Positions 1-64,000 of a stretch of 64,000 bases of DNA are shown in pieces (the first letter of the stretch is position 1; the number at the start of each line of letters is the position of its first letter). Source of the DNA: an uncultured Pelagibacteraceae bacterium (GTDB lineage: Bacteria; Pseudomonadota; Alphaproteobacteria; Pelagibacterales; Pelagibacteraceae); NCBI GenBank assembly GCA_902569415.1, contig CACFUH010000001.1, positions 5,414 through 69,413 of the forward strand. Reading direction: 5' to 3'. The notes under the pieces were generated by a model that saw nothing but the letters and a program-made list of their open reading frames with translations, made no database searches and was not told the origin of the DNA. A program made the translations under genes and the position numbers.

Positions 1-493
1 CTTGTGTCATATCAGCTGTTACGACATTACCGGCTATAATGGTTTTTGTTGGGTACTTATCTCTCACAGATTTAATAAAACTTGTAAAATGTTCTGAATA
101 ACCATTTGCAACATCTACGCAAATAAATTTTATAAATGAAAATTCTTTTAATGTTTTATCTAATCTTTCATAATCTTCTTTTTTTATTCCAATGCTTAGA
201 GATATGTTTTTATATATTGACTTTAATTTTTTATACTTTTTTAATTTACTAACATCATGTTGCTTTGTTAAACATGTAATCATACCAAAATCTGATAAGG
301 TTTCTGCAACTTCTAACTCACCAACACCATCCATATTAGCAGCCATTACTGGAATTCCTGACCATTCATTTTTGCTATATTTGAATTTATAAGTCCTTTT
401 TAAATCTACATCTTTACGACTTGATAAAGTGCTTCTTTTTGGTCTAAATAAAACATCTGAATAATCAAGTTTTAATTCTTCTTCAATTCTCAT
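1..493 (-). CDS. guaC: GMP reductase (5' part; runs off the window edge)
   Basis: Manual translation from ATG at 493: MRIEEELKLDYSDVLFRPKRSTLSSRKDV...WSGIPVMAANMDGVG, the GuaC N-terminus. Missing from the ORF track because it is truncated. Confidence 0.93.
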   Translation of the reverse strand, partial: MRIEEELKLDYSDVLFRPKRSTLSSRKDVDLKRTYKFKYSKNEWSGIPVMAANMDGVGELEVAETLSDFGMITCLTKQHDVSKLKKYKKLKSIYKNISLSIGIKKEDYERLDKTLKEFSFIKFICVDVANGYSEHFTSFIKSVRDKYPTKTIIAGNVVTADMTQ

Positions 494-554
494 CGATGCT
501 GAAACTACCCTTGAAAAACATTATTTCAATTGAATTCTAGCTTGTGGATAAGTA

Positions 555-582
555 TTGAAACAAAATATAAAACTATTATAAA
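555..582 (+). promoter_or_regulatory. Putative sigma70 promoter of the native tRNA-Met locus
   Basis: TTGAAA-N16-TATAAA; the -35 starts 44 nt upstream of the tRNA fragment at 599. Confidence 0.55.
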
Positions 583-598
583 TCAACAGAAATCTAAT

Positions 599-654
599 GG
601 CGGGGTAGCTCAGTTGGTTAGAGCGCGGGACTCATAAGCCCGAGGTCAGTGGTT
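599..654 (+). repeat. 5' fragment (nt 1-56) of tRNA-Met(CAT); direct repeat of 2611-2666; putative att site
   Basis: GGCGGGGTAGCTCAG...GAGGTCAGTGGTT is identical to the first 56 nt of the intact tRNA and diverges in the T-loop (AGTTAT vs CGATCC). No 3' acceptor strand or CCA. Confidence 0.95.
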
Positions 655-695
655 AGTTATCCGCTTTCTATGTACCTTATCGCAACTTCAATCCT

Positions 696-730
696 TTCTT
701 GACACACGTGTGACACAACGAAAGGAGAAA
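696..730 (+). repeat. Left arm-like repeat block (TGACACA x2, 11-bp period)
   Basis: TTCTTGACACACGTGTGACACAACGAAAGGAGAAA matches 2517-2551 at 28/35 positions, ungapped. Confidence 0.75.
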
Positions 731-766
731 AAAAGGTGACAACGGGAAACTTAAATATTTTTTTAA

Positions 767-1135
767 CTAACTTGCTAAATCTAAAATAAGTGTACTAACT
801 CCAGAAAATACCCCTAATACAATTATTGTATAAGTAACGTATCCCCATGTGGTAGATCGTTTAGTTTTTATACGTTCAGAAATATATTTTGAAGCACTTC
901 GCCATAAACCAACATAAACATAAATTAACAATACATAAAAAAATATAGTGTAAACCCAAATAAGAATTACCATTCCATCACTAACTGAAGATATAAATTG
1001 ATCATCAATTATATAGGATGGTATAGAGTAAATCCCTAGTATCACTACTGCTACAATCCAAAAACTTTTACCAAGTGAGATTTTACCATTCCAATATGTG
1101 GAAACTATATTTTTTGTTTTTTTATTTTTTTTCAT
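767..1135 (-). CDS. Hypothetical membrane protein (about 3 TM segments)
   Basis: 122-aa ORF with hydrophobic segments; motifs YWNGKISLGKSFW and VGLWRSASKY. Confidence 0.75.
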   Translation of the reverse strand: MKKNKKTKNIVSTYWNGKISLGKSFWIVAVVILGIYSIPSYIIDDQFISSVSDGMVILIWVYTIFFYVLLIYVYVGLWRSASKYISERIKTKRSTTWGYVTYTIIVLGVFSGVSTLILDLAS

Positions 1136-1289
1136 TTATATTTCTAAAATTAACTATGTTTTTTCCATTTATTCTACTAAAAAAAACTCCCTTGCTATCA
1201 CATTCTCTCCATTTGCCATAAAATGATCTATAACGTTTTCCCTCAACTTTAAATATTAGTGGATAATCTTTTTTATAAGTGTTTTTCAT
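1122..1289 (-). CDS. Small basic hypothetical protein (55 aa)
   Basis: Manual translation MKNTYKKDYPLIFKVEGKRYRSFYGKWRECDSKGVFFSRINGKNIVNFRNINEKK. Its ATG directly follows the upstream stop (1290-1292) and its end overlaps the next start. Confidence 0.5.
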   Translation of the reverse strand: MKNTYKKDYPLIFKVEGKRYRSFYGKWRECDSKGVFFSRINGKNIVNFRNINEKK

Positions 1290-1757
1290 TTAATATAATT
1301 TTTTAAGTAAATTTCTAATTCCTGAATTAGATTTTTTGTTTGTTTTATTCTTATTTTTATCTGGCAAAATACATTTTGATTTACTTGTATATCGAGTATC
1401 ATCAATAAATGATATGACCATAAAGAATTCATTTGTAATTAAATTTATATCAATTTTTGTTTCACCTATAAATTTATTTAACTCATTGTCCCAATGTTTA
1501 TGTGTTGTAGTAACTGTTTCATCATCGTAATGAATGATCTGATGGATCCGATTATGCAGTTTAACAGTGCCTGTACTAAAATTGATTGATAAATTATATG
1601 CATTGTCTCCGTAATATTTTTTCATTTCTTCTTTTGCTAAATCTGTTCTTCCATCTAATTCTACCATTCGACATCCATTTAATTTAACTATTTCTGCTTT
1701 GAGGTGTGTATTAGATAGGAACAAAGTTACCAAAATTAAAAAAGTAAATAATTTCAT
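1290..1757 (-). CDS. Hypothetical exported protein (155 aa)
   Basis: Start reassigned to ATG 1757 (MKLFTFLILVTLFLSNTHLKA, signal-peptide-like). The mature part has two Cys, one near each end of the globular region. Confidence 0.7.
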   Translation of the reverse strand: MKLFTFLILVTLFLSNTHLKAEIVKLNGCRMVELDGRTDLAKEEMKKYYGDNAYNLSINFSTGTVKLHNRIHQIIHYDDETVTTTHKHWDNELNKFIGETKIDINLITNEFFMVISFIDDTRYTSKSKCILPDKNKNKTNKKSNSGIRNLLKKLY

Positions 1758-1762
1758 AATTT

Positions 1763-1933
1763 TTATAACGACACTACAATTAGTAAAATTATTGTAAGCC
1801 AAAAAAACCATTGTATCACTAAGTCTGAGAATGATCTCGTTGTTTTTGAACTATTTTTCCATTGACCAATAAGATCTATGGTTAAAAAAATCATAATTGC
1901 AGAACCTACAACAGCAGCAATAGTTTGAATCAT
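1763..1933 (-). CDS. Small 2-TM hypothetical protein (56 aa)
   Basis: Manual translation MIQTIAAVVGSAIMIFLTIDLIGQWKNSSKTTRSFSDLVIQWFFWLTIILLIVVSL; 2-nt and 5-nt gaps to its neighbours. Confidence 0.55.
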   Translation of the reverse strand: MIQTIAAVVGSAIMIFLTIDLIGQWKNSSKTTRSFSDLVIQWFFWLTIILLIVVSL

Positions 1934-1935
1934 TT

Positions 1936-2115
1936 TTAGTGCAAAACCCTATTTAAAATATTAACAGTGATATAACGATGATTATCATCCTGAGTTATAT
2001 CTACTTCTATTTCATCATCAAGGTCACCTATAAGAGCTTCAACTATACTATATACGAATTTGTCTAATTCTTCATTAGTTGCATAATAATCAAATGTTTT
2101 TTTATAGGTTATCAC
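1936..2115 (-). CDS. Small acidic hypothetical protein (59 aa)
   Basis: GTG start abuts the upstream TAA: MITYKKTFDYYATNEELDKFVYSIVEALIGDLDDEIEVDITQDDNHRYITVNILNRVLH. Confidence 0.6.
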   Translation of the reverse strand: MITYKKTFDYYATNEELDKFVYSIVEALIGDLDDEIEVDITQDDNHRYITVNILNRVLH

Positions 2116-2469
2116 TTACAATAATTTATCTACTTTTTTACACTTATAATTTCCTGTTGATCCTTTAAAGTCATCACGATCATTATAAACTTCAAGGTTG
2201 CCTGAATATCTATTTAATATTGCATACCAGTTTATATTTTGATCAGGAATTTTAAGTATTGCATTAATTCTATCTGGAGTAACTGCAGTTATTGTCATAT
2301 ATCCTCCAAGCCAGTTATAATAAAATCTTTTCTTATTAAGATCTACTTCTACTCTTGCGTAATCTAAAATTGCTTTTGGATCTACATTTTCACATTTTAA
2401 AGATGTAGAAGCATTAACAACATTACACCACAACAAACCCAGAACCAAGATCCCTAAAAGTTTTTTCAT
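2116..2469 (-). CDS. Hypothetical exported protein (117 aa)
   Basis: Signal peptide MKKLLGILVLGLLWCNVVNA; mature domain bracketed by two Cys. TATAAT on the minus strand at 2484-2489. Confidence 0.8.
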   Translation of the reverse strand: MKKLLGILVLGLLWCNVVNASTSLKCENVDPKAILDYARVEVDLNKKRFYYNWLGGYMTITAVTPDRINAILKIPDQNINWYAILNRYSGNLEVYNDRDDFKGSTGNYKCKKVDKLL

Positions 2470-2491
2470 AATTTCTAAACGTTATTATAAA

Positions 2492-2551
2492 TCTTGACTC
2501 ACTAAAAATACATATGTTCTTGACTCACATATGACACAATAAAAAGGGAAA
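2492..2551 (+). repeat. Right arm-like repeat block (TGACWCA at 2495, 2521, 2532)
   Basis: TCTTGACTCAC occurs twice, then ATATGACACAATAAAAAGGGAAA; similar to 696-730. Confidence 0.75.
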
Positions 2552-2566
2552 TTAGACAATTCTTGA

Positions 2567-2594
2567 TTGCTTAAAAAATAAAAAGTATTATATA
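2567..2594 (+). promoter_or_regulatory. Island-borne promoter for the intact tRNA-Met
   Basis: TTGCTT-N16-TATATA, with the -35 exactly 44 nt upstream of the tRNA, the same geometry as 555-582. Confidence 0.55.
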
Positions 2595-2610
2595 TCAATA
2601 CGAATTAGAT

Positions 2611-2687
2611 GGCGGGGTAGCTCAGTTGGTTAGAGCGCGGGACTCATAAGCCCGAGGTCAGTGGTTCGATCCCACTTCCCGCTACCA
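2611..2687 (+). tRNA. tRNA-Met(CAT), elongator type
   Basis: Cloverleaf: GGCGGGG/TCCCGCT acceptor stem, loop CT-CAT-AA, GGTTCGAT T-loop, ACCA end. G1 rather than the initiator C1. Confidence 0.93.
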
Positions 2688-2690
2688 AAT

Positions 2691-3395
2691 TTATCTTATA
2701 ATTTTTTTTAATTTTGCCAAATTCATAGTTTGATTTAGTGGAAAATCTAAAACTTTTTTGGCTCTAATTTTTTTGACTTTTGAATTATTTTTTTTCGCAA
2801 ATGAATAAACTGATTGCGATCTTCCACCTACATTTAAAATTCCTTTTTGTTTCAAGATTTTTGGTAACATTTTCACCAAATCATCATGAAACATAAAATT
2901 AGTTTTTAGATTTAAAAAAGCTTTTTTATGTAAAAAAGGTTTTTCAGTCATAGTAATTCTTAAGATCAAAGAATTACTATACATTGCCACTGCGCATTCT
3001 CCCCCAAGTTTTGATAGACCATAATTATTAAACGGTTTTACAGGATCACTTTCAGAGTAATTTCCTTTTACACCCTCATAAACGTAACCTGTAGAAAAAT
3101 ATACTAGTTTAATATTATACTTTTTGCATATTTTGGTAATATTAGCTGTTCCAATAATATTTAAATCAATACTTTTTGAAATATTTTTTTTATGTAAATT
3201 CATAGGTCTAGATAGACCTGCAGTATGCATAATTATTTTAGGTTTTACTTTTTTTATACAATTTTCGATTGATTTTAAATTCATAATATTTAATTCTTTT
3301 TTTGATTTAAAAATTAAATTTAAAAATTTATTTTCTTTTTTCAAAACTTTTGAAAAACGACCATCACCCCCAGTAACTAAAATTTTTTGATTCAT
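2691..3395 (-). CDS. rmlD: dTDP-4-dehydrorhamnose reductase-like protein (short RmlD)
   Basis: ILVTGGDG nucleotide-binding loop, YFST, YGLSK catalytic motif; last gene of the rml cluster. Confidence 0.75.
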   Translation of the reverse strand: MNQKILVTGGDGRFSKVLKKENKFLNLIFKSKKELNIMNLKSIENCIKKVKPKIIMHTAGLSRPMNLHKKNISKSIDLNIIGTANITKICKKYNIKLVYFSTGYVYEGVKGNYSESDPVKPFNNYGLSKLGGECAVAMYSNSLILRITMTEKPFLHKKAFLNLKTNFMFHDDLVKMLPKILKQKGILNVGGRSQSVYSFAKKNNSKVKKIRAKKVLDFPLNQTMNLAKLKKIIR

Positions 3396-3919
3396 TTTCT
3401 AAATTTTTTTTTAAATTCATTAAATGTCATATTTTTTTTATCTTTATTTGAAAGAATTGGCTTATTAATAGGCCATTTAATATTTAGTTTTTTATCATTA
3501 TATCTAATACCTATTTCGCTATTTTTGTGTCTGTAGTTTGTGCAATTATAGATAATATAATTTTCTTTTTCTAAACTACAAAATCCATGAGCAAATCCCG
3601 GAGGTATATAAATCGATTTTGAGTTTTTTTCACTTAATATAATTGAAAAATATTTTCCATAAGTTTTTGATTTTTTTCTTAAGTCTAATGCAACATCGTA
3701 TATTTTACCTTTTAATACTGTTATAAATTTCCCTTGGGATTTTTTCTTTTGTAAATGCAAACCTCTGATTACATTTTTTTTAGAATAAGACATAGCAGTA
3801 AATAAAAATCTCTTTTTAATTTTATTTTCCTTAAGTAGCTCTTTAAAATAACCTCTACTGTCTTTAAAAGATTTATTTTTAATAATAATTAAATCTTTAA
3901 ATTTAGTTTTTTTAATCAT
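3392..3919 (-). CDS. rmlC: dTDP-4-dehydrorhamnose 3,5-epimerase
   Basis: DSRGYF, VIRGLHLQ, DVALDLRK, IPPGFAHGF. Confidence 0.95.
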   Translation of the reverse strand: MIKKTKFKDLIIIKNKSFKDSRGYFKELLKENKIKKRFLFTAMSYSKKNVIRGLHLQKKKSQGKFITVLKGKIYDVALDLRKKSKTYGKYFSIILSEKNSKSIYIPPGFAHGFCSLEKENYIIYNCTNYRHKNSEIGIRYNDKKLNIKWPINKPILSNKDKKNMTFNEFKKKFRK

Positions 3920-4783
3920 TTAAATTAATTTTTTTAAATATGACGAATATTCACAATTTCCATAAAATTTTATTGCTTCTTTAATTTGTTTTTTTTTGAT
4001 CCATTTGTTTAATAAAGCGATCTCTTCTAAGCATGCTATTTTAAAACCTTGTCTATTTTCAATTGCGGATACAAAATTAGTTGTTTTATAAAAATCATCA
4101 ATCGATCCTGTATCAAGCCATGCGCCACCTCTTCCTATATAATCAGCAGAAAGTTTATTAGTTTTTTTGTATTTGTTTAATAGATCAGTGATTTCTAATT
4201 CATTTCTATTTGATGGCTTTAATTTTTTTGAATATTTTACAACTTTGTTATCAAAAAAATATAAACCAGTAATAGCAAGATCTGATATAAATTTTTTAGG
4301 TTTTTCTTTTATAAAAGTAATTTTGTTATTTTTAACTTTTGCGACACCATATTTTTCTGGCTTTGAAACTCTATGTAAAAGAACTTTTGCTCCATTTTTT
4401 AATTTTACACAATCCAAGAGTTTTTTTGATAAATACTGGCCATAAAAAAAATTATCTCCAAGTATAAGTGCCACATTGCTCTTCCCTATAAATTTTTCAC
4501 CCAATATAAATGCATCGGGCAAACCTTTGGGAGTGCTTTGTTCTTTGTAATTAATTTTTATTCCTAACTTTTTTCCATCAGGTAATATTTTTTTATATTG
4601 ACTTAATTGACCTTTGTTAACAATAATTAAAATATCTTTAATTTTAGAAAGCATTAATATTGAAAGAGGATAAAATATTAATGGTTTATCATAAATTGGA
4701 AGAAGTTGTTTATTTACTGCTTTTGTTAACGGGCTCATCCTTGTACCCATTCCACCTGACAATATTATTCCTTTTTTAATCAT
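3920..4783 (-). CDS. rmlA: Glucose-1-phosphate thymidylyltransferase
   Basis: GIILSGGMGTRMSP, KQLLPIYDKP, LILGDN, ELEITD, WLDTG. Confidence 0.96.
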   Translation of the reverse strand: MIKKGIILSGGMGTRMSPLTKAVNKQLLPIYDKPLIFYPLSILMLSKIKDILIIVNKGQLSQYKKILPDGKKLGIKINYKEQSTPKGLPDAFILGEKFIGKSNVALILGDNFFYGQYLSKKLLDCVKLKNGAKVLLHRVSKPEKYGVAKVKNNKITFIKEKPKKFISDLAITGLYFFDNKVVKYSKKLKPSNRNELEITDLLNKYKKTNKLSADYIGRGGAWLDTGSIDDFYKTTNFVSAIENRQGFKIACLEEIALLNKWIKKKQIKEAIKFYGNCEYSSYLKKLI

Positions 4784-5802
4784 TTTTTTATTCCAATTCT
4801 CTTAGTGATATCTTTTTTATTTAATTTTGAATAGTAATTTTGATTTTCAAGATACCAAAGAAATGTTTTTTCTAGTCCTTTAGCAAAATTAACTTTTGGT
4901 TTCCATTTAAGTTTATTTTTTAATTTACTACTATTAATTGCATATCTCATATCATGACCAGGCCTATCTTTAACGAATTTAATTTTAACTTTTTGTCCAA
5001 GACTAATTTTTTTTTTAGCTACAGTTAATAGTTTTTTTACAACTTTCAAATTATCAATATTATAATTTGATCCGATATTATAAAATTCACCTAATTTTCC
5101 TTTTTTATAAATTTTTATTAGAGCATCACAATGATCATCAACAAAAATCCATTCTCTCGAGTTTCTTCCTTTCCCATAAATTGGTAAACTTTTATTATTT
5201 AAAATGTTGTATATTAATTTTGGGATTAATTTTTCAGGGTGTTGTCTTGGTCCATAATTATTTGAACAATTTGTAATAATTGCTGGGATTTTAAATGTTC
5301 TTACATATGAGTAAACTAAATGATCTGATGCAGCTTTAGATGCAGCGTAGGGTGAGCTTGGTTTATAAGTATCTATTTCTTTAGATCTTCCCTTAAGAAC
5401 ATCGCCATAAACTTCGTCAGTGGATATATGAATTAATTTAGTTTTTTTAAAAGAGTTAGAATATTTTTTAAAACATTCTAATAAGTTAAAAGTTCCATAG
5501 ATATTAGAATCTATAAAATTTTTTGGACTATCAATTGATCTATCAACATGTGTTTCTGCCGCAAGATTAAAAACACAATTTGGTTTGAATTTATTAAATA
5601 TATTTTTAATTTTTTTTTTATTTCTTAAATCACATTTAATAAATTTGTAATTTCTATTATTTGAAAAATTTTTAGTATTATAAAAGTTTGATGAGTAGCT
5701 TACTTTATCAACATTAATAACAATGAATTTTTGTCTAAGCAATATCTTAATTAAATTACTACCAATAAAACCAAGTCCACCGGTTACTAAAATTTTGTGC
5801 AT
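4780..5802 (-). CDS. rmlB: dTDP-glucose 4,6-dehydratase
   Basis: GGLGFIG, LAAETHVDRSI, HISTDEVYG, YAASK, DRPGHD. Confidence 0.97.
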   Translation of the reverse strand: MHKILVTGGLGFIGSNLIKILLRQKFIVINVDKVSYSSNFYNTKNFSNNRNYKFIKCDLRNKKKIKNIFNKFKPNCVFNLAAETHVDRSIDSPKNFIDSNIYGTFNLLECFKKYSNSFKKTKLIHISTDEVYGDVLKGRSKEIDTYKPSSPYAASKAASDHLVYSYVRTFKIPAIITNCSNNYGPRQHPEKLIPKLIYNILNNKSLPIYGKGRNSREWIFVDDHCDALIKIYKKGKLGEFYNIGSNYNIDNLKVVKKLLTVAKKKISLGQKVKIKFVKDRPGHDMRYAINSSKLKNKLKWKPKVNFAKGLEKTFLWYLENQNYYSKLNKKDITKRIGIKK

Positions 5803-5849
5803 TATTTTTTTTACAACAAACCTTACTTTAAGTATACTTGTTTATCTCA

Positions 5850-6710
5850 ATGGATTTAAATCTTAACAACATTACATTTATAATAGTTACCTACAAGAGT
5901 CATAACGTTATTTTTAATTGTCTCAACTCACTTCCAAGAAATTCTAATAAAATCGTAATAGAAAATTCTAAAGACATTAATTTAAAAAAAGATTTAGAGT
6001 CAAAATATGACAACATTGAGGTAATTTTAAATGAAAATATTGGTATGGGTGCTTCAAATAATATTGGTATTATAAAATCTAAAACAAAATATGCTTATAT
6101 AATAAATCCAGATGCTACCTTTAAAAGTGATACTTTTGAAAAGTTAATAAAATCTACCGAAGCAATAAATGATTTTGCTATTCTATCCCCAGTTAATAGT
6201 AATTCAAACTATCCTAATTTTAAAAATAAAATAACATCAAAATTTGATAAGGAAGATATTTTTGAAGTTGATACAATTGATGGATTTTCAATGTTGCTAA
6301 ATAAAGAAAAATTTCATAATGAAGATTTGTTTGATGAAAATATTTTTTTATATCTTGAAAATGATGATCTTTGTTTAAGAACAAAAAAAAAGAATGAGAA
6401 AATATATATTATTAATAATTCTATAATTGATCATATTGGCGCTTCATCTTCTAATTTTAATCAAAATAAAGAAATTGAATATTTAAGAAATTGGCATTGG
6501 ATGTGGTCAAAATTTTATTTTAACAAAAAACATAAAGGGTATTTGAATGCATTTTTTAAAATTTTTTTCAATTTAATTTCAGCAAAAATTAAATTTGTTT
6601 ATTATTTTTTAACCTTTAATTCACATAAAAAAAAAATCTATCAAATGAGAATTTTAGGTTTACTAAACTCTATGCTTTTAAAAAAATCTTTTTATAGATT
6701 AGAAGACTAA
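5850..6710 (+). CDS. GT2 glycosyltransferase (rhamnosyltransferase-like)
   Basis: IIVTY, NIGMGASNN, INPD, FDENIFLYLENDDLC. ATG 5850 preferred over TTG 5838. Confidence 0.85.
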   Translation: MDLNLNNITFIIVTYKSHNVIFNCLNSLPRNSNKIVIENSKDINLKKDLESKYDNIEVILNENIGMGASNNIGIIKSKTKYAYIINPDATFKSDTFEKLIKSTEAINDFAILSPVNSNSNYPNFKNKITSKFDKEDIFEVDTIDGFSMLLNKEKFHNEDLFDENIFLYLENDDLCLRTKKKNEKIYIINNSIIDHIGASSSNFNQNKEIEYLRNWHWMWSKFYFNKKHKGYLNAFFKIFFNLISAKIKFVYYFLTFNSHKKKIYQMRILGLLNSMLLKKSFYRLED

Positions 6711-7234
6711 TGTCCAGGGAACTCAATTAAGTTTTCAACTTTGTGACCTAATTTAATTAGTTTATCACAACCACCTAGATCAAAAAGATTTATAACAAAA
6801 ATAAATCCTGAAACAGATCCTTTTGATATTGTAACTAGTTTTGCAGCTGCTTCGGCTGTACCGCCTGTAGCTATTAAATCGTCAATAATTAAAACTGAAT
6901 CATTTTCTTTAATTGAATCTTTATGAACCTCTATAGTTGCAGTTCCATATTCTAATTCGAAATCGACTGAATGAGATTCTGCTGGAAGTTTGTTTTTTTT
7001 TCTTAGCAAAATAAAAGGTTTGTTTAGTATATAAGATACCGCTGATGCAAATACAAAACCTCTTGATTCAATAGCCGCTATCTTATCTACCTTAAATTTT
7101 TTAGTTCTCTCAACTATTTGATCAATACATTCTTTAAAAGCTTTTTCATTTTTAATTAATGTTGTTATGTCCCTAAAAAGAATTCCTTTTTTTGGATAAT
7201 CTTTAATTGATCTAATATAATCTTTTAAATCCAT
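6707..7234 (-). CDS. apt: Adenine phosphoribosyltransferase
   Basis: DYPKKGILFRDIT, IESRGF, LEYG, LIIDDLIATGGT. Start reassigned to ATG 7234 (MDLKDY). Confidence 0.96.
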   Translation of the reverse strand: MDLKDYIRSIKDYPKKGILFRDITTLIKNEKAFKECIDQIVERTKKFKVDKIAAIESRGFVFASAVSYILNKPFILLRKKNKLPAESHSVDFELEYGTATIEVHKDSIKENDSVLIIDDLIATGGTAEAAAKLVTISKGSVSGFIFVINLFDLGGCDKLIKLGHKVENLIEFPGH

Positions 7235-7275
7235 AATAAATTGCGATATATAAATAAATAAATTATTTTTTTGAT

Positions 7276-8148
7276 ATGGCAAACAATAAATTAGCAATAA
7301 TTGGTGGTAGTGGCCTATATGATGTTGAGGAATTTAAAGAAAGAGAACTCTTAGATCTAAATACACCTTGGGGAAAGCCTTCTGATCAAATCTTAAAAAC
7401 AAATTATAATAATAAAGAAGTCTATTTTTTACCTAGACATGGAAAAGGGCACTTTATCAATCCTTCAAATATTAATTTTAGAGCTAATATTGATTCTTTA
7501 AAACAATTGGGTGTTACGGACATTGTATCAGTATCAGCAGTTGGGTCTTTAAAAGAAGATTTGCCTCCTGGAAAGTTTGTAATAGTTGATCAATTTATCG
7601 ATAGAACATTTGCAAGAAATAAAACTTTTTTTGATGATGAAATTGTCGCTCATGTTTCTATGGCGCATCCAACATCTAATGGGTTAATGAACGCATGTGA
7701 AGAGGCTATTAAAAAAGAAAGTATAGAGTATCAAAGAGGTGGAACTTATGTTGTTATGGAAGGACCACAATTTTCAACACTTGCCGAGTCCAATTTATAT
7801 AGATCATGGAAAGCTGATGTAATCGGTATGACTAATATGCCAGAAGCTAAATTAGCAAGAGAAGCTGAAATTAGATACGCATCAGTTTCAATGATAACTG
7901 ATTATGATTGTTGGCACCCAGATCATAAAAATGTTGATGTTCAGCAAGTAATTAAAGTTCTTTTAGGAAATGCTGCTAAAGCAAAAAATATGATTAAAAA
8001 TTTAATTGAAAATTTTGAAAACCATATAGATCCAAAAGATCCAACAAACAATTGTTTGGATGTTGCAATAATAACTGCGCCTGAAAAAAGATCTCAAAAA
8101 ACTAAAGATAAATTAAAAACAATTGCAGGAAGAGTTTTACTTAAATGA
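7276..8148 (+). CDS. mtnP: S-methyl-5'-thioadenosine phosphorylase
   Basis: IIGGSG, TPWGKPS, PRHG, NFRANI, EGPQFST, GMT, TDYDCW. Confidence 0.95.
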   Translation: MANNKLAIIGGSGLYDVEEFKERELLDLNTPWGKPSDQILKTNYNNKEVYFLPRHGKGHFINPSNINFRANIDSLKQLGVTDIVSVSAVGSLKEDLPPGKFVIVDQFIDRTFARNKTFFDDEIVAHVSMAHPTSNGLMNACEEAIKKESIEYQRGGTYVVMEGPQFSTLAESNLYRSWKADVIGMTNMPEAKLAREAEIRYASVSMITDYDCWHPDHKNVDVQQVIKVLLGNAAKAKNMIKNLIENFENHIDPKDPTNNCLDVAIITAPEKRSQKTKDKLKTIAGRVLLK

Positions 8149-9053
8149 AAAAAATATTTTTACTTTTATCTATTTTATTATTTTGTACAAATGTCCTTGC
8201 AGATAAAATGACCAAAGATGGTTTTTTGAGCAACAAAAATGGTTATGCCAAAGATCAAAAAATAAAGGATCCAGAGAATAAAATTTTATTAATTTATAAC
8301 CATGGACAAAATAGTCACGATGGTCCCTCCAATGACTGCGTATGGAAGGGTGGTATGAAAAACATGGCATCCTTAGTCGGTAAAAAAATAAAAGAAAAAG
8401 AGGTATTAGTTTATATATTTTGCACTGGCAAACTTAAAGGAGATGATTACAAAAGACTATGGAATAAAAAAAAGTTTAAAGAGCCATATAAAGGCAAGCC
8501 AAAGCTTGAAAAAAGATTAGATGCAAATTTAAAACTAATTGATAATTTTGTGAACGAAGGCTTCAAAAAAAATCAAATATTTATAACAGGAAGATCTTGT
8601 GGTGGATGGATGACAATGATGTTATTAGCAAGGCATCAAAATACTTTAGCCGGGGGTATATCTTTTGTTCCTGAGTGTTATGGTAAATTAAGTAAAACAT
8701 ATAAAGTAAAAAAAGTTGGTGTTGAAGAAGCATTAAAAAAATTTAGAAAAAAAGATGGTCCAGGACCAGCAGATATGAGGCAAATGCAAATTAATGAAAT
8801 TATTAAGAGTAAAAATTTACCAGTTTTAGTTTTTACACATCCAAAAGATCCTTTTGGTGGATTGCTTTCCGACTGGGTAGAGAAAGCCGCGGGAGTTGAA
8901 AGAATAGTAGTTTCGGAAGATAATAAAATAAACGGAAAAAGTTGTAAAGTATGGGGAGAATCAATTAAAAATTATCATGACATAGATAGAGCTACTTGTT
9001 TTAAGGAATTTAATCCAAAGATTTTAGATTTTATTGCATCAAAAATTAATTAA
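8145..9053 (+). CDS. Exported alpha/beta-hydrolase-like protein
   Basis: N-terminal signal peptide, IYNHG, nucleophile elbow GRSCGG, later KDPF and YHD as candidate Asp/His. Confidence 0.65.
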   Translation: MKKIFLLLSILLFCTNVLADKMTKDGFLSNKNGYAKDQKIKDPENKILLIYNHGQNSHDGPSNDCVWKGGMKNMASLVGKKIKEKEVLVYIFCTGKLKGDDYKRLWNKKKFKEPYKGKPKLEKRLDANLKLIDNFVNEGFKKNQIFITGRSCGGWMTMMLLARHQNTLAGGISFVPECYGKLSKTYKVKKVGVEEALKKFRKKDGPGPADMRQMQINEIIKSKNLPVLVFTHPKDPFGGLLSDWVEKAAGVERIVVSEDNKINGKSCKVWGESIKNYHDIDRATCFKEFNPKILDFIASKIN

Positions 9054-10124
9054 ATGAAAATAGAAGGTAAAGAATATCGTACTATCTGGTTTGAAAATAA
9101 TGTTGTAAAAATTATTGACCAAACAAAGCTTCCACACCAATTTATAATTAAAGATCTTAAAACTTTGAAAGATGCAATTAACGCTATAAAAATTATGGAA
9201 GTTAGAGGAGCTCCTTTAATTGGTGCAACAGCTGCATATGGTCTAGTTCTTTCAATCATAGAAAATAATGATCAATCATTTTTAAAAAAATCAGCAGAAG
9301 ATCTGATTAATTCAAGACCAACCGCAATAAATTTGAAATGGGCGGTTGATAGAATGATGAACAAATTATCAGGTGTAAATAGTGATAAAATTTTAGAAAT
9401 AGCATTAAATGAAGCAAAAGAAATATGTGAAGAAGATATTAAATTTTGCGAAAATATTGGATTAAATGGTCTTAAAATAATTGAAGAAATTTATAATAAA
9501 AAAAAAGATACAGTAAATATATTAACCCATTGCAACGCTGGATGGCTTGCAACGATTAATTGGGGAACTGCAACTTCTCCGATTTATCATGCACACAAAA
9601 AAGGAATACCAGTTCATGTTTGGACTGATGAGACAAGGCCCAGAAATCAAGGAGCTAATTTAACTTCTTATGAATTAAATGAGGAGAATGTACCCAATAC
9701 TATTATTGCAGATAATACTGGGGGTATTTTAATGCAAAGAGGTGAGGTTGATATGTGCATTGTTGGAACAGATAGAACATTGGCTAATGGCGATGTTTGT
9801 AATAAAATTGGAACTTACCTAAAGGCATTAGCAGCTCATGATAATAAAATTCCTTTTTATGTTGCGTTACCAAGCTCAACAATAGATTGGAATATTAAAG
9901 ATTATAAAGATATTCCAATTGAAGAAAGAAATTCAGAAGAACTTTCTCATGTTGAAGGTTTAGATGAAAATGGAAATATTAAAAAAATACAAATATATCC
10001 AAAAAAAAGTAAGTCATTGAACTTAGCTTTTGATGTAACACCTGCAAAATATGTTACAGGATTAATTACTGAAAAAGGTGTATGTGAAGCATCAGAAAAA
10101 GGATTAAAGGATTTATTTAAATGA
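9054..10124 (+). CDS. mtnA: Methylthioribose-1-phosphate isomerase
   Basis: DQTKLP, VRGAPLIG, SRPTAINL, LTHCNAG, DETRPRNQG, NKIGT, FDVTP. Confidence 0.96.
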   Translation: MKIEGKEYRTIWFENNVVKIIDQTKLPHQFIIKDLKTLKDAINAIKIMEVRGAPLIGATAAYGLVLSIIENNDQSFLKKSAEDLINSRPTAINLKWAVDRMMNKLSGVNSDKILEIALNEAKEICEEDIKFCENIGLNGLKIIEEIYNKKKDTVNILTHCNAGWLATINWGTATSPIYHAHKKGIPVHVWTDETRPRNQGANLTSYELNEENVPNTIIADNTGGILMQRGEVDMCIVGTDRTLANGDVCNKIGTYLKALAAHDNKIPFYVALPSSTIDWNIKDYKDIPIEERNSEELSHVEGLDENGNIKKIQIYPKKSKSLNLAFDVTPAKYVTGLITEKGVCEASEKGLKDLFK

Positions 10125-10786
10125 AAAATATTAAAGAAAGAGAAGACATAATTAAATTTGCTCTTATGTTGAATACTACAAATTTATCTCCTCTTAGATC
10201 AGGAAATCTTTCAATAAGAGTAATAGAAAATGATGTTGAAGGGTTTCTTCTTACACCTTCGGGCATCAAATATGAAACTCTTAAACCAGAAGATATTGTT
10301 TTTCTTGCTCTAGATGAAAAATATGACAATCTTAAAATGTTTAATTCTGGATTGAATCCATCTTCTGAATGGCGTTTTCATCAAGATGTTTATATAAAAA
10401 AAAGAGAAGCAAAAGCAATTGTTCATGCTCATTCTCCTCATGCAACTGCAGTTTCAACTCATGGTAAATCAATTCCAGCATTTCACTATATGGTCGCTTT
10501 AGCTGGAGGAGACGATATAAAATGTGCCGAATATGCAACCTTTGGTACACCAGATTTATCAATTAATATTATAAAAGCTTTAGAAAAGAGAAAAGGTTGT
10601 CTAATGTCAAATCATGGACAAATAACTATCGGTGGAACTTTAAAGCAAGCTTTTGAATTAGCACAAGAGATAGAAAATATTTGTCATCAATACATAATTG
10701 CATTAAAATTAGGACAACCTAAGATTCTTTCATCTACTGAGATGAGTAAAATCTTGGACAAAATAATTCATTATAAAAAGGGTTAA
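10121..10786 (+). CDS. Class II aldolase (FucA/Ald2-like)
   Basis: SGNLS, TPSG, PSSEWRFH, VHAHSPH, FHYMVALAGG, NHG. Confidence 0.88.
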   Translation: MKNIKEREDIIKFALMLNTTNLSPLRSGNLSIRVIENDVEGFLLTPSGIKYETLKPEDIVFLALDEKYDNLKMFNSGLNPSSEWRFHQDVYIKKREAKAIVHAHSPHATAVSTHGKSIPAFHYMVALAGGDDIKCAEYATFGTPDLSINIIKALEKRKGCLMSNHGQITIGGTLKQAFELAQEIENICHQYIIALKLGQPKILSSTEMSKILDKIIHYKKG

Positions 10787-10811
10787 CTTTTTATAATTTA
10801 TAGAGGGAGAT

Positions 10812-11852
10812 ATGATTAAAGTAGGGGAGCATATTACTCTAGATATAATTGGCACTAAGAAAGAATACGATGCATCTTTCTTCGAAAGCCTAGTTCATAA
10901 AATTGCAGAAAAAGCCAAAGTAACAGTTTTAAATATTGCAAAATATAAATTTGAACCCCAAGGTTTTACTTTAGTGGCTTTGTTAGCAGAAAGTCATATT
11001 AGTTTTCACACATATCCAGAAAAAGGAATAATTAGTTTTGATTTTTATACTTGTGGAACAGTTGCCCCATCAATTGCTTTAGATGTTTTAAAAAAAGAGA
11101 TTGAACATAAAAGAATAATTAAAAAAGAGTTAAATAGAGATACAATTTCTTTTTATTATGACAACACAAGCACAAAAGGACTGCAAAAAAATTATCTTGT
11201 AAAAGAAGTTATAGAGGATTTCAAATCTAAAGTTGGTCAGCATATAGAGATACTAGATTTAGTGGAATATGGTAAATCGTTATTTATAGATGGGGATTTA
11301 CAAGTGGCCGAGAGTGATGAACATTTGTATAGTGGAACATTCGTAAATTCTGCAATGAAACTCAATAAAAGCAAAGATAGGGCTGCTATTATTGGTGGAG
11401 GGGACGGAGGTGTTGCAAGAGAGTGTATAGCAAAAGGATTTGGGTTTATTGATTGGTACGAATTAGATCCTGAAGTTGTTGAAGTTTGTAAAAAACATAT
11501 TGGATCTATAGGTAAAAATGCTACTGAGAAAAATTCTGTAAAATGTGTTTGGGGAGATGCCTTTGAAAGTATCAAAAAAGTTGAAGACGATAGTTATGAT
11601 AAAATATTTATTGATTTAAACGACGATCAATTCTGTATTGATTTAGCAGCTAAAAATATGAATTCATTAGTTAGAATTCTTAAACCTGATGGAGTGATAA
11701 CAGCACAAGTTGGAAGTCAAGACAAAAAACCAAAACAAGTAGATAATTGGTTAGATGTTTTTAACAAAAATTTTGGTAATGCTACCTTAGATAGAGTATA
11801 TATCCCAAGCTTCGATAGTTCTTGGAACTTTTACTCATCAATTAATCATTAA
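10812..11852 (+). CDS. S-adenosylmethionine decarboxylase-spermidine synthase fusion (SpeD-SpeE)
   Basis: N-terminal FEPQG...LLAESHISFHTYPE (SpeD cleavage motif ESH); C-terminal IIGGGDGG, ELDPEVV, GDAF. SD-like AGAGGGAG upstream. Confidence 0.92.
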   Translation: MIKVGEHITLDIIGTKKEYDASFFESLVHKIAEKAKVTVLNIAKYKFEPQGFTLVALLAESHISFHTYPEKGIISFDFYTCGTVAPSIALDVLKKEIEHKRIIKKELNRDTISFYYDNTSTKGLQKNYLVKEVIEDFKSKVGQHIEILDLVEYGKSLFIDGDLQVAESDEHLYSGTFVNSAMKLNKSKDRAAIIGGGDGGVARECIAKGFGFIDWYELDPEVVEVCKKHIGSIGKNATEKNSVKCVWGDAFESIKKVEDDSYDKIFIDLNDDQFCIDLAAKNMNSLVRILKPDGVITAQVGSQDKKPKQVDNWLDVFNKNFGNATLDRVYIPSFDSSWNFYSSINH

Positions 11853-11922
11853 TTTTATCTTTTTAAATCTGAAATTTTGTGGAATAATAAGTTTTAATTA
11901 ATATTAATTACGGGGGAAAATA

Positions 11923-12786
11923 ATGAAATTGAAAAAAATCATATTAAGTGTTTTTGCTTCTTTATTTCTTTTTAGTTCAACCCTATCTGCAGATACTATT
12001 AGAATTGCAACAGAGGGCGCTTACCCTCCGTGGAACTCTAAATCTGAAGATGGAAAACTAATTGGATTTGAAGTTGAACTTGCAAACTGGCTATGTATCT
12101 ACATGGAAAGAGATTGCAAAATCGTTGAACAGGATTGGGATGGAATGATCCCTGCATTAAGAATGAGAAAATACGATGCTATAATGGCAGGTATGTCTAT
12201 CACTGATGAAAGAAAAAAAGTTATAACTTTTTCTCAAGGTTATGCTGACGAAGTTGCATCACTTGCAGTAATGAAAGGTTCTGACCTAGAAGGTATGGAT
12301 ACTCCTGAAGGTATAAATTTATCTTTAGGCGGCAAAGATGTTAAAGCTGCTCTTAAAACTATTACAGGAGCTTTAGCTGGTAAAACTGTTTGTACACAAA
12401 CTGGAACTATTCACCAAAACTTTTTAGAGTCAGGAGATGTAGGATCAGTTGATGTTAGAACTTACAAAACTCAAGATGAGGTTAACCTAGATTTATCTGC
12501 TGGTAGATGCGATGCAGCGTTAGCTGCAGCTGTAGCATTTACTGATTATGCTGAAAAATCTGGAAAAGATGTTGTGTTAGTTGGACCAACTTTCTCTGGT
12601 GGACACTTTGGAAACGGAGTAGGTGTTGGTTTAAGACAAGAAGCACAATTTGGTTCAGACTCTGCTCTTGGACAAAGAGATGCTCAACTACTTAAAGATT
12701 TCAATAAAGCTATTGATCAAGCAAGAAAAGCTGGAAAAATTAGTGAACTTGCAACTAAGTGGTTTGGTTTCGACGCATCAATGTAA
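11923..12786 (+). CDS. Polar amino-acid ABC transporter substrate-binding protein (Arg/Lys/Orn/octopine family)
   Basis: Signal peptide, ATEGAYPPWN, QDWDGMIPAL, GMSITDER. Confidence 0.9.
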   Translation: MKLKKIILSVFASLFLFSSTLSADTIRIATEGAYPPWNSKSEDGKLIGFEVELANWLCIYMERDCKIVEQDWDGMIPALRMRKYDAIMAGMSITDERKKVITFSQGYADEVASLAVMKGSDLEGMDTPEGINLSLGGKDVKAALKTITGALAGKTVCTQTGTIHQNFLESGDVGSVDVRTYKTQDEVNLDLSAGRCDAALAAAVAFTDYAEKSGKDVVLVGPTFSGGHFGNGVGVGLRQEAQFGSDSALGQRDAQLLKDFNKAIDQARKAGKISELATKWFGFDASM

Positions 12787-12797
12787 ATTTAAAATTT

Positions 12798-12824
12798 AAA
12801 AGGCGGTTATTTTAACCGCCTTTT
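12798..12824 (+). terminator. Intercistronic terminator-like hairpin
   Basis: AAAAGGCGGTTA-TTT-TAACCGCCTTTT, a perfect 12-bp inverted repeat. Confidence 0.75.
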
Positions 12825-12827
12825 ACC

Positions 12828-13520
12828 ATGGAATTAATATCATTTGGAGATAACGGTTGGGGTGATGAGCTATTTGTAGCCACGCTCATGACAATTGCTG
12901 TTGCAATTACAGCAATGTTAATTGGTTTTTTATTTGCATTATTATTTACTCCTTTAAAATTATCAAAATATAAAATTTTAAATTTAATTGCTAATTTTTA
13001 CACTACAGTTGTGAGAGGAGTACCTGAGCTTTTGGTTATTTATCTTTTCTTTTTTGGGGGAAGTGGAGCCATAATGTATGTTGCTCAGATTTTTGGTTAT
13101 TATGATTATATTGAAATAAACGCTTTTTTAACTGGTGCTATTTCAATTGGAATTATTTCAGGCGCTTATTCTACAGAAGTTTTTAGAGGAGCAATTCAAT
13201 CAATAGACAAAGGTCAGTTCGAGGCCTGTCATGTTTTAGGTTTAAAAAAGTATATATATTTTTTCAAAGTAATTATGCCTCAAATGTTAAGACTTGCGAT
13301 ACCAAATCTAAGTAATGTTTGGCAAATAACTTTAAAAGATACATCTTTAATTTCTGTTACTGGATTAGTTGAGATTATGAGACAATCTTACATTGCAGCA
13401 GGATCAACAAGAGATCCACTTTTCTTTTATTCTTTCGCTGCACTTTTGTATTTAATGCTCACCTATTTAAGTATGAAATTTATTAACAGATTAGAAAAAA
13501 ACTATAGCAGAGGATATTGA
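12828..13520 (+). CDS. Amino-acid ABC transporter permease (HisQ/OccQ-like)
   Basis: RGVPEL, GAYSTEVFRGA, GQFEA, LKDTSL. Confidence 0.92.
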   Translation: MELISFGDNGWGDELFVATLMTIAVAITAMLIGFLFALLFTPLKLSKYKILNLIANFYTTVVRGVPELLVIYLFFFGGSGAIMYVAQIFGYYDYIEINAFLTGAISIGIISGAYSTEVFRGAIQSIDKGQFEACHVLGLKKYIYFFKVIMPQMLRLAIPNLSNVWQITLKDTSLISVTGLVEIMRQSYIAAGSTRDPLFFYSFAALLYLMLTYLSMKFINRLEKNYSRGY

Positions 13521-14194
13521 TGGATTTAGAATTAATAATAACAAGTTTTCCAAAATTATTAGGTGCAACAGTGATAACTTTAAAACTTTTATCTGCATCA
13601 TTATTTTTTGGATTAATTTTAGGATTATTTTTTGCAATTCTAAGATTAAATAAAAATAAATTAGTCAGAGGATTTGCTTATGGGTATTCATATGTTTTCA
13701 GAGGAACACCACTTTTAGTTCAGATATTTATAATTTATTTTGGTCTTGGACAAATAGAATACTTAAGAACAACTTTTTTATGGGTTATTTTAAAAGAACC
13801 TTACTGGTGTGCAATTATTGCATTTTCATTAAATACTGGAGCGTATACTTCAGAGATATTAAGATCAGCATTTGAAACAATAAAACCAGGTATAGTTGAA
13901 GCTGGTAGAAGTTTAGGATTAAATAAAATGTTTATTTTTAGCAAAATTCAAATTCCAATAGCAATTAAACAGTCTTTACCTGCATACGGTAATGAAATAA
14001 TCTTAATGTTAAAAGGAACTTCTCTTGCAAGCACTGTAACTCTTTTAGATATAACAGGTGTTGCAAAATTTATAATTTCTACAACTTTTAGACCAATTGA
14101 AGTATTTATAGTTGCTGGAAGTATCTATTTATTTATTACTTTTTTGGTTCACAACTTAATAAAATATTTAGAAAAAAAATACAGATATCAATAG
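13520..14194 (+). CDS. Amino-acid ABC transporter permease (HisM/OccM-like)
   Basis: FRGTPLLVQ, AYTSEILR, LKGTSLAS; TGATG coupling to the upstream gene. Confidence 0.92.
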   Translation: MDLELIITSFPKLLGATVITLKLLSASLFFGLILGLFFAILRLNKNKLVRGFAYGYSYVFRGTPLLVQIFIIYFGLGQIEYLRTTFLWVILKEPYWCAIIAFSLNTGAYTSEILRSAFETIKPGIVEAGRSLGLNKMFIFSKIQIPIAIKQSLPAYGNEIILMLKGTSLASTVTLLDITGVAKFIISTTFRPIEVFIVAGSIYLFITFLVHNLIKYLEKKYRYQ

Positions 14195-14577
14195 TTAGTA
14201 TATTCTTTAATTTCTTTTATTTTTGATCCAGTGTGGTTGTTTATATCTAATTTGATTTTAGCTCGGGTATCGTTAAGAAAATGAATATCTCTAGACAATC
14301 TAATAAAATCTTCTCCAAAATTTGAATCTTTTTCACACTTTCTTTTATCATCTTCAATAATCCACAATTTTGAATTTATATTTTTTAATGCAATAAAAAA
14401 TTTTTCTAGTTTTACATCCATTTTTACATTTTTTTCTAGTTCACTTTTTAGAACTTTATATTCGTCATTTATAAAATTAAGCTTTTCGGAGTCTTTAATT
14501 CTGTCTTTTTTAATTTCTAAAATAGATATTTTATCAAAAAGTTCTCCAACAGATACTTCAACTAGAATTTTATTCAT
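14188..14577 (-). CDS. Conserved hypothetical protein (DUF6165-like)
   Basis: VSVGELFDKISILEIK...LWIIEDDKR...NDTRAKIK...EIKEY. Confidence 0.75.
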   Translation of the reverse strand: MNKILVEVSVGELFDKISILEIKKDRIKDSEKLNFINDEYKVLKSELEKNVKMDVKLEKFFIALKNINSKLWIIEDDKRKCEKDSNFGEDFIRLSRDIHFLNDTRAKIKLDINNHTGSKIKEIKEYTNY

Positions 14578-14609
14578 AAAATTTTATAGTGTGTTAAGTT
14601 GTTAAAAAT

Positions 14610-15545
14610 ATGTCTAATATTTTAATTATAAAACACGGTTCTTTAGGAGATATAGCTCAAGCTTGTGGTGCTATTCAAGATATATCTGAGAGCCATAATA
14701 ATGATCAAATATACTTATTAACTACAAAGCCATATTTTGATTTATTTAAAAAAAATCCATATTTAACAGATGTGATATTAGACAAGAGATTAGCTAGATA
14801 TAATTTAATTTACCTTTATTTTTTGATGAGAAAAATAAAAAAATTAAAAATTTCCAAGGTTTATGATTTACAAAATTCATCAAGAACAAGCTTTTATAAA
14901 AAAATTTTATTTCCTAATTCAAATTTTAATAACTGGTCCTCATCTGAAACAACACTACCAAAAAATAAAACAAAAGAAGAATTTGATAAAAAATCTGTTC
15001 TTGAGAGATTTGATCATCAACTACAGACATCAAAAATAAATACAAAGCATACAATGCTCCCCGATTTTTCTTGGAGCTGCACAGACATTTCTAAAATAAA
15101 ATCAGAATATAAATTGGAAAAATACATTGTTTTATTTCCATTTTGTTCACCTCATCTTGCTCAAAAAAAGTGGCCTTATTACAATGAGTTAATTGAAAAA
15201 ATAAAAAATAAATATAATGATCAGTACAAAATTGTAGTAGCGCCTGGCCCAGATGAAATTAATGAATCAAAAGATATCAATGCATTATGTGTTCTCGATA
15301 ATGGAAAAGCTTTAGATATTTCTCAACTTTCTTCATTAATTAAAGACAGCAAATTTGTTATTGCAAATGACACAGGTCCCGCACACATGGCAGCACACTT
15401 AGGAGCTAAAGGTTTAACTTTATTTGGATCTCATACAACAGCTTACAAAGTAAGCATTGAAAGAGAGAACTTTAAAGCAATTCAAGTTAATGATTTAGTA
15501 AAACTATCTACAGATAAAGTTTTGGAAAAAATTAATTTAAATTAA
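14610..15545 (+). CDS. GT9 glycosyltransferase (LPS heptosyltransferase family)
   Basis: ILIIKHGSLGD, DLQ, KKWP, NDTGPAHMAA. Confidence 0.9.
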   Translation: MSNILIIKHGSLGDIAQACGAIQDISESHNNDQIYLLTTKPYFDLFKKNPYLTDVILDKRLARYNLIYLYFLMRKIKKLKISKVYDLQNSSRTSFYKKILFPNSNFNNWSSSETTLPKNKTKEEFDKKSVLERFDHQLQTSKINTKHTMLPDFSWSCTDISKIKSEYKLEKYIVLFPFCSPHLAQKKWPYYNELIEKIKNKYNDQYKIVVAPGPDEINESKDINALCVLDNGKALDISQLSSLIKDSKFVIANDTGPAHMAAHLGAKGLTLFGSHTTAYKVSIERENFKAIQVNDLVKLSTDKVLEKINLN

Positions 15546-15955
15546 ATATAAATTTTATCTGCTAATCCGTAACAAAGAATTGCACTTAAAATTGTAAAAA
15601 CTAATGGTGCAATTACACCTTCGTTTGAGTCATTTTTTATTCCAGTTTTATCAATCTTTATAGAATAAGTATTCACTAAAAAGATGCATAAGTTTTGTAC
15701 AAAAACTAAGTTAAAAAATCCCCATGTTCCCTCAACTCCTCCTGGTCTAACAAACATAATGTAAATTGCCATTAAGACTGCGCCGAGAAAAAGAGCTCCA
15801 CACATTCTCATCATAGTAGATGCTGTTTCATCTATTTGAAATTTTTCACGAAATTTTTTTGTTCCTATTATTAACTGGAAAGCGTAAACACCTAATCCAA
15901 TAAAATGAACTAAGAAAATTATTAAGTAGATTATTCCATTAAATTTTTCGATCAT
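15542..15955 (-). CDS. Hypothetical membrane protein (about 4 TM)
   Basis: 137-aa ORF with four hydrophobic segments. Confidence 0.75.
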   Translation of the reverse strand: MIEKFNGIIYLIIFLVHFIGLGVYAFQLIIGTKKFREKFQIDETASTMMRMCGALFLGAVLMAIYIMFVRPGGVEGTWGFFNLVFVQNLCIFLVNTYSIKIDKTGIKNDSNEGVIAPLVFTILSAILCYGLADKIYI

Positions 15956-15967
15956 AAATTTATCTTA

Positions 15968-17050
15968 TCACAAAATTTTTAAATATTCTTTGGTTATATT
16001 ATCCCATTCAAATTTAGTTGAGTAATCTTTAGCTTTTTTACCCATTTCTAAATATGAATTATTTTTTAAAATTAAATCTATACTAGAATAAATTTCTTCT
16101 AAATTATTACCATCACAAATAATTCCTGTTTCATTATTTTTTATTGCATCTGATGCCCCTCCATCTTTTCCCCCAATAGAAGGTATTCCATATTGAGCAG
16201 CTTCTACATATGCAATACCAAATCCTTCAACTGAAGTTTTGTGTATAATTGACGGCATTACAAAAAGGTTTGACTTTGAAACTAGCGCATTTTTTAATTC
16301 TTGAGTAATATTTTTTAAAAAAATTACATTTTCATTTAATTCTAGTTCATTTGTAAGTTTTTTTATGTTTTCTTCTTCTTCTCCATAACCAATACAAGTA
16401 TAAATAATATTTGGGTAAATTTGTTTAAGATTTCTTAATGCCATTATTACTTTTTCATGATTTTTTCTTTTATCAAATCTTGAAACTGTAATTAATCTTG
16501 GGTTTTTACTTTTTAATAAATTTTCAGCCTCTTTAATTGATGATTTATCTATTTTTTTAGGAGGAAATACACCCGGATTAATAACAATAATTTTATTTTC
16601 ATCTATACCAATCTCTACTGCAAGATTTTTTGTATATTCTGAATTAGCAACAACTTGATCAATATTTTTAAAAGCTTTTAAAATTCTTCTATTAGCAAAA
16701 GATCCTTTTTTATGATTAATTTCTTTTGAGTGAATTAAACAAATTTTTTTATTTGTTGTTTTAATCAATTCTAAACTTTTCCAATGATCTGCAATAACAC
16801 AATTAATATTTTTATTTTTCTTAATAAATTCATTTACTAGATATGATTTTCGATGTTTTCTTAAAAGCTTTATTCCTCCAACTCTATCAATAGAAAAAGA
16901 TACTTTTTGATCATGATCTTTATATTGCTCATGAAAATCTGCAAATACTTTTACTAAATTATATTTTGCTAAAGAACAGGTTAGTCCCCACATTAAGTTT
17001 TGCATTCCACCAACTTCTGGAGGAAAAGATCTGGTAACTACTATATACAT
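15968..17050 (-). CDS. GT4 glycosyltransferase
   Basis: FPPEVGGMQ, VSRFDKRKN, EGFGIAYVEA. Confidence 0.92.
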   Translation of the reverse strand: MYIVVTRSFPPEVGGMQNLMWGLTCSLAKYNLVKVFADFHEQYKDHDQKVSFSIDRVGGIKLLRKHRKSYLVNEFIKKNKNINCVIADHWKSLELIKTTNKKICLIHSKEINHKKGSFANRRILKAFKNIDQVVANSEYTKNLAVEIGIDENKIIVINPGVFPPKKIDKSSIKEAENLLKSKNPRLITVSRFDKRKNHEKVIMALRNLKQIYPNIIYTCIGYGEEEENIKKLTNELELNENVIFLKNITQELKNALVSKSNLFVMPSIIHKTSVEGFGIAYVEAAQYGIPSIGGKDGGASDAIKNNETGIICDGNNLEEIYSSIDLILKNNSYLEMGKKAKDYSTKFEWDNITKEYLKIL

Positions 17051-17607
17051 TAATTATTTAACCACTTAATATTACAACCCATACTTGGAATTTGGCTTTC
17101 TGGTCCTTTTCCAGATTCGGAAATTTGCTTCATAGCTTTATACAAATCACTTTCACCATCTCTTACAGGTTTCAATTCTTTTAATTCTCTAATTCTCCCC
17201 CTGTATTGTAATTCTAAATTTCCGTTGTAACCGAAAAAGTCAGGAGTACATACGGCATCATAATTTTTTGCAACTTCCTGAGTTTCATCAATTAAATATG
17301 GGAAATTAAATTTATTATCTTTTGAAAATTCAATCATATTTTCAAATGAATCTTCGGGATAATTTTTTACATCGTTAGAGCAAATAGCTACTGACTTTAT
17401 CCCAAAATCAGCTAATTTATTTGTATCCTCAACAATGTCCTCAATAACTGCCTTTACATAAGGACAATGATTGCAAATAAACATTATCAAAGTTCCCTTA
17501 TCTCCCTTGATATCATTTAGTGATATAATTTTATTATCAGTAGATTTTAATTGGAAAGTTCCAGCTTTTTTTCCAAAATCACATATTGGAGTTTTTGTAA
17601 GCGACAT
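17050..17607 (-). CDS. Thioredoxin-fold (AhpC/TSA-like) protein
   Basis: FICNHCPYV, YDAVCTPDFF, YRGR, PSMGCNIKW. Confidence 0.9.
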   Translation of the reverse strand: MSLTKTPICDFGKKAGTFQLKSTDNKIISLNDIKGDKGTLIMFICNHCPYVKAVIEDIVEDTNKLADFGIKSVAICSNDVKNYPEDSFENMIEFSKDNKFNFPYLIDETQEVAKNYDAVCTPDFFGYNGNLELQYRGRIRELKELKPVRDGESDLYKAMKQISESGKGPESQIPSMGCNIKWLNN

Positions 17608-17626
17608 GTTAAGTATTATATAAGAT

Positions 17627-18139
17627 ATGTTTTACGATTTGGAAAATAAAAAACCAAAAAATTCTGGCGAAAATTGGGTCGCACCTAATGCTGTTATTAT
17701 TGGAGATGTAACATTGGATAAAAACTCTAGCATTTGGTTTAATGCAACTCTTAGAGGAGATATAGAAAATATTCACATAGGTGAGGGTTCTAATATACAA
17801 GATGGAAGTGTTTTGCATACCGATCCAGGCTGTCCTTTAAAAGTTGGAAAGAATGTAACAGTTGGCCACCTTGTTATGCTTCATGGATGTACGATAGGAG
17901 ATAACAGTTTAATTGGAATTGGCGCTGTGATTCTTAATAATGCAAAAATTGGAAAAAATTGCATTATAGGAGCTAAAGCTCTTATTACTGAAAATAAAGT
18001 AATACCGGACAATTCACTTGTAATTGGCTCTCCTGGTAAAGTTATTAGAGAGGTAACTGAAGAAGAAAAAAAGGATATAGCAGAAAATACCAAACATTAT
18101 CAAGATAACTGGAAAAAATATTCCAAATCAATTTTTTAG
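17627..18139 (+). CDS. Gamma carbonic anhydrase family protein
   Basis: IGDV, LRGD, SNIQDGSVLH, VGH.VMLHGC, hexapeptide repeats. Confidence 0.92.
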   Translation: MFYDLENKKPKNSGENWVAPNAVIIGDVTLDKNSSIWFNATLRGDIENIHIGEGSNIQDGSVLHTDPGCPLKVGKNVTVGHLVMLHGCTIGDNSLIGIGAVILNNAKIGKNCIIGAKALITENKVIPDNSLVIGSPGKVIREVTEEEKKDIAENTKHYQDNWKKYSKSIF

Positions 18140-18145
18140 TTGAGT

Positions 18146-18349
18146 TTAATTAAAAAGCAAGCCGTCAATTGAATAAATAATTAGCCCTAAAATTATTATA
18201 AAAAAAATTACAAAAGCAATCTGTTCCAGTGACTTCTTTTTAAGTTTGGTTTTGCCCTGTTTGTATTGTCTTATTTGGATTATGCCAAATCTCATAGCAA
18301 ACATTCCTAAAATTATTAAAGATAAATAAAAAATAAATTTTACAAACAT
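18146..18349 (-). CDS. Small 2-TM hypothetical protein
   Basis: 67-aa ORF, two hydrophobic helices, 3 nt downstream of a co-oriented gene. Confidence 0.6.
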   Translation of the reverse strand: MFVKFIFYLSLIILGMFAMRFGIIQIRQYKQGKTKLKKKSLEQIAFVIFFIIILGLIIYSIDGLLFN

Positions 18350-18352
18350 TAT

Positions 18353-18952
18353 CTAAGGAACTAGCCAATATTCTTTATTATTATCAACTTCAAATCTAGC
18401 TCTACGATGACCTTTGGCAGCTAAATAAAGCCATTCAATAGTTTTTATTTTACATTGAATTACAGTAAAATTTTTATAACCTTCTTCGCTTTGCTCCATA
18501 GTAAATTCAAAATTGTCTAACTCAGGTTTTAAACCAGATGTTGGGTTAGGAGATTCTGTTCCAGGGCCATTTTCAACTAAGTAACATTTTCTACTGATAT
18601 GCCCCGTTTTTGACCAAGACTCTTTAGTTATTTCATTACTATAATTAATTGTACATTCAACTTTCAATCTGACTTGGATCTTTTCTTCTTTATCATAGAA
18701 AAGCATAGAGGCATTTTTATTATTTTTTAATTTAAGAATTTTATCAGATCTAATATCACTGTGAAATTGAACTAGATTATTTGATTGATCAGATTTTCTA
18801 AGGACCACAATCCTTCCATCAAAATCTTTTTGATCTCCACAAATAAAAACTGGAATTCTGAACTGAGAACTTCTATTGATCACTGCATCATCTAGCATTG
18901 ACCAGATTTTCTTTTTTATTTCTTTGAAATTTTCGTAGTATGCTGGCTGCAT
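18353..18952 (-). CDS. Pyridoxamine 5'-phosphate oxidase-like FMN-binding protein
   Basis: RIVVLR, FHSDIRSDK, LFYD...QVR, EWLYL...GHRRA. Confidence 0.85.
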   Translation of the reverse strand: MQPAYYENFKEIKKKIWSMLDDAVINRSSQFRIPVFICGDQKDFDGRIVVLRKSDQSNNLVQFHSDIRSDKILKLKNNKNASMLFYDKEEKIQVRLKVECTINYSNEITKESWSKTGHISRKCYLVENGPGTESPNPTSGLKPELDNFEFTMEQSEEGYKNFTVIQCKIKTIEWLYLAAKGHRRARFEVDNNKEYWLVP

Positions 18953-18958
18953 ACTTTA

Positions 18959-19828
18959 TTACTTTCTAAATCTTTTGATTAAACTAGATGTATCCCAACG
19001 TTTACCACCAAGTTCTTGAACTTCACCATAATATTTGTCAATTATCTCAGTTATTGGTAGTAAAGATCCATTATTTTTTGCTTCATCCATTGCAATTTTT
19101 AAATCTTTTCTCATCCAATCAACTGCAAAACCAAAATCAAATTTATCATCAATCATTGTTTTATATCTATTATCCATTTGCCAAGATTGAGCAGCTCCTT
19201 TTGAAATAACTTCAATTACATCTTCCATATTTAACCCAGCTTTCATTCCAAAGTTAATTCCTTCAGACAATCCTTGAACTAAGCCAGCAATACAAATTTG
19301 ATTAACCATTTTTGCTAGTTGACCGCTCCCAGCTTTACCAAGTAATTTCATTTTTTTACTGTAGCAATCAATTTTATCTTTTGCTTTATCAAAGTCTGTT
19401 TGATCACCACCAATCATAACTGTTAATGCGCCATTTTCGGCACCAGCCTGGCCACCTGAAACTGGAGCATCTAAGGAACCAAAACCATTTTTTTTAGCAT
19501 GGTCATAAATTTCTCTTGCTATTGTTGCAGAAGCAGTTGTGTTATCAATATAAACAGATCCTTTTTGAATTGTTTTAAAAGCTCCTTGTTCACCAAATGT
19601 TACTTCTCTTAAATCATTATCATTTCCAACACAGGTAAAAACATATTCTGCATCTTTAGCAGCTTCAGCAGGTGTTTCTGCAATATTACCTTTATATTCA
19701 CTTACCCATTTTTCGGCTTTAGATTTTGTTCTATTAAAAACAGTTACTTTGTGTCCACCTTTTGATATATAACCAGCCATTGGATAACCCATTACACCAA
19801 GACCGATGAAAGCAACTTTACAAGTCAT
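18959..19828 (-). CDS. NAD(P)-dependent oxidoreductase, 3-hydroxyisobutyrate dehydrogenase family
   Basis: FIGLGVMGYPMA, DAPVSGG, KMVNQ, MRKDL. Confidence 0.92.
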   Translation of the reverse strand: MTCKVAFIGLGVMGYPMAGYISKGGHKVTVFNRTKSKAEKWVSEYKGNIAETPAEAAKDAEYVFTCVGNDNDLREVTFGEQGAFKTIQKGSVYIDNTTASATIAREIYDHAKKNGFGSLDAPVSGGQAGAENGALTVMIGGDQTDFDKAKDKIDCYSKKMKLLGKAGSGQLAKMVNQICIAGLVQGLSEGINFGMKAGLNMEDVIEVISKGAAQSWQMDNRYKTMIDDKFDFGFAVDWMRKDLKIAMDEAKNNGSLLPITEIIDKYYGEVQELGGKRWDTSSLIKRFRK

Positions 19829-19837
19829 AAAAAAAAT

Positions 19838-21046
19838 ATGTTTAAAAATTTAAGTTTAAAAGTAGTTATATTTGGTTTTATATTTACATTTTTTTCAAGC
19901 TTTGGACAGAGTTTTTTTTTAGGAATATTTAATCCCAGTATAAGAAATGAATTATCCATTACGCATGGACAATTTGGCTCAGTTTATGCTTCCGCTACTC
20001 TATTAAGTAGTTTTATATTAATTTGGGTTGGAAAAAAAATTGACGACATAAATATTTCTAAATTTGCTTTTTTCGTTATTTTAATGTTAGCATTTTCTAG
20101 TTTCTTTTTTTCTAAAATTTCTTCAATACCATTATTATTTATTGCAATATTACTAATGAGATTTTCAGGACAAGGTATGATGTCTCATACAGCTACTACT
20201 ACGATTTCTAGATATTTTACAAAATCTAGAGGTAAAGCTTTAAGCACCGGGTGGTTTGGTTTATCAGCAGCAGAGTTTGTTTTGCCAGTTTTGATGATTT
20301 ATCTTTTGACAATCACTGGATGGCAAAATATTTGGATTGGGATTTCGCTGGTGGTAATAATTTTTTTACCTTTATCTTCTTATTTTTTAGTAAAAAATCT
20401 TAATTTTGATTCAAGAGAGAAAGGGAAAGATAATAATTTTAATGAAAATGATTTTAAACAATGGAAAAGAATTGAAGTTATCAAAGATTATAGGTTTTAT
20501 ATTATATGCGCAAATATGTTAGCAATGCCCTCAATTGCCACCGGTACTTTTGTTTATCAATCTTTTATACTTTCTTCAAAAAATTGGGGACCCTATATAA
20601 TTGCTCAATCATTTATGTCCTATTCTATACTTTCAGTTATAGCATTAATTTTTTCAGGATTTTTAATTGATAAATTTACTAGTAGAAAAATTTTAATCTA
20701 CATGAATATACCATTATTTTTTGCTGCATTGGTTTTATTTTTATTTGATAATCCTTTTTCATCATTTATATTCTTTGGATTAATTGGTATTACAAATGGA
20801 CTTTGTAATGTCCTTGGATCCTCAACTTGGGCTGAAATATATGGAGTAAAATATATTGGCTCAATCAAAGCTCTTACAACAGCATTAATGGTATTTGCTA
20901 CAGCCTTTGGAACAGCCGTTTTTGGTATTCTAATAGATAGAGGATTTTCTATAGAACAAATATCTTTATTTTCAGCAACTTATATATCAATCTCGATAAT
21001 ATCTTTGTTCTTTATTAGAAAAAACTTAAATCCAATAAAAATATAG
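19838..21046 (+). CDS. MFS transporter
   Basis: 402 aa with about 12 hydrophobic segments; GKKIDD and GFLIDKF MFS loop motifs. Confidence 0.88.
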   Translation: MFKNLSLKVVIFGFIFTFFSSFGQSFFLGIFNPSIRNELSITHGQFGSVYASATLLSSFILIWVGKKIDDINISKFAFFVILMLAFSSFFFSKISSIPLLFIAILLMRFSGQGMMSHTATTTISRYFTKSRGKALSTGWFGLSAAEFVLPVLMIYLLTITGWQNIWIGISLVVIIFLPLSSYFLVKNLNFDSREKGKDNNFNENDFKQWKRIEVIKDYRFYIICANMLAMPSIATGTFVYQSFILSSKNWGPYIIAQSFMSYSILSVIALIFSGFLIDKFTSRKILIYMNIPLFFAALVLFLFDNPFSSFIFFGLIGITNGLCNVLGSSTWAEIYGVKYIGSIKALTTALMVFATAFGTAVFGILIDRGFSIEQISLFSATYISISIISLFFIRKNLNPIKI

Positions 21047-21088
21047 AAATTGCTTGATTTTAAGGTTTACCAAGTATAAATAGCTCGC

Positions 21089-21625
21089 ATGGCAAGGGTT
21101 ACAGTAGAAGATTGTATAGATAAAGTTGATAGTCCTTATGAATTAGTTTTAGTTGCAAAAGAAAGAGCAACACAACTTAATTCTGGATTAGAACCATCAA
21201 TTGAAAGAGATAACGATAAAAATACAGTTATATCTTTAAGAGAAATCGCTAAAGAAAAAATTAAAGTTAAAGATTTAATTGAAAGCGCAGTTTACAAACT
21301 AAGAAAACATGTAGAGCAAGTTGATGACACATCTGAAGATGATGAAGTAGTGGGAGATGATTTTGAAAATCTGTACAAAGGAGAAATTTCTAAAAGTGGA
21401 GTTCCAATTTTACCATCAAAAAGAGCGAGAAAAATTCCAGAAAAAATTCAAGTATCAAAAGAAGATCTTGCAGAATTACAAAACTCGCCAGAAGAACAAT
21501 CAATTGAAAGTGATGCACCAGCAGAATCTATAGAAGAACAAGAAGAAGATATCTCGTTAGATAATCTAAAAGATGAAGAAATAGCTAGCGAAGAACAAAA
21601 AGATTCTGAGACTTCAAATAGTTAA
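21089..21625 (+). CDS. rpoZ: RNA polymerase omega subunit with long acidic tail
   Basis: MARVTVEDC...[10 protein letters not shown]...[12 protein letters not shown]. Confidence 0.93.
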
Positions 21626-21650
21626 TTATATAATATAACAATCTTATATT

Positions 21651-22643
21651 ATGAATAGAAAAGTATCAGTCGCACCAATGATGGATTGTACAGATCGTCA
21701 TGAGAGATATTTTTTACGTTTAATTAGTAAAAATGTTCTTTTGTATACTGAGATGATTGTTTCAGAAGCAATTGATAGAGGTGACAAAAAAAAACTGTTA
21801 TCATTTAACATTAATGAAAAACCTTTAGCACTTCAAGTAGGAGGTTCATCGCCAAAACTTTTAGGCAATGCTGCAAAACTTGGTGAAGATTTTGGTTATG
21901 ATGAAATTAATTTAAATCTTGGTTGTCCAAGTAAAAAAGTTCAAAAAAATAAATTTGGTGCTTGCTTAATGAAAGAACCAGATCTTGTGGCCGATTGTTT
22001 AAGTAAAATGCAATCTTCAACAAAGCTTCCTGTAACAATTAAAACAAGAATTGGTTATGATGATAAAGAAGATTATGAAAATTTATATAAATTTATAGAT
22101 AAATTAAAAAATACAGGAGTTAAAACATTTATTATACATGCTAGAAAAGCCATGTTAGGAAAATTTACACCTAAACAAAATCTTAACATTCCTCCCTTAA
22201 AATATGACATTGTTTATAATTTAAAAAAAGATTTTAAAAATGAAGAAATAATCTTAAATGGAGGTATTACTTCTACCGATCAGATTAAAAAACACCTAAG
22301 TAGAGTGGATGGTGTAATGATTGGTAGATCGGTTTATCATTCTCCTTATTTTTTATCCGAAATAGAAAAAGAAATTTTTAAAAACAATAATACACCTTCT
22401 AGACAAGAAGTTATTGAAAATCTTATTCCTTATGTAAAAGAAGAGACAAAAAAAGGAACGAGACTAAATCAAATTATGAGACATACCTTAGGTTTGTTTC
22501 ATGGTCAAACAGGATCTAACTTCTGGAAAAGATATTTAAGTGAAAATTTATGCGTAAGAGATGCTGATGTTAAAAAAATAGATCATATAATGGATAAGGT
22601 TAAATTAGCTCCTCAAGCACATTCAGTAGGTCAAGTTGATTAG
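21651..22643 (+). CDS. dusA: tRNA dihydrouridine(20/20a) synthase
   Basis: VAPMMDCTDRH, YTEM, NLNLGCPS, IHARKA, NGGI, GVMIGR. Confidence 0.93.
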   Translation: MNRKVSVAPMMDCTDRHERYFLRLISKNVLLYTEMIVSEAIDRGDKKKLLSFNINEKPLALQVGGSSPKLLGNAAKLGEDFGYDEINLNLGCPSKKVQKNKFGACLMKEPDLVADCLSKMQSSTKLPVTIKTRIGYDDKEDYENLYKFIDKLKNTGVKTFIIHARKAMLGKFTPKQNLNIPPLKYDIVYNLKKDFKNEEIILNGGITSTDQIKKHLSRVDGVMIGRSVYHSPYFLSEIEKEIFKNNNTPSRQEVIENLIPYVKEETKKGTRLNQIMRHTLGLFHGQTGSNFWKRYLSENLCVRDADVKKIDHIMDKVKLAPQAHSVGQVD

Positions 22644-23469
22644 TTCTATTCTATCAAACGAGTACTTTTTTTTTATTATTTTAATGGTCTTAACAGCTTT
22701 TCCTGTAGGATTTTTTGCTGGCTTGTTTGGTATAGGAGGAGGATTAATAACTGTTCCTTTTTTATTTTTTATATTTGAAACATTAAATATTGATCAATCC
22801 TATATTATGCATTTAGCTGTAGGGACTTCTTTTTCTATAATTGTTCCAACAGCCTTATCTTCTGTCTTAACTCACAAAAAAAACAATTATGTAGATCTCA
22901 ATATAATTAAAACTTATATAATTTTTGTAATAATTGGTGTTCTAGCTGGAACAGTTTTTGCTGCATTAATGCAGACTAAAGTATTAGTTTTATTTTTTTC
23001 ATTAGTAGTTTACTTTTTAGGAACTTATTTATTGTTAAGTTCAAATAAAACTATTAATTCTAAAAAAGAATTTAATCTTTTTTCGAGAGTAATAACTGGT
23101 TTTGGATCTGGATTTGTTTCTGCTTCAATGGGAATTGGAGGCGCTGTAATGAATGTTCCTGTTCTAAGGTATTTTGGATATCCAATAAAAAAAGCTATTG
23201 GTAGTGCTGCTGCAATAGGATTAATTATTTCAATGACTGGTGCTATTGGCTTTATTATTTCAGGTTCTTTTTTGGATGCAAATTTACCTTTAAGTATCGG
23301 GTTTATTAACATACCTGCTTTTTTAATATTTATTCCCATTACTACTTTTATGGCAAGGGTTGGCGCAAACACTATACACAAGGTAGATAAAACAAAAGTT
23401 CAGGCCTTTTTTGGAATATTCTTGTTTGTTGTTGGGACTATATTTATTTATAGGTTTTTAAGCTTATAA
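22636..23469 (+). CDS. TauE/SafE family (sulfite exporter-like) membrane protein
   Basis: GLFGIGGG and MGIGG repeated motifs, AVGTS. Confidence 0.88.
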   Translation: MISSILSNEYFFFIILMVLTAFPVGFFAGLFGIGGGLITVPFLFFIFETLNIDQSYIMHLAVGTSFSIIVPTALSSVLTHKKNNYVDLNIIKTYIIFVIIGVLAGTVFAALMQTKVLVLFFSLVVYFLGTYLLLSSNKTINSKKEFNLFSRVITGFGSGFVSASMGIGGAVMNVPVLRYFGYPIKKAIGSAAAIGLIISMTGAIGFIISGSFLDANLPLSIGFINIPAFLIFIPITTFMARVGANTIHKVDKTKVQAFFGIFLFVVGTIFIYRFLSL

Positions 23470-23471
23470 AT

Positions 23472-23509
23472 AAAAAAGAGGCGGTTTCAGTCTCCCTCTA
23501 CCGCCCCTT
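23472..23509 (-). terminator. Terminator-like hairpin with a 14-nt purine-rich loop
   Basis: Minus strand GGGGCGGT-AGAGGGAGACTGAA-ACCGCCTC-TTTTTT, between convergent tauE and pmm. Confidence 0.6.
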
Positions 23510-23568
23510 GATTTATATATATGCGATTCTCCAAATTTTCTTGAACTCGTATTAGTTGAATTTATGTT

Positions 23569-25023
23569 TTATATTTTTTGATCATACTCACCAATTTTAC
23601 CAGTTTTTTGGAGTAGCCCATCAATGAATTCAAAGATCTTTTTCTTTCTATCATCAGACGTGGGACTTTCAGTAACAACCACTAATGAGGGTTTATTTGA
23701 TGAAGCTCTAATTAAACCCCAAGAACCATCATTAAAAGAAAATCTAACTCCATTTACTGTTAATACTTCAGTAATTTCCTGGTCATCAACCTTAGTTTTA
23801 TTATTTTTAATTTCCTTAATTTGATTTACCAGTTCATCAACTACTTGATATTTTTCTTCATCCTTACAGAAAGGAGCCATGGTAGGGGATTGATATGTCT
23901 TAGGTAATTCTTTTATTATTTCACTCATTTTTTTATTTTGATTATCAAGTAAATGACAAACTTGAATTGCTGAATTAATTCCATCATCATAGCCATAACC
24001 CAGAGGTTGATTAAAAAAGAAATGTCCACTTTTTTCAAATCCTGCTAAGGCTTTTTCGTTATTTACTTTTCTTTTGATATGAGAATGTCCCGTTTTCCAA
24101 TAAATAGTTTTGCAATCATTTTCTATAAGAATTTTATCATTTGAGTAAAGTCCAGTTGATTTTACATCAACTACAAATTTAGAGCCTTTATATTTAGCTG
24201 ATAAGCTTCTTGCTATAATTAATCCGATTTTGTCTGAAAATATTTCATTACCATCATTATCAATAATACCACATCGATCTCCATCACCATCAAAGCCAAA
24301 ACCAATATCAGCATTATTATCTTTTACTACTTTTGATATAGCATGTAACATTTCAAGATCCTCAGGATTTGGGTTATACTTTGGAAAATTCCAATCTAAT
24401 TTACAATCAAGCTCAATTACTTCACAACCTATACCTTTTAAAATATCTGGAGCAAATATACCGGCAGTTCCATTACCACAAGCAACAACAGCTTTAATTT
24501 TTTTATTTATTTTGTTTTTGCTTATTAAATCATTTTTATAAACTTCTTGAAAATTGCTTATTTGTTTTTCACTTCCTTTTCCTTTTGTAAACTTTTGGTT
24601 TAATGTTATATCTTTTAATTCTTTCATTTCTTCTGGGGCGTGAGTTAAACCTTTTTTAATCCCCATTTTAACACCAGTCCAACCATTCTCGTTATGACTA
24701 GCCGTTACCATAGCTACTGCATCTGAGTTTAAATTAAATTGTGCGAAATAAACCATTGGTGATAATGATAAACCAACATCTTCAACAAAACATCCTGTTG
24801 ATACCAATCCTTTTTTTAATGCTAATTTAATTTCTTCACTGTAGGATCTATAGTCGTGACCAACGACTATTCTTGGATTATTTTTTTTTGTATGATTTAT
24901 AATTTGAGTACCTAGACCTTTTCCAAGATTCTCGATACCTTGAAGGTTGATGTTTTTACCATACAACCATCTCGCGTCATATTCTCTAAAACCATAAGGA
25001 TCAATTTTTGCTGAATTTTCCAT
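23569..25023 (-). CDS. Phosphomannomutase/phosphoglucomutase
   Basis: FREYDAR, VTASHN, FDGDGDR, KTGHS, FEKSGH, RASS. Confidence 0.93.
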   Translation of the reverse strand: MENSAKIDPYGFREYDARWLYGKNINLQGIENLGKGLGTQIINHTKKNNPRIVVGHDYRSYSEEIKLALKKGLVSTGCFVEDVGLSLSPMVYFAQFNLNSDAVAMVTASHNENGWTGVKMGIKKGLTHAPEEMKELKDITLNQKFTKGKGSEKQISNFQEVYKNDLISKNKINKKIKAVVACGNGTAGIFAPDILKGIGCEVIELDCKLDWNFPKYNPNPEDLEMLHAISKVVKDNNADIGFGFDGDGDRCGIIDNDGNEIFSDKIGLIIARSLSAKYKGSKFVVDVKSTGLYSNDKILIENDCKTIYWKTGHSHIKRKVNNEKALAGFEKSGHFFFNQPLGYGYDDGINSAIQVCHLLDNQNKKMSEIIKELPKTYQSPTMAPFCKDEEKYQVVDELVNQIKEIKNNKTKVDDQEITEVLTVNGVRFSFNDGSWGLIRASSNKPSLVVVTESPTSDDRKKKIFEFIDGLLQKTGKIGEYDQKI

Positions 25024-25073
25024 GTTAATATATGTACATTTTTTTTATTTTTTTATTGATATTTATTTATTAT

Positions 25074-25088
25074 GTTCTATATATGTTC
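25074..25088 (+). promoter_or_regulatory. Alphaproteobacterial LexA box
   Basis: GTTC-TATATAT-GTTC, an exact GTTC-N7-GTTC, about 90 nt upstream of nrdA. Confidence 0.7.
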
Positions 25089-25097
25089 TATTGATTT

Positions 25098-25144
25098 CTA
25101 ATTTATATAGTATATTAAAGAAATCTACATACAACATCTAGTTG
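25098..25144 (+). promoter_or_regulatory. NrdR box(es)
   Basis: ATACAACATCTAGTTG (25129-25144) fits acaCwAtATaTwGtgt; a weaker half-match (...ATATAG) lies 31 bp upstream. Confidence 0.65.
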
Positions 25145-25178
25145 TTTTAATAAAAAACATTTAAAATAAGGGAGTTAA

Positions 25179-27116
25179 ATGAACAAAGTTTTGTCTCAGG
25201 CCATTAAGAAAGCTGTCTCCGAATTCTCACCAACAACTCAAGAAAACTATTTAGACAAAAGACCAGATTTATTTTCTTTAAACAATGAAACAGAACTATT
25301 TCAAAACTCAAAAGGTATAACAATTAAAATTGATAGATCCAAAGATGAAAATCTTACATCATTTGGAAAGGCAACTTTAACTGACAGATACTTGGGTTTT
25401 AACGAATCCTTCCAAGATCTATTTGCAAGAGTCGCAAGTCATTATGCTGATGATAATTTACACGCTCAAAGACTATACAATTATATAAGCAATCTTTGGT
25501 TCATGCCAGCAACACCTGTACTTTCAAATGGTGGAACTAAAAGAGGTTTGCCCATTTCATGTTTTTTGAATGAAGCAAATGATAGTCTCCATGGAATTTT
25601 AGATCTCTGGAGTGAAAATGTTTGGTTAGCTGCAAAGGGTGGAGGTATAGGAAGTTATTGGGGAAACCTAAGATCCATTGGAGAAAAAATTGGAAGAGTC
25701 GGAAAAACTTCTGGAATAATTCCTTTCATTAAAGTTATGGACTCATTAACGATGGCAATCAGCCAGGGCTCTCTTAGAAGAGGTTCAGCCGCATGTTATC
25801 TTCCAATCGATCATCCAGAGATAGAAGAGTTTATTGAAATGAGAAGACCAACTGGAGGAGACCCAAATAGAAAATCATTAAATCTTCATCACGGTGTTCT
25901 TGTAACCGATTCATTTATGCGAGCAGTCGAACTGGACGAGCAATGGGCATTAAAGAGTCCTAAAGATGGTGCAGTTCAATCAACTGTTTCTGCAAGAAAT
26001 TTATGGATAAGATTATTAACAGCAAGAATAGAAACTGGAGAACCTTATATAATTTATATTGATACAGTAAATAGACTTATTCCCCAACACCATAAGCTTG
26101 CTGGATTAACAGTTAAGACATCTAACTTATGTAGTGAAATTACATTACCCACAGGAGTTGATAGGGATGGTAGAGATAGGACAGCTGTATGTTGTTTGTC
26201 TTCATTAAATATAGAAAAATACGATGAATGGAAAGATGATAAAAATTTTATAGGTGATGTAATGAGATTTTTAGATAATGTGCTAACAGACTTTATTGAA
26301 AGAGCGCCTGAAGAATTTAGTGACGCTACTTATTCAGCTATGAGAGAAAGAAGTGTAGGTTTAGGTGTTATGGGGCTTCATTCATTCTTTCAAAAAAAGA
26401 TGATACCGCTCGAGTCAGTTATGAGTAAAGTTTGGAATAAAAAGATTTTTGAACATATTCAAAAAAATGTAGATAAAGCTTCTAAAGAGCTAGCAGAGGA
26501 AAGGGGAGCATGTCCTGATGCTGCAGATTATGGAATAAAAGAAAGATTTTCAAACAAAACAGCAATAGCTCCTACAGCTTCAATCTCGATTATCTGTGGT
26601 GGAACTTCACCAGGTGTTGAACCAATTGCTGCGAATAGCTTTACACATAAAACACTTTCAGGTTCTTTTAATGTTAGAAATAGATATCTTCAAAAAATAT
26701 TAGAAAAACATAACAAAAATGACGATGAAACATGGTCTAGTATTACAACTAACCAAGGTTCTGTATCACATTTAGATTTCTTAACTCAGCAAGAAAAAGA
26801 CGTGTTTAAAACAGCTTTTGAATTGGATCAAAAATGGATTGTAGAGTTAGGTGCTGATAGAACGCCTCATGTATCTCAAGCACAATCTATTAATATATTT
26901 GTTCCTGCTGATATTCATAAAAAAGAGCTGCACCAAATTCATTTTCAAGCATGGAAAAAAGGCCTTAAGAGCCTTTACTATTGTAGATCTAAATCAATCC
27001 AAAGAGCTGAAAATGTTAATGATGCAAAATTAACCGATGTTACAGCCAATGTTTATAAATCTAAAAATCAACAAGGTGAAGAACAAGAATATGAGGAATG
27101 TTTATCATGTCAGTAA
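25179..27116 (+). CDS. nrdA: Ribonucleoside-diphosphate reductase alpha subunit (class I, no ATP cone)
   Basis: ATPVLSN, PISCF, SNLCSEI, AIAPTAS, KSLYY, C-terminal CLSC. Confidence 0.96.
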   Translation: MNKVLSQAIKKAVSEFSPTTQENYLDKRPDLFSLNNETELFQNSKGITIKIDRSKDENLTSFGKATLTDRYLGFNESFQDLFARVASHYADDNLHAQRLYNYISNLWFMPATPVLSNGGTKRGLPISCFLNEANDSLHGILDLWSENVWLAAKGGGIGSYWGNLRSIGEKIGRVGKTSGIIPFIKVMDSLTMAISQGSLRRGSAACYLPIDHPEIEEFIEMRRPTGGDPNRKSLNLHHGVLVTDSFMRAVELDEQWALKSPKDGAVQSTVSARNLWIRLLTARIETGEPYIIYIDTVNRLIPQHHKLAGLTVKTSNLCSEITLPTGVDRDGRDRTAVCCLSSLNIEKYDEWKDDKNFIGDVMRFLDNVLTDFIERAPEEFSDATYSAMRERSVGLGVMGLHSFFQKKMIPLESVMSKVWNKKIFEHIQKNVDKASKELAEERGACPDAADYGIKERFSNKTAIAPTASISIICGGTSPGVEPIAANSFTHKTLSGSFNVRNRYLQKILEKHNKNDDETWSSITTNQGSVSHLDFLTQQEKDVFKTAFELDQKWIVELGADRTPHVSQAQSINIFVPADIHKKELHQIHFQAWKKGLKSLYYCRSKSIQRAENVNDAKLTDVTANVYKSKNQQGEEQEYEECLSCQ

Positions 27117-28114
27117 TAAAGAATATTAAAAAAGAAATAATTACTCCAAAAAAAATGGGTCTTTTGGTAGAGAACCCAGTGTACAAACCATTTAGATATC
27201 CATGGTGTTATGATGCTTGGTTAACGCAACAAAGAATTCATTGGCTACCTGAAGAGGTACCTTTAGGTGATGATGTTAGAGATTGGCAAAAAAACTTATC
27301 ACAATCAGAAAAAAATTTATTAACTCAAATTTTTAGATTTTTTACACAGGCTGATGTTGAAGTTAACAATTGTTATCTTAGACATTACACAACTGTTTTT
27401 AAACCGACTGAAGTTTTAATGATGATGACAGCGTTTGCGTCAATGGAGACAGTTCATATTGCCGCTTATTCTCATTTACTTGATACAATTGGAATGCCCG
27501 AATCTGAATATTCAGCATTTATGAAATATAAAGAAATGAAAGACAAATATGATTATATGCAAGGATTTAATGTAAATTCAAAAGAAGATATTGCAAAAAC
27601 AATGGCAGTCTTCAGTGCTTTCACTGAAGGACTACAATTGTTTGCAAGCTTTGCAATCTTGCTGAATTTTCCAAGATTTAACAAAATGAAAGGTATGGGG
27701 CAGATAGTTACTTGGTCAGTAAGAGATGAAACTTTACACTGCAATTCTATGATAAGATTATTCAAAGAATTTATAAAAGAAAATCCAGAAATTTGGACAC
27801 CTCAACTTAAAAAAGAACTTTATGAAGCTTGTAGAACTATAGTTCATCATGAAGATGCTTTTATAGATTTGGCTTTTGAAATGGGACCAATGGAAGGATT
27901 AACGGCTCAGGAAGTTAAAGACTATATAAGATTTATTGGAAATAGAAGACTTGCTCAATTAGGTTTAGAACCGATTTATAAAGTAGATAAAAATCCTTTA
28001 ACTTGGCTTGATACTATGTTGAATGCAGTCGAACATATGAATTTCTTTGAAGGAAGAGCAACAGAGTATTCAAAAGCATCTACACAAGGGAATTGGACAG
28101 AAGCTTTTAGTTAA
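27098..28114 (+). CDS. nrdB: Ribonucleoside-diphosphate reductase beta subunit
   Basis: HWLPEEV, FFTQAD, ETVHIAAY, EGLQLF, DETLH, NFFE. The true start may be 27107 or later. Confidence 0.95.
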   Translation: MFIMSVIKNIKKEIITPKKMGLLVENPVYKPFRYPWCYDAWLTQQRIHWLPEEVPLGDDVRDWQKNLSQSEKNLLTQIFRFFTQADVEVNNCYLRHYTTVFKPTEVLMMMTAFASMETVHIAAYSHLLDTIGMPESEYSAFMKYKEMKDKYDYMQGFNVNSKEDIAKTMAVFSAFTEGLQLFASFAILLNFPRFNKMKGMGQIVTWSVRDETLHCNSMIRLFKEFIKENPEIWTPQLKKELYEACRTIVHHEDAFIDLAFEMGPMEGLTAQEVKDYIRFIGNRRLAQLGLEPIYKVDKNPLTWLDTMLNAVEHMNFFEGRATEYSKASTQGNWTEAFS

Positions 28115-28123
28115 TATTAATCT

Positions 28124-29248
28124 TTATCTTTGATTTAAAAGCATAACTTTTCTATGCTTCGCTCCACTATATTTAGAAAGTGGTCTTATTAATTTGTTTG
28201 CCGCATGTTGTTCCATAATGTGTGCAGACCAACCAGTAATCCTAGATATTACAAAAATAGGTGTAAAGAAATCAGTGTCAAACCCCATTAGATGATAAGT
28301 TGGTCCAGTTGGATAATCAACATTAGGATGAATATTTTTTCTTTCAATCATAACATTTTTAATAATGTCATAAATTTTGATAAATTTTTTATCCTTTTTT
28401 ATTGATGCAACTTTTTTAAAGTATTTCTCCATAGTTGGAACTCTAGAATCTCCTCTTTTGTAAACTCTATGCCCAAAACCCATCACAACATCTTTATTTT
28501 TAAGTGCTTTATTGATCCATTTTAAAGCATTTTCAGGCTTTTTGATTTTATTCATCATATGCATCACTTCTTCATTAGCACCACCATGTAAAGGACCTTT
28601 TAAACTTGCAATAGCACCAGTTATTGCTCCATGAATATCAGATAAACTACTAGTTATAGTTCTTGCAGTAAATGTTGAAACATTAAAACTATGTTCAGCG
28701 TATAGTATTAATGAAACATCAAATGCCTTAACAATTTCTTTACTTGGTACTTTTCCGAAACACATATAAAAAAAATTTTCAGAGAAAGATAAATTCTTTT
28801 TTGGAGCTATCATTTTTTTACCCTTTCTAGCTCTAAAAAATGCAGCTAAAGCAATTGGAGTTTTTGAAAATATTCTTATAGCTTTTCTCATGTTAGCTTT
28901 TGGAGAATTATCTTTTGTCTCTTTATCTTCCAAAGCCATTAAGCTTACAGCTGTTCTTACCACGTCCATAGGATGAGCTTTTTTTGGCATTTTTCTAATA
29001 TCACTTAAAATTTCTTTAGAAAGCTTTCGATCAGATCTTTCTTCTTTAATAAAATTTTTTAATTGTTTTTTATTAGGAAGTTCTCCATTTAAAACAAGAT
29101 AAGCAACCTCTTCAAAATTACATTTTGAACAAAGATCCTGAACCGCATAACCTCTATATGTAAGAGAATTTATGTCAGGCATTACTTGAGAAACTGTAGT
29201 TTCATCAACAACAATACCTAATAAACCTTTTTTAATTTCATCACTCAT
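28124..29248 (-). CDS. prpC: 2-methylcitrate synthase
   Basis: LTYRGY, YAEHSFN, GPLHGGANE, GFGHRVY, PNVD; adjacent to prpB and prpD. Confidence 0.9.
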   Translation of the reverse strand: MSDEIKKGLLGIVVDETTVSQVMPDINSLTYRGYAVQDLCSKCNFEEVAYLVLNGELPNKKQLKNFIKEERSDRKLSKEILSDIRKMPKKAHPMDVVRTAVSLMALEDKETKDNSPKANMRKAIRIFSKTPIALAAFFRARKGKKMIAPKKNLSFSENFFYMCFGKVPSKEIVKAFDVSLILYAEHSFNVSTFTARTITSSLSDIHGAITGAIASLKGPLHGGANEEVMHMMNKIKKPENALKWINKALKNKDVVMGFGHRVYKRGDSRVPTMEKYFKKVASIKKDKKFIKIYDIIKNVMIERKNIHPNVDYPTGPTYHLMGFDTDFFTPIFVISRITGWSAHIMEQHAANKLIRPLSKYSGAKHRKVMLLNQR

Positions 29249-30144
29249 TATTCATGACCCTCTGTGCTAAAATTATAAATTTTTTCATCTAGTGAGTTGT
29301 ATTTTTCGTACTCAACTAAATCATATAATCTTTTCCTAGTTTGCATTTTATCAATAATATTATTTTGATGTCCATCGTCAAAAATAGCACGCAGACCATC
29401 TTCCACGTTTTTCATGGCTAATCGTTGTGTAGTTACAGGATAAATTACTATGTTATAGCCTATATTTTCTAACTCTTTATAATTTAATAATTTTGATTTA
29501 CCAAATTCAGTCATATTGGCTAACAGATAACAATTTAAAGATTTTCTGACTTTTTCAAATTCTTTTTCATCATGTAAAGCTTCAGGAAAAATAATTTCTG
29601 CTCCAGCATCAATATAACTCTTACACCTGTCGATCATCTTATCAATGCCCTCAACACTTTTTGCATCTGATCTTGCTATTACTTTAAAGTTTCTATCTTT
29701 TTTTGAATTTACACATTCCTTGATTTTTTTTATCATTTCTTCTTTAGTAACCAATTCTTTATTTTCTAGATGACCACATCTTTTTTGTGCTACTTGGTCT
29801 TCAATATGAACTCCAGTAACTCCAAATTTTTCAAAAGTTTCAATAGTTTCTTTGCAAGATTTAAATCCAGTATCAATATCAACAATTGTTGGTAGGTTTG
29901 TAACTCTAGCTATTTGATTAGCTCTATTACTTACATCTTGCAGAGTAGTTAAACCAATGTCAGGATATCCTAAATCATTGGACATAACTCCTCCAGAAAC
30001 ATAAACAGCATCATAACCAATTTCTTCAATTACTTTTGCTGTTAAAGGGTTATAAGCACCAGGAACTCTTAATATTTTTTTTGATTTTAATTTTTTATCA
30101 AACTCTTCTCTTTTTTCTTCTGGCTTTTTTTTTATAAAATGCAC
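29248..30144 (-). CDS. prpB: 2-methylisocitrate lyase
   Basis: YVSG, PDIG, DIDTGF, HIEDQ...KRCGH, LANMTEFGK. Confidence 0.93.
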   Translation of the reverse strand: MHFIKKKPEEKREEFDKKLKSKKILRVPGAYNPLTAKVIEEIGYDAVYVSGGVMSNDLGYPDIGLTTLQDVSNRANQIARVTNLPTIVDIDTGFKSCKETIETFEKFGVTGVHIEDQVAQKRCGHLENKELVTKEEMIKKIKECVNSKKDRNFKVIARSDAKSVEGIDKMIDRCKSYIDAGAEIIFPEALHDEKEFEKVRKSLNCYLLANMTEFGKSKLLNYKELENIGYNIVIYPVTTQRLAMKNVEDGLRAIFDDGHQNNIIDKMQTRKRLYDLVEYEKYNSLDEKIYNFSTEGHE

Positions 30145-31646
30145 TAAAAAATTCCTTTTTTATAATTTTTTTTCAAATTAGAGTTTTTTATTTCTATATT
30201 AAGTTTATTTAATTGTCCTGATTTTAATTTAGTTAAATTTTGTACAGTTTTTAAAAAACGATTACTTTCTTTTTTAGAAAGAATATCTTTTGTTAGTGTT
30301 AAAAATTTATTTATATAATTTTTTCTTACAAAAGGTCTTAATCCATAAGGGTGTGCATCAGCCTTATCTAATTGTTCAATAATTTTTTTATTATTATTTA
30401 GTGTAACAACTACTTTTGCTCCAAATGATTTATTTTTAGGATTGGGATCATGATATTTTCTAGTCCACTTTTTATCTTCATGTGTTTTAATTGATCTCCA
30501 AATCTTTATAGTGCTTTTTTTATTAGCTCTAGACTTTTTATATGAGTTAACGTGATGCCAGCTCGCATCTTCTAAGGCAACAGCAAATATGTACATTATT
30601 GAATGATCTAAGGTCTCTCTACTTGACTTTGGATCCATTTTTTGAGGATCGTTTGCGCCAGTTCCAATTACATAATGTGTGTGATGACTTGTATAAATAT
30701 CAATTTTTTTTATTTGACTAAGATTTTGAATTTTTTTGTTAAGTTTTTTAGCTATATCGATAAGAGCTTGAGCTTGATATTCGGCAGAATATTCTTTCGT
30801 ATACGTTTCTAATATAGCTTTTTTTTCCTCATTTTTTTTTGGTAAAGGAACTTTATATAATGCTTTTTTACCATCAAGTATTCGAGCAATTACACTATCT
30901 TCTCCTTCATAAATAGGACTTGGTGCTCCCTCACCACGCATTACTCTATCCACAGCTTCGATTGCAAGTTTGCCTGCATGAGCAGGTGCGTATGCCTTCC
31001 AACTTGAAATCTCACCTTTTCTAGACTGTCTCGTAGATATTGTTGTATGGAGTGCCTGTTGAATTGCTTGATAAACTGTATTTGTATTTAATCTAAGCAT
31101 TGCACCAATACCTGCGGCTACACTAGGTCCAAGATGTGCAATATGATCAACTTTATGTTTGTGTAAACAAATTCCTTTAACTAAGTTTACTTGAACTTCA
31201 TAAGCGGCAATTATTCCTCGTAGCAAATCCATTCCACTTTTTTTCTTTTGTTGAGCAACAGCTAAAAGAGGAGGGATATTGTCTCCTGGATGACTATAAT
31301 CTGCAGCTAAAAAAGTATCATGAAAATCTAACTCTCTTACTGCTGTTCCATTCGCCCATGCTGCCCATTCGCAATCAAATTTTTTTTTTGAATTAACACC
31401 AAACAATGTGGCTCCATATTTCTTGGGATGTTTTAAAGCCATTTCTCTCGAAGAAATTACTGACTTTCTATTTAAAGAAGCAATTGCAACTGAAGCATTA
31501 TCAATAATTCTATTTATTGCCATTTCAACAGACTTTTTATTTAGCTTTGCATTGTCACTAGATATTTCTGCTAATTTCCAAGCAAGTTGATTTTTCTTAT
31601 TTAATTTAATTTTTGATGGGTAAACTTTTACAGTATGAATTTTCAA
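30144..31646 (-). CDS. prpD: 2-methylcitrate dehydratase (MmgE/PrpD)
   Basis: RELDFHDTFLAADYSHPGDN, ISSWKA, ETLDHS. Confidence 0.92.
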   Translation of the reverse strand: MKIHTVKVYPSKIKLNKKNQLAWKLAEISSDNAKLNKKSVEMAINRIIDNASVAIASLNRKSVISSREMALKHPKKYGATLFGVNSKKKFDCEWAAWANGTAVRELDFHDTFLAADYSHPGDNIPPLLAVAQQKKKSGMDLLRGIIAAYEVQVNLVKGICLHKHKVDHIAHLGPSVAAGIGAMLRLNTNTVYQAIQQALHTTISTRQSRKGEISSWKAYAPAHAGKLAIEAVDRVMRGEGAPSPIYEGEDSVIARILDGKKALYKVPLPKKNEEKKAILETYTKEYSAEYQAQALIDIAKKLNKKIQNLSQIKKIDIYTSHHTHYVIGTGANDPQKMDPKSSRETLDHSIMYIFAVALEDASWHHVNSYKKSRANKKSTIKIWRSIKTHEDKKWTRKYHDPNPKNKSFGAKVVVTLNNNKKIIEQLDKADAHPYGLRPFVRKNYINKFLTLTKDILSKKESNRFLKTVQNLTKLKSGQLNKLNIEIKNSNLKKNYKKGIF

Positions 31647-31701
31647 TTTCTCTCCAATTTTTATTGTTTTTTAATACAACTAGGAATGAGAATAATCAAT
31701 A

Positions 31702-32391
31702 TTAATGATGCAAGTATTTTTGAACTATTTTTTCAATTCCAAGAAAATCTCTTATTAAATGATTATGCGAAATTTCATTTACATTTTTTTCAGTATATCC
31801 ATCTTCTAATAGTATAAATGGAATACCAGCAGCTTTTGCTGCATTCCCATCTGTTTCACTATCACCAATCATTATACTTTTTTTTATATCACCTTGCATA
31901 ATTTCAATTACATTAGTTAAGTGCCTAGGATCAGGCTTACAAAAATCAAAAGTATTGCTTCCTGCAACATATTCAAAAAAATCATACACTTTAATTTGTT
32001 TTAATAAATCAATTGCAAGATGCTCTTGTTTATTTGTACACACTCCCATTGATATTTCATTTTCTTTGCACCATTTTAAAAAATCATAAGCTCCATTGAT
32101 TAACTTACTTTCATTTGCAATATTTTTTCCATAAAAATCTATAAATTCTGTTACCATTTCCTTTTTAATTTTATCGTCATTTATCTTTTTTAATTCTTTT
32201 CTTGCCTGACCCCATACCGATCTACCAATCAATGATCCTGCTCCTTGACCTACTAATTTTCTTATGTCATCAGTTGATTTAGTTTCATATCCAAATTTTC
32301 TCATAACATGATTGTGAGCATTCATAAGATCCGGAGCTGTATCAACCAAAGTCCCATCTAAATCAAACAATATGGTAAATTTTTGAGTCAT
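31702..32391 (-). CDS. gph: HAD phosphoglycolate phosphatase-like protein
   Basis: FDLDGTLVDT, CTNK, KPDP, IGDSETD. Confidence 0.85.
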   Translation of the reverse strand: MTQKFTILFDLDGTLVDTAPDLMNAHNHVMRKFGYETKSTDDIRKLVGQGAGSLIGRSVWGQARKELKKINDDKIKKEMVTEFIDFYGKNIANESKLINGAYDFLKWCKENEISMGVCTNKQEHLAIDLLKQIKVYDFFEYVAGSNTFDFCKPDPRHLTNVIEIMQGDIKKSIMIGDSETDGNAAKAAGIPFILLEDGYTEKNVNEISHNHLIRDFLGIEKIVQKYLHH

Positions 32392-32462
32392 TTAAAAAGT
32401 ATTAATAAGAAATAATTTGTGAATTAAAGATCATGTTTACTTAACTATAAATAAAATTGCAA

Positions 32463-33083
32463 ATGAAACAAACAAATTTACAAAAAGCCCAATCAAGATT
32501 GAGGGAAAAATTTATAAAAAATGGTGTTAAGATGCTTGCACCAGAAACAGTTTATTTTTCAAAAGATACAAAAATCGGAAAAAATGTAACGATAGAGCCT
32601 TATGTAGTTCTAGGAGAAAAAGTTAAAATACAAAATAACTCTAAAATAAAATCATTTTCTCATTTAGAAAATGTTAAAATAGAAAACAATGTAACAGTTG
32701 GACCTTTTGCAAGATTAAGACCTGGAACAGTTTTAAAATCAGGATCAAGAGTTGGAAATTTTGTTGAGATAAAAAAAAGCAATTTAGGAAAAAATTCAAA
32801 AGTAAATCATTTATCTTACATTGGTGATGCGAATATTGGAGATTCCGTTAATATTGGAGCTGGCACTATCACTTGTAATTATGATGGAAAAAATAAAAAT
32901 AAAACTATAATAAAAAATAAAGTTTTTGTTGGCTCAAACTCATCTCTAGTTGCACCAATTACATTGAATGAGAAAAGCACAATAGGAGCGGGTTCTGTAA
33001 TAACAAAAAATGTTAAAAAAAATTCTTTGGCACTTACGAGATCAAATCAAAGTGAAGTAAAAAATTATAAGAGAAAGAAATAA
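32463..33083 (+). CDS. glmU: GlmU C-terminal (glucosamine-1-phosphate acetyltransferase) domain only
   Basis: [40 protein letters not shown]; upstream of glmS; no N-terminal uridyltransferase domain. Confidence 0.85.
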
Positions 33084-33086
33084 ATA

Positions 33087-34904
33087 ATGTGTGGAATAGT
33101 TGGAATAGTAAGTAATAAATCAGTATCAGCAAGTATAATTGGTGCACTTAAAAAACTAGAATATCGTGGCTATGACTCTGCTGGAATTTCAACAATAAGC
33201 AATAATCGAATTAATGAACAAAAATGTTCTGGAAGAGTAGATAATTTAGAAAAAATACTTTTTCAAAACCCTTCAGATGGAGATCTTGGTATTGGCCATG
33301 TAAGATGGGCAACACATGGAATTCCAAACCAAATAAATGCTCACCCACATTCATCAGAAGTAGTTTCAGTTGTTCATAATGGTATAATTGAAAATTCTGA
33401 TAAATTAAGAGATGAATATATTAAAAAAGGTTATTCTTTTAAATCTCAAACAGATACAGAAGTTATAACAGTAATATTAACTGATTTTTTAAAATCAGAA
33501 GATTTAATAAACTGTATTCATAAAACTTTAGAAAAATTAGAAGGAAGTTTTGCTCTTGGAGTAATTTTCAAAGATTATAAAAATTTAGTTGTTGGAGCAA
33601 GAAGAGGAAGTCCACTAGCAGTTGGATATGGTCATAATGAAAATTTTATAGGTTCAGATTCTTATGCTCTTAAATCAATGACAAATAAGATTTCTTATCT
33701 AGATGATGGAGATTTTTGTTTGCTTTACAGAGAAAAAGTTGAATTTTATAATTCAGAAAAAAAAAAAATTAATAAAGAAATTTTAGAATTATCTAATGAG
33801 GACAATATTGCTGAAAAAGGAGATTATAAAGACTTTATGTCTAAGGAAATTGATGAGCAGTCGTTTACTACAAAAAAATGTATCAATGAATATTTAGATA
33901 AATCTCGTAATGAAATTAATATTTATAATCTTCCAATTGATCCCAAAAAGATTAATAAAATAAGGTTAATAGCCTGTGGAACAGCATATCATTCATGTTT
34001 AATGGCAAAATATTGGATTGAAGAAAATACTTCTATTGATGTTGAAGCAGACATAGCGTCAGAATTTAGATATAGAAATGTAAAACTAAATAAAGATGAC
34101 CTTTATATCTTTGTTTCACAGTCAGGAGAAACAGCTGATACATATGCTGCACTTGAAAAATGTAAAAAAAACAATGTCAAGACTTGTGGAATAGTTAATG
34201 TTGTAGAAAGCTCAATAGCAAGACTTGCGGATTTTGTTTTACCAATTCATGCTGGACCTGAAATTGGAGTTGCATCTACTAAAGCTTTTTTAGGTCAAAT
34301 GCTAGTTCTTTATTTACTAATATTAAAAATATCAAAAGAAAGAAGTGAAATAGATCAAGAAAATTATAAAAAACTAATTTTAGATTTAATAAAGTTACCA
34401 GATTTTATTAAACAAACTTTATCAAAACAAAAAGATATACAGGTTGTAGCTAGAGATTTTGTTAACGCGAAAGGAACTATGTATTTGGGTAGAGGATATT
34501 CATATCCAATTGCAATGGAAGGTGCTCTTAAACTAAAAGAACTTTCTTATATTCATGCTGAAGGTTATGCTGCTGGTGAAATGAAACATGGACCGCTCGC
34601 ATTAATTGAAGATGGTATGCCGGTAATTGTATTAGCACCTAAAGATAGATATTTTGAAAAAACCATTTCGAATATGCAAGAGGTAATAGCCAGAGGTGGT
34701 AAAGTTATAATGATAACTGATGACACATCTACAACAATGAGTGAAAATATAAGATTTAAATTTCAAATTCCAAAAACGAACTCAACTCTTAACCCTTTTT
34801 TATTATGTATCCCACTTCAATTCTTAGCTTACCATGTAGCATTATTAAAAAATTGTGATATAGATAAACCTAGAAACTTAGCAAAATCAGTTACTGTAGA
34901 GTAA
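33087..34904 (+). CDS. glmS: Glutamine-fructose-6-phosphate aminotransferase
   Basis: MCGIVG, LEYRGYDSAG, HVRWATHG, SQSGETAD, PRNLAKSVTVE. Confidence 0.98.
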   Translation: MCGIVGIVSNKSVSASIIGALKKLEYRGYDSAGISTISNNRINEQKCSGRVDNLEKILFQNPSDGDLGIGHVRWATHGIPNQINAHPHSSEVVSVVHNGIIENSDKLRDEYIKKGYSFKSQTDTEVITVILTDFLKSEDLINCIHKTLEKLEGSFALGVIFKDYKNLVVGARRGSPLAVGYGHNENFIGSDSYALKSMTNKISYLDDGDFCLLYREKVEFYNSEKKKINKEILELSNEDNIAEKGDYKDFMSKEIDEQSFTTKKCINEYLDKSRNEINIYNLPIDPKKINKIRLIACGTAYHSCLMAKYWIEENTSIDVEADIASEFRYRNVKLNKDDLYIFVSQSGETADTYAALEKCKKNNVKTCGIVNVVESSIARLADFVLPIHAGPEIGVASTKAFLGQMLVLYLLILKISKERSEIDQENYKKLILDLIKLPDFIKQTLSKQKDIQVVARDFVNAKGTMYLGRGYSYPIAMEGALKLKELSYIHAEGYAAGEMKHGPLALIEDGMPVIVLAPKDRYFEKTISNMQEVIARGGKVIMITDDTSTTMSENIRFKFQIPKTNSTLNPFLLCIPLQFLAYHVALLKNCDIDKPRNLAKSVTVE

Positions 34905-34970
34905 TAAATACTTAATAAAAAATAAATTTACATTTATAATATCTGATCTATATATACTCTGAGTTGTATT

Positions 34971-36350
34971 ATGAAAAAATGGAAAACAAATAGTTGGAGA
35001 AATTATCCAGTTAAGCACATTCCTACTTATGAGGATGAAAAAGAACTTAATATGGTTCTTGGAAAATTAAAAGACTTTCCACCATTAGTATTTGCTGGAG
35101 AAACAAGACATTTAAAACAGCAACTTGCTGAAGTTGTTGATGGAAAAGCTTTCTTATTGCAAGGAGGCGATTGCGCTGAAAGTTTTGCAGAATTTAATCC
35201 TGATAATATTAGAGATTATTTTAAAGTTATGTTGCAAATGTCTTTAGTTTTAACTTATTCAGCATCCTTACCAGTTGTTAAGCTTGGTAGAGTAGCTGGA
35301 CAATTTTCAAAACCAAGAAGTGCACCAACTGAAATACAAGGCGATATAGAATTACCAAGTTACCTTGGAGACAATATTAACGGAATAGAGTTCAATGAAA
35401 AAGCTAGAAAACCTGATCCGAAAAGATTATTTAAAGCATATTCACAAGCAGCATCAACATTGAACTTAATTAGAGCTTTTTGCCATGGTGGGTTTGCTGA
35501 TTTAAAAAAAGTTCATCTTTGGAATTTAGGTTATATTAAAAAAAGCCCACAAGCTAAAAAATTTAGAGAATTAGAAGATAAAATTGCAGACGCATTAGCA
35601 TTTATGGATGCGTGTGGAATAAATTCAGATTTTAATAGAAGACTAAAAACAGTTAACTTTTGGACATCACATGAAGCTTTATTGCTTCCATTTGAAGAAA
35701 GTATGACAAGAATTGATTCAACAACAGGAGAGTATCATGATACATCGGCTCACTTTGTGTGGATAGGAGATAGAACAAGACAGTTGGATGGAGGACATGT
35801 TGAGTTTTGTAGAGGAATTGAAAATCCAATTGGAATTAAATGTGGTCCAACATCAAAGCCAGAAGAGATAGTTAAAATTTGTAATGCAATAAATCCAAAA
35901 AATGAAAAAGGAAAAATAACTTTAATTTCAAGATTTGGTTGTGAAAATGTAGGAAAATTTTTACCTAAATTAATTAGAAACATTAAAAAAGAAGGTTTGA
36001 ATGTTATTTGGTCTTGTGATCCAATGCATGGAAACACCGTTAAATCCTCTACAGGTTTTAAAACTAGACCATTTAATAATGTTTTAAAAGAAGTGAAAAA
36101 CGTTTTTACAGTGCATCAAAGTGAAGGATCATATGCTGGAGGGCTGCATATAGAAATGACTGGACAAAACGTCACTGAATGCACCGGGGGTACACAAAAA
36201 ATCTCAGATAAAGATTTATCTAGCAGATATCGTACACATTGTGACCCAAGATTAAATGCTAACCAAGCATTAGAACTGTCATTTTTAATTTCTGATGAAA
36301 TTAAAAAAAATTCTATTTACGCAAGAAGTGGAATTAGAGCGGTTTCTTAA
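34971..36350 (+). CDS. Class II DAHP synthase
   Basis: LLQGGDCAESF, GQFSKPRS, WIGDRTR, CDPMHGN, CDPRLN. Confidence 0.95.
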   Translation: MKKWKTNSWRNYPVKHIPTYEDEKELNMVLGKLKDFPPLVFAGETRHLKQQLAEVVDGKAFLLQGGDCAESFAEFNPDNIRDYFKVMLQMSLVLTYSASLPVVKLGRVAGQFSKPRSAPTEIQGDIELPSYLGDNINGIEFNEKARKPDPKRLFKAYSQAASTLNLIRAFCHGGFADLKKVHLWNLGYIKKSPQAKKFRELEDKIADALAFMDACGINSDFNRRLKTVNFWTSHEALLLPFEESMTRIDSTTGEYHDTSAHFVWIGDRTRQLDGGHVEFCRGIENPIGIKCGPTSKPEEIVKICNAINPKNEKGKITLISRFGCENVGKFLPKLIRNIKKEGLNVIWSCDPMHGNTVKSSTGFKTRPFNNVLKEVKNVFTVHQSEGSYAGGLHIEMTGQNVTECTGGTQKISDKDLSSRYRTHCDPRLNANQALELSFLISDEIKKNSIYARSGIRAVS

Positions 36351-36389
36351 CGCATTTATAAAACAAATCTTTTAACGTATATTTAAATA

Positions 36390-37127
36390 ATGGAAGTAAA
36401 TAAAAAAGTCGTATTTATAAAAGATTGGATATTGAATTATGTAAATTCAATGCCTTCTAAAGCACAATCTTTAGTTATTGGTATTTCAGGAGGCATAGAT
36501 TCTTCGGTTACAAGCACTTTGTGTGCTATGACAGGTTTGAAAACTATTGTATTAACAATGCCAATCAAACAAAACAAAGAACAGAACGACCTAAGTCTTT
36601 TGCACAAGAAGTGGTTAAGTGAAAAATTTAATAATGTAGAGTCACATTCTTTAGAACTTGATAACGTATTCAAAAATTTTGAAAGTACGTTGTCTGATTT
36701 TAAAAGCGAACATGGTATGGCTAACTCAAGAGCTAGATTAAGAATGACAACTCTATATCAAGTAGCTGCAGCAAATAAAGGTATTGTAGTTGGCACAGGA
36801 AACAAGGTAGAGGACTTTGGTGTTGGCTTTTACACAAAATATGGAGATGGAGGTGTTGATATTTCTCCAATCGCAGATTGTACAAAAACAGATGTTTGGG
36901 AACTTGGAAAAGAATTAAAAATATCTGAAGAAATTATCAAAGCAAAACCAACAGATGGTTTATGGGATGATGGAAGAACTGATGAAAGCCAATTAGGCTT
37001 AAAGTACGACGAAGTAGAAGACGCTATGAAGAACCCAAATTCCCCTAATTACGAAAAATACATTAAAATTAGAAAATTAAATCTTCACAAAATGGAGCCA
37101 ATTCCAGTTTGTAAGATTCCTAAGTAA
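36390..37127 (+). CDS. nadE: NH3-dependent NAD+ synthetase
   Basis: GISGGIDS, ARLRM, GTGN, YTKYGDG, PTDGL, TDE; no glutaminase domain. Confidence 0.95.
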   Translation: MEVNKKVVFIKDWILNYVNSMPSKAQSLVIGISGGIDSSVTSTLCAMTGLKTIVLTMPIKQNKEQNDLSLLHKKWLSEKFNNVESHSLELDNVFKNFESTLSDFKSEHGMANSRARLRMTTLYQVAAANKGIVVGTGNKVEDFGVGFYTKYGDGGVDISPIADCTKTDVWELGKELKISEEIIKAKPTDGLWDDGRTDESQLGLKYDEVEDAMKNPNSPNYEKYIKIRKLNLHKMEPIPVCKIPK

Positions 37128-37172
37128 TCTAAAAGATTCACAAACATCAAATTAAAGTATATTTCTAGAATA

Positions 37173-38534
37173 ATGAATAAAGATATTTTTTTAACAAATA
37201 GTCTTGGTAACAAAAAGGCAAAATTCATTCCAATTGATCCAAAAAAAATTGGAATGTATGTTTGTGGACCAACAGTTTATGATAATCCACATATTGGAAA
37301 TGCAAGACCTTTGGTTGTATTTGATATCTTGTTCAAAGTTTTAAAATGCAAATATGGAAATAATTCAGTTAGTTATGTAAGAAATATTACAGATATTGAT
37401 GATAAAATAATATCTTCATCAATCGAAAAAAATATTTCAATTGATGATCTAACAAAAAATATTACAAATATTTTTCATCAAGATTGCAAGTATTTAAATT
37501 GTGAAGCTCCCACAAACGAACCAAAGGCAACTGAAAATATTTCATTAATGATTGAAATGATTAATAAACTTATTCAAAATAAATTTGCATATGAAATCAA
37601 TAATCATGTTTATTTTGAAGTAAAAAAATTTAAAGATTATGGAAAATTATCAAATAAAAATTTAGATGAGTTAATTGCTGGTGCAAGAGTTGAGATTTCA
37701 GAAAACAAAAAAAATCCAGCTGATTTTGTTTTATGGAAACCATCGACAGAAAACGAACCTGCTTGGGATTCACCGTGGGGCAAAGGCAGACCCGGTTGGC
37801 ACCTTGAATGTTCAGTAATGTCAAAAAAATTTTTAGGAGATAAATTTGACATTCATGGAGGTGGAATGGATTTAATTTTTCCACATCATGAAAATGAAAT
37901 TGCACAATCCAGATGTGCTAATGGAAATGAGACATTTGCTAACTATTGGGTTCATAATGGATTTATAACAATCTCAAGTGAAAAAATGTCTAAATCACAA
38001 GGTAACATTTTAAAAATTAGTGACTTTAAAAATAAAGTAGGTGGACAAGTATTAAGATTAGCTTTGATTAGTGCACATTACAAACAACCTTTAGATTGGA
38101 ATAATAAACTTTTATCTGAGTGTGAAAAAACAATTAATAAATGGTATGAGAGTTATACAGATATTAAAAAACAAGTTTTAATTCCTGATGAATATCTTTC
38201 CCCATTGTATGACGATCTAAATACACCAGGTTATATTGCTAATCTTCATAAATTATTTGAAAAATCTCAAAAAGGTTCTACTAAGGATAAAGAAATATTT
38301 GTTTCAGCTTGTAATTTTATTGGTTTATTAAATGAAAGTAAAAACTCATGGGATCAATTTAAGCAAAGTAAATCAAAAATTTCCGAAGAAGAAATAAACC
38401 AAAAAATTGCAGAAAGAAATAACGCTAGAAAAAATAAAGATTATAAAGCAGCTGATGAAATCAGAAATAAATTATTAGACAAAGGAGTTTTAATTGAAGA
38501 CAAAGATGATAAAACCCTTTGGAAATTTAAATGA
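37173..38534 (+). CDS. cysS: Cysteine-tRNA ligase
   Basis: CGPTVY, HIGN, GRPGWHLEC, KMSKS. Confidence 0.97.
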   Translation: MNKDIFLTNSLGNKKAKFIPIDPKKIGMYVCGPTVYDNPHIGNARPLVVFDILFKVLKCKYGNNSVSYVRNITDIDDKIISSSIEKNISIDDLTKNITNIFHQDCKYLNCEAPTNEPKATENISLMIEMINKLIQNKFAYEINNHVYFEVKKFKDYGKLSNKNLDELIAGARVEISENKKNPADFVLWKPSTENEPAWDSPWGKGRPGWHLECSVMSKKFLGDKFDIHGGGMDLIFPHHENEIAQSRCANGNETFANYWVHNGFITISSEKMSKSQGNILKISDFKNKVGGQVLRLALISAHYKQPLDWNNKLLSECEKTINKWYESYTDIKKQVLIPDEYLSPLYDDLNTPGYIANLHKLFEKSQKGSTKDKEIFVSACNFIGLLNESKNSWDQFKQSKSKISEEEINQKIAERNNARKNKDYKAADEIRNKLLDKGVLIEDKDDKTLWKFK

Positions 38535-40132
38535 GCAAAGAAAAAATACATATATTTGACACAACGTTGAGAGATGGTGCACAAACTCAAGGTGTTGATT
38601 TTTCAATAGACGATAAATTAAAAATAGCAAAAGCTTTGGATGATTTAGGAGTTGACTATATAGAAGGAGGTTGGCCTGGTGCTAACCCAACTGATACAGA
38701 GTTTTTTCAAAAAAAAATTAAATTTAATAATTCAATATTAACAGCATTTGGTATGACAAAAAGAGCTGGTAGAAGTGCTGAAAATGACCCAGGACTTTCA
38801 TCTATATTAAATAGCAATACACCAGCAGTATGTTTAGTCGGTAAATCTTGGGATTTCCATGTTGATGTTGCATTAGGAATATCAAATGCAGAAAATTTAG
38901 AAAATATTTCAGAAAGTGCAAAACTTTTTGTGAAAGAAAAAAAAGAATTTATGTTTGATGCAGAACATTTTTTTGATGGCTTTAAAAATAATAAAGAGTA
39001 TGCACTTTCATGTATTAAATCAGCATATGATAACGGAGCTAGATGGGTTGTGCTTTGTGATACAAATGGGGGAACCCTGCCTAATGAAGTTACAGATATT
39101 GTAAATGAAGTCACTAAATCAGTTCCAGGAAAAAATATTGGTATTCATGCCCATAATGATACAGGAAATGCAGTTGCAAATTCTCTTGCAGCAGTTTTAT
39201 CTGGCGCTAGACAAATACAAGGAACGATTAATGGGTTAGGAGAAAGATGTGGAAATGCAAATTTAATGTCTGTAATTCCAACTTTGCACTTGAAAGAAAC
39301 TTATTCAAATAGTTATGAAATAAACATTAAAAAAGAAAACATTGGTAAATTAACCCAGTGTTCAAGATTACTTGATGAAATATTAAATAGGAAACCCAAT
39401 CAACATTTACCTTATGTTGGTGCCGCTGCCTTTTCGCATAAAGGTGGTTTGCATGTTTCTGCTGTACAAAAAGATCCAAAAACATATGAACACATAAACC
39501 CTGAAGATGTAGGGAATGTAAGAAACATTGTTGTTTCTGACCAATCTGGAAAATCAAATATAGTTTCTAGACTAAAATCTATTGGAATAGATTTTAAACA
39601 AGATGATCCAAAAATAAAAAAACTTTTAGAAGAAGTAAAAGATAGAGAATTTATAGGTTATAGCTACGATGGAGCAGATGCATCTTTTGAACTACTAGCA
39701 AGAAGAATAATGGGAGAAATTCCAAGATATATTTCAATTAAAGAATACGATGTTTCTGTAAAAAAGAATAGTTCAGCAGAAATTATTTCCTCTGCAAAAG
39801 CCCAGTTAGAAGTTGATAAGAAATTAATTCTTTGTGAAGGAGAGGGTAATGGTCCTGTACACGCACTTGATAATGCAATAAGAAATAACGTAGACAAACT
39901 TGCAAAATATTCTCAGTATTTAAAAGATTTAAAATTAGTCGACTATAAAGTTAGAATTCTTAATACCGGAACGGAGGCTGTAACTAGAGTTTCAATTGAG
40001 AGCACAGATTCAAAAGGTAAAAACTGGTTTACAATTGGAGTTTCTCCAAACATTATTGATGCATCATTTAAAGCACTTGTTGATAGTTTAGATTATAAGC
40101 TCTTTAAAGATAAAGCACCTGCAAGTCTTTAA
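38531..40132 (+). CDS. cimA: Citramalate synthase
   Basis: DTTLRDGAQ, EGGWPGANP, FDAEHFFDG, HAHND, HKGGLH, GNGPV. Confidence 0.92.
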   Translation: MSKEKIHIFDTTLRDGAQTQGVDFSIDDKLKIAKALDDLGVDYIEGGWPGANPTDTEFFQKKIKFNNSILTAFGMTKRAGRSAENDPGLSSILNSNTPAVCLVGKSWDFHVDVALGISNAENLENISESAKLFVKEKKEFMFDAEHFFDGFKNNKEYALSCIKSAYDNGARWVVLCDTNGGTLPNEVTDIVNEVTKSVPGKNIGIHAHNDTGNAVANSLAAVLSGARQIQGTINGLGERCGNANLMSVIPTLHLKETYSNSYEINIKKENIGKLTQCSRLLDEILNRKPNQHLPYVGAAAFSHKGGLHVSAVQKDPKTYEHINPEDVGNVRNIVVSDQSGKSNIVSRLKSIGIDFKQDDPKIKKLLEEVKDREFIGYSYDGADASFELLARRIMGEIPRYISIKEYDVSVKKNSSAEIISSAKAQLEVDKKLILCEGEGNGPVHALDNAIRNNVDKLAKYSQYLKDLKLVDYKVRILNTGTEAVTRVSIESTDSKGKNWFTIGVSPNIIDASFKALVDSLDYKLFKDKAPASL

Positions 40133-40848
40133 TGTTTAATAATATTTCTTTTATTTTACATAAGCCTCAATTATCAGAAAATATTGGCGCTTGTGCTAGA
40201 GCAATGAAAAATTTTAATTTTTCTAAATTAATCGTAATAAATCCAAAACCGACTTTCCCCAATGATAAAATTGTTGCTACTTCAGTAGGAGCTAATGAAA
40301 TTATTAAAAAAAGTAAGGTTTATGGGAATTTAGAGCCAGCAATGAAAAATATTGATATTTTAATTTCAACAACTTCAAGATTTAGAAATAAAAATATAAA
40401 ACATATCAAGTTAAATGAACTTAATAAAATAGACTTTAGTAAAAAAGTTGCTTTTTTATTTGGACCAGAAGCTTCTGGTCTATCAAATAATGATATAAGC
40501 TTTTCAAACTATATATTACAAATACCCAGTAATACTAAATTTAAATCATTAAATTTATCACACAGTTTAATAATTGTGGCTCAAACTATTTTTCAATTAT
40601 TAAATATAAAAAAATCAAAATACTCTAAATCAAAAAAAATTAAACCTGCATCAAAAAAGAATATCCAATCCATGACAAATTTATGCATCAAACATCTCGA
40701 AGAAATAAATTTTTTCAAACCAAGAGAAAAAAAACCTAAAATGTTAGAAAATTTAAGAAGCATGTTTTATAAAATGGATTTATCTGAAAAAGAAACTCGT
40801 ATTTTATCAAGTGTATTTGCTAGTTTAGCTAAAAAAAAGGCTGATTGA
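40132..40848 (+). CDS. TrmJ/LasT family RNA methyltransferase
   Basis: ENIGACARAMKNF, FGPEASGL, SLNLSH. Confidence 0.88.
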   Translation: MFNNISFILHKPQLSENIGACARAMKNFNFSKLIVINPKPTFPNDKIVATSVGANEIIKKSKVYGNLEPAMKNIDILISTTSRFRNKNIKHIKLNELNKIDFSKKVAFLFGPEASGLSNNDISFSNYILQIPSNTKFKSLNLSHSLIIVAQTIFQLLNIKKSKYSKSKKIKPASKKNIQSMTNLCIKHLEEINFFKPREKKPKMLENLRSMFYKMDLSEKETRILSSVFASLAKKKAD

Positions 40849-40872
40849 CAAAATCAATCTTGTGTTTATAAA
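40845..40872 (+). promoter_or_regulatory. Putative rpsD promoter
   Basis: TTGACA-N16-TATAAA ending 12 nt before the ATG. Confidence 0.6.
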
Positions 40873-40884
40873 GCGTTCTATTAA

Positions 40885-41502
40885 ATGACAAAAAGATTAA
40901 ACTCTAAACACAAGGTCGATAGAAGGCTAAGAGTAAATCTATGGGGAAGGCCAAAGAGCCCATTCAATACAAGGGCATATCCACCAGGGCAGCATGGTCA
41001 ATCAAAATCATCTAAACCATCTGATTATGGAATTCAATTGAATGCTAAACAAAAATTAAAATCGTATTATGGAAATATGAATGAAAGACAATTCAGAAAT
41101 GTTTACAAAAAAGCTATAATGAAAAAAGGAGATACAGCAGAAAATTTAATTGGTTTATTAGAAAGAAGACTTGATGCTGTAATTTATAGATCAAAACTTT
41201 CTAATACTATTTTTTCTTCAAGACAATTAATTAATCATGGTCATGTTAGAGTTAACGGAAAAAAAGTTAACATTGCAAGTTATCAAGTTAGAGAAGAAGA
41301 TAGTATAGAGATTAGAGATAAATCAAAACAATTAGCTTTAATTGACATTGCTCTTGCTAATAAAGAAAGAGAAGTTCCAGAATATTTACAGTTAGACGAA
41401 AAAAATAAAAAAGTAAAATTTGTTAGAGTTCCTAAATTTGAAGAAGTTCCTTATCCAGTTGTAATGGAACCAAATCTAGTAATTGAATATTATTCTAGAT
41501 AA
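40885..41502 (+). CDS. rpsD: 30S ribosomal protein S4
   Basis: [38 protein letters not shown]. Confidence 0.98.
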
Positions 41503-41835
41503 TTATTTTTTATAATTAATTCCTTTATCTTCAAGAATCTTTTTAAGCTCTCCATTTTCGTACATTTCTTTTACGATATCGCATCCACCTACAAATTCCT
41601 TTTTAATATATAACTGAGGAATTGTTGGCCAATCACTAAATTCTTTTATTCCTTGTCTTAGTTTTTCATCTTCTAAGACATTAACACCTTTAAAATTCAC
41701 TTCTAAAAGTTTTAACATATTTATAACTGCCATTGAAAATCCACATTGAGGTGCATCTGGTGTCCCTTTCATGAAAAGGCAAACTTCATTACCTTCAATT
41801 TCTTTACTGATTAAATCATTTGTTTGTTGGTCCAT
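41503..41835 (-). CDS. grxD: Monothiol glutaredoxin
   Basis: FMKGTP, CGFS, WPTIPQLY, GGCDI. Confidence 0.95.
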   Translation of the reverse strand: MDQQTNDLISKEIEGNEVCLFMKGTPDAPQCGFSMAVINMLKLLEVNFKGVNVLEDEKLRQGIKEFSDWPTIPQLYIKKEFVGGCDIVKEMYENGELKKILEDKGINYKK

Positions 41836-41836
41836 A

Positions 41837-42064
41837 TTACTCCTTTGTTTTAATTGCTAACGCATGTAATTCATTTCCCATTTTTCCTTTTAATGAATTA
41901 TAAACCATTTTATGTTGCTCTATTTTACTTTTTCCTGCAAATGTAGACGATGTAACTGTTGCTGAATAATGATTACCATCGCCAGCTAAGTCTTGAATTT
42001 CTATTTTTGCATCTGGCATTGCCTCTTTAATTAATTTTTCTATTTCTTTTAAATCCATTGCCAT
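41837..42064 (-). CDS. BolA family protein
   Basis: GDGNHY, QHKMVY, LHALAI; adjacent to grxD. Confidence 0.92.
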   Translation of the reverse strand: MAMDLKEIEKLIKEAMPDAKIEIQDLAGDGNHYSATVTSSTFAGKSKIEQHKMVYNSLKGKMGNELHALAIKTKE

Positions 42065-42065
42065 T

Positions 42066-44258
42066 TTATTTATCCATATAATCCGCTAACCAATATTTAT
42101 TTGATTTAATCAAATCATCAATGTGTATAATTGGCTCTTTGTCTATTATTACATCTTTTTCGGCAACTAATCCAATCTCATCATAATGTACCGAATTATC
42201 CTTTAAGATCTTTTGCACTTTTGATAGGTTTTTAGGCTCAATTTCGATTATATATCTTCCTTGATCTTCACCAAAATAATAATCAAATTTATTAATTAAA
42301 ACTTTAGGTTTATTTAATTTAAACCCTTTTTTACCTTTTATTGCCATTTTTGAAACTGCCGTAATAATTCCTCCAAGCGATACATCGTGCAAAGAGTTAA
42401 TCAGCCCTTCAGCATTCAATTTTAGAACTGTTTCTCCATTATTTTTTTCATTGAATAAATTGACAACTGGCGGAGGTCCTTTTTTCTCATTTAATATATT
42501 TATAGCAAATACACTTTGATCTATGTGACCTTCAGTTTTTCCAATAACTAAGATTAAGTTTTCATTATTTTTTAGATTCATGGTGACTATTTTTTTATAG
42601 TCTTTAATTAAACCAACACCTCCAATAGCCGGTGTAGGCTTAATTCCTTTGTCTTTTGTTTCATTGTAGAAAGATACATTACCTGAAACTACTGGATAAT
42701 CTAAAAATTTACTTGCTTCATTAATGCCTTTAACGCATTCAACAAATTCACCCATATTTTTTTCCTTTTCTGGGTTACCAAAGTTTAAACAGTTGGTAAT
42801 AGCAATTGGTTTAGATCCACATGAAATCAAGTTTCTCCAACTTTCGCAGACAACTTGCTTTCCTCCTGTAAGAGGATGGGCATAACAATAAACAGCAGAA
42901 GAATCTACCGAAGTCGCAACAGCTTTTCTGGTACCATGTACCCTTATTACACCAGAGTCAGAACCAGGTTTTTGAATAGTATCACCCATAACTGTATGAT
43001 CATATTGTTCCCATATCCACTCTTTACTTGAAATATTTGGCAAACTTAAAATTTTTTTTAGAACTTCAGTTATTTTTAATTTTTTAAAATCATCTTTGTT
43101 AAATTTTATTTTCTGAGGAAGTTTTGTTTTTTTCCATTTTCGATCATAAATAGGTGCATTTTCTGCTAATATATTTATTGGAATTTCAGCAACCTTCTTG
43201 CTATCAAAAAGTAGTTCAATTTTTTTTGTATCTGTAGTTTTTCCTATTACTGCAAAATCTAAATTCCATTTGTCAAAGATTTTTTTTGCCTCTGCTTCTT
43301 TTCCATTCTCTAATACAATCAGCATTCTTTCTTGACTTTCAGATAACATGATTTCATAAGGTGTCATTTTTTCTTCACGGCATGGTACTTTATTTAGATT
43401 TAATTCAATACCTAAATTACCCTTAGATGCCATTTCAATACTAGAAGAAGTTAATCCAGCAGCACCCATATCTTGAATAGATATAATTGACTTTCCCGCC
43501 ATTAGTTCCAAACACGCTTCTAATAATAATTTTTCAGTAAAAGGATCTCCAACTTGAACTGTTGGTTTTTTTTCCTCAATTTTGTCATCAAAAATTGCTG
43601 AAGCCATACTTGCACCATGAATACCGTCACGTCCAGTTTTTGATCCAACATAAATTACCGGTTTATTTATACCTGCAGCTTTTGAGTAAAAAATTTTTTT
43701 TTTATTAACTAATCCTAATGTCATTGCATTAACTAAAATATTCCCGTTATAGGACTCATCAAAACTGGTTTGACCGCCTATAGTTGGTATACCCATACAA
43801 TTTCCATAACCGCCTATACCTTTAACAACTCCTCTTAATAAGTTCTTTGTTTTTGGATGTTGTGGAGAACCAAAATGAATAGAATTTAAATTTGCTATAG
43901 GTCTTGCACCCATTGTAAAAACATCTCTCATTATACCACCAACGCCTGTCGCTGCACCTTGATAAGGTTCTATAAATGAAGGATGATTATGACTTTCAAT
44001 TTTGAAAACAATTGCATCATCGTCTTCAATATCAATTATTCCAGCATTTTCACCAGGACCTTGAATAACTTTTTTTCCCTTGGTATTAAGTTTTTTTAAA
44101 TGAATTCTTGATGATTTGTATGAGCAATGTTCATTCCACATAGCAGAAAATATCCCAAGCTCAGTAATATTTGGTGTTCTTTTTAATAGATCACAAATTT
44201 TATTAAATTCTTCTTTTTTTAAGCCATGATCTATTGCAATTTGTTCGTTAATTTCCAT
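42066..44258 (-). CDS. purL: FGAM synthase subunit PurL
   Basis: [36 protein letters not shown]. Confidence 0.97.
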
Positions 44259-44941
44259 TATTTTAAATTTTCAAATAAGTTTTCAAAGAAAAAACTCCCA
44301 TCATTACTTGAGAGGCATTTATCTATTACTCTTTCAGGATGTGGCATCATTCCTAAGATATTTTTATTTTTACTAAAAATTCCAGCGATATTTTTTAACG
44401 CACCATTGGGGTTGTATTGCTCATCTTCCCTGCCTTTTTCATTACAATAAGTAACTGCAATTTGATTATTATCATTTAAAGATTTAATTTCGTCCTCAGA
44501 ACAAAAATAATTTCCTTCATTATGAGCAATATGCAATTCTAAAATCTCCTTTTTGATATTTTTAAAATACTTATTTTCTTTATTATTTATTTTCACATGA
44601 ACATTTTTACATATAAATTTTTGATATTTGTTTTGCAAAAGAACACCTGGCAACAAACCAGTCTCAGTTAATATTTGGAATCCATTACATATTCCTAATA
44701 CTAAGCCTCCTGAATTCGCAAATTCCACAACTGATTTAATTATTTTTGATTTTCCAGCTATACTTCCACATCTTAAATAGTCTCCGTAGGAAAAGCCACC
44801 AGGCAATACAATTAAATCACTTTTAGGAATCTCTTGATCATTATGCCAAACCATTTGATTTTTAAAACCAAATTTTTTTAGCGCAACATCCATATCTCTA
44901 TCACAATTTGATCCCGGAAATATTATTACAGCCGACTTCAT
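44258..44941 (-). CDS. purQ: FGAM synthase subunit PurQ
   Basis: [30 protein letters not shown]. Confidence 0.97.
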
Positions 44942-44947
44942 CAATTT

Positions 44948-45181
44948 TTACAGAATTTTATAATCTTCAATTACTAAGTTAGCTAAAAGTTTTTTACACA
45001 TTTCTTCAACTTTATCTTTTGCCTTTTTTTCATCATTGGTATTAATTTCAATATCAAAATATTTGCCTTGCCTAATTTCTTTTACCTCAGGAAAATTCAT
45101 TCCATTTAATGTCTGCTGTATAGCTTTACCTTGAGGATCAAGCACTCCATTTTTTAGAGTAACAATTACTTTTACTTTCAT
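44948..45181 (-). CDS. purS: FGAM synthase subunit PurS
   Basis: VLDPQG, RQGK, LLANLVIEDY. Confidence 0.96.
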   Translation of the reverse strand: MKVKVIVTLKNGVLDPQGKAIQQTLNGMNFPEVKEIRQGKYFDIEINTNDEKKAKDKVEEMCKKLLANLVIEDYKIL

Positions 45182-45960
45182 TTACTTTTTTTAATTTTTA
45201 CTGCAGTTGGTTTAGAGAATTTTATTGGTCTTATGTTTGATTGTTCATGAAGAATTCCAAGCCTTCTAGCTACTTCTTGGTAGGCCTCTACAATATTACC
45301 TAAATCTTTTCTAAATCTATCTTTATCTAGTTTTTTATCAGTTTCTTGATCCCATAGTCTGCACGTGTCAGGGCTAATTTCGTCGGCAAGTATTATTGTC
45401 TCGTTTGACTTTGTTTTTCCAAATTCTACTTTAAAATCAACTAATTTAATTCCTATACCTCTGAACAGACCCTGAAGATAATCATTTATTCTTAAGCATT
45501 GTTCATTAATTAAGTCTAACTCAATTAAATTGAGCCATTTAAAATTTAAAATATGTTCACGAGAAATTATTGGATCTCCAAGTTTATCATCTTTTAAACA
45601 ATACTCAATTAATGGATAATCAAGTATTGTTCCTTCTTCAATTCCTAGTCTTTTTGTTAAAGATCCAGTTGCAATATTTCTAATTACAAATTCAATTGGA
45701 ATGATATTTACCAATTCAACAAGTTGTTCTCTCATATTTAATCTTTTAATAAGATGATTTTTAATTCCAATTTCTGAAAGAGATTTTAACAAGTGTTCTG
45801 AAATTCTATTATTTAGAATTCCTTTTCCATCTATATTTGCTTTTTTTTGATTGTTAAATGCGGTTGCATCATCCTTAAAATGCTGAATAACAGTATTTTT
45901 ATCACTTGTAGCAAAAATAATCTTTGCTTTGCCTTCGTAGAGTTTTTTACCTTTTTTCAT
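45178..45960 (-). CDS. purC: SAICAR synthetase
   Basis: LYEGKAK, FKDDATAF, DFKVEFG, ADEISPDTCRLWD. Confidence 0.97.
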   Translation of the reverse strand: MKKGKKLYEGKAKIIFATSDKNTVIQHFKDDATAFNNQKKANIDGKGILNNRISEHLLKSLSEIGIKNHLIKRLNMREQLVELVNIIPIEFVIRNIATGSLTKRLGIEEGTILDYPLIEYCLKDDKLGDPIISREHILNFKWLNLIELDLINEQCLRINDYLQGLFRGIGIKLVDFKVEFGKTKSNETIILADEISPDTCRLWDQETDKKLDKDRFRKDLGNIVEAYQEVARRLGILHEQSNIRPIKFSKPTAVKIKKSK

Positions 45961-47252
45961 TATTTAAACACTCTTCTAAAAATTAAATTTATATTTTTAA
46001 AATGAGAAGAGTAATTAAATATCGAATTTAATTTAGACTTGCTAATTTTCCTCATTATTAATTTATCTTTAGATATTAAATCAAACAAATTTTTATTTTC
46101 AGAGAAACATTTTTTTGAATGTGATTGAACAATTTTATAAGATTTTTCTCTACTCAACCCACTTTTTGTAAGTTCAAGCATTATTTCTTGAGAAAAAATT
46201 AAACCTTTTGTTAAATTGATATTTTGAATCATTTTTTTTGGATAAATTATCATTTTATCTAAAATATTTGCCAACCTATTTAAAGCAAAATCTAAAGTAA
46301 TATTTGCATCAGGACCTATATTTCTCTCAACACTAGAATGCGAAATGTCTCTCTCATGCCAAAGTGCTATATTTTCTAACGCAGGTGTTACATAACTTCT
46401 AACCATTCTGGATAGTCCAGTTAAGTTTTCGCTTAAAATAGGATTTTTTTTATGTGGCATTGCTGAAGATCCTTTTTGATCTTTTGAAAAAAACTCTTGT
46501 AATTCGTAAACCTCAGATCTTTGTAGATGTCTAATTTCAGTTGCTACTCTTTCAACTGATCCTGCAATAATTCCTAAAACAGAAAAATAAAATGCATGCC
46601 TGTCTCTTGGGATTACTTGCGTTGATATTGGTTCTACTTTTAAACCAAGTCTTTTTGCAACATGTCTTTCAATATTTGGATTTATGTTTGCAAAAGTTCC
46701 TACAGCACCCGAAATAGCGCAGCTAGATACTTCATCCATTGCATCAACTAATCTTTTCTTATTTCTTTTAAACTCTTCATAAAATGAAGCTAGTTTTAAA
46801 CCAAAAGTTATTGGCTCTGCATGAATTCCATGGCTTCTTCCAATACATGGGGTAAATTTATGTTTTTTTGCCTGTCTTTTTAATACTTTCAAAATTTGAT
46901 CTATATCTTTTAATAATATTTTTCCAGATTGAACTAATTGAATGTTAAAACTAGTGTCCAATACATCTGAAGAGGTCATTCCCTGATGAAGATAACGAGC
47001 TTTAATTCCAGCTTTTTCGGTAACTGAAGTTAAAAATGCAATTACGTCATGCTTTACTTTAGCCTCAATATCATGAATTCTTTTTACATTTATTTTAGCT
47101 TTTTTTCTTACTGTTGAAGAAACTCCTCTTGGTATTTGACCTAATTTTTCCATTGCTTGTGCTGCAGCTATTTCTACTTCAAGCCAAATTTTATATTTGT
47201 TCTCTTCAGACCAAATTGTTGTGAGTTCTTTTCTTGAATATCTAGCAATCAT
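45960..47252 (-). CDS. purB: Adenylosuccinate lyase
   Basis: KHDV, TSSD, GRSHG, SSAMPHKKNP, WHERDISHS. Confidence 0.97.
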   Translation of the reverse strand: MIARYSRKELTTIWSEENKYKIWLEVEIAAAQAMEKLGQIPRGVSSTVRKKAKINVKRIHDIEAKVKHDVIAFLTSVTEKAGIKARYLHQGMTSSDVLDTSFNIQLVQSGKILLKDIDQILKVLKRQAKKHKFTPCIGRSHGIHAEPITFGLKLASFYEEFKRNKKRLVDAMDEVSSCAISGAVGTFANINPNIERHVAKRLGLKVEPISTQVIPRDRHAFYFSVLGIIAGSVERVATEIRHLQRSEVYELQEFFSKDQKGSSAMPHKKNPILSENLTGLSRMVRSYVTPALENIALWHERDISHSSVERNIGPDANITLDFALNRLANILDKMIIYPKKMIQNINLTKGLIFSQEIMLELTKSGLSREKSYKIVQSHSKKCFSENKNLFDLISKDKLIMRKISKSKLNSIFNYSSHFKNINLIFRRVFK

Positions 47253-47255
47253 TAA

Positions 47256-48026
47256 TTATTTGTATGGAGGCTTAGAATAACCTTTAGCAGATTCTGTAAA
47301 GATTTCATATCCATTTTCAGTAATTCCTACAGTATGTTCAAATTGTGCTGATAGCGACTTATCTTTTGTAACTGCTGTCCAACCATCATTTAACACTTTT
47401 ACGTCATATTTTCCAAAATTAACCATTGGTTCTATTGTAAAAGTCATTCCTGGATAAATCTTGGTTCCAGTATTTTTTTTTCCATAATGCAAAATATTTG
47501 GAGGTTCATGAAATGTAGTACTTATTCCATGTCCACAAAAGTCTCTTACTACACTAAAACCTTTTTCTTCGATGTATGATTGAATTTCATTACCAATGTC
47601 ACCCAAACTTAATCCTGGTTTTAAAATATTGATGGCTTTCATCATTGAACTATAAGTTGCATCGATTAAATTCTTAGATTTAATTGAAACCTCTCCAATA
47701 GTATACATTCTACTTGTGTCACCATAATGGCCATCCAATATTGCAGTTACATCAATGTTTACAGCATCACCTTCGTTTAAAACTCTATCAGATGGTATTC
47801 CATGACAAACAACATGATTTAATGAAGTACATAGAGATTTTTTAAAACCTCTATAAAATTGCGGCGCTGAATAAGCTCCATGATCTTTTATAAATTCATA
47901 TCCAAGATTATCTATTTCATCTGTTGATACACCAGGTTTTATGTGATCCGTTAGCATATCTAAAGTTCTTGCAGCCAAATTTCCGGCAGCACGCATCTTT
48001 TCAAATTTTTCAGTATAATCACTCAT
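47256..48026 (-). CDS. map: Methionine aminopeptidase type I
   Basis: VCHGIP, NIDVT, HYGD, GHGI, FTIEP, AQFEHT. Confidence 0.96.
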   Translation of the reverse strand: MSDYTEKFEKMRAAGNLAARTLDMLTDHIKPGVSTDEIDNLGYEFIKDHGAYSAPQFYRGFKKSLCTSLNHVVCHGIPSDRVLNEGDAVNIDVTAILDGHYGDTSRMYTIGEVSIKSKNLIDATYSSMMKAINILKPGLSLGDIGNEIQSYIEEKGFSVVRDFCGHGISTTFHEPPNILHYGKKNTGTKIYPGMTFTIEPMVNFGKYDVKVLNDGWTAVTKDKSLSAQFEHTVGITENGYEIFTESAKGYSKPPYK

Positions 48027-48717
48027 CAATAATTTTTATTTTTTTATCTATTTTTATTTGTTTTGGATCAATTTTGCATTTGTAGGCAAGAAATTGAACC
48101 CCAGATTTTTTTGCCATTAAATAATTTTCATAATAGTCTTTATCTATATCTTTTGCTATTTTAAAATACTTCATATTTTCAATCTGTACCAAAAACAAAA
48201 CATAAGATTTAAAGCCTTTTTTTGATGCATCTATTAATGTTTTAATATGCTTAACTCCCCTAGATGTTGGAGCATCAGGAAACTCAGATATCTTGCTATC
48301 TCTAAATAGAGTAACATTTTTAACTTCTATAAATATATTTTTATTATCTTTATTTACCAAAAAATCAAAACGAGTTTCTTTATTATAAAATACTTCTGAT
48401 TTTATACTTTTTAAATTATTAAACTCTATAAATGAATTATTTTTAAGGCCCTCTGCAACAATCTTATTTGCTAGATGAGTGTTAACACCAACGAGGTTGT
48501 TTTTTACCTTAATTATTTCCAATGTATATTTTAGTTTTCTTTTTGGATCATCATTTTGTGAAATCCAAACATGATTATCTTTTTCCAGTAATCCCATCAT
48601 TGAACCAGTATTAGGGCAATGTGCTGTTATAATTTCTTTATTTGCTTTGATATCAGCAAAAAATCTCTTATATCTTTTTACAAGTTTGCCTTTAATTAAA
48701 GAATTGGTAAATTCCAT
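48019..48717 (-). CDS. sfsA: SfsA family nuclease-like protein
   Basis: RYKRFFAD, AHCPNTGSM, RFDF, EVKNV, FPDAPTSRG.KH. Start reassigned to ATG 48717. Confidence 0.92.
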   Translation of the reverse strand: MEFTNSLIKGKLVKRYKRFFADIKANKEIITAHCPNTGSMMGLLEKDNHVWISQNDDPKRKLKYTLEIIKVKNNLVGVNTHLANKIVAEGLKNNSFIEFNNLKSIKSEVFYNKETRFDFLVNKDNKNIFIEVKNVTLFRDSKISEFPDAPTSRGVKHIKTLIDASKKGFKSYVLFLVQIENMKYFKIAKDIDKDYYENYLMAKKSGVQFLAYKCKIDPKQIKIDKKIKIIDE

Positions 48718-48737
48718 ATTCAAAATATATATAAGAA

Positions 48738-49490
48738 ATGTCTGAAAAAACAAAAGTAAATGCTGCGATATTGATAATAGGCAATGAAATTTTGTCTGGA
48801 AGAACTCAAGACACAAATACAAGTACATTGGCATTATGGCTAAATTCTATTGGAGTAAAAGTTCAGGAAGTTAGAGTAATTCCTGATGTTGAAGAAACAA
48901 TTGTTAATTCAGTAAATTTGTTAAGAAAACAATATGATTATGTTTTTACAACAGGAGGCATAGGCCCAACGCATGATGATATAACAGCAGAATCAATATC
49001 TAAGGCATTCAATCTTAAATACGAGATGCACAAAGAAGGTTATAAGCTTCTTGAAAAATATTATAAACCTGGTGAGTTCAATGAAGGTAGACAAAAAATG
49101 ATTTGGATGCCTGAAAATGCAAAATTAATATTAAATCCAACAAGTGGAGCACCTGGTTTTAATGTTGAAAATGTTTTTTGTTTACCAGGAGTTCCTTCAA
49201 TTTTAAAATCTATGCTTGGTGGTTTAAAGCATTTAATAACAGGCGGTAAGCCGATATTAAGCTATACTATTAATCTTCGTACTGTTGAAAGTGAAATAGC
49301 AAATTCTTTAACAAAAGTTCAAGATAATAATAAAGATGTTGAAATAGGAAGTTATCCATTTTTTCAGGCAGGCAAACTGGGTGTTTCAATAGTAATTAGA
49401 TCTGAGGAACAAAGCAAAATTGATATTTGTAATTCACAAATATTAGATTTCATTAAAGAAAAAAAAATTGAATTAGTAAATAGAGATTAA
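48738..49490 (+). CDS. CinA-like / molybdopterin-binding domain protein
   Basis: IGNEILSGRTQDTN, TGGIGPTHDDIT, LPGVP, IGSYP. Confidence 0.9.
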   Translation: MSEKTKVNAAILIIGNEILSGRTQDTNTSTLALWLNSIGVKVQEVRVIPDVEETIVNSVNLLRKQYDYVFTTGGIGPTHDDITAESISKAFNLKYEMHKEGYKLLEKYYKPGEFNEGRQKMIWMPENAKLILNPTSGAPGFNVENVFCLPGVPSILKSMLGGLKHLITGGKPILSYTINLRTVESEIANSLTKVQDNNKDVEIGSYPFFQAGKLGVSIVIRSEEQSKIDICNSQILDFIKEKKIELVNRD

Positions 49491-49491
49491 T

Positions 49492-49935
49492 ATGCTTTAT
49501 TTTGCTTATGGAAGTAATTTAAACCATCATCAAATGAAAAACAGATGTAGTGGGGCAAAATATATAAAAAAATATACTCTTAATGGTTATAAGTTGTGCT
49601 TTAGTCATAAAACTAATCATTCAATTTATGGACATGCCAATATTATTAAAAATAAAAAAACAAAAGTTAACGGTGCTTTATGGCACATAAATAAAAAAGA
49701 TGAAAAAGAGTTAGATTGGTACGAAGGTGTTGACTATAATTATTATCAGAAAGAATATTTTACTATAAAAAAAAAGAGAGTTTTGGTGTATATTCAAAAT
49801 GTTTATTATTTAAAAAAACCTAATTCTACCTATCTGCATACAATAATAGAAGGTTATAAAGATTGTAAATTGGACTTAAAAAAATTAAAAAAAGTTATTT
49901 CTTATTATAAAATAAAATACAAAATAATTTGGTAA
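49492..49935 (+). CDS. Gamma-glutamylcyclotransferase family protein
   Basis: YFAYGSNL, LDWYEG, PNSTYL. Confidence 0.88.
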   Translation: MLYFAYGSNLNHHQMKNRCSGAKYIKKYTLNGYKLCFSHKTNHSIYGHANIIKNKKTKVNGALWHINKKDEKELDWYEGVDYNYYQKEYFTIKKKRVLVYIQNVYYLKKPNSTYLHTIIEGYKDCKLDLKKLKKVISYYKIKYKIIW

Positions 49936-49950
49936 AAACTTTAAAAATAT

Positions 49951-50553
49951 ATGCTCGATCTTTACAAATATAGTAAAAAAAATAAATTTTATTCTTATTT
50001 AATTAAGAACTTTCTTGGAGTTAAGACAGAGAGTTTAGAAAAATCTTTTTTTCATTCTAGTAGTATTGAATTAGATGTTCAAAAAGATTTTTTTTATGAT
50101 TATAAAAAAAAAAATCCAATTACTAAATGGTGTGATATGAATAACAGAGAGCACTATCAATCTAATCATGACTTACAAAAATTAAAAGTTTTTAAAAATT
50201 CATTAATTTCGATTGAAAATTTTATGAATAATGAAATAAAAAATAATGTAATGGGAATTAATTTCCTTGGTAAATTTAGAGTAAAAAATTTATGGTTTAC
50301 AATTCAAAGTGAAAATGAGGGCCATGCTTCTCATAATCATCCAAAATCTATTCTTTCTGGAGTTTATTATTTCTCGATTGATGAAAATAAAGGTGGTGAG
50401 ATTGAAATTTTAAATGAAAATGAAAAAATTAATCATAAACCAAAAAAAAATGATATTATCATTTTTCATTCAAATATTTATCATTCAGTCAAACCTTATA
50501 TAGGTAAAAATGATAGAATTGCTCTAGTCTGGGATGCAATATATACATTGTAA
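49951..50553 (+). CDS. Putative 2OG-Fe(II) oxygenase
   Basis: HNHP...SGVYY, IIF, YHSV, DRI (HxH...H...R). Confidence 0.8.
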   Translation: MLDLYKYSKKNKFYSYLIKNFLGVKTESLEKSFFHSSSIELDVQKDFFYDYKKKNPITKWCDMNNREHYQSNHDLQKLKVFKNSLISIENFMNNEIKNNVMGINFLGKFRVKNLWFTIQSENEGHASHNHPKSILSGVYYFSIDENKGGEIEILNENEKINHKPKKNDIIIFHSNIYHSVKPYIGKNDRIALVWDAIYTL

Positions 50554-50555
50554 CT

Positions 50556-51296
50556 ATGGGATTTTTAAAAACCATTAAGAGAAAATACATTAATTTTAAT
50601 GAATATTTATTTGGAGATACAAATTTAAAAATTTCAAATAAGAATATTTTAATTACAGGTTCTAACTCAGGTATAGGTCTGTGTATTTTTAAAAAAATTA
50701 TTACCGACAATAGTGTTTTAGCGTTTGTAAATAATAACTCAGATGAAGTAAGTAAATTTAAAACAAATAACTCTTCTATAGTTAAATGTGATTTTAGTGA
50801 TATCAGTAATTTAAAAAAATATAATCAATCAATTAAAGATTTTAAACCTAATATAATTATTAATTGTGCAGCAACATTTGGTGACTCAACTGAAATAAAA
50901 AATATTGACTTTGAAAAATATCATAAAGTATTAAATATAAATGTTCTTGCTCCAATTTTAATTATTCAAAATTCATTGGAGACCAACAATTTAGAGCTAA
51001 TATTAAATATTAGCAGTGAAATGGGTAGTATTAATTTGAACAAAACTGGCAATTATTATTATTATAGATCCTCAAAATCTTTACTAAATTCTTTTTCAAA
51101 AAATCTTTCAATAGAATTAAAAAATAAAGTTAATGTTTATTGTGTACATCCAGGTAATGTTAAAACAAAAATGAATACAGGTGGAATATTAAGTCCAGAA
51201 TTTGCTGCACAAAAAATAATAAATATATGCGCAACTAACGACAATAAACTAAGTGGCGTGTTAATAGATATTAATAAAAATATTTTACCTTGGTAA
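50556..51296 (+). CDS. Short-chain dehydrogenase/reductase
   Basis: ITGSNSGIG, ISSEMGS, YRSSK, HPGNVKT. Confidence 0.88.
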   Translation: MGFLKTIKRKYINFNEYLFGDTNLKISNKNILITGSNSGIGLCIFKKIITDNSVLAFVNNNSDEVSKFKTNNSSIVKCDFSDISNLKKYNQSIKDFKPNIIINCAATFGDSTEIKNIDFEKYHKVLNINVLAPILIIQNSLETNNLELILNISSEMGSINLNKTGNYYYYRSSKSLLNSFSKNLSIELKNKVNVYCVHPGNVKTKMNTGGILSPEFAAQKIINICATNDNKLSGVLIDINKNILPW

Positions 51297-51302
51297 AAAA
51301 AA

Positions 51303-52100
51303 TCATTTTTTTTCAAAAAAAGTCCAATGCCACTCTAAACTATTCGTATACTTTTTAAACCAAAACGAAAGGTACCTTTCTGCTAAATAAGCGTAAAGTC
51401 GTTGTTGATCATAACCTTTTAAATTATTTAAACCAAAAACTTTTTCACATTTAAAAAGCCATTTAAATAAATCATTAAACCACATGGACAATATTTTTTT
51501 TTTTGCAACAAACATAATATTAGGGTTAAATTTATCTTTTTTACTTACAAAATCATCAAACTCAGATCTATCTTCTTTATTTAGTAATTTAATTGCTTCA
51601 TCTAGAACTCCATAACCATGATGCATATCAAAATGCAATTTAATTGAATGTTTTTTTTTGTTAAAAATAATGTCTGGATCTTTAACTAAATTTTTCCAAC
51701 CTCTTTTTATTATTTTCATTTTTTTTGGATTTGAAACACTAATTGCCTTACAAATAATACTATCGTACTTTTCCCATTTTTTGGGAGGATACTTTAGTAT
51801 ATTTTTTTCTAGGTCTTTAATAGATTTTATTCTGATTTTACTTTTTATCCAAAACCTTCTTTTTTGACAAAATCCTATCCATTCATTTGCACTGTATCTG
51901 TCTAATCTATTTTTCCAAAACCAATAATGAAAAGTAAGTTCTGAATAATTTCTCTCTTTTTTTTGAATATTATTTCCTTTATTACACACAATATAATTAT
52001 TGGGGAATTTTTTCTTTCCTACACCAGCTAATTTTAAATTTAAGTTATTTAAATAATCATAAGCTATGTTTGTTACGCAAAAGATATTTAATTTATTCAT
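51303..52100 (-). CDS. DUF4422-type putative glycosyltransferase
   Basis: YSELTFHYWFWKN, IGFCQKRR, LFKWLF, RLYAYLAERY. Confidence 0.75.
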   Translation of the reverse strand: MNKLNIFCVTNIAYDYLNNLNLKLAGVGKKKFPNNYIVCNKGNNIQKKERNYSELTFHYWFWKNRLDRYSANEWIGFCQKRRFWIKSKIRIKSIKDLEKNILKYPPKKWEKYDSIICKAISVSNPKKMKIIKRGWKNLVKDPDIIFNKKKHSIKLHFDMHHGYGVLDEAIKLLNKEDRSEFDDFVSKKDKFNPNIMFVAKKKILSMWFNDLFKWLFKCEKVFGLNNLKGYDQQRLYAYLAERYLSFWFKKYTNSLEWHWTFFEKK

Positions 52101-52287
52101 GAAACGTAAAACTTTGTTTATTTCATTAATTATCTAGCTAACCTATAAAATTCTATAGTTAATTTCAATTCGAGCTTTAGTACTACGTAATTAGAGTAAA
52201 TATATTTAGGAGATAAATTAAAAAATTTTACTTATTAGACTTGTTCAATTATAAATATTAGCATAAACACTCATGAAAATAACTCAT

Positions 52288-52373
52288 GCCCTCGTGGTGA
52301 AATTGGTAGACACAAAGGACTTAAAATCCTTGCCCTTTTGGGAGTGCCAGTTCGAGTCTGGCCGAGGGCACCA
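52288..52373 (+). tRNA. tRNA-Leu(TAA)
   Basis: GCCCTCG/CGAGGGC acceptor stem, AAGGA-CTTAAAA-TCCTT, long variable arm, CCA. Confidence 0.95.
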
Positions 52374-52378
52374 CTAAT

Positions 52379-53146
52379 ATGAATAAACCAGTAATTATTT
52401 CTGACTCAAACAAAAAATCATTAAAGATAAAATCTTTTCTTGTTAGAAATCTGAAAATCCTATCATCCAAATCAAAAGTAGTAATTGTAATTGGAGGTGA
52501 TGGTTTTATGCTTAAAACATTAAAGCAAAATAAAGGTTCATCAAAATTATTTTATGGAATAAATTCAGGCAATTATGGTTTTTTGATGAATAAATTTTCA
52601 CCAAAGCATACAATAAAAAATTTTTCAAAAGCTAAGATGATTACGATATCTCCTTTAGAATTAGTTGTAAAAAATAAAACGGGATTAAAAAAGAAATCGA
52701 TTGCAATAAACGAAGTTTCAATTTTAAGACAAAGTCGACAGGCTGCTTCTCTATCAATTCAAACCGGAACAAAAACTATTATTAAGAGATTAATATCAGA
52801 CGGTGTTTTGGTATCTACTCCAGCAGGCAGTACAGCTTACAACTTATCAGTTCATGGACCTATTTTGAGTTTACATTCAAAAAAACTTTCTATCTCACCA
52901 ATAAGTGCATTTAGACCAAGAAGATGGAAAGGTAAAATTATAAGTGATAAATCAATTGTAAAAATAAAAAATTTAAATCCTAAAAAAAGACCAATCAGTG
53001 CTGTAGCTGATAATTTAGAATTTAGAAATGCAAAAACAGTTACAGTAAAAACTAATAAAAAAATTAAATTTAATTTACTTTACGATTCTAATAGAAGTCT
53101 TCAAAAAAAAATTAAACTAGAACAAATAAGAAGAGAAACTTCTTAA
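52379..53146 (+). CDS. nadK: NAD kinase
   Basis: GGDGFML, GNYGFL, NEV, DG...STPAGSTAYNLS. Confidence 0.93.
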   Translation: MNKPVIISDSNKKSLKIKSFLVRNLKILSSKSKVVIVIGGDGFMLKTLKQNKGSSKLFYGINSGNYGFLMNKFSPKHTIKNFSKAKMITISPLELVVKNKTGLKKKSIAINEVSILRQSRQAASLSIQTGTKTIIKRLISDGVLVSTPAGSTAYNLSVHGPILSLHSKKLSISPISAFRPRRWKGKIISDKSIVKIKNLNPKKRPISAVADNLEFRNAKTVTVKTNKKIKFNLLYDSNRSLQKKIKLEQIRRETS

Positions 53147-53222
53147 TGGTGCCCCCGCACGGATTCGAACCGCGGACCTATTGATTACAAATCAATTGCT
53201 CTACCAGCTGAGCTACAAGGGC
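53147..53222 (-). tRNA. tRNA-Thr(TGT)
   Basis: Reverse complement GCCCTTGTAGCTCAG...ATTGA-TTTGTAA-TCAAT...GGTTCGAATCC...GGGGGCACCA. Confidence 0.95.
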
Positions 53223-53251
53223 TTGTTGAATATTTATTAATATTTTTTAAA

Positions 53252-53998
53252 CTAATCAAGATCTTTTTTTCTTTTCATTATGTTATGAAACGCAATAGCA
53301 GCACTATTTGATATATTTAAGCTTTCTATTTTTTGATTAATTTCTATTTTAACTGCAAAGTCAATATATTTTTCAGTATGTTTTTTTATACCGAAACCCT
53401 CTGAACCAAAAAGAAGTATGTTATTTCCCTTCCATTCAATTTCAGTAAAATCTTTTTTACTTTTTGAATCAAAGCCATAGACCCAAAAGTTTTTTTCTCT
53501 CAGGGATTTTAAAGTGGTATTTATATTTGCAACTTTAAAAATATTAACTTCCTCCATACTACCACTTGCAGATTTGTACATCAATTTACTTTCATCAGGG
53601 AAATGTCTATCTTTAACTATAATTCCATCAATATTAAATGATGCTGCACTTCTTATTACTGATCCTATATTTCTTGGATCAGTTACTTCATTTAAGCAAG
53701 CTAAAGTTAAATTGTTTTTATTTTTGATAAATTCTTTTAAAACTAATTCATCTAGATGTTCTACCTCAGCGACATAACCTTGATGAAGTAATTCTTCATT
53801 TCCAACATATTTATCTAATTCTTTTTTAGTCTTAAAATATATTTTAACACTTTTAAGTAGATCTTTTTTAGAATTTTCTCTGTGTATATTTTTTTTGCTT
53901 TCCTCAGTTAAAAAAACTCTTAAGACCCTTCGATTTGTATTTTTTAAAGCCCCTATAACCGCATGTTTGCCTATAATAAAAAATGATCTTTTATTCAT
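53252..53998 (-). CDS. rlmB: TrmH/RlmB family rRNA methyltransferase
   Basis: HQG, TDPRNIGSVIRSA, GSEGFG, ESLNIS. Confidence 0.85.
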   Translation of the reverse strand: MNKRSFFIIGKHAVIGALKNTNRRVLRVFLTEESKKNIHRENSKKDLLKSVKIYFKTKKELDKYVGNEELLHQGYVAEVEHLDELVLKEFIKNKNNLTLACLNEVTDPRNIGSVIRSAASFNIDGIIVKDRHFPDESKLMYKSASGSMEEVNIFKVANINTTLKSLREKNFWVYGFDSKSKKDFTEIEWKGNNILLFGSEGFGIKKHTEKYIDFAVKIEINQKIESLNISNSAAIAFHNIMKRKKDLD

Positions 53999-54052
53999 AA
54001 ATTTTATTGCTTTTTACATGTTTTTTTACTTATTTTCTCACTATTTCTCGTA

Positions 54053-54080
54053 TTGCATTTATGCAATAAAAATATATAAA
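54053..54080 (+). promoter_or_regulatory. Putative promoter of the tRNA-tuf-rpoBC cluster
   Basis: TTGCAT-N16-TATAAA; the -35 lies inside the perfect inverted repeat TATTGCAT-TT-ATGCAATA. Confidence 0.55.
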
Positions 54081-54132
54081 CCGCTTGTTGTTTAAAGCTT
54101 TATTGAACAAGGGGACGCTTCCCCTGCGAAAA

Positions 54133-54218
<86 letters not shown>

Positions 54219-54260
54219 TTTAATTTTGTTTTAAATAATATTGGAGTGAACTTGGGTGTT

Positions 54261-54334
54261 GCGGGTGTAGTTCAATGGTAGAACGCTAGCCTTCCAAGCT
54301 GGATGTAAGGGTTCGATTCCCTTTACCCGCTCCA
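54261..54334 (+). tRNA. tRNA-Gly(TCC)
   Basis: GCGGGTG/TACCCGC acceptor stem, CT-TCC-AA loop, TCCA end. Confidence 0.95.
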
Positions 54335-54378
54335 AAAATTATAAAAAAAAAGAAAAAGGAAAAAGAGGTAAAAATATA

Positions 54379-55569
54379 ATGTCGAAAGAAAAGTTTGTAA
54401 GAAATAAACCGCACTGTAACATTGGTACAATCGGTCACGTCGATCACGGTAAAACAACTTTAACGGCCGCTATAACTAAAGTTCTATCTGAAAGTGGTGG
54501 TGCGAATTTTGTTGCTTATGATCAAATAGATAAAGCCCCTGAAGAAAAAGAGAGAGGGATAACAATATCAACAGCACACGTAGAGTATGAAACTGAAAAA
54601 AGACACTACGCTCACGTTGACTGCCCAGGTCATGCTGACTATGTGAAAAATATGATCACAGGTGCAGCACAGATGGATGGAGCAATCTTAGTTGTTAATG
54701 CTGCTGATGGTCCTATGCCTCAAACAAGAGAGCATATTCTTTTGGCAAGACAAGTTGGAGTTCCGGCAATAGTTGTTTACTTAAATAAAGTAGATCAAGT
54801 TCAAGATAAAGAATTAATTGATCTTGTTGAAGAAGAAATAAAAGAACTATTAACTTCATATAAATTTCCTGGAGACAAAACACCAATTATCAAAGGATCA
54901 GCTTTAAATGCAGTCGAAGGAAAAGACGAAGCAACTGGAAAAAACTCTATTATGGAATTAATGAAAGCAGTTGATGAATTTATACCACAACCAGATAGAC
55001 CAAAAGACAAACCTTTTTTAATGCCAGTAGAAGATGTATTCTCTATTTCTGGAAGAGGAACAGTTGTAACCGGAAGAGTAGAATCTGGAGTTATAAAAAC
55101 TGGAGAAGAAATAGAAATAGTTGGTATAAGAGACACAAAAAAATCAGTTTGTACTGGTGTAGAAATGTTTAGAAAACTTTTAGATACAGGAGAAGCTGGT
55201 GACAATATTGGAGCTCTATTAAGAGGTGTAGAAAGAACTGATGTCGAAAGAGGCCAAGTATTGTGTAAACCTGGTTCAGTTACTCCACATACAAAATTTG
55301 AAGCTCAAGCATATGTACTTAAAAAAGAAGAAGGAGGAAGGCACACACCATTCTTTACCAAGTACAGACCACAGTTTTATTTTAGAACTACAGACGTAAC
55401 AGGAGAAGTTGAATTACCTTCTGGAACTGAAATGGTAATGCCAGGTGATGATGCTAAGTTTACAGTAAAATTAATTACACCAATCGCAATGAGTGAAAAA
55501 TTAAATTTTGCCATTAGAGAAGGTGGAAGAACTGTTGGAGCTGGAGTAGTAACTAAGATTATAGAGTAA
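54379..55569 (+). CDS. tuf: Elongation factor Tu
   Basis: [22 protein letters not shown]. Confidence 0.99.
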
Positions 55570-55577
55570 GCTCCCAT

Positions 55578-55653
55578 AGGAGTGTAGCTCAATTGGTAGA
55601 GCGCCGGTCTCCAAAACCGGAGGTTGGGGGTTCGATTCCCTCCGCTCCTGCCA
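55578..55653 (+). tRNA. tRNA-Trp(CCA)
   Basis: AGGAGTG/CGCTCCT acceptor stem, CCGGT-CTCCAAA-ACCGG; canonical tuf-trpT-secE position. Confidence 0.95.
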
Positions 55654-55672
55654 AAATTGGAGATTTATATTT

Positions 55673-55864
55673 ATGAAAAATCCATTGAAATTCATTCAAG
55701 AGGTTAAACAAGAAGCTTTTAGAGTTACTTGGCCTACAGGAAAAGAAACTATGCAAGGAACCTTAATGGTCATAGCAATGGCAATAGTAGCCTCGTTATT
55801 TTTTCTTCTTTTAGACCAATTTCTAAAATTTTTCTTAGAACTAGTATTAAAGATTAGTATATAA
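55673..55864 (+). CDS. secE: Preprotein translocase SecE
   Basis: EVKQEAFRVTWPT plus one TM segment. Confidence 0.95.
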   Translation: MKNPLKFIQEVKQEAFRVTWPTGKETMQGTLMVIAMAIVASLFFLLLDQFLKFFLELVLKISI

Positions 55865-55867
55865 CTT

Positions 55868-56398
55868 ATGAAAAATTGGTATATCGTTCAGTCACATTCT
55901 AGCTTTGAAAATAAAGTAGCTCAATTAATTAAAGAAGAGGCCGATAAAGCAAAAGTTTCTGAAAAGATTGAAGAAATAATTGTGCCTACTCACGATGTTA
56001 CTGAAGTAAAAAGAGGAAAAAGAATACAGAGGAAAAAAAAATACTTTCCAGGATATGTTCTTATTAAAAGTGAAATGGATAATGATTTATACCATATGAT
56101 AAAAGGAATAAAAAAAGTAAGTGGCTTTTTAGGGACAAAAGGGATTCCAGTTCCAGTATCTGATAAAGAAATTGAAAAAATTTTAGGTCAAATTAAAGAT
56201 GGTGTGGCTCAACCAAAATCTGGAATCGAATATACTGTTGGCGAAAAAGTTCAAGTTATTGATGGACCGTTTGCATCATTTAGTGGTTTAGTTGAAGATA
56301 TTGATGAAGAAAAATCTAGACTTAAGGTGTCAGTTTCTATATTTGGTAGACCAACACCTGTAGATTTAGAATATAACCAAGTAGAGAAAGCAAGTTAA
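55868..56398 (+). CDS. nusG: Transcription termination/antitermination factor
   Basis: [23 protein letters not shown]. Confidence 0.98.
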
Positions 56399-56826
56399 TG
56401 GCAAAAAAAGAAATTAGTGGTTACGTAAAATTGCAAATAAAAGGTGGTCAAGCAAATCCAGCCCCACCTGTTGGCCCTGCATTAGGACAAAGGGGAATTA
56501 ATATTATGGAATTTTGTAAAGCATTTAATGAAAAAACAAAAAATTTTATGGGGAAACCTGTTCCAGTTGTTATTACAGTTTATAAAGACAAAAAATTTGA
56601 TTTTATAATTAAAACTCCACCAGCATCACATTTTATAAAAGAAGCAGTAAAATTAAAAAGTGGTTCGCAAGAACCGGGTAGAAACATAGTTGGATCTATA
56701 ACAAAAAAACAACTTGAAGAAATTGCCAAACAAAAAATGGCAGATTTAAATGCTAATGATTTAGAAGAAGCTTCTAAAATTATTGCAGGATCAGCAAGAT
56801 CAATGGGTATTGAGGTGAAAGAGTAA
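56398..56826 (+). CDS. rplK: 50S ribosomal protein L11
   Basis: [29 protein letters not shown]. Confidence 0.98.
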
Positions 56827-57515
56827 TGACTTCAAAAAGATATAAAAAATTACCAACAGAAACTAAGAAACTTCCATCTGCATTAATCGAAAAAATAATC
56901 CCAGAATTAAAAAAAAATTGTACAACTAAATTCGACGAATCTATCGACTTAAGTTTACAAATAAATAATAAACAAAAAAAAAATGAAATAAATTTAAGAA
57001 CTTTTGTCAATCTTCCATCTGGATCAGGAAAAAAAATTATGGTTGCAGTTGTATGTGAAGATTCTAAGGCTCAATTAGCTAAAGATTCAGGTGCTGATAT
57101 TGTTGGGGGAGATGATTTTATAGAAAAAATTAAAGCGGGTGAACTAAATTTTAAAAAGTTAATTTGCACTCCTTCAATGATGATTAAGTTGTCTAAATTA
57201 GGAAAAGTTCTTGGACCCAAAGGTCTAATGCCAAACCCAAAACTTGGTACTGTTACTGATGATTTAAAAAAAGCCATTTCAGATGCAAAATTAGGACAGG
57301 TTGAAATTAAAAACGACAAAGATGGAAATATAGGACTTAGCTTAGGAAAAAAATCTTTTTCTGACGACAAAGTAGTTAAAAATTTTACAGCTGTGCTTGA
57401 AGTTCTGGAAAGAGAAAAAGGAAACCAAACAGTTAAAGGAGATTTAATTAAAAGCGCTTTTTTAACTTCAACAATGGGTGTATCTTATAAATTAAAATTA
57501 CCGAAAAATATTTAA
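56826..57515 (+). CDS. rplA: 50S ribosomal protein L1
   Basis: KFDES, LGPKGLMPNPK.GTV, STMG; synteny. Confidence 0.96.
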   Translation: MTSKRYKKLPTETKKLPSALIEKIIPELKKNCTTKFDESIDLSLQINNKQKKNEINLRTFVNLPSGSGKKIMVAVVCEDSKAQLAKDSGADIVGGDDFIEKIKAGELNFKKLICTPSMMIKLSKLGKVLGPKGLMPNPKLGTVTDDLKKAISDAKLGQVEIKNDKDGNIGLSLGKKSFSDDKVVKNFTAVLEVLEREKGNQTVKGDLIKSAFLTSTMGVSYKLKLPKNI

Positions 57516-57517
57516 TT

Positions 57518-58027
57518 ATGATGAACAAAGAAAAAAAGAAAAATTATATTAATGAGATGACCGTTCAATTTGATAAGTCAGAGGCGGTAATAGTTGCTCA
57601 TTATCAAGGCTTGACAGTTACTCAACTAGATGAATTGCGAGCAAAAATGAGAGAACATGGAATTATTTTTAAAATAACTAAAAACAGAATTACTAAACTC
57701 GCATTAGAAAAAACAAGATGTAAAGAATTATCAAATTTATTCTCAGGCCCAACAGCTGTTGCACTTTCAAAAGACGCAATAACGTCAGCTAAAATATTAA
57801 CAAATTTTTCTAAAGAAAATAGCAACCTAAAAATTTTAGGTGGAATCATGGGGAATGACATTTTAGATGTAGCGGGAGTAAAAAATGTCGCTACTTTACC
57901 ATCATTAGATGAAGCGAGGGCTAAAATTGTGGGTATTTTAAGATCACCAGCACAAAAAATCGCAAGTATTTTACTTGCACCTGCCTCAAAAATCGCTATT
58001 TTGGCGCTGGAAAAATCAAAAAAATAA
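57518..58027 (+). CDS. rplJ: 50S ribosomal protein L10
   Basis: YQGLTV, KNRI, GPTA, LPSLDE; synteny. Confidence 0.96.
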   Translation: MMNKEKKKNYINEMTVQFDKSEAVIVAHYQGLTVTQLDELRAKMREHGIIFKITKNRITKLALEKTRCKELSNLFSGPTAVALSKDAITSAKILTNFSKENSNLKILGGIMGNDILDVAGVKNVATLPSLDEARAKIVGILRSPAQKIASILLAPASKIAILALEKSKK

Positions 58028-58041
58028 CCTAGGCAAATTAT

Positions 58042-58413
58042 ATGGCAGACTTAAATAAAATTATAGATGACTTATCAAGTTTGACAGTTGTTGAAGCAGC
58101 AGAACTTTCAAAACAACTTGAGGAAAAATGGGGTGTTACAGCAGCAGCAGCAGTTGCAGCAGCACCAGCAGCAGCAGGTGGAGCAGCACCAGCAGAAGAA
58201 AAAGATGAATTTACAATTATGTTAACTGCAGCAGGTGATAAAAAAATTAATGTAATTAAAGAAGTAAGAGCAGTTACATCACTTGGATTAAAAGAAGCTA
58301 AAGATTTAGTAGAAGGTGCACCTAAAGAAGTAAAATCAGGTGTAAATAAAAAAGAAGCAGAAGAAATAAAAGCTAAATTAGAAGCTGCGGGCGCTAAAGT
58401 AGAACTTAAGTAA
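58042..58413 (+). CDS. rplL: 50S ribosomal protein L7/L12
   Basis: EEKWGV, Ala-rich hinge, [16 protein letters not shown]. Confidence 0.98.
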
Positions 58414-58466
58414 TAAAAGAAAGAATTTTAATTGTTGGTTTTTTATTAAATCAACAAACAACATAG

Positions 58467-64000
<5,534 letters not shown>

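Follow-up and report, generated by a model that had tools for sequence, protein, structure and literature searches.

A 2-kb integrase-less cassette at a Pelagibacteraceae tRNA-Met gene with paired arm-type repeats that also precede integrases of satellite-like elements

In the available text of a 2026 preprint on complete Arctic genomes, it is presented as an unsettled question how SAR11 bacteria, nearly devoid of mobile elements, renew a large flexible gene pool. VEIMEs of Pelagibacter (PMC9618062) and the PICI-like tycheposons (10.1101/2020.12.28.424599) target tRNA genes, as do the probable parents of the element described here, and are defined, in the accessible parts of both accounts, by their integrase; the element itself is 2 kb long and has no integrase, primase/polymerase or small-terminase gene. 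Attachment cores at the 5′ end of tRNA genes are documented for pelagiphages (bioRxiv 10.1101/410191), and in the HTVC019P group a phage-borne 5′ part rebuilds SAR11 tRNA genes, as in our case; however, these are whole phages with their own integrase at other tRNAs (Cys, Leu, Arg), and the word "arm" is missing from the main text of that paper. The preliminary description of our locus had associated 5′-part attachment sites with tycheposons, a link not found in the tycheposon text available.

CIMEs, according to the sections of PMC5704250 consulted, lack integration and transfer genes, retain attL and attR and stack in tandem at one target gene, and the present cassette shares all three features, its attL and attR being recognised from sequence only. 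CIMEs, in contrast, descend from conjugative or mobilizable elements, with which they travel in cis. The parent of our cassette instead resembles a phage satellite, no conjugation genes were seen, and a putative tRNA promoter and the 5′ half of the gene come with the cassette itself. As in an Islander-type tRNA island, an intact tRNA gene and a fragment bound the element, but the tyrosine integrase of such islands is missing, and the Islander filter would reject it. A tRNA-Met cassette of 1.9 kb is already in print: gMED GI-20 (PMC11796062), a 1,925-bp Pelagibacter island with a tRNA-Met repeat at its bounds, was read as a gene-cassette insertion, and the available account mentions neither arm sites nor polarity and proposes no helper integrase or mechanism. 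Added here to the preliminary description are the paired arm-type repeats, a putative spare tRNA promoter and what appears to be the left-over ribosome-binding site of an integrase.

The DNA analysed, hereafter the window, comprises 64,000 nucleotides of contig CACFUH010000001.1 from an uncultured Pelagibacteraceae bacterium (Table 1). As had been stated from the letters alone, nt 1–56 of the tRNA-Met(CAT) gene are duplicated exactly (599–654 against 2611–2687), with the broken copy upstream by guaC and the intact gene downstream. The exact repeat extends to 58 bp once two shared upstream bases are counted, the copies lie 2,012 bp apart, and their likeness continues for about 37 bp further upstream, covering the promoter (88% over 93 nt). 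In the assembly, which is 65% complete and has 22 tRNA genes and a tmRNA, the broken piece is the sole partial tRNA copy, and an initiator-type tRNA was found on contig C14. Between the two copies lie six small ORFs, all on the minus strand (122, 55, 173 or 155, 56, 59 and 117 aa), none of them a recombinase, as noted before. None matches a Pfam, PHROGs or NCBIfam family at cut-off, and the atlas returned only hypothetical proteins; a profile of the related integrases likewise found none in the 65%-complete assembly. Rfam detected no structured RNA other than tRNA at the cassette ends. The terminator scan gave one candidate (648–665) against 0.6 expected, and the promoter scan gave a match at 2563–2591, with a total (15 against 14.2 expected) not above chance.

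Table 1. Features of the cassette and its host flanks (positions in the window).
Feature	Position	Strand	Basis or remark
guaC (GMP reductase), 5′ part; host flank	2..493	-	ORF call, family search
Host tRNA-Met promoter region (TTGAAA 555–560, TATAAA 577–582), now before broken copy	555..598	+	sequence; putative function
attL, left junction: tRNA-Met nt 1–56	599..654	+	sequence comparison
Left arm-type doublet: two repeats with an 11-bp period, 56 bp downstream of tRNA nt 44	699..717	+	sequence; putative integrase binding
Apparent left-over integrase ribosome-binding site, no integrase after	718..738	+	identical letters ahead of the G307 integrase start (L147/L334)
Conserved GGGAA word, 25 bp after arm	736..750	+	
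Cargo ORF, 122 aa, hydrophobic	767..1135	-	family of unnamed marine proteins
Cargo ORF, 55 aa	1122..1289	-	no family
Cargo ORF, 173 aa (155 aa from likely start 1757, signal-peptide-like)	1290..1811	-	no family
Cargo ORF, 56 aa, hydrophobic	1763..1933	-	
Cargo ORF, 59 aa	1936..2115	-	51% homologue in 3′-type cassette of G172
Cargo ORF, 117 aa	2116..2469	-	signal-peptide-like start, also in other cassettes with unrelated cargo
Likely inward promoter: TATAAT box, 15 bp before first cargo start	2484..2489	-	sequence; putative
Third, single arm-type repeat	2494..2502	+	shared by 22 of the 32 listed right ends
Right arm-type doublet, 121 bp before core	2520..2538	+	sequence; putative arm sites
Putative element-supplied replacement promoter region for tRNA	2563..2610	+	88% like host promoter region
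attR, right junction: intact tRNA-Met(CAT), likely elongator	2611..2687	+	tRNA calling; Rfam at ends, tRNA only
rmlD-family gene; host flank	2691..3395	-	ORF call, family search

An empty site was sought and found. In G338 (locus L354), guaC, the same promoter, an intact tRNA-Met gene and rmlD-rmlC-rmlA follow one another with no insert, which places the left copy of the window at the native promoter position. Among 12 relatives with tRNA-Met at this promoter, 11 have the intact gene behind it, and the twelfth (G268) is occupied. The crossover is predicted to lie in the anticodon loop, at 631–637 on the left and 2643–2649 on the right, such that the intact gene would combine a 5′ half from the element with a 3′ half from the host. 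Stem bases bracket it to tRNA nt 29–43: positions 29 and 43 are paired in 83/85 intact genes and mismatched in 16/33 of the 5′ pieces with A29 (Fisher p 0.025, kin not being independent).

Directly inside both cassette ends stands a paired 11-bp-period repeat, TTGACACAC..TGACACA, which the preliminary description had overlooked; a 22-nt repeat occupies 697–718 and 2518–2539 and has no other copy in the window (0 expected) or in the assembly. Over 173 sites, collected with a pattern that required core and arm and left only their spacing free (50–60 allowed), the core-to-arm distance is 55 bp in 155, 56 bp in 16 and 54 bp in 2. On the right the arm lies 89 bp from the core in 15/16 3′-type ends vs 121–122 bp in all 19 5′-type ends, a difference of about three helical turns. 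The core is thus flanked on both sides by repeated arm-type sites at fixed spacing, as in a lambda-type attachment site. The repeat is specific to each cassette family and is found at both cassette ends; in three families it matches the one preceding an integrase at tRNA-Met. The TTGACACAC-type repeat is present in 33 of 401 genus genomes, vs 2 control hits, and a tRNA gene or piece accompanies 27 of the 29 non-self loci returned for it. The GGGAA word occurs in 34/40 left ends without a forward ORF and in 0/111 with one. Since the core and the core-to-arm spacing (55–56 bp in 171 of the 173 sites) are common to cassettes duplicating the 5′ and the 3′ end, one crossover probably serves both, and the "reverse polarity" noted earlier is unlikely to be a separate mechanism. 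It would instead depend on which half of the tRNA gene the cassette brings, an indication that duplicating the 5′ or the 3′ end may be alternative solutions built on a single crossover.

Candidate enzymes were found where the preliminary description had proposed to look, beside the same tRNA-Met fragment in relatives. Related elements at this tRNA-Met encode tyrosine integrases of about 330 aa preceded by the same repeat, and the one examined in detail resembles a phage satellite in also having genes for a primase and a small terminase. Full-length integrases follow a tRNA-Met 5′ piece and the repeat type of the window in L199, L240 and L319. In these matching integrases the catalytic R-K-H-R-H-Y residues are intact, and the models match full-length lambda integrase (Foldseek) and place a three-strand-plus-helix domain at the N-terminus, the arm-binding architecture of PMC8138268; arm-binding, core-binding and catalytic domains are therefore predicted, the Pfam arm domain scoring only below threshold. 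Arm type did not follow the N-terminal domain cleanly, with 80% identical domains next to different repeats. At L069, a phage attachment site with two such doublets adjoins an Arm-DNA-bind_2 integrase. The likely parents G268, G307 and L319 carry a tyrosine integrase and a primase/polymerase, two of the three also a small terminase, and no conjugation genes were noticed in such elements. At the same promoter as in the window, the site in G268 is occupied by a 5.5-kb element with integrase, primase and terminase genes, inserted in the same polarity, and a decay series leads from L240 (with integrase) through L182 (broken integrase, 1.8-kb cassette) to L320 (same left end, integrase gone). No integrase more than 50% identical to that of L319 was present in the 401 genus genomes, and the L319 integrase had no match among viral contigs. 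In the same contigs, 22 distant loci matched the G090 integrase, the repeat occurred at 21 loci whose origin was mixed, and the tRNA piece gave two phage loci with another repeat type.

In our view, the cassette is probably a non-autonomous, stripped-down derivative of a small phage satellite, moved by the tyrosine integrase of a related satellite; its excision and transfer we infer. Direct support comes from the empty site, both junctions and the paired repeats at fixed spacing, from matching integrases that follow the same combination of tRNA piece and repeat, and from ends that distant hosts share although the cargo between them differs. A circle of 2,012 bp, with its attachment site in the order arm, promoter, tRNA 5′ half, anticodon loop, arm, would recombine with tRNA-Met at the anticodon loop. 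Because the circle would bring promoter and 5′ half, the gene would be rebuilt on the right and the host promoter would keep the dead piece, while sister cassettes would bring the 3′ half at the same crossover. The parent may have lost its integrase, primase and terminase genes through internal deletion, with cargo taken up between the inward promoter/signal-peptide frame and the left arm; cargo within this frame would also be exchanged, probably via homologous recombination.

The integrase would be supplied by a satellite that is present only for a time, acting in trans or from a tandem position, and a helper capsid or a vesicle may carry the cassette between cells. The earlier proposal of mobilisation by a recombinase encoded elsewhere gains support from the matching integrases, the trans step itself being putative; of the sources then named (chromosome, pelagiphage or satellite), a satellite integrase is likely and a resident chromosomal gene is disfavoured, because the single-contig genomes G064 and G277 bear such cassettes and had no match with either integrase query. 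A resident recombinase was also sought in the assembly of the window and none was found, in an assembly only 65% complete in which XerC/D were not found either, and in which a resident helper may therefore have been missed. No terminal repeat of an excised circle was seen in 129 metagenome loci, and the joints displayed for four runs, whose short contigs cannot bridge the 58-bp repeat, included none from a circle; in the RNA runs no more than 5% of the sequence words were present. A packaging signal was not identified.

It is possible, though we think it unlikely, that the locus is the dead scar of a satellite that inserted once and decayed, its ends now acting as homology blocks between which ordinary homologous recombination replaces the cargo. 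In favour of this reading, a variant cassette whose left and right parts are linked on contigs from three public metagenome runs keeps both ends and the two left ORFs and has 713 other bases in place of 1,125 bp; left ends change type directly after the doublet, matching integrases are rare, and the available text of the Arctic Pelagibacter preprint prefers homologous replacement. A scar would not be expected, however, to have ends 100% (121 bp) and 96% (258 bp) identical to those of L322, around other cargo, in hosts whose flanking DNA is only 72–74% alike, or to recur in other flanking contexts. Against it are also the two arms at exact spacing across many cargo types, the 11 empty sites out of 12 at this promoter, and the tandem stacks with full arm-core-arm joints at L034, L182, L330 and L307. 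Stacks and alternative cargo within the same ends were both anticipated by the preliminary description.

That the repeats are promoter or regulator sites for cargo expression rather than recombinase sites seems very improbable for this cassette: the repeat starts with a perfect TTGACA, and promoter function could therefore add to its conservation, but sister families pair repeats without TTGACA at both ends, no forward ORF follows the left doublet, and the spacing to the tRNA core is fixed on both sides. Insertion by the host XerC/XerD, as in Xer-exploiting elements, is more improbable still. According to the available text of the Arctic preprint, no site-specific recombinases other than these two are common in complete Pelagibacter genomes; yet simple Xer-type recombinases have no arm-binding domain, dedicated integrases stand behind the same core and repeat, and islands exploiting Xer use dif as target rather than tRNA genes (PMC4383910). 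An amplification or assembly chimera is largely refuted. The assembly is indeed broken into 46 contigs, and the cassette is not covered in full by any one public contig, but the same ends recur in independent genomes and public metagenome contigs, and a 99% identical copy of one cargo protein lies on 29 contigs.

With the recombination substrate, predicted crossover, arm sites and candidate enzymes all named, satellite-driven turnover of many integrase-less cassettes becomes decidable. If the integrase of a visiting satellite moves the cassette, Pelagibacter, supposedly free of mobile elements, would have a route for gene swapping. A partial copy of this tRNA occurs in 12 of the 69 genus genomes that have it, and an integrase adjoins only 1/12, such that integrase-dependent island finders miss most partial-tRNA cassettes.

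Related units with one arm form rows of up to about 14 single-gene cassettes. As in integrons, single-ORF units stand in rows with a conserved site before each and a shared pool, but the site is a tRNA anticodon loop with an arm doublet and there is no IntI nearby: none of 20 sites had the attC box pattern, no consistent attC hairpin was found (folding z -2.9 to +2.1, near 0 at the window ends), and L319 scored 23.7 bits in the IntI-type test against a 265-bit cut-off. The integrase search of array loci gave no match. In the arrays the repeat lies 37–40 bp upstream of the start codon and is better conserved than the core (90–100% vs 50–80%), and a promoter or regulator role is more plausible there than in the window cassette, even if still the lesser possibility. 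Tentatively, and with less than even probability, an integron-like exchange across the population can be envisaged, in which visiting satellites lend integrase, cassettes with two arms move in and out of tRNA-Met in both polarities, and single-gene units with one arm join rows, even off tRNA genes, from a shared ocean pool of secreted-protein genes. For the array protein (model pLDDT 95.5) no function is claimed, because it has no PDB match by sequence, Foldseek gave E 0.006 or worse, and the best Z was 6.8 (rmsd 4.9, 130 aligned), for the RhsI1 immunity protein tied with DcrB/PsbP-like folds. Recent tandem duplication was rejected as the origin of the arrays, 58 of 63 units having their best match in another array.

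The duplication at the tRNA-Met(CAT) gene is a real feature: nucleotides 1-56 recur as an exact copy at window positions 599-654, 2,012 bp from the intact gene at 2611-2687. As the preliminary description held, no recombinase ORF lies between the copies; the six ORFs there, all on the minus strand, reach no family cut-off in Pfam, PHROGs or NCBIfam, and neither an integrase match nor a second partial tRNA copy was found elsewhere in the assembly (874 kb, 46 contigs, 65% complete). The duplicated gene is likely the elongator, since an initiator-type gene is found on another contig of the assembly (C14) and relatives have a third CAT tRNA. The two copies are preceded by similar sequence over 37 bp, suggesting that a substitute promoter probably comes with the element. 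The Leu-Thr-Tyr-Gly-Trp tRNA cluster at 52288-55653 is without partial copies, and the same cluster in genome G078 holds cassettes.

Relatives proved to have both the empty and the alternatively filled sites that had been anticipated. Of 400 other genus genomes, 19 gave a match to the guaC-promoter junction, and in 12 of these tRNA-Met directly follows the promoter, 11 times intact and once (G268) as a 5' piece with an integrase behind it; the other seven have no tRNA at that distance. Genome G338 has a clean empty site, with an intact tRNA-Met and no insert (guaC - tRNA - rmlD - rmlC - rmlA). Among 90 genus genomes, 69 match tRNA-Met and 12 of the 69 carry partial copies; these 12, all examined, have cassettes of 1.5-2.3 kb with mostly unrelated, signal-peptide-bearing cargo, duplicating the 5' end in five and the 3' end in two, and only one has an integrase within the stretch.

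Just inside both element ends lies a doublet of putative arm-type repeats, listed below with the array rows.

Coordinates of the arm-type repeats in the window and of the single-gene array rows (~4-14 units is the range over all rows together)
Feature	Coordinates	Basis or size
Left doublet, 11-bp period	699-717	sequence
Right doublet, 11-bp period	2520-2538	sequence
Third arm-type repeat, single	2494-2502	sequence
Array row, L105 (G217:C41)	6400-13100	~4-14 units
Array row, L106	6900-9700	~4-14 units
Array row, L310/L317		~4-14 units
Array row, L315/L316		~4-14 units

The doublet recurs nowhere else in the window (expectation 0, 100 shuffles) or the assembly; 33 of the 401 genus genomes contain it, compared with 2 control matches. 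Among the matches listed, 27 of 29 non-self doublet loci include a whole or partial tRNA gene (for Met, Thr, Gly, Leu or Arg), and 31 of the 32 named records with these sites are Pelagibacter or Pelagibacteraceae, on which basis the host is regarded as SAR11. Other tRNA-Met cassette families have different doublets, each always identical in type at both ends. Behind the left doublet, the window has the letters of the integrase ribosome-binding site of genome G307.

The same doublet also frames cassettes at tRNA-Thr(TGT), tRNA-Gly(GCC) and tRNA-Leu(TAA) (loci L114, L118-L122, L124), accompanies integrases at tRNA-Gly (G316, one stop) and tRNA-Arg (G240), and adjoins tRNA-Thr(GGT) in marine phage contigs (L052, L059, L064, L071), two of which (L052, L071) have a 312-aa integrase-like ORF. 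A GGGAA word, at 736-750 in the window, 25 bp past the left arm, is found in 34 of 40 left ends where cargo reads toward that end, versus 0 of 111 otherwise; at the right end of L035 the reversed word comes after the cargo stop codon.

The core-to-arm gap, allowed to range over 50-60 bp in the search pattern, is 55 bp in 155 of the 173 listed sequence-unique sites, 56 bp in 16, the window element's own value, and 54 bp in 2, and is common to loop-only and full-gene sites and to those with a 5' or 3' piece. Ahead of the core, the right doublet stands at 121-122 bp in all 19 5'-type ends and at 89 bp in 15 of the 16 3'-type ends, a shift of about three helical turns. Anticodon-stem bases 29/43 pair in 83 of 85 intact genes and mismatch in 16 of 33 A29 5' pieces, as expected of hybrids cut between these bases; these stem-pair counts and the spacings include kin, and the events are not independent. 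Spacing and mismatches fit a crossover that, for both polarities, would fall inside the 7-base anticodon loop, reportedly a known integration sublocation in tRNA genes.

In locus L322 (AG-390-I22), different cargo lies between ends that match those of the window element, at 100% identity on the left (121 bp) and 96% on the right (258 bp), while the flanking DNA agrees with this genome at 72-74%; a similar pattern holds for L306 and L318. Contigs from three metagenome runs carry 688-1349 and the right end separated by 713 different bases; cargo is therefore also replaced within a retained frame. Among inward-reading ORFs set 46-50 bp off the right doublet, many have one signal-peptide start in common and unrelated mature parts. 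The rightmost ORF opens with 13 codons (2430-2469) that match many contigs diverging on either side and that begin many unrelated cargo genes as a shared signal-peptide module. No circle form was seen in the metagenome loci and contigs examined. A site-specific origin is very likely, and sequence comparison makes it likely that this integrase-less cassette is still moved by a borrowed integrase.

A 316-aa integrase in G090 adjoins a tRNA-Met piece and has relatives in 25 of 401 genomes, most preceded by a tRNA piece, a repeat and a ribosome-binding site. Complete elements with a 5' duplication of tRNA-Met occur in G307 (4.5 kb) and G268 (5.5 kb, at guaC). The core-plus-doublet pattern retrieved at least 138 metagenome loci (~290 estimated) and 32 genome loci and, among the matches listed, the recombinase sought beside the same tRNA-Met fragment: full-length integrases stand right behind the 5' piece and doublet in L199, L240 and L319, and partial ones in others. 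The three are 67-78% alike and keep R-K-H-R-H-Y. The predicted L319 model has an N-terminal three-strand sheet and helix and aligns over its whole length with lambda integrase, the arm-binding layout described in the part of PMC8138268 consulted. L319 and G268 encode a primase/polymerase and small terminase, and G307 a primase, a phage-satellite gene set. Loci L240, L182 and L320 have one common left end, with the integrase intact, broken and absent, respectively. Weighing against these enzymes as helpers, no integrase above 50% identity to that of L319 was found in the 401 genus genomes or among viral contigs, nor did the single-contig, cassette-bearing genomes G064 and G277 match either query, so the helper is likely a rare visitor. 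Integrase N-terminal domain and arm type show no clean correspondence.

A second integrase family lies at tRNA-Met in the opposite orientation (L125-L130; G090, G216, G300, G395, G444, G377), with a one-letter variant of this doublet's repeat; G090 has two inverted tRNA 3' pieces. Phage contigs L073 (2263-3851) and L072 pair a complete tRNA-Met with an adjoining 424-aa integrase and a different repeat type, and represent a phage that uses this gene.

As far as the sections consulted describe these systems, the element would work like a CIME (PMC5704250) that probably derives from a marine phage satellite (PMC9618062; tycheposon preprint), yet is itself neither satellite nor tycheposon by the features tested; nor, by such features, is it an Islander island (PMC4383910) or an integron. 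Restoration of the tRNA 5' side is known for pelagiphages, and the part of PMC11796062 seen records a 1,925-bp tRNA-Met-bounded island. The portions consulted of open-access texts, including 2026 preprints and PMC10872708, give no account of the arm sites, matching integrase, common geometry or arrays.

Of the 173 listed sites, 110 consist of just the anticodon loop with a single doublet, and these head ~700-bp units, each with one ~190-aa secreted-type ORF. The units stand in rows, with ~9 in G217, 4 ahead of a 5'-type cassette in G277, ~14 in L310/L317 (Uisw_127) and ~9 in L315/L316, the latter two pairs without a tRNA gene in the stretches examined. Array and cassette sites tested are not attC-like. 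The ORFs are divergent paralogues with two conserved cysteines, and the doublet precedes 30 of 35 family ORFs of four arrays, only 9 of which met the search pattern. A lone family member (G000:C4:49244-49885) has no doublet upstream. In the arrays the doublet may also serve as a promoter, and conservation of the core is lower, which leaves the present mobility of the units less certain. Neighbouring units are mostly 30-40% alike, and the best match of 58 of 63 units is in another array, which argues for arrays growing by accretion of units from a pool.
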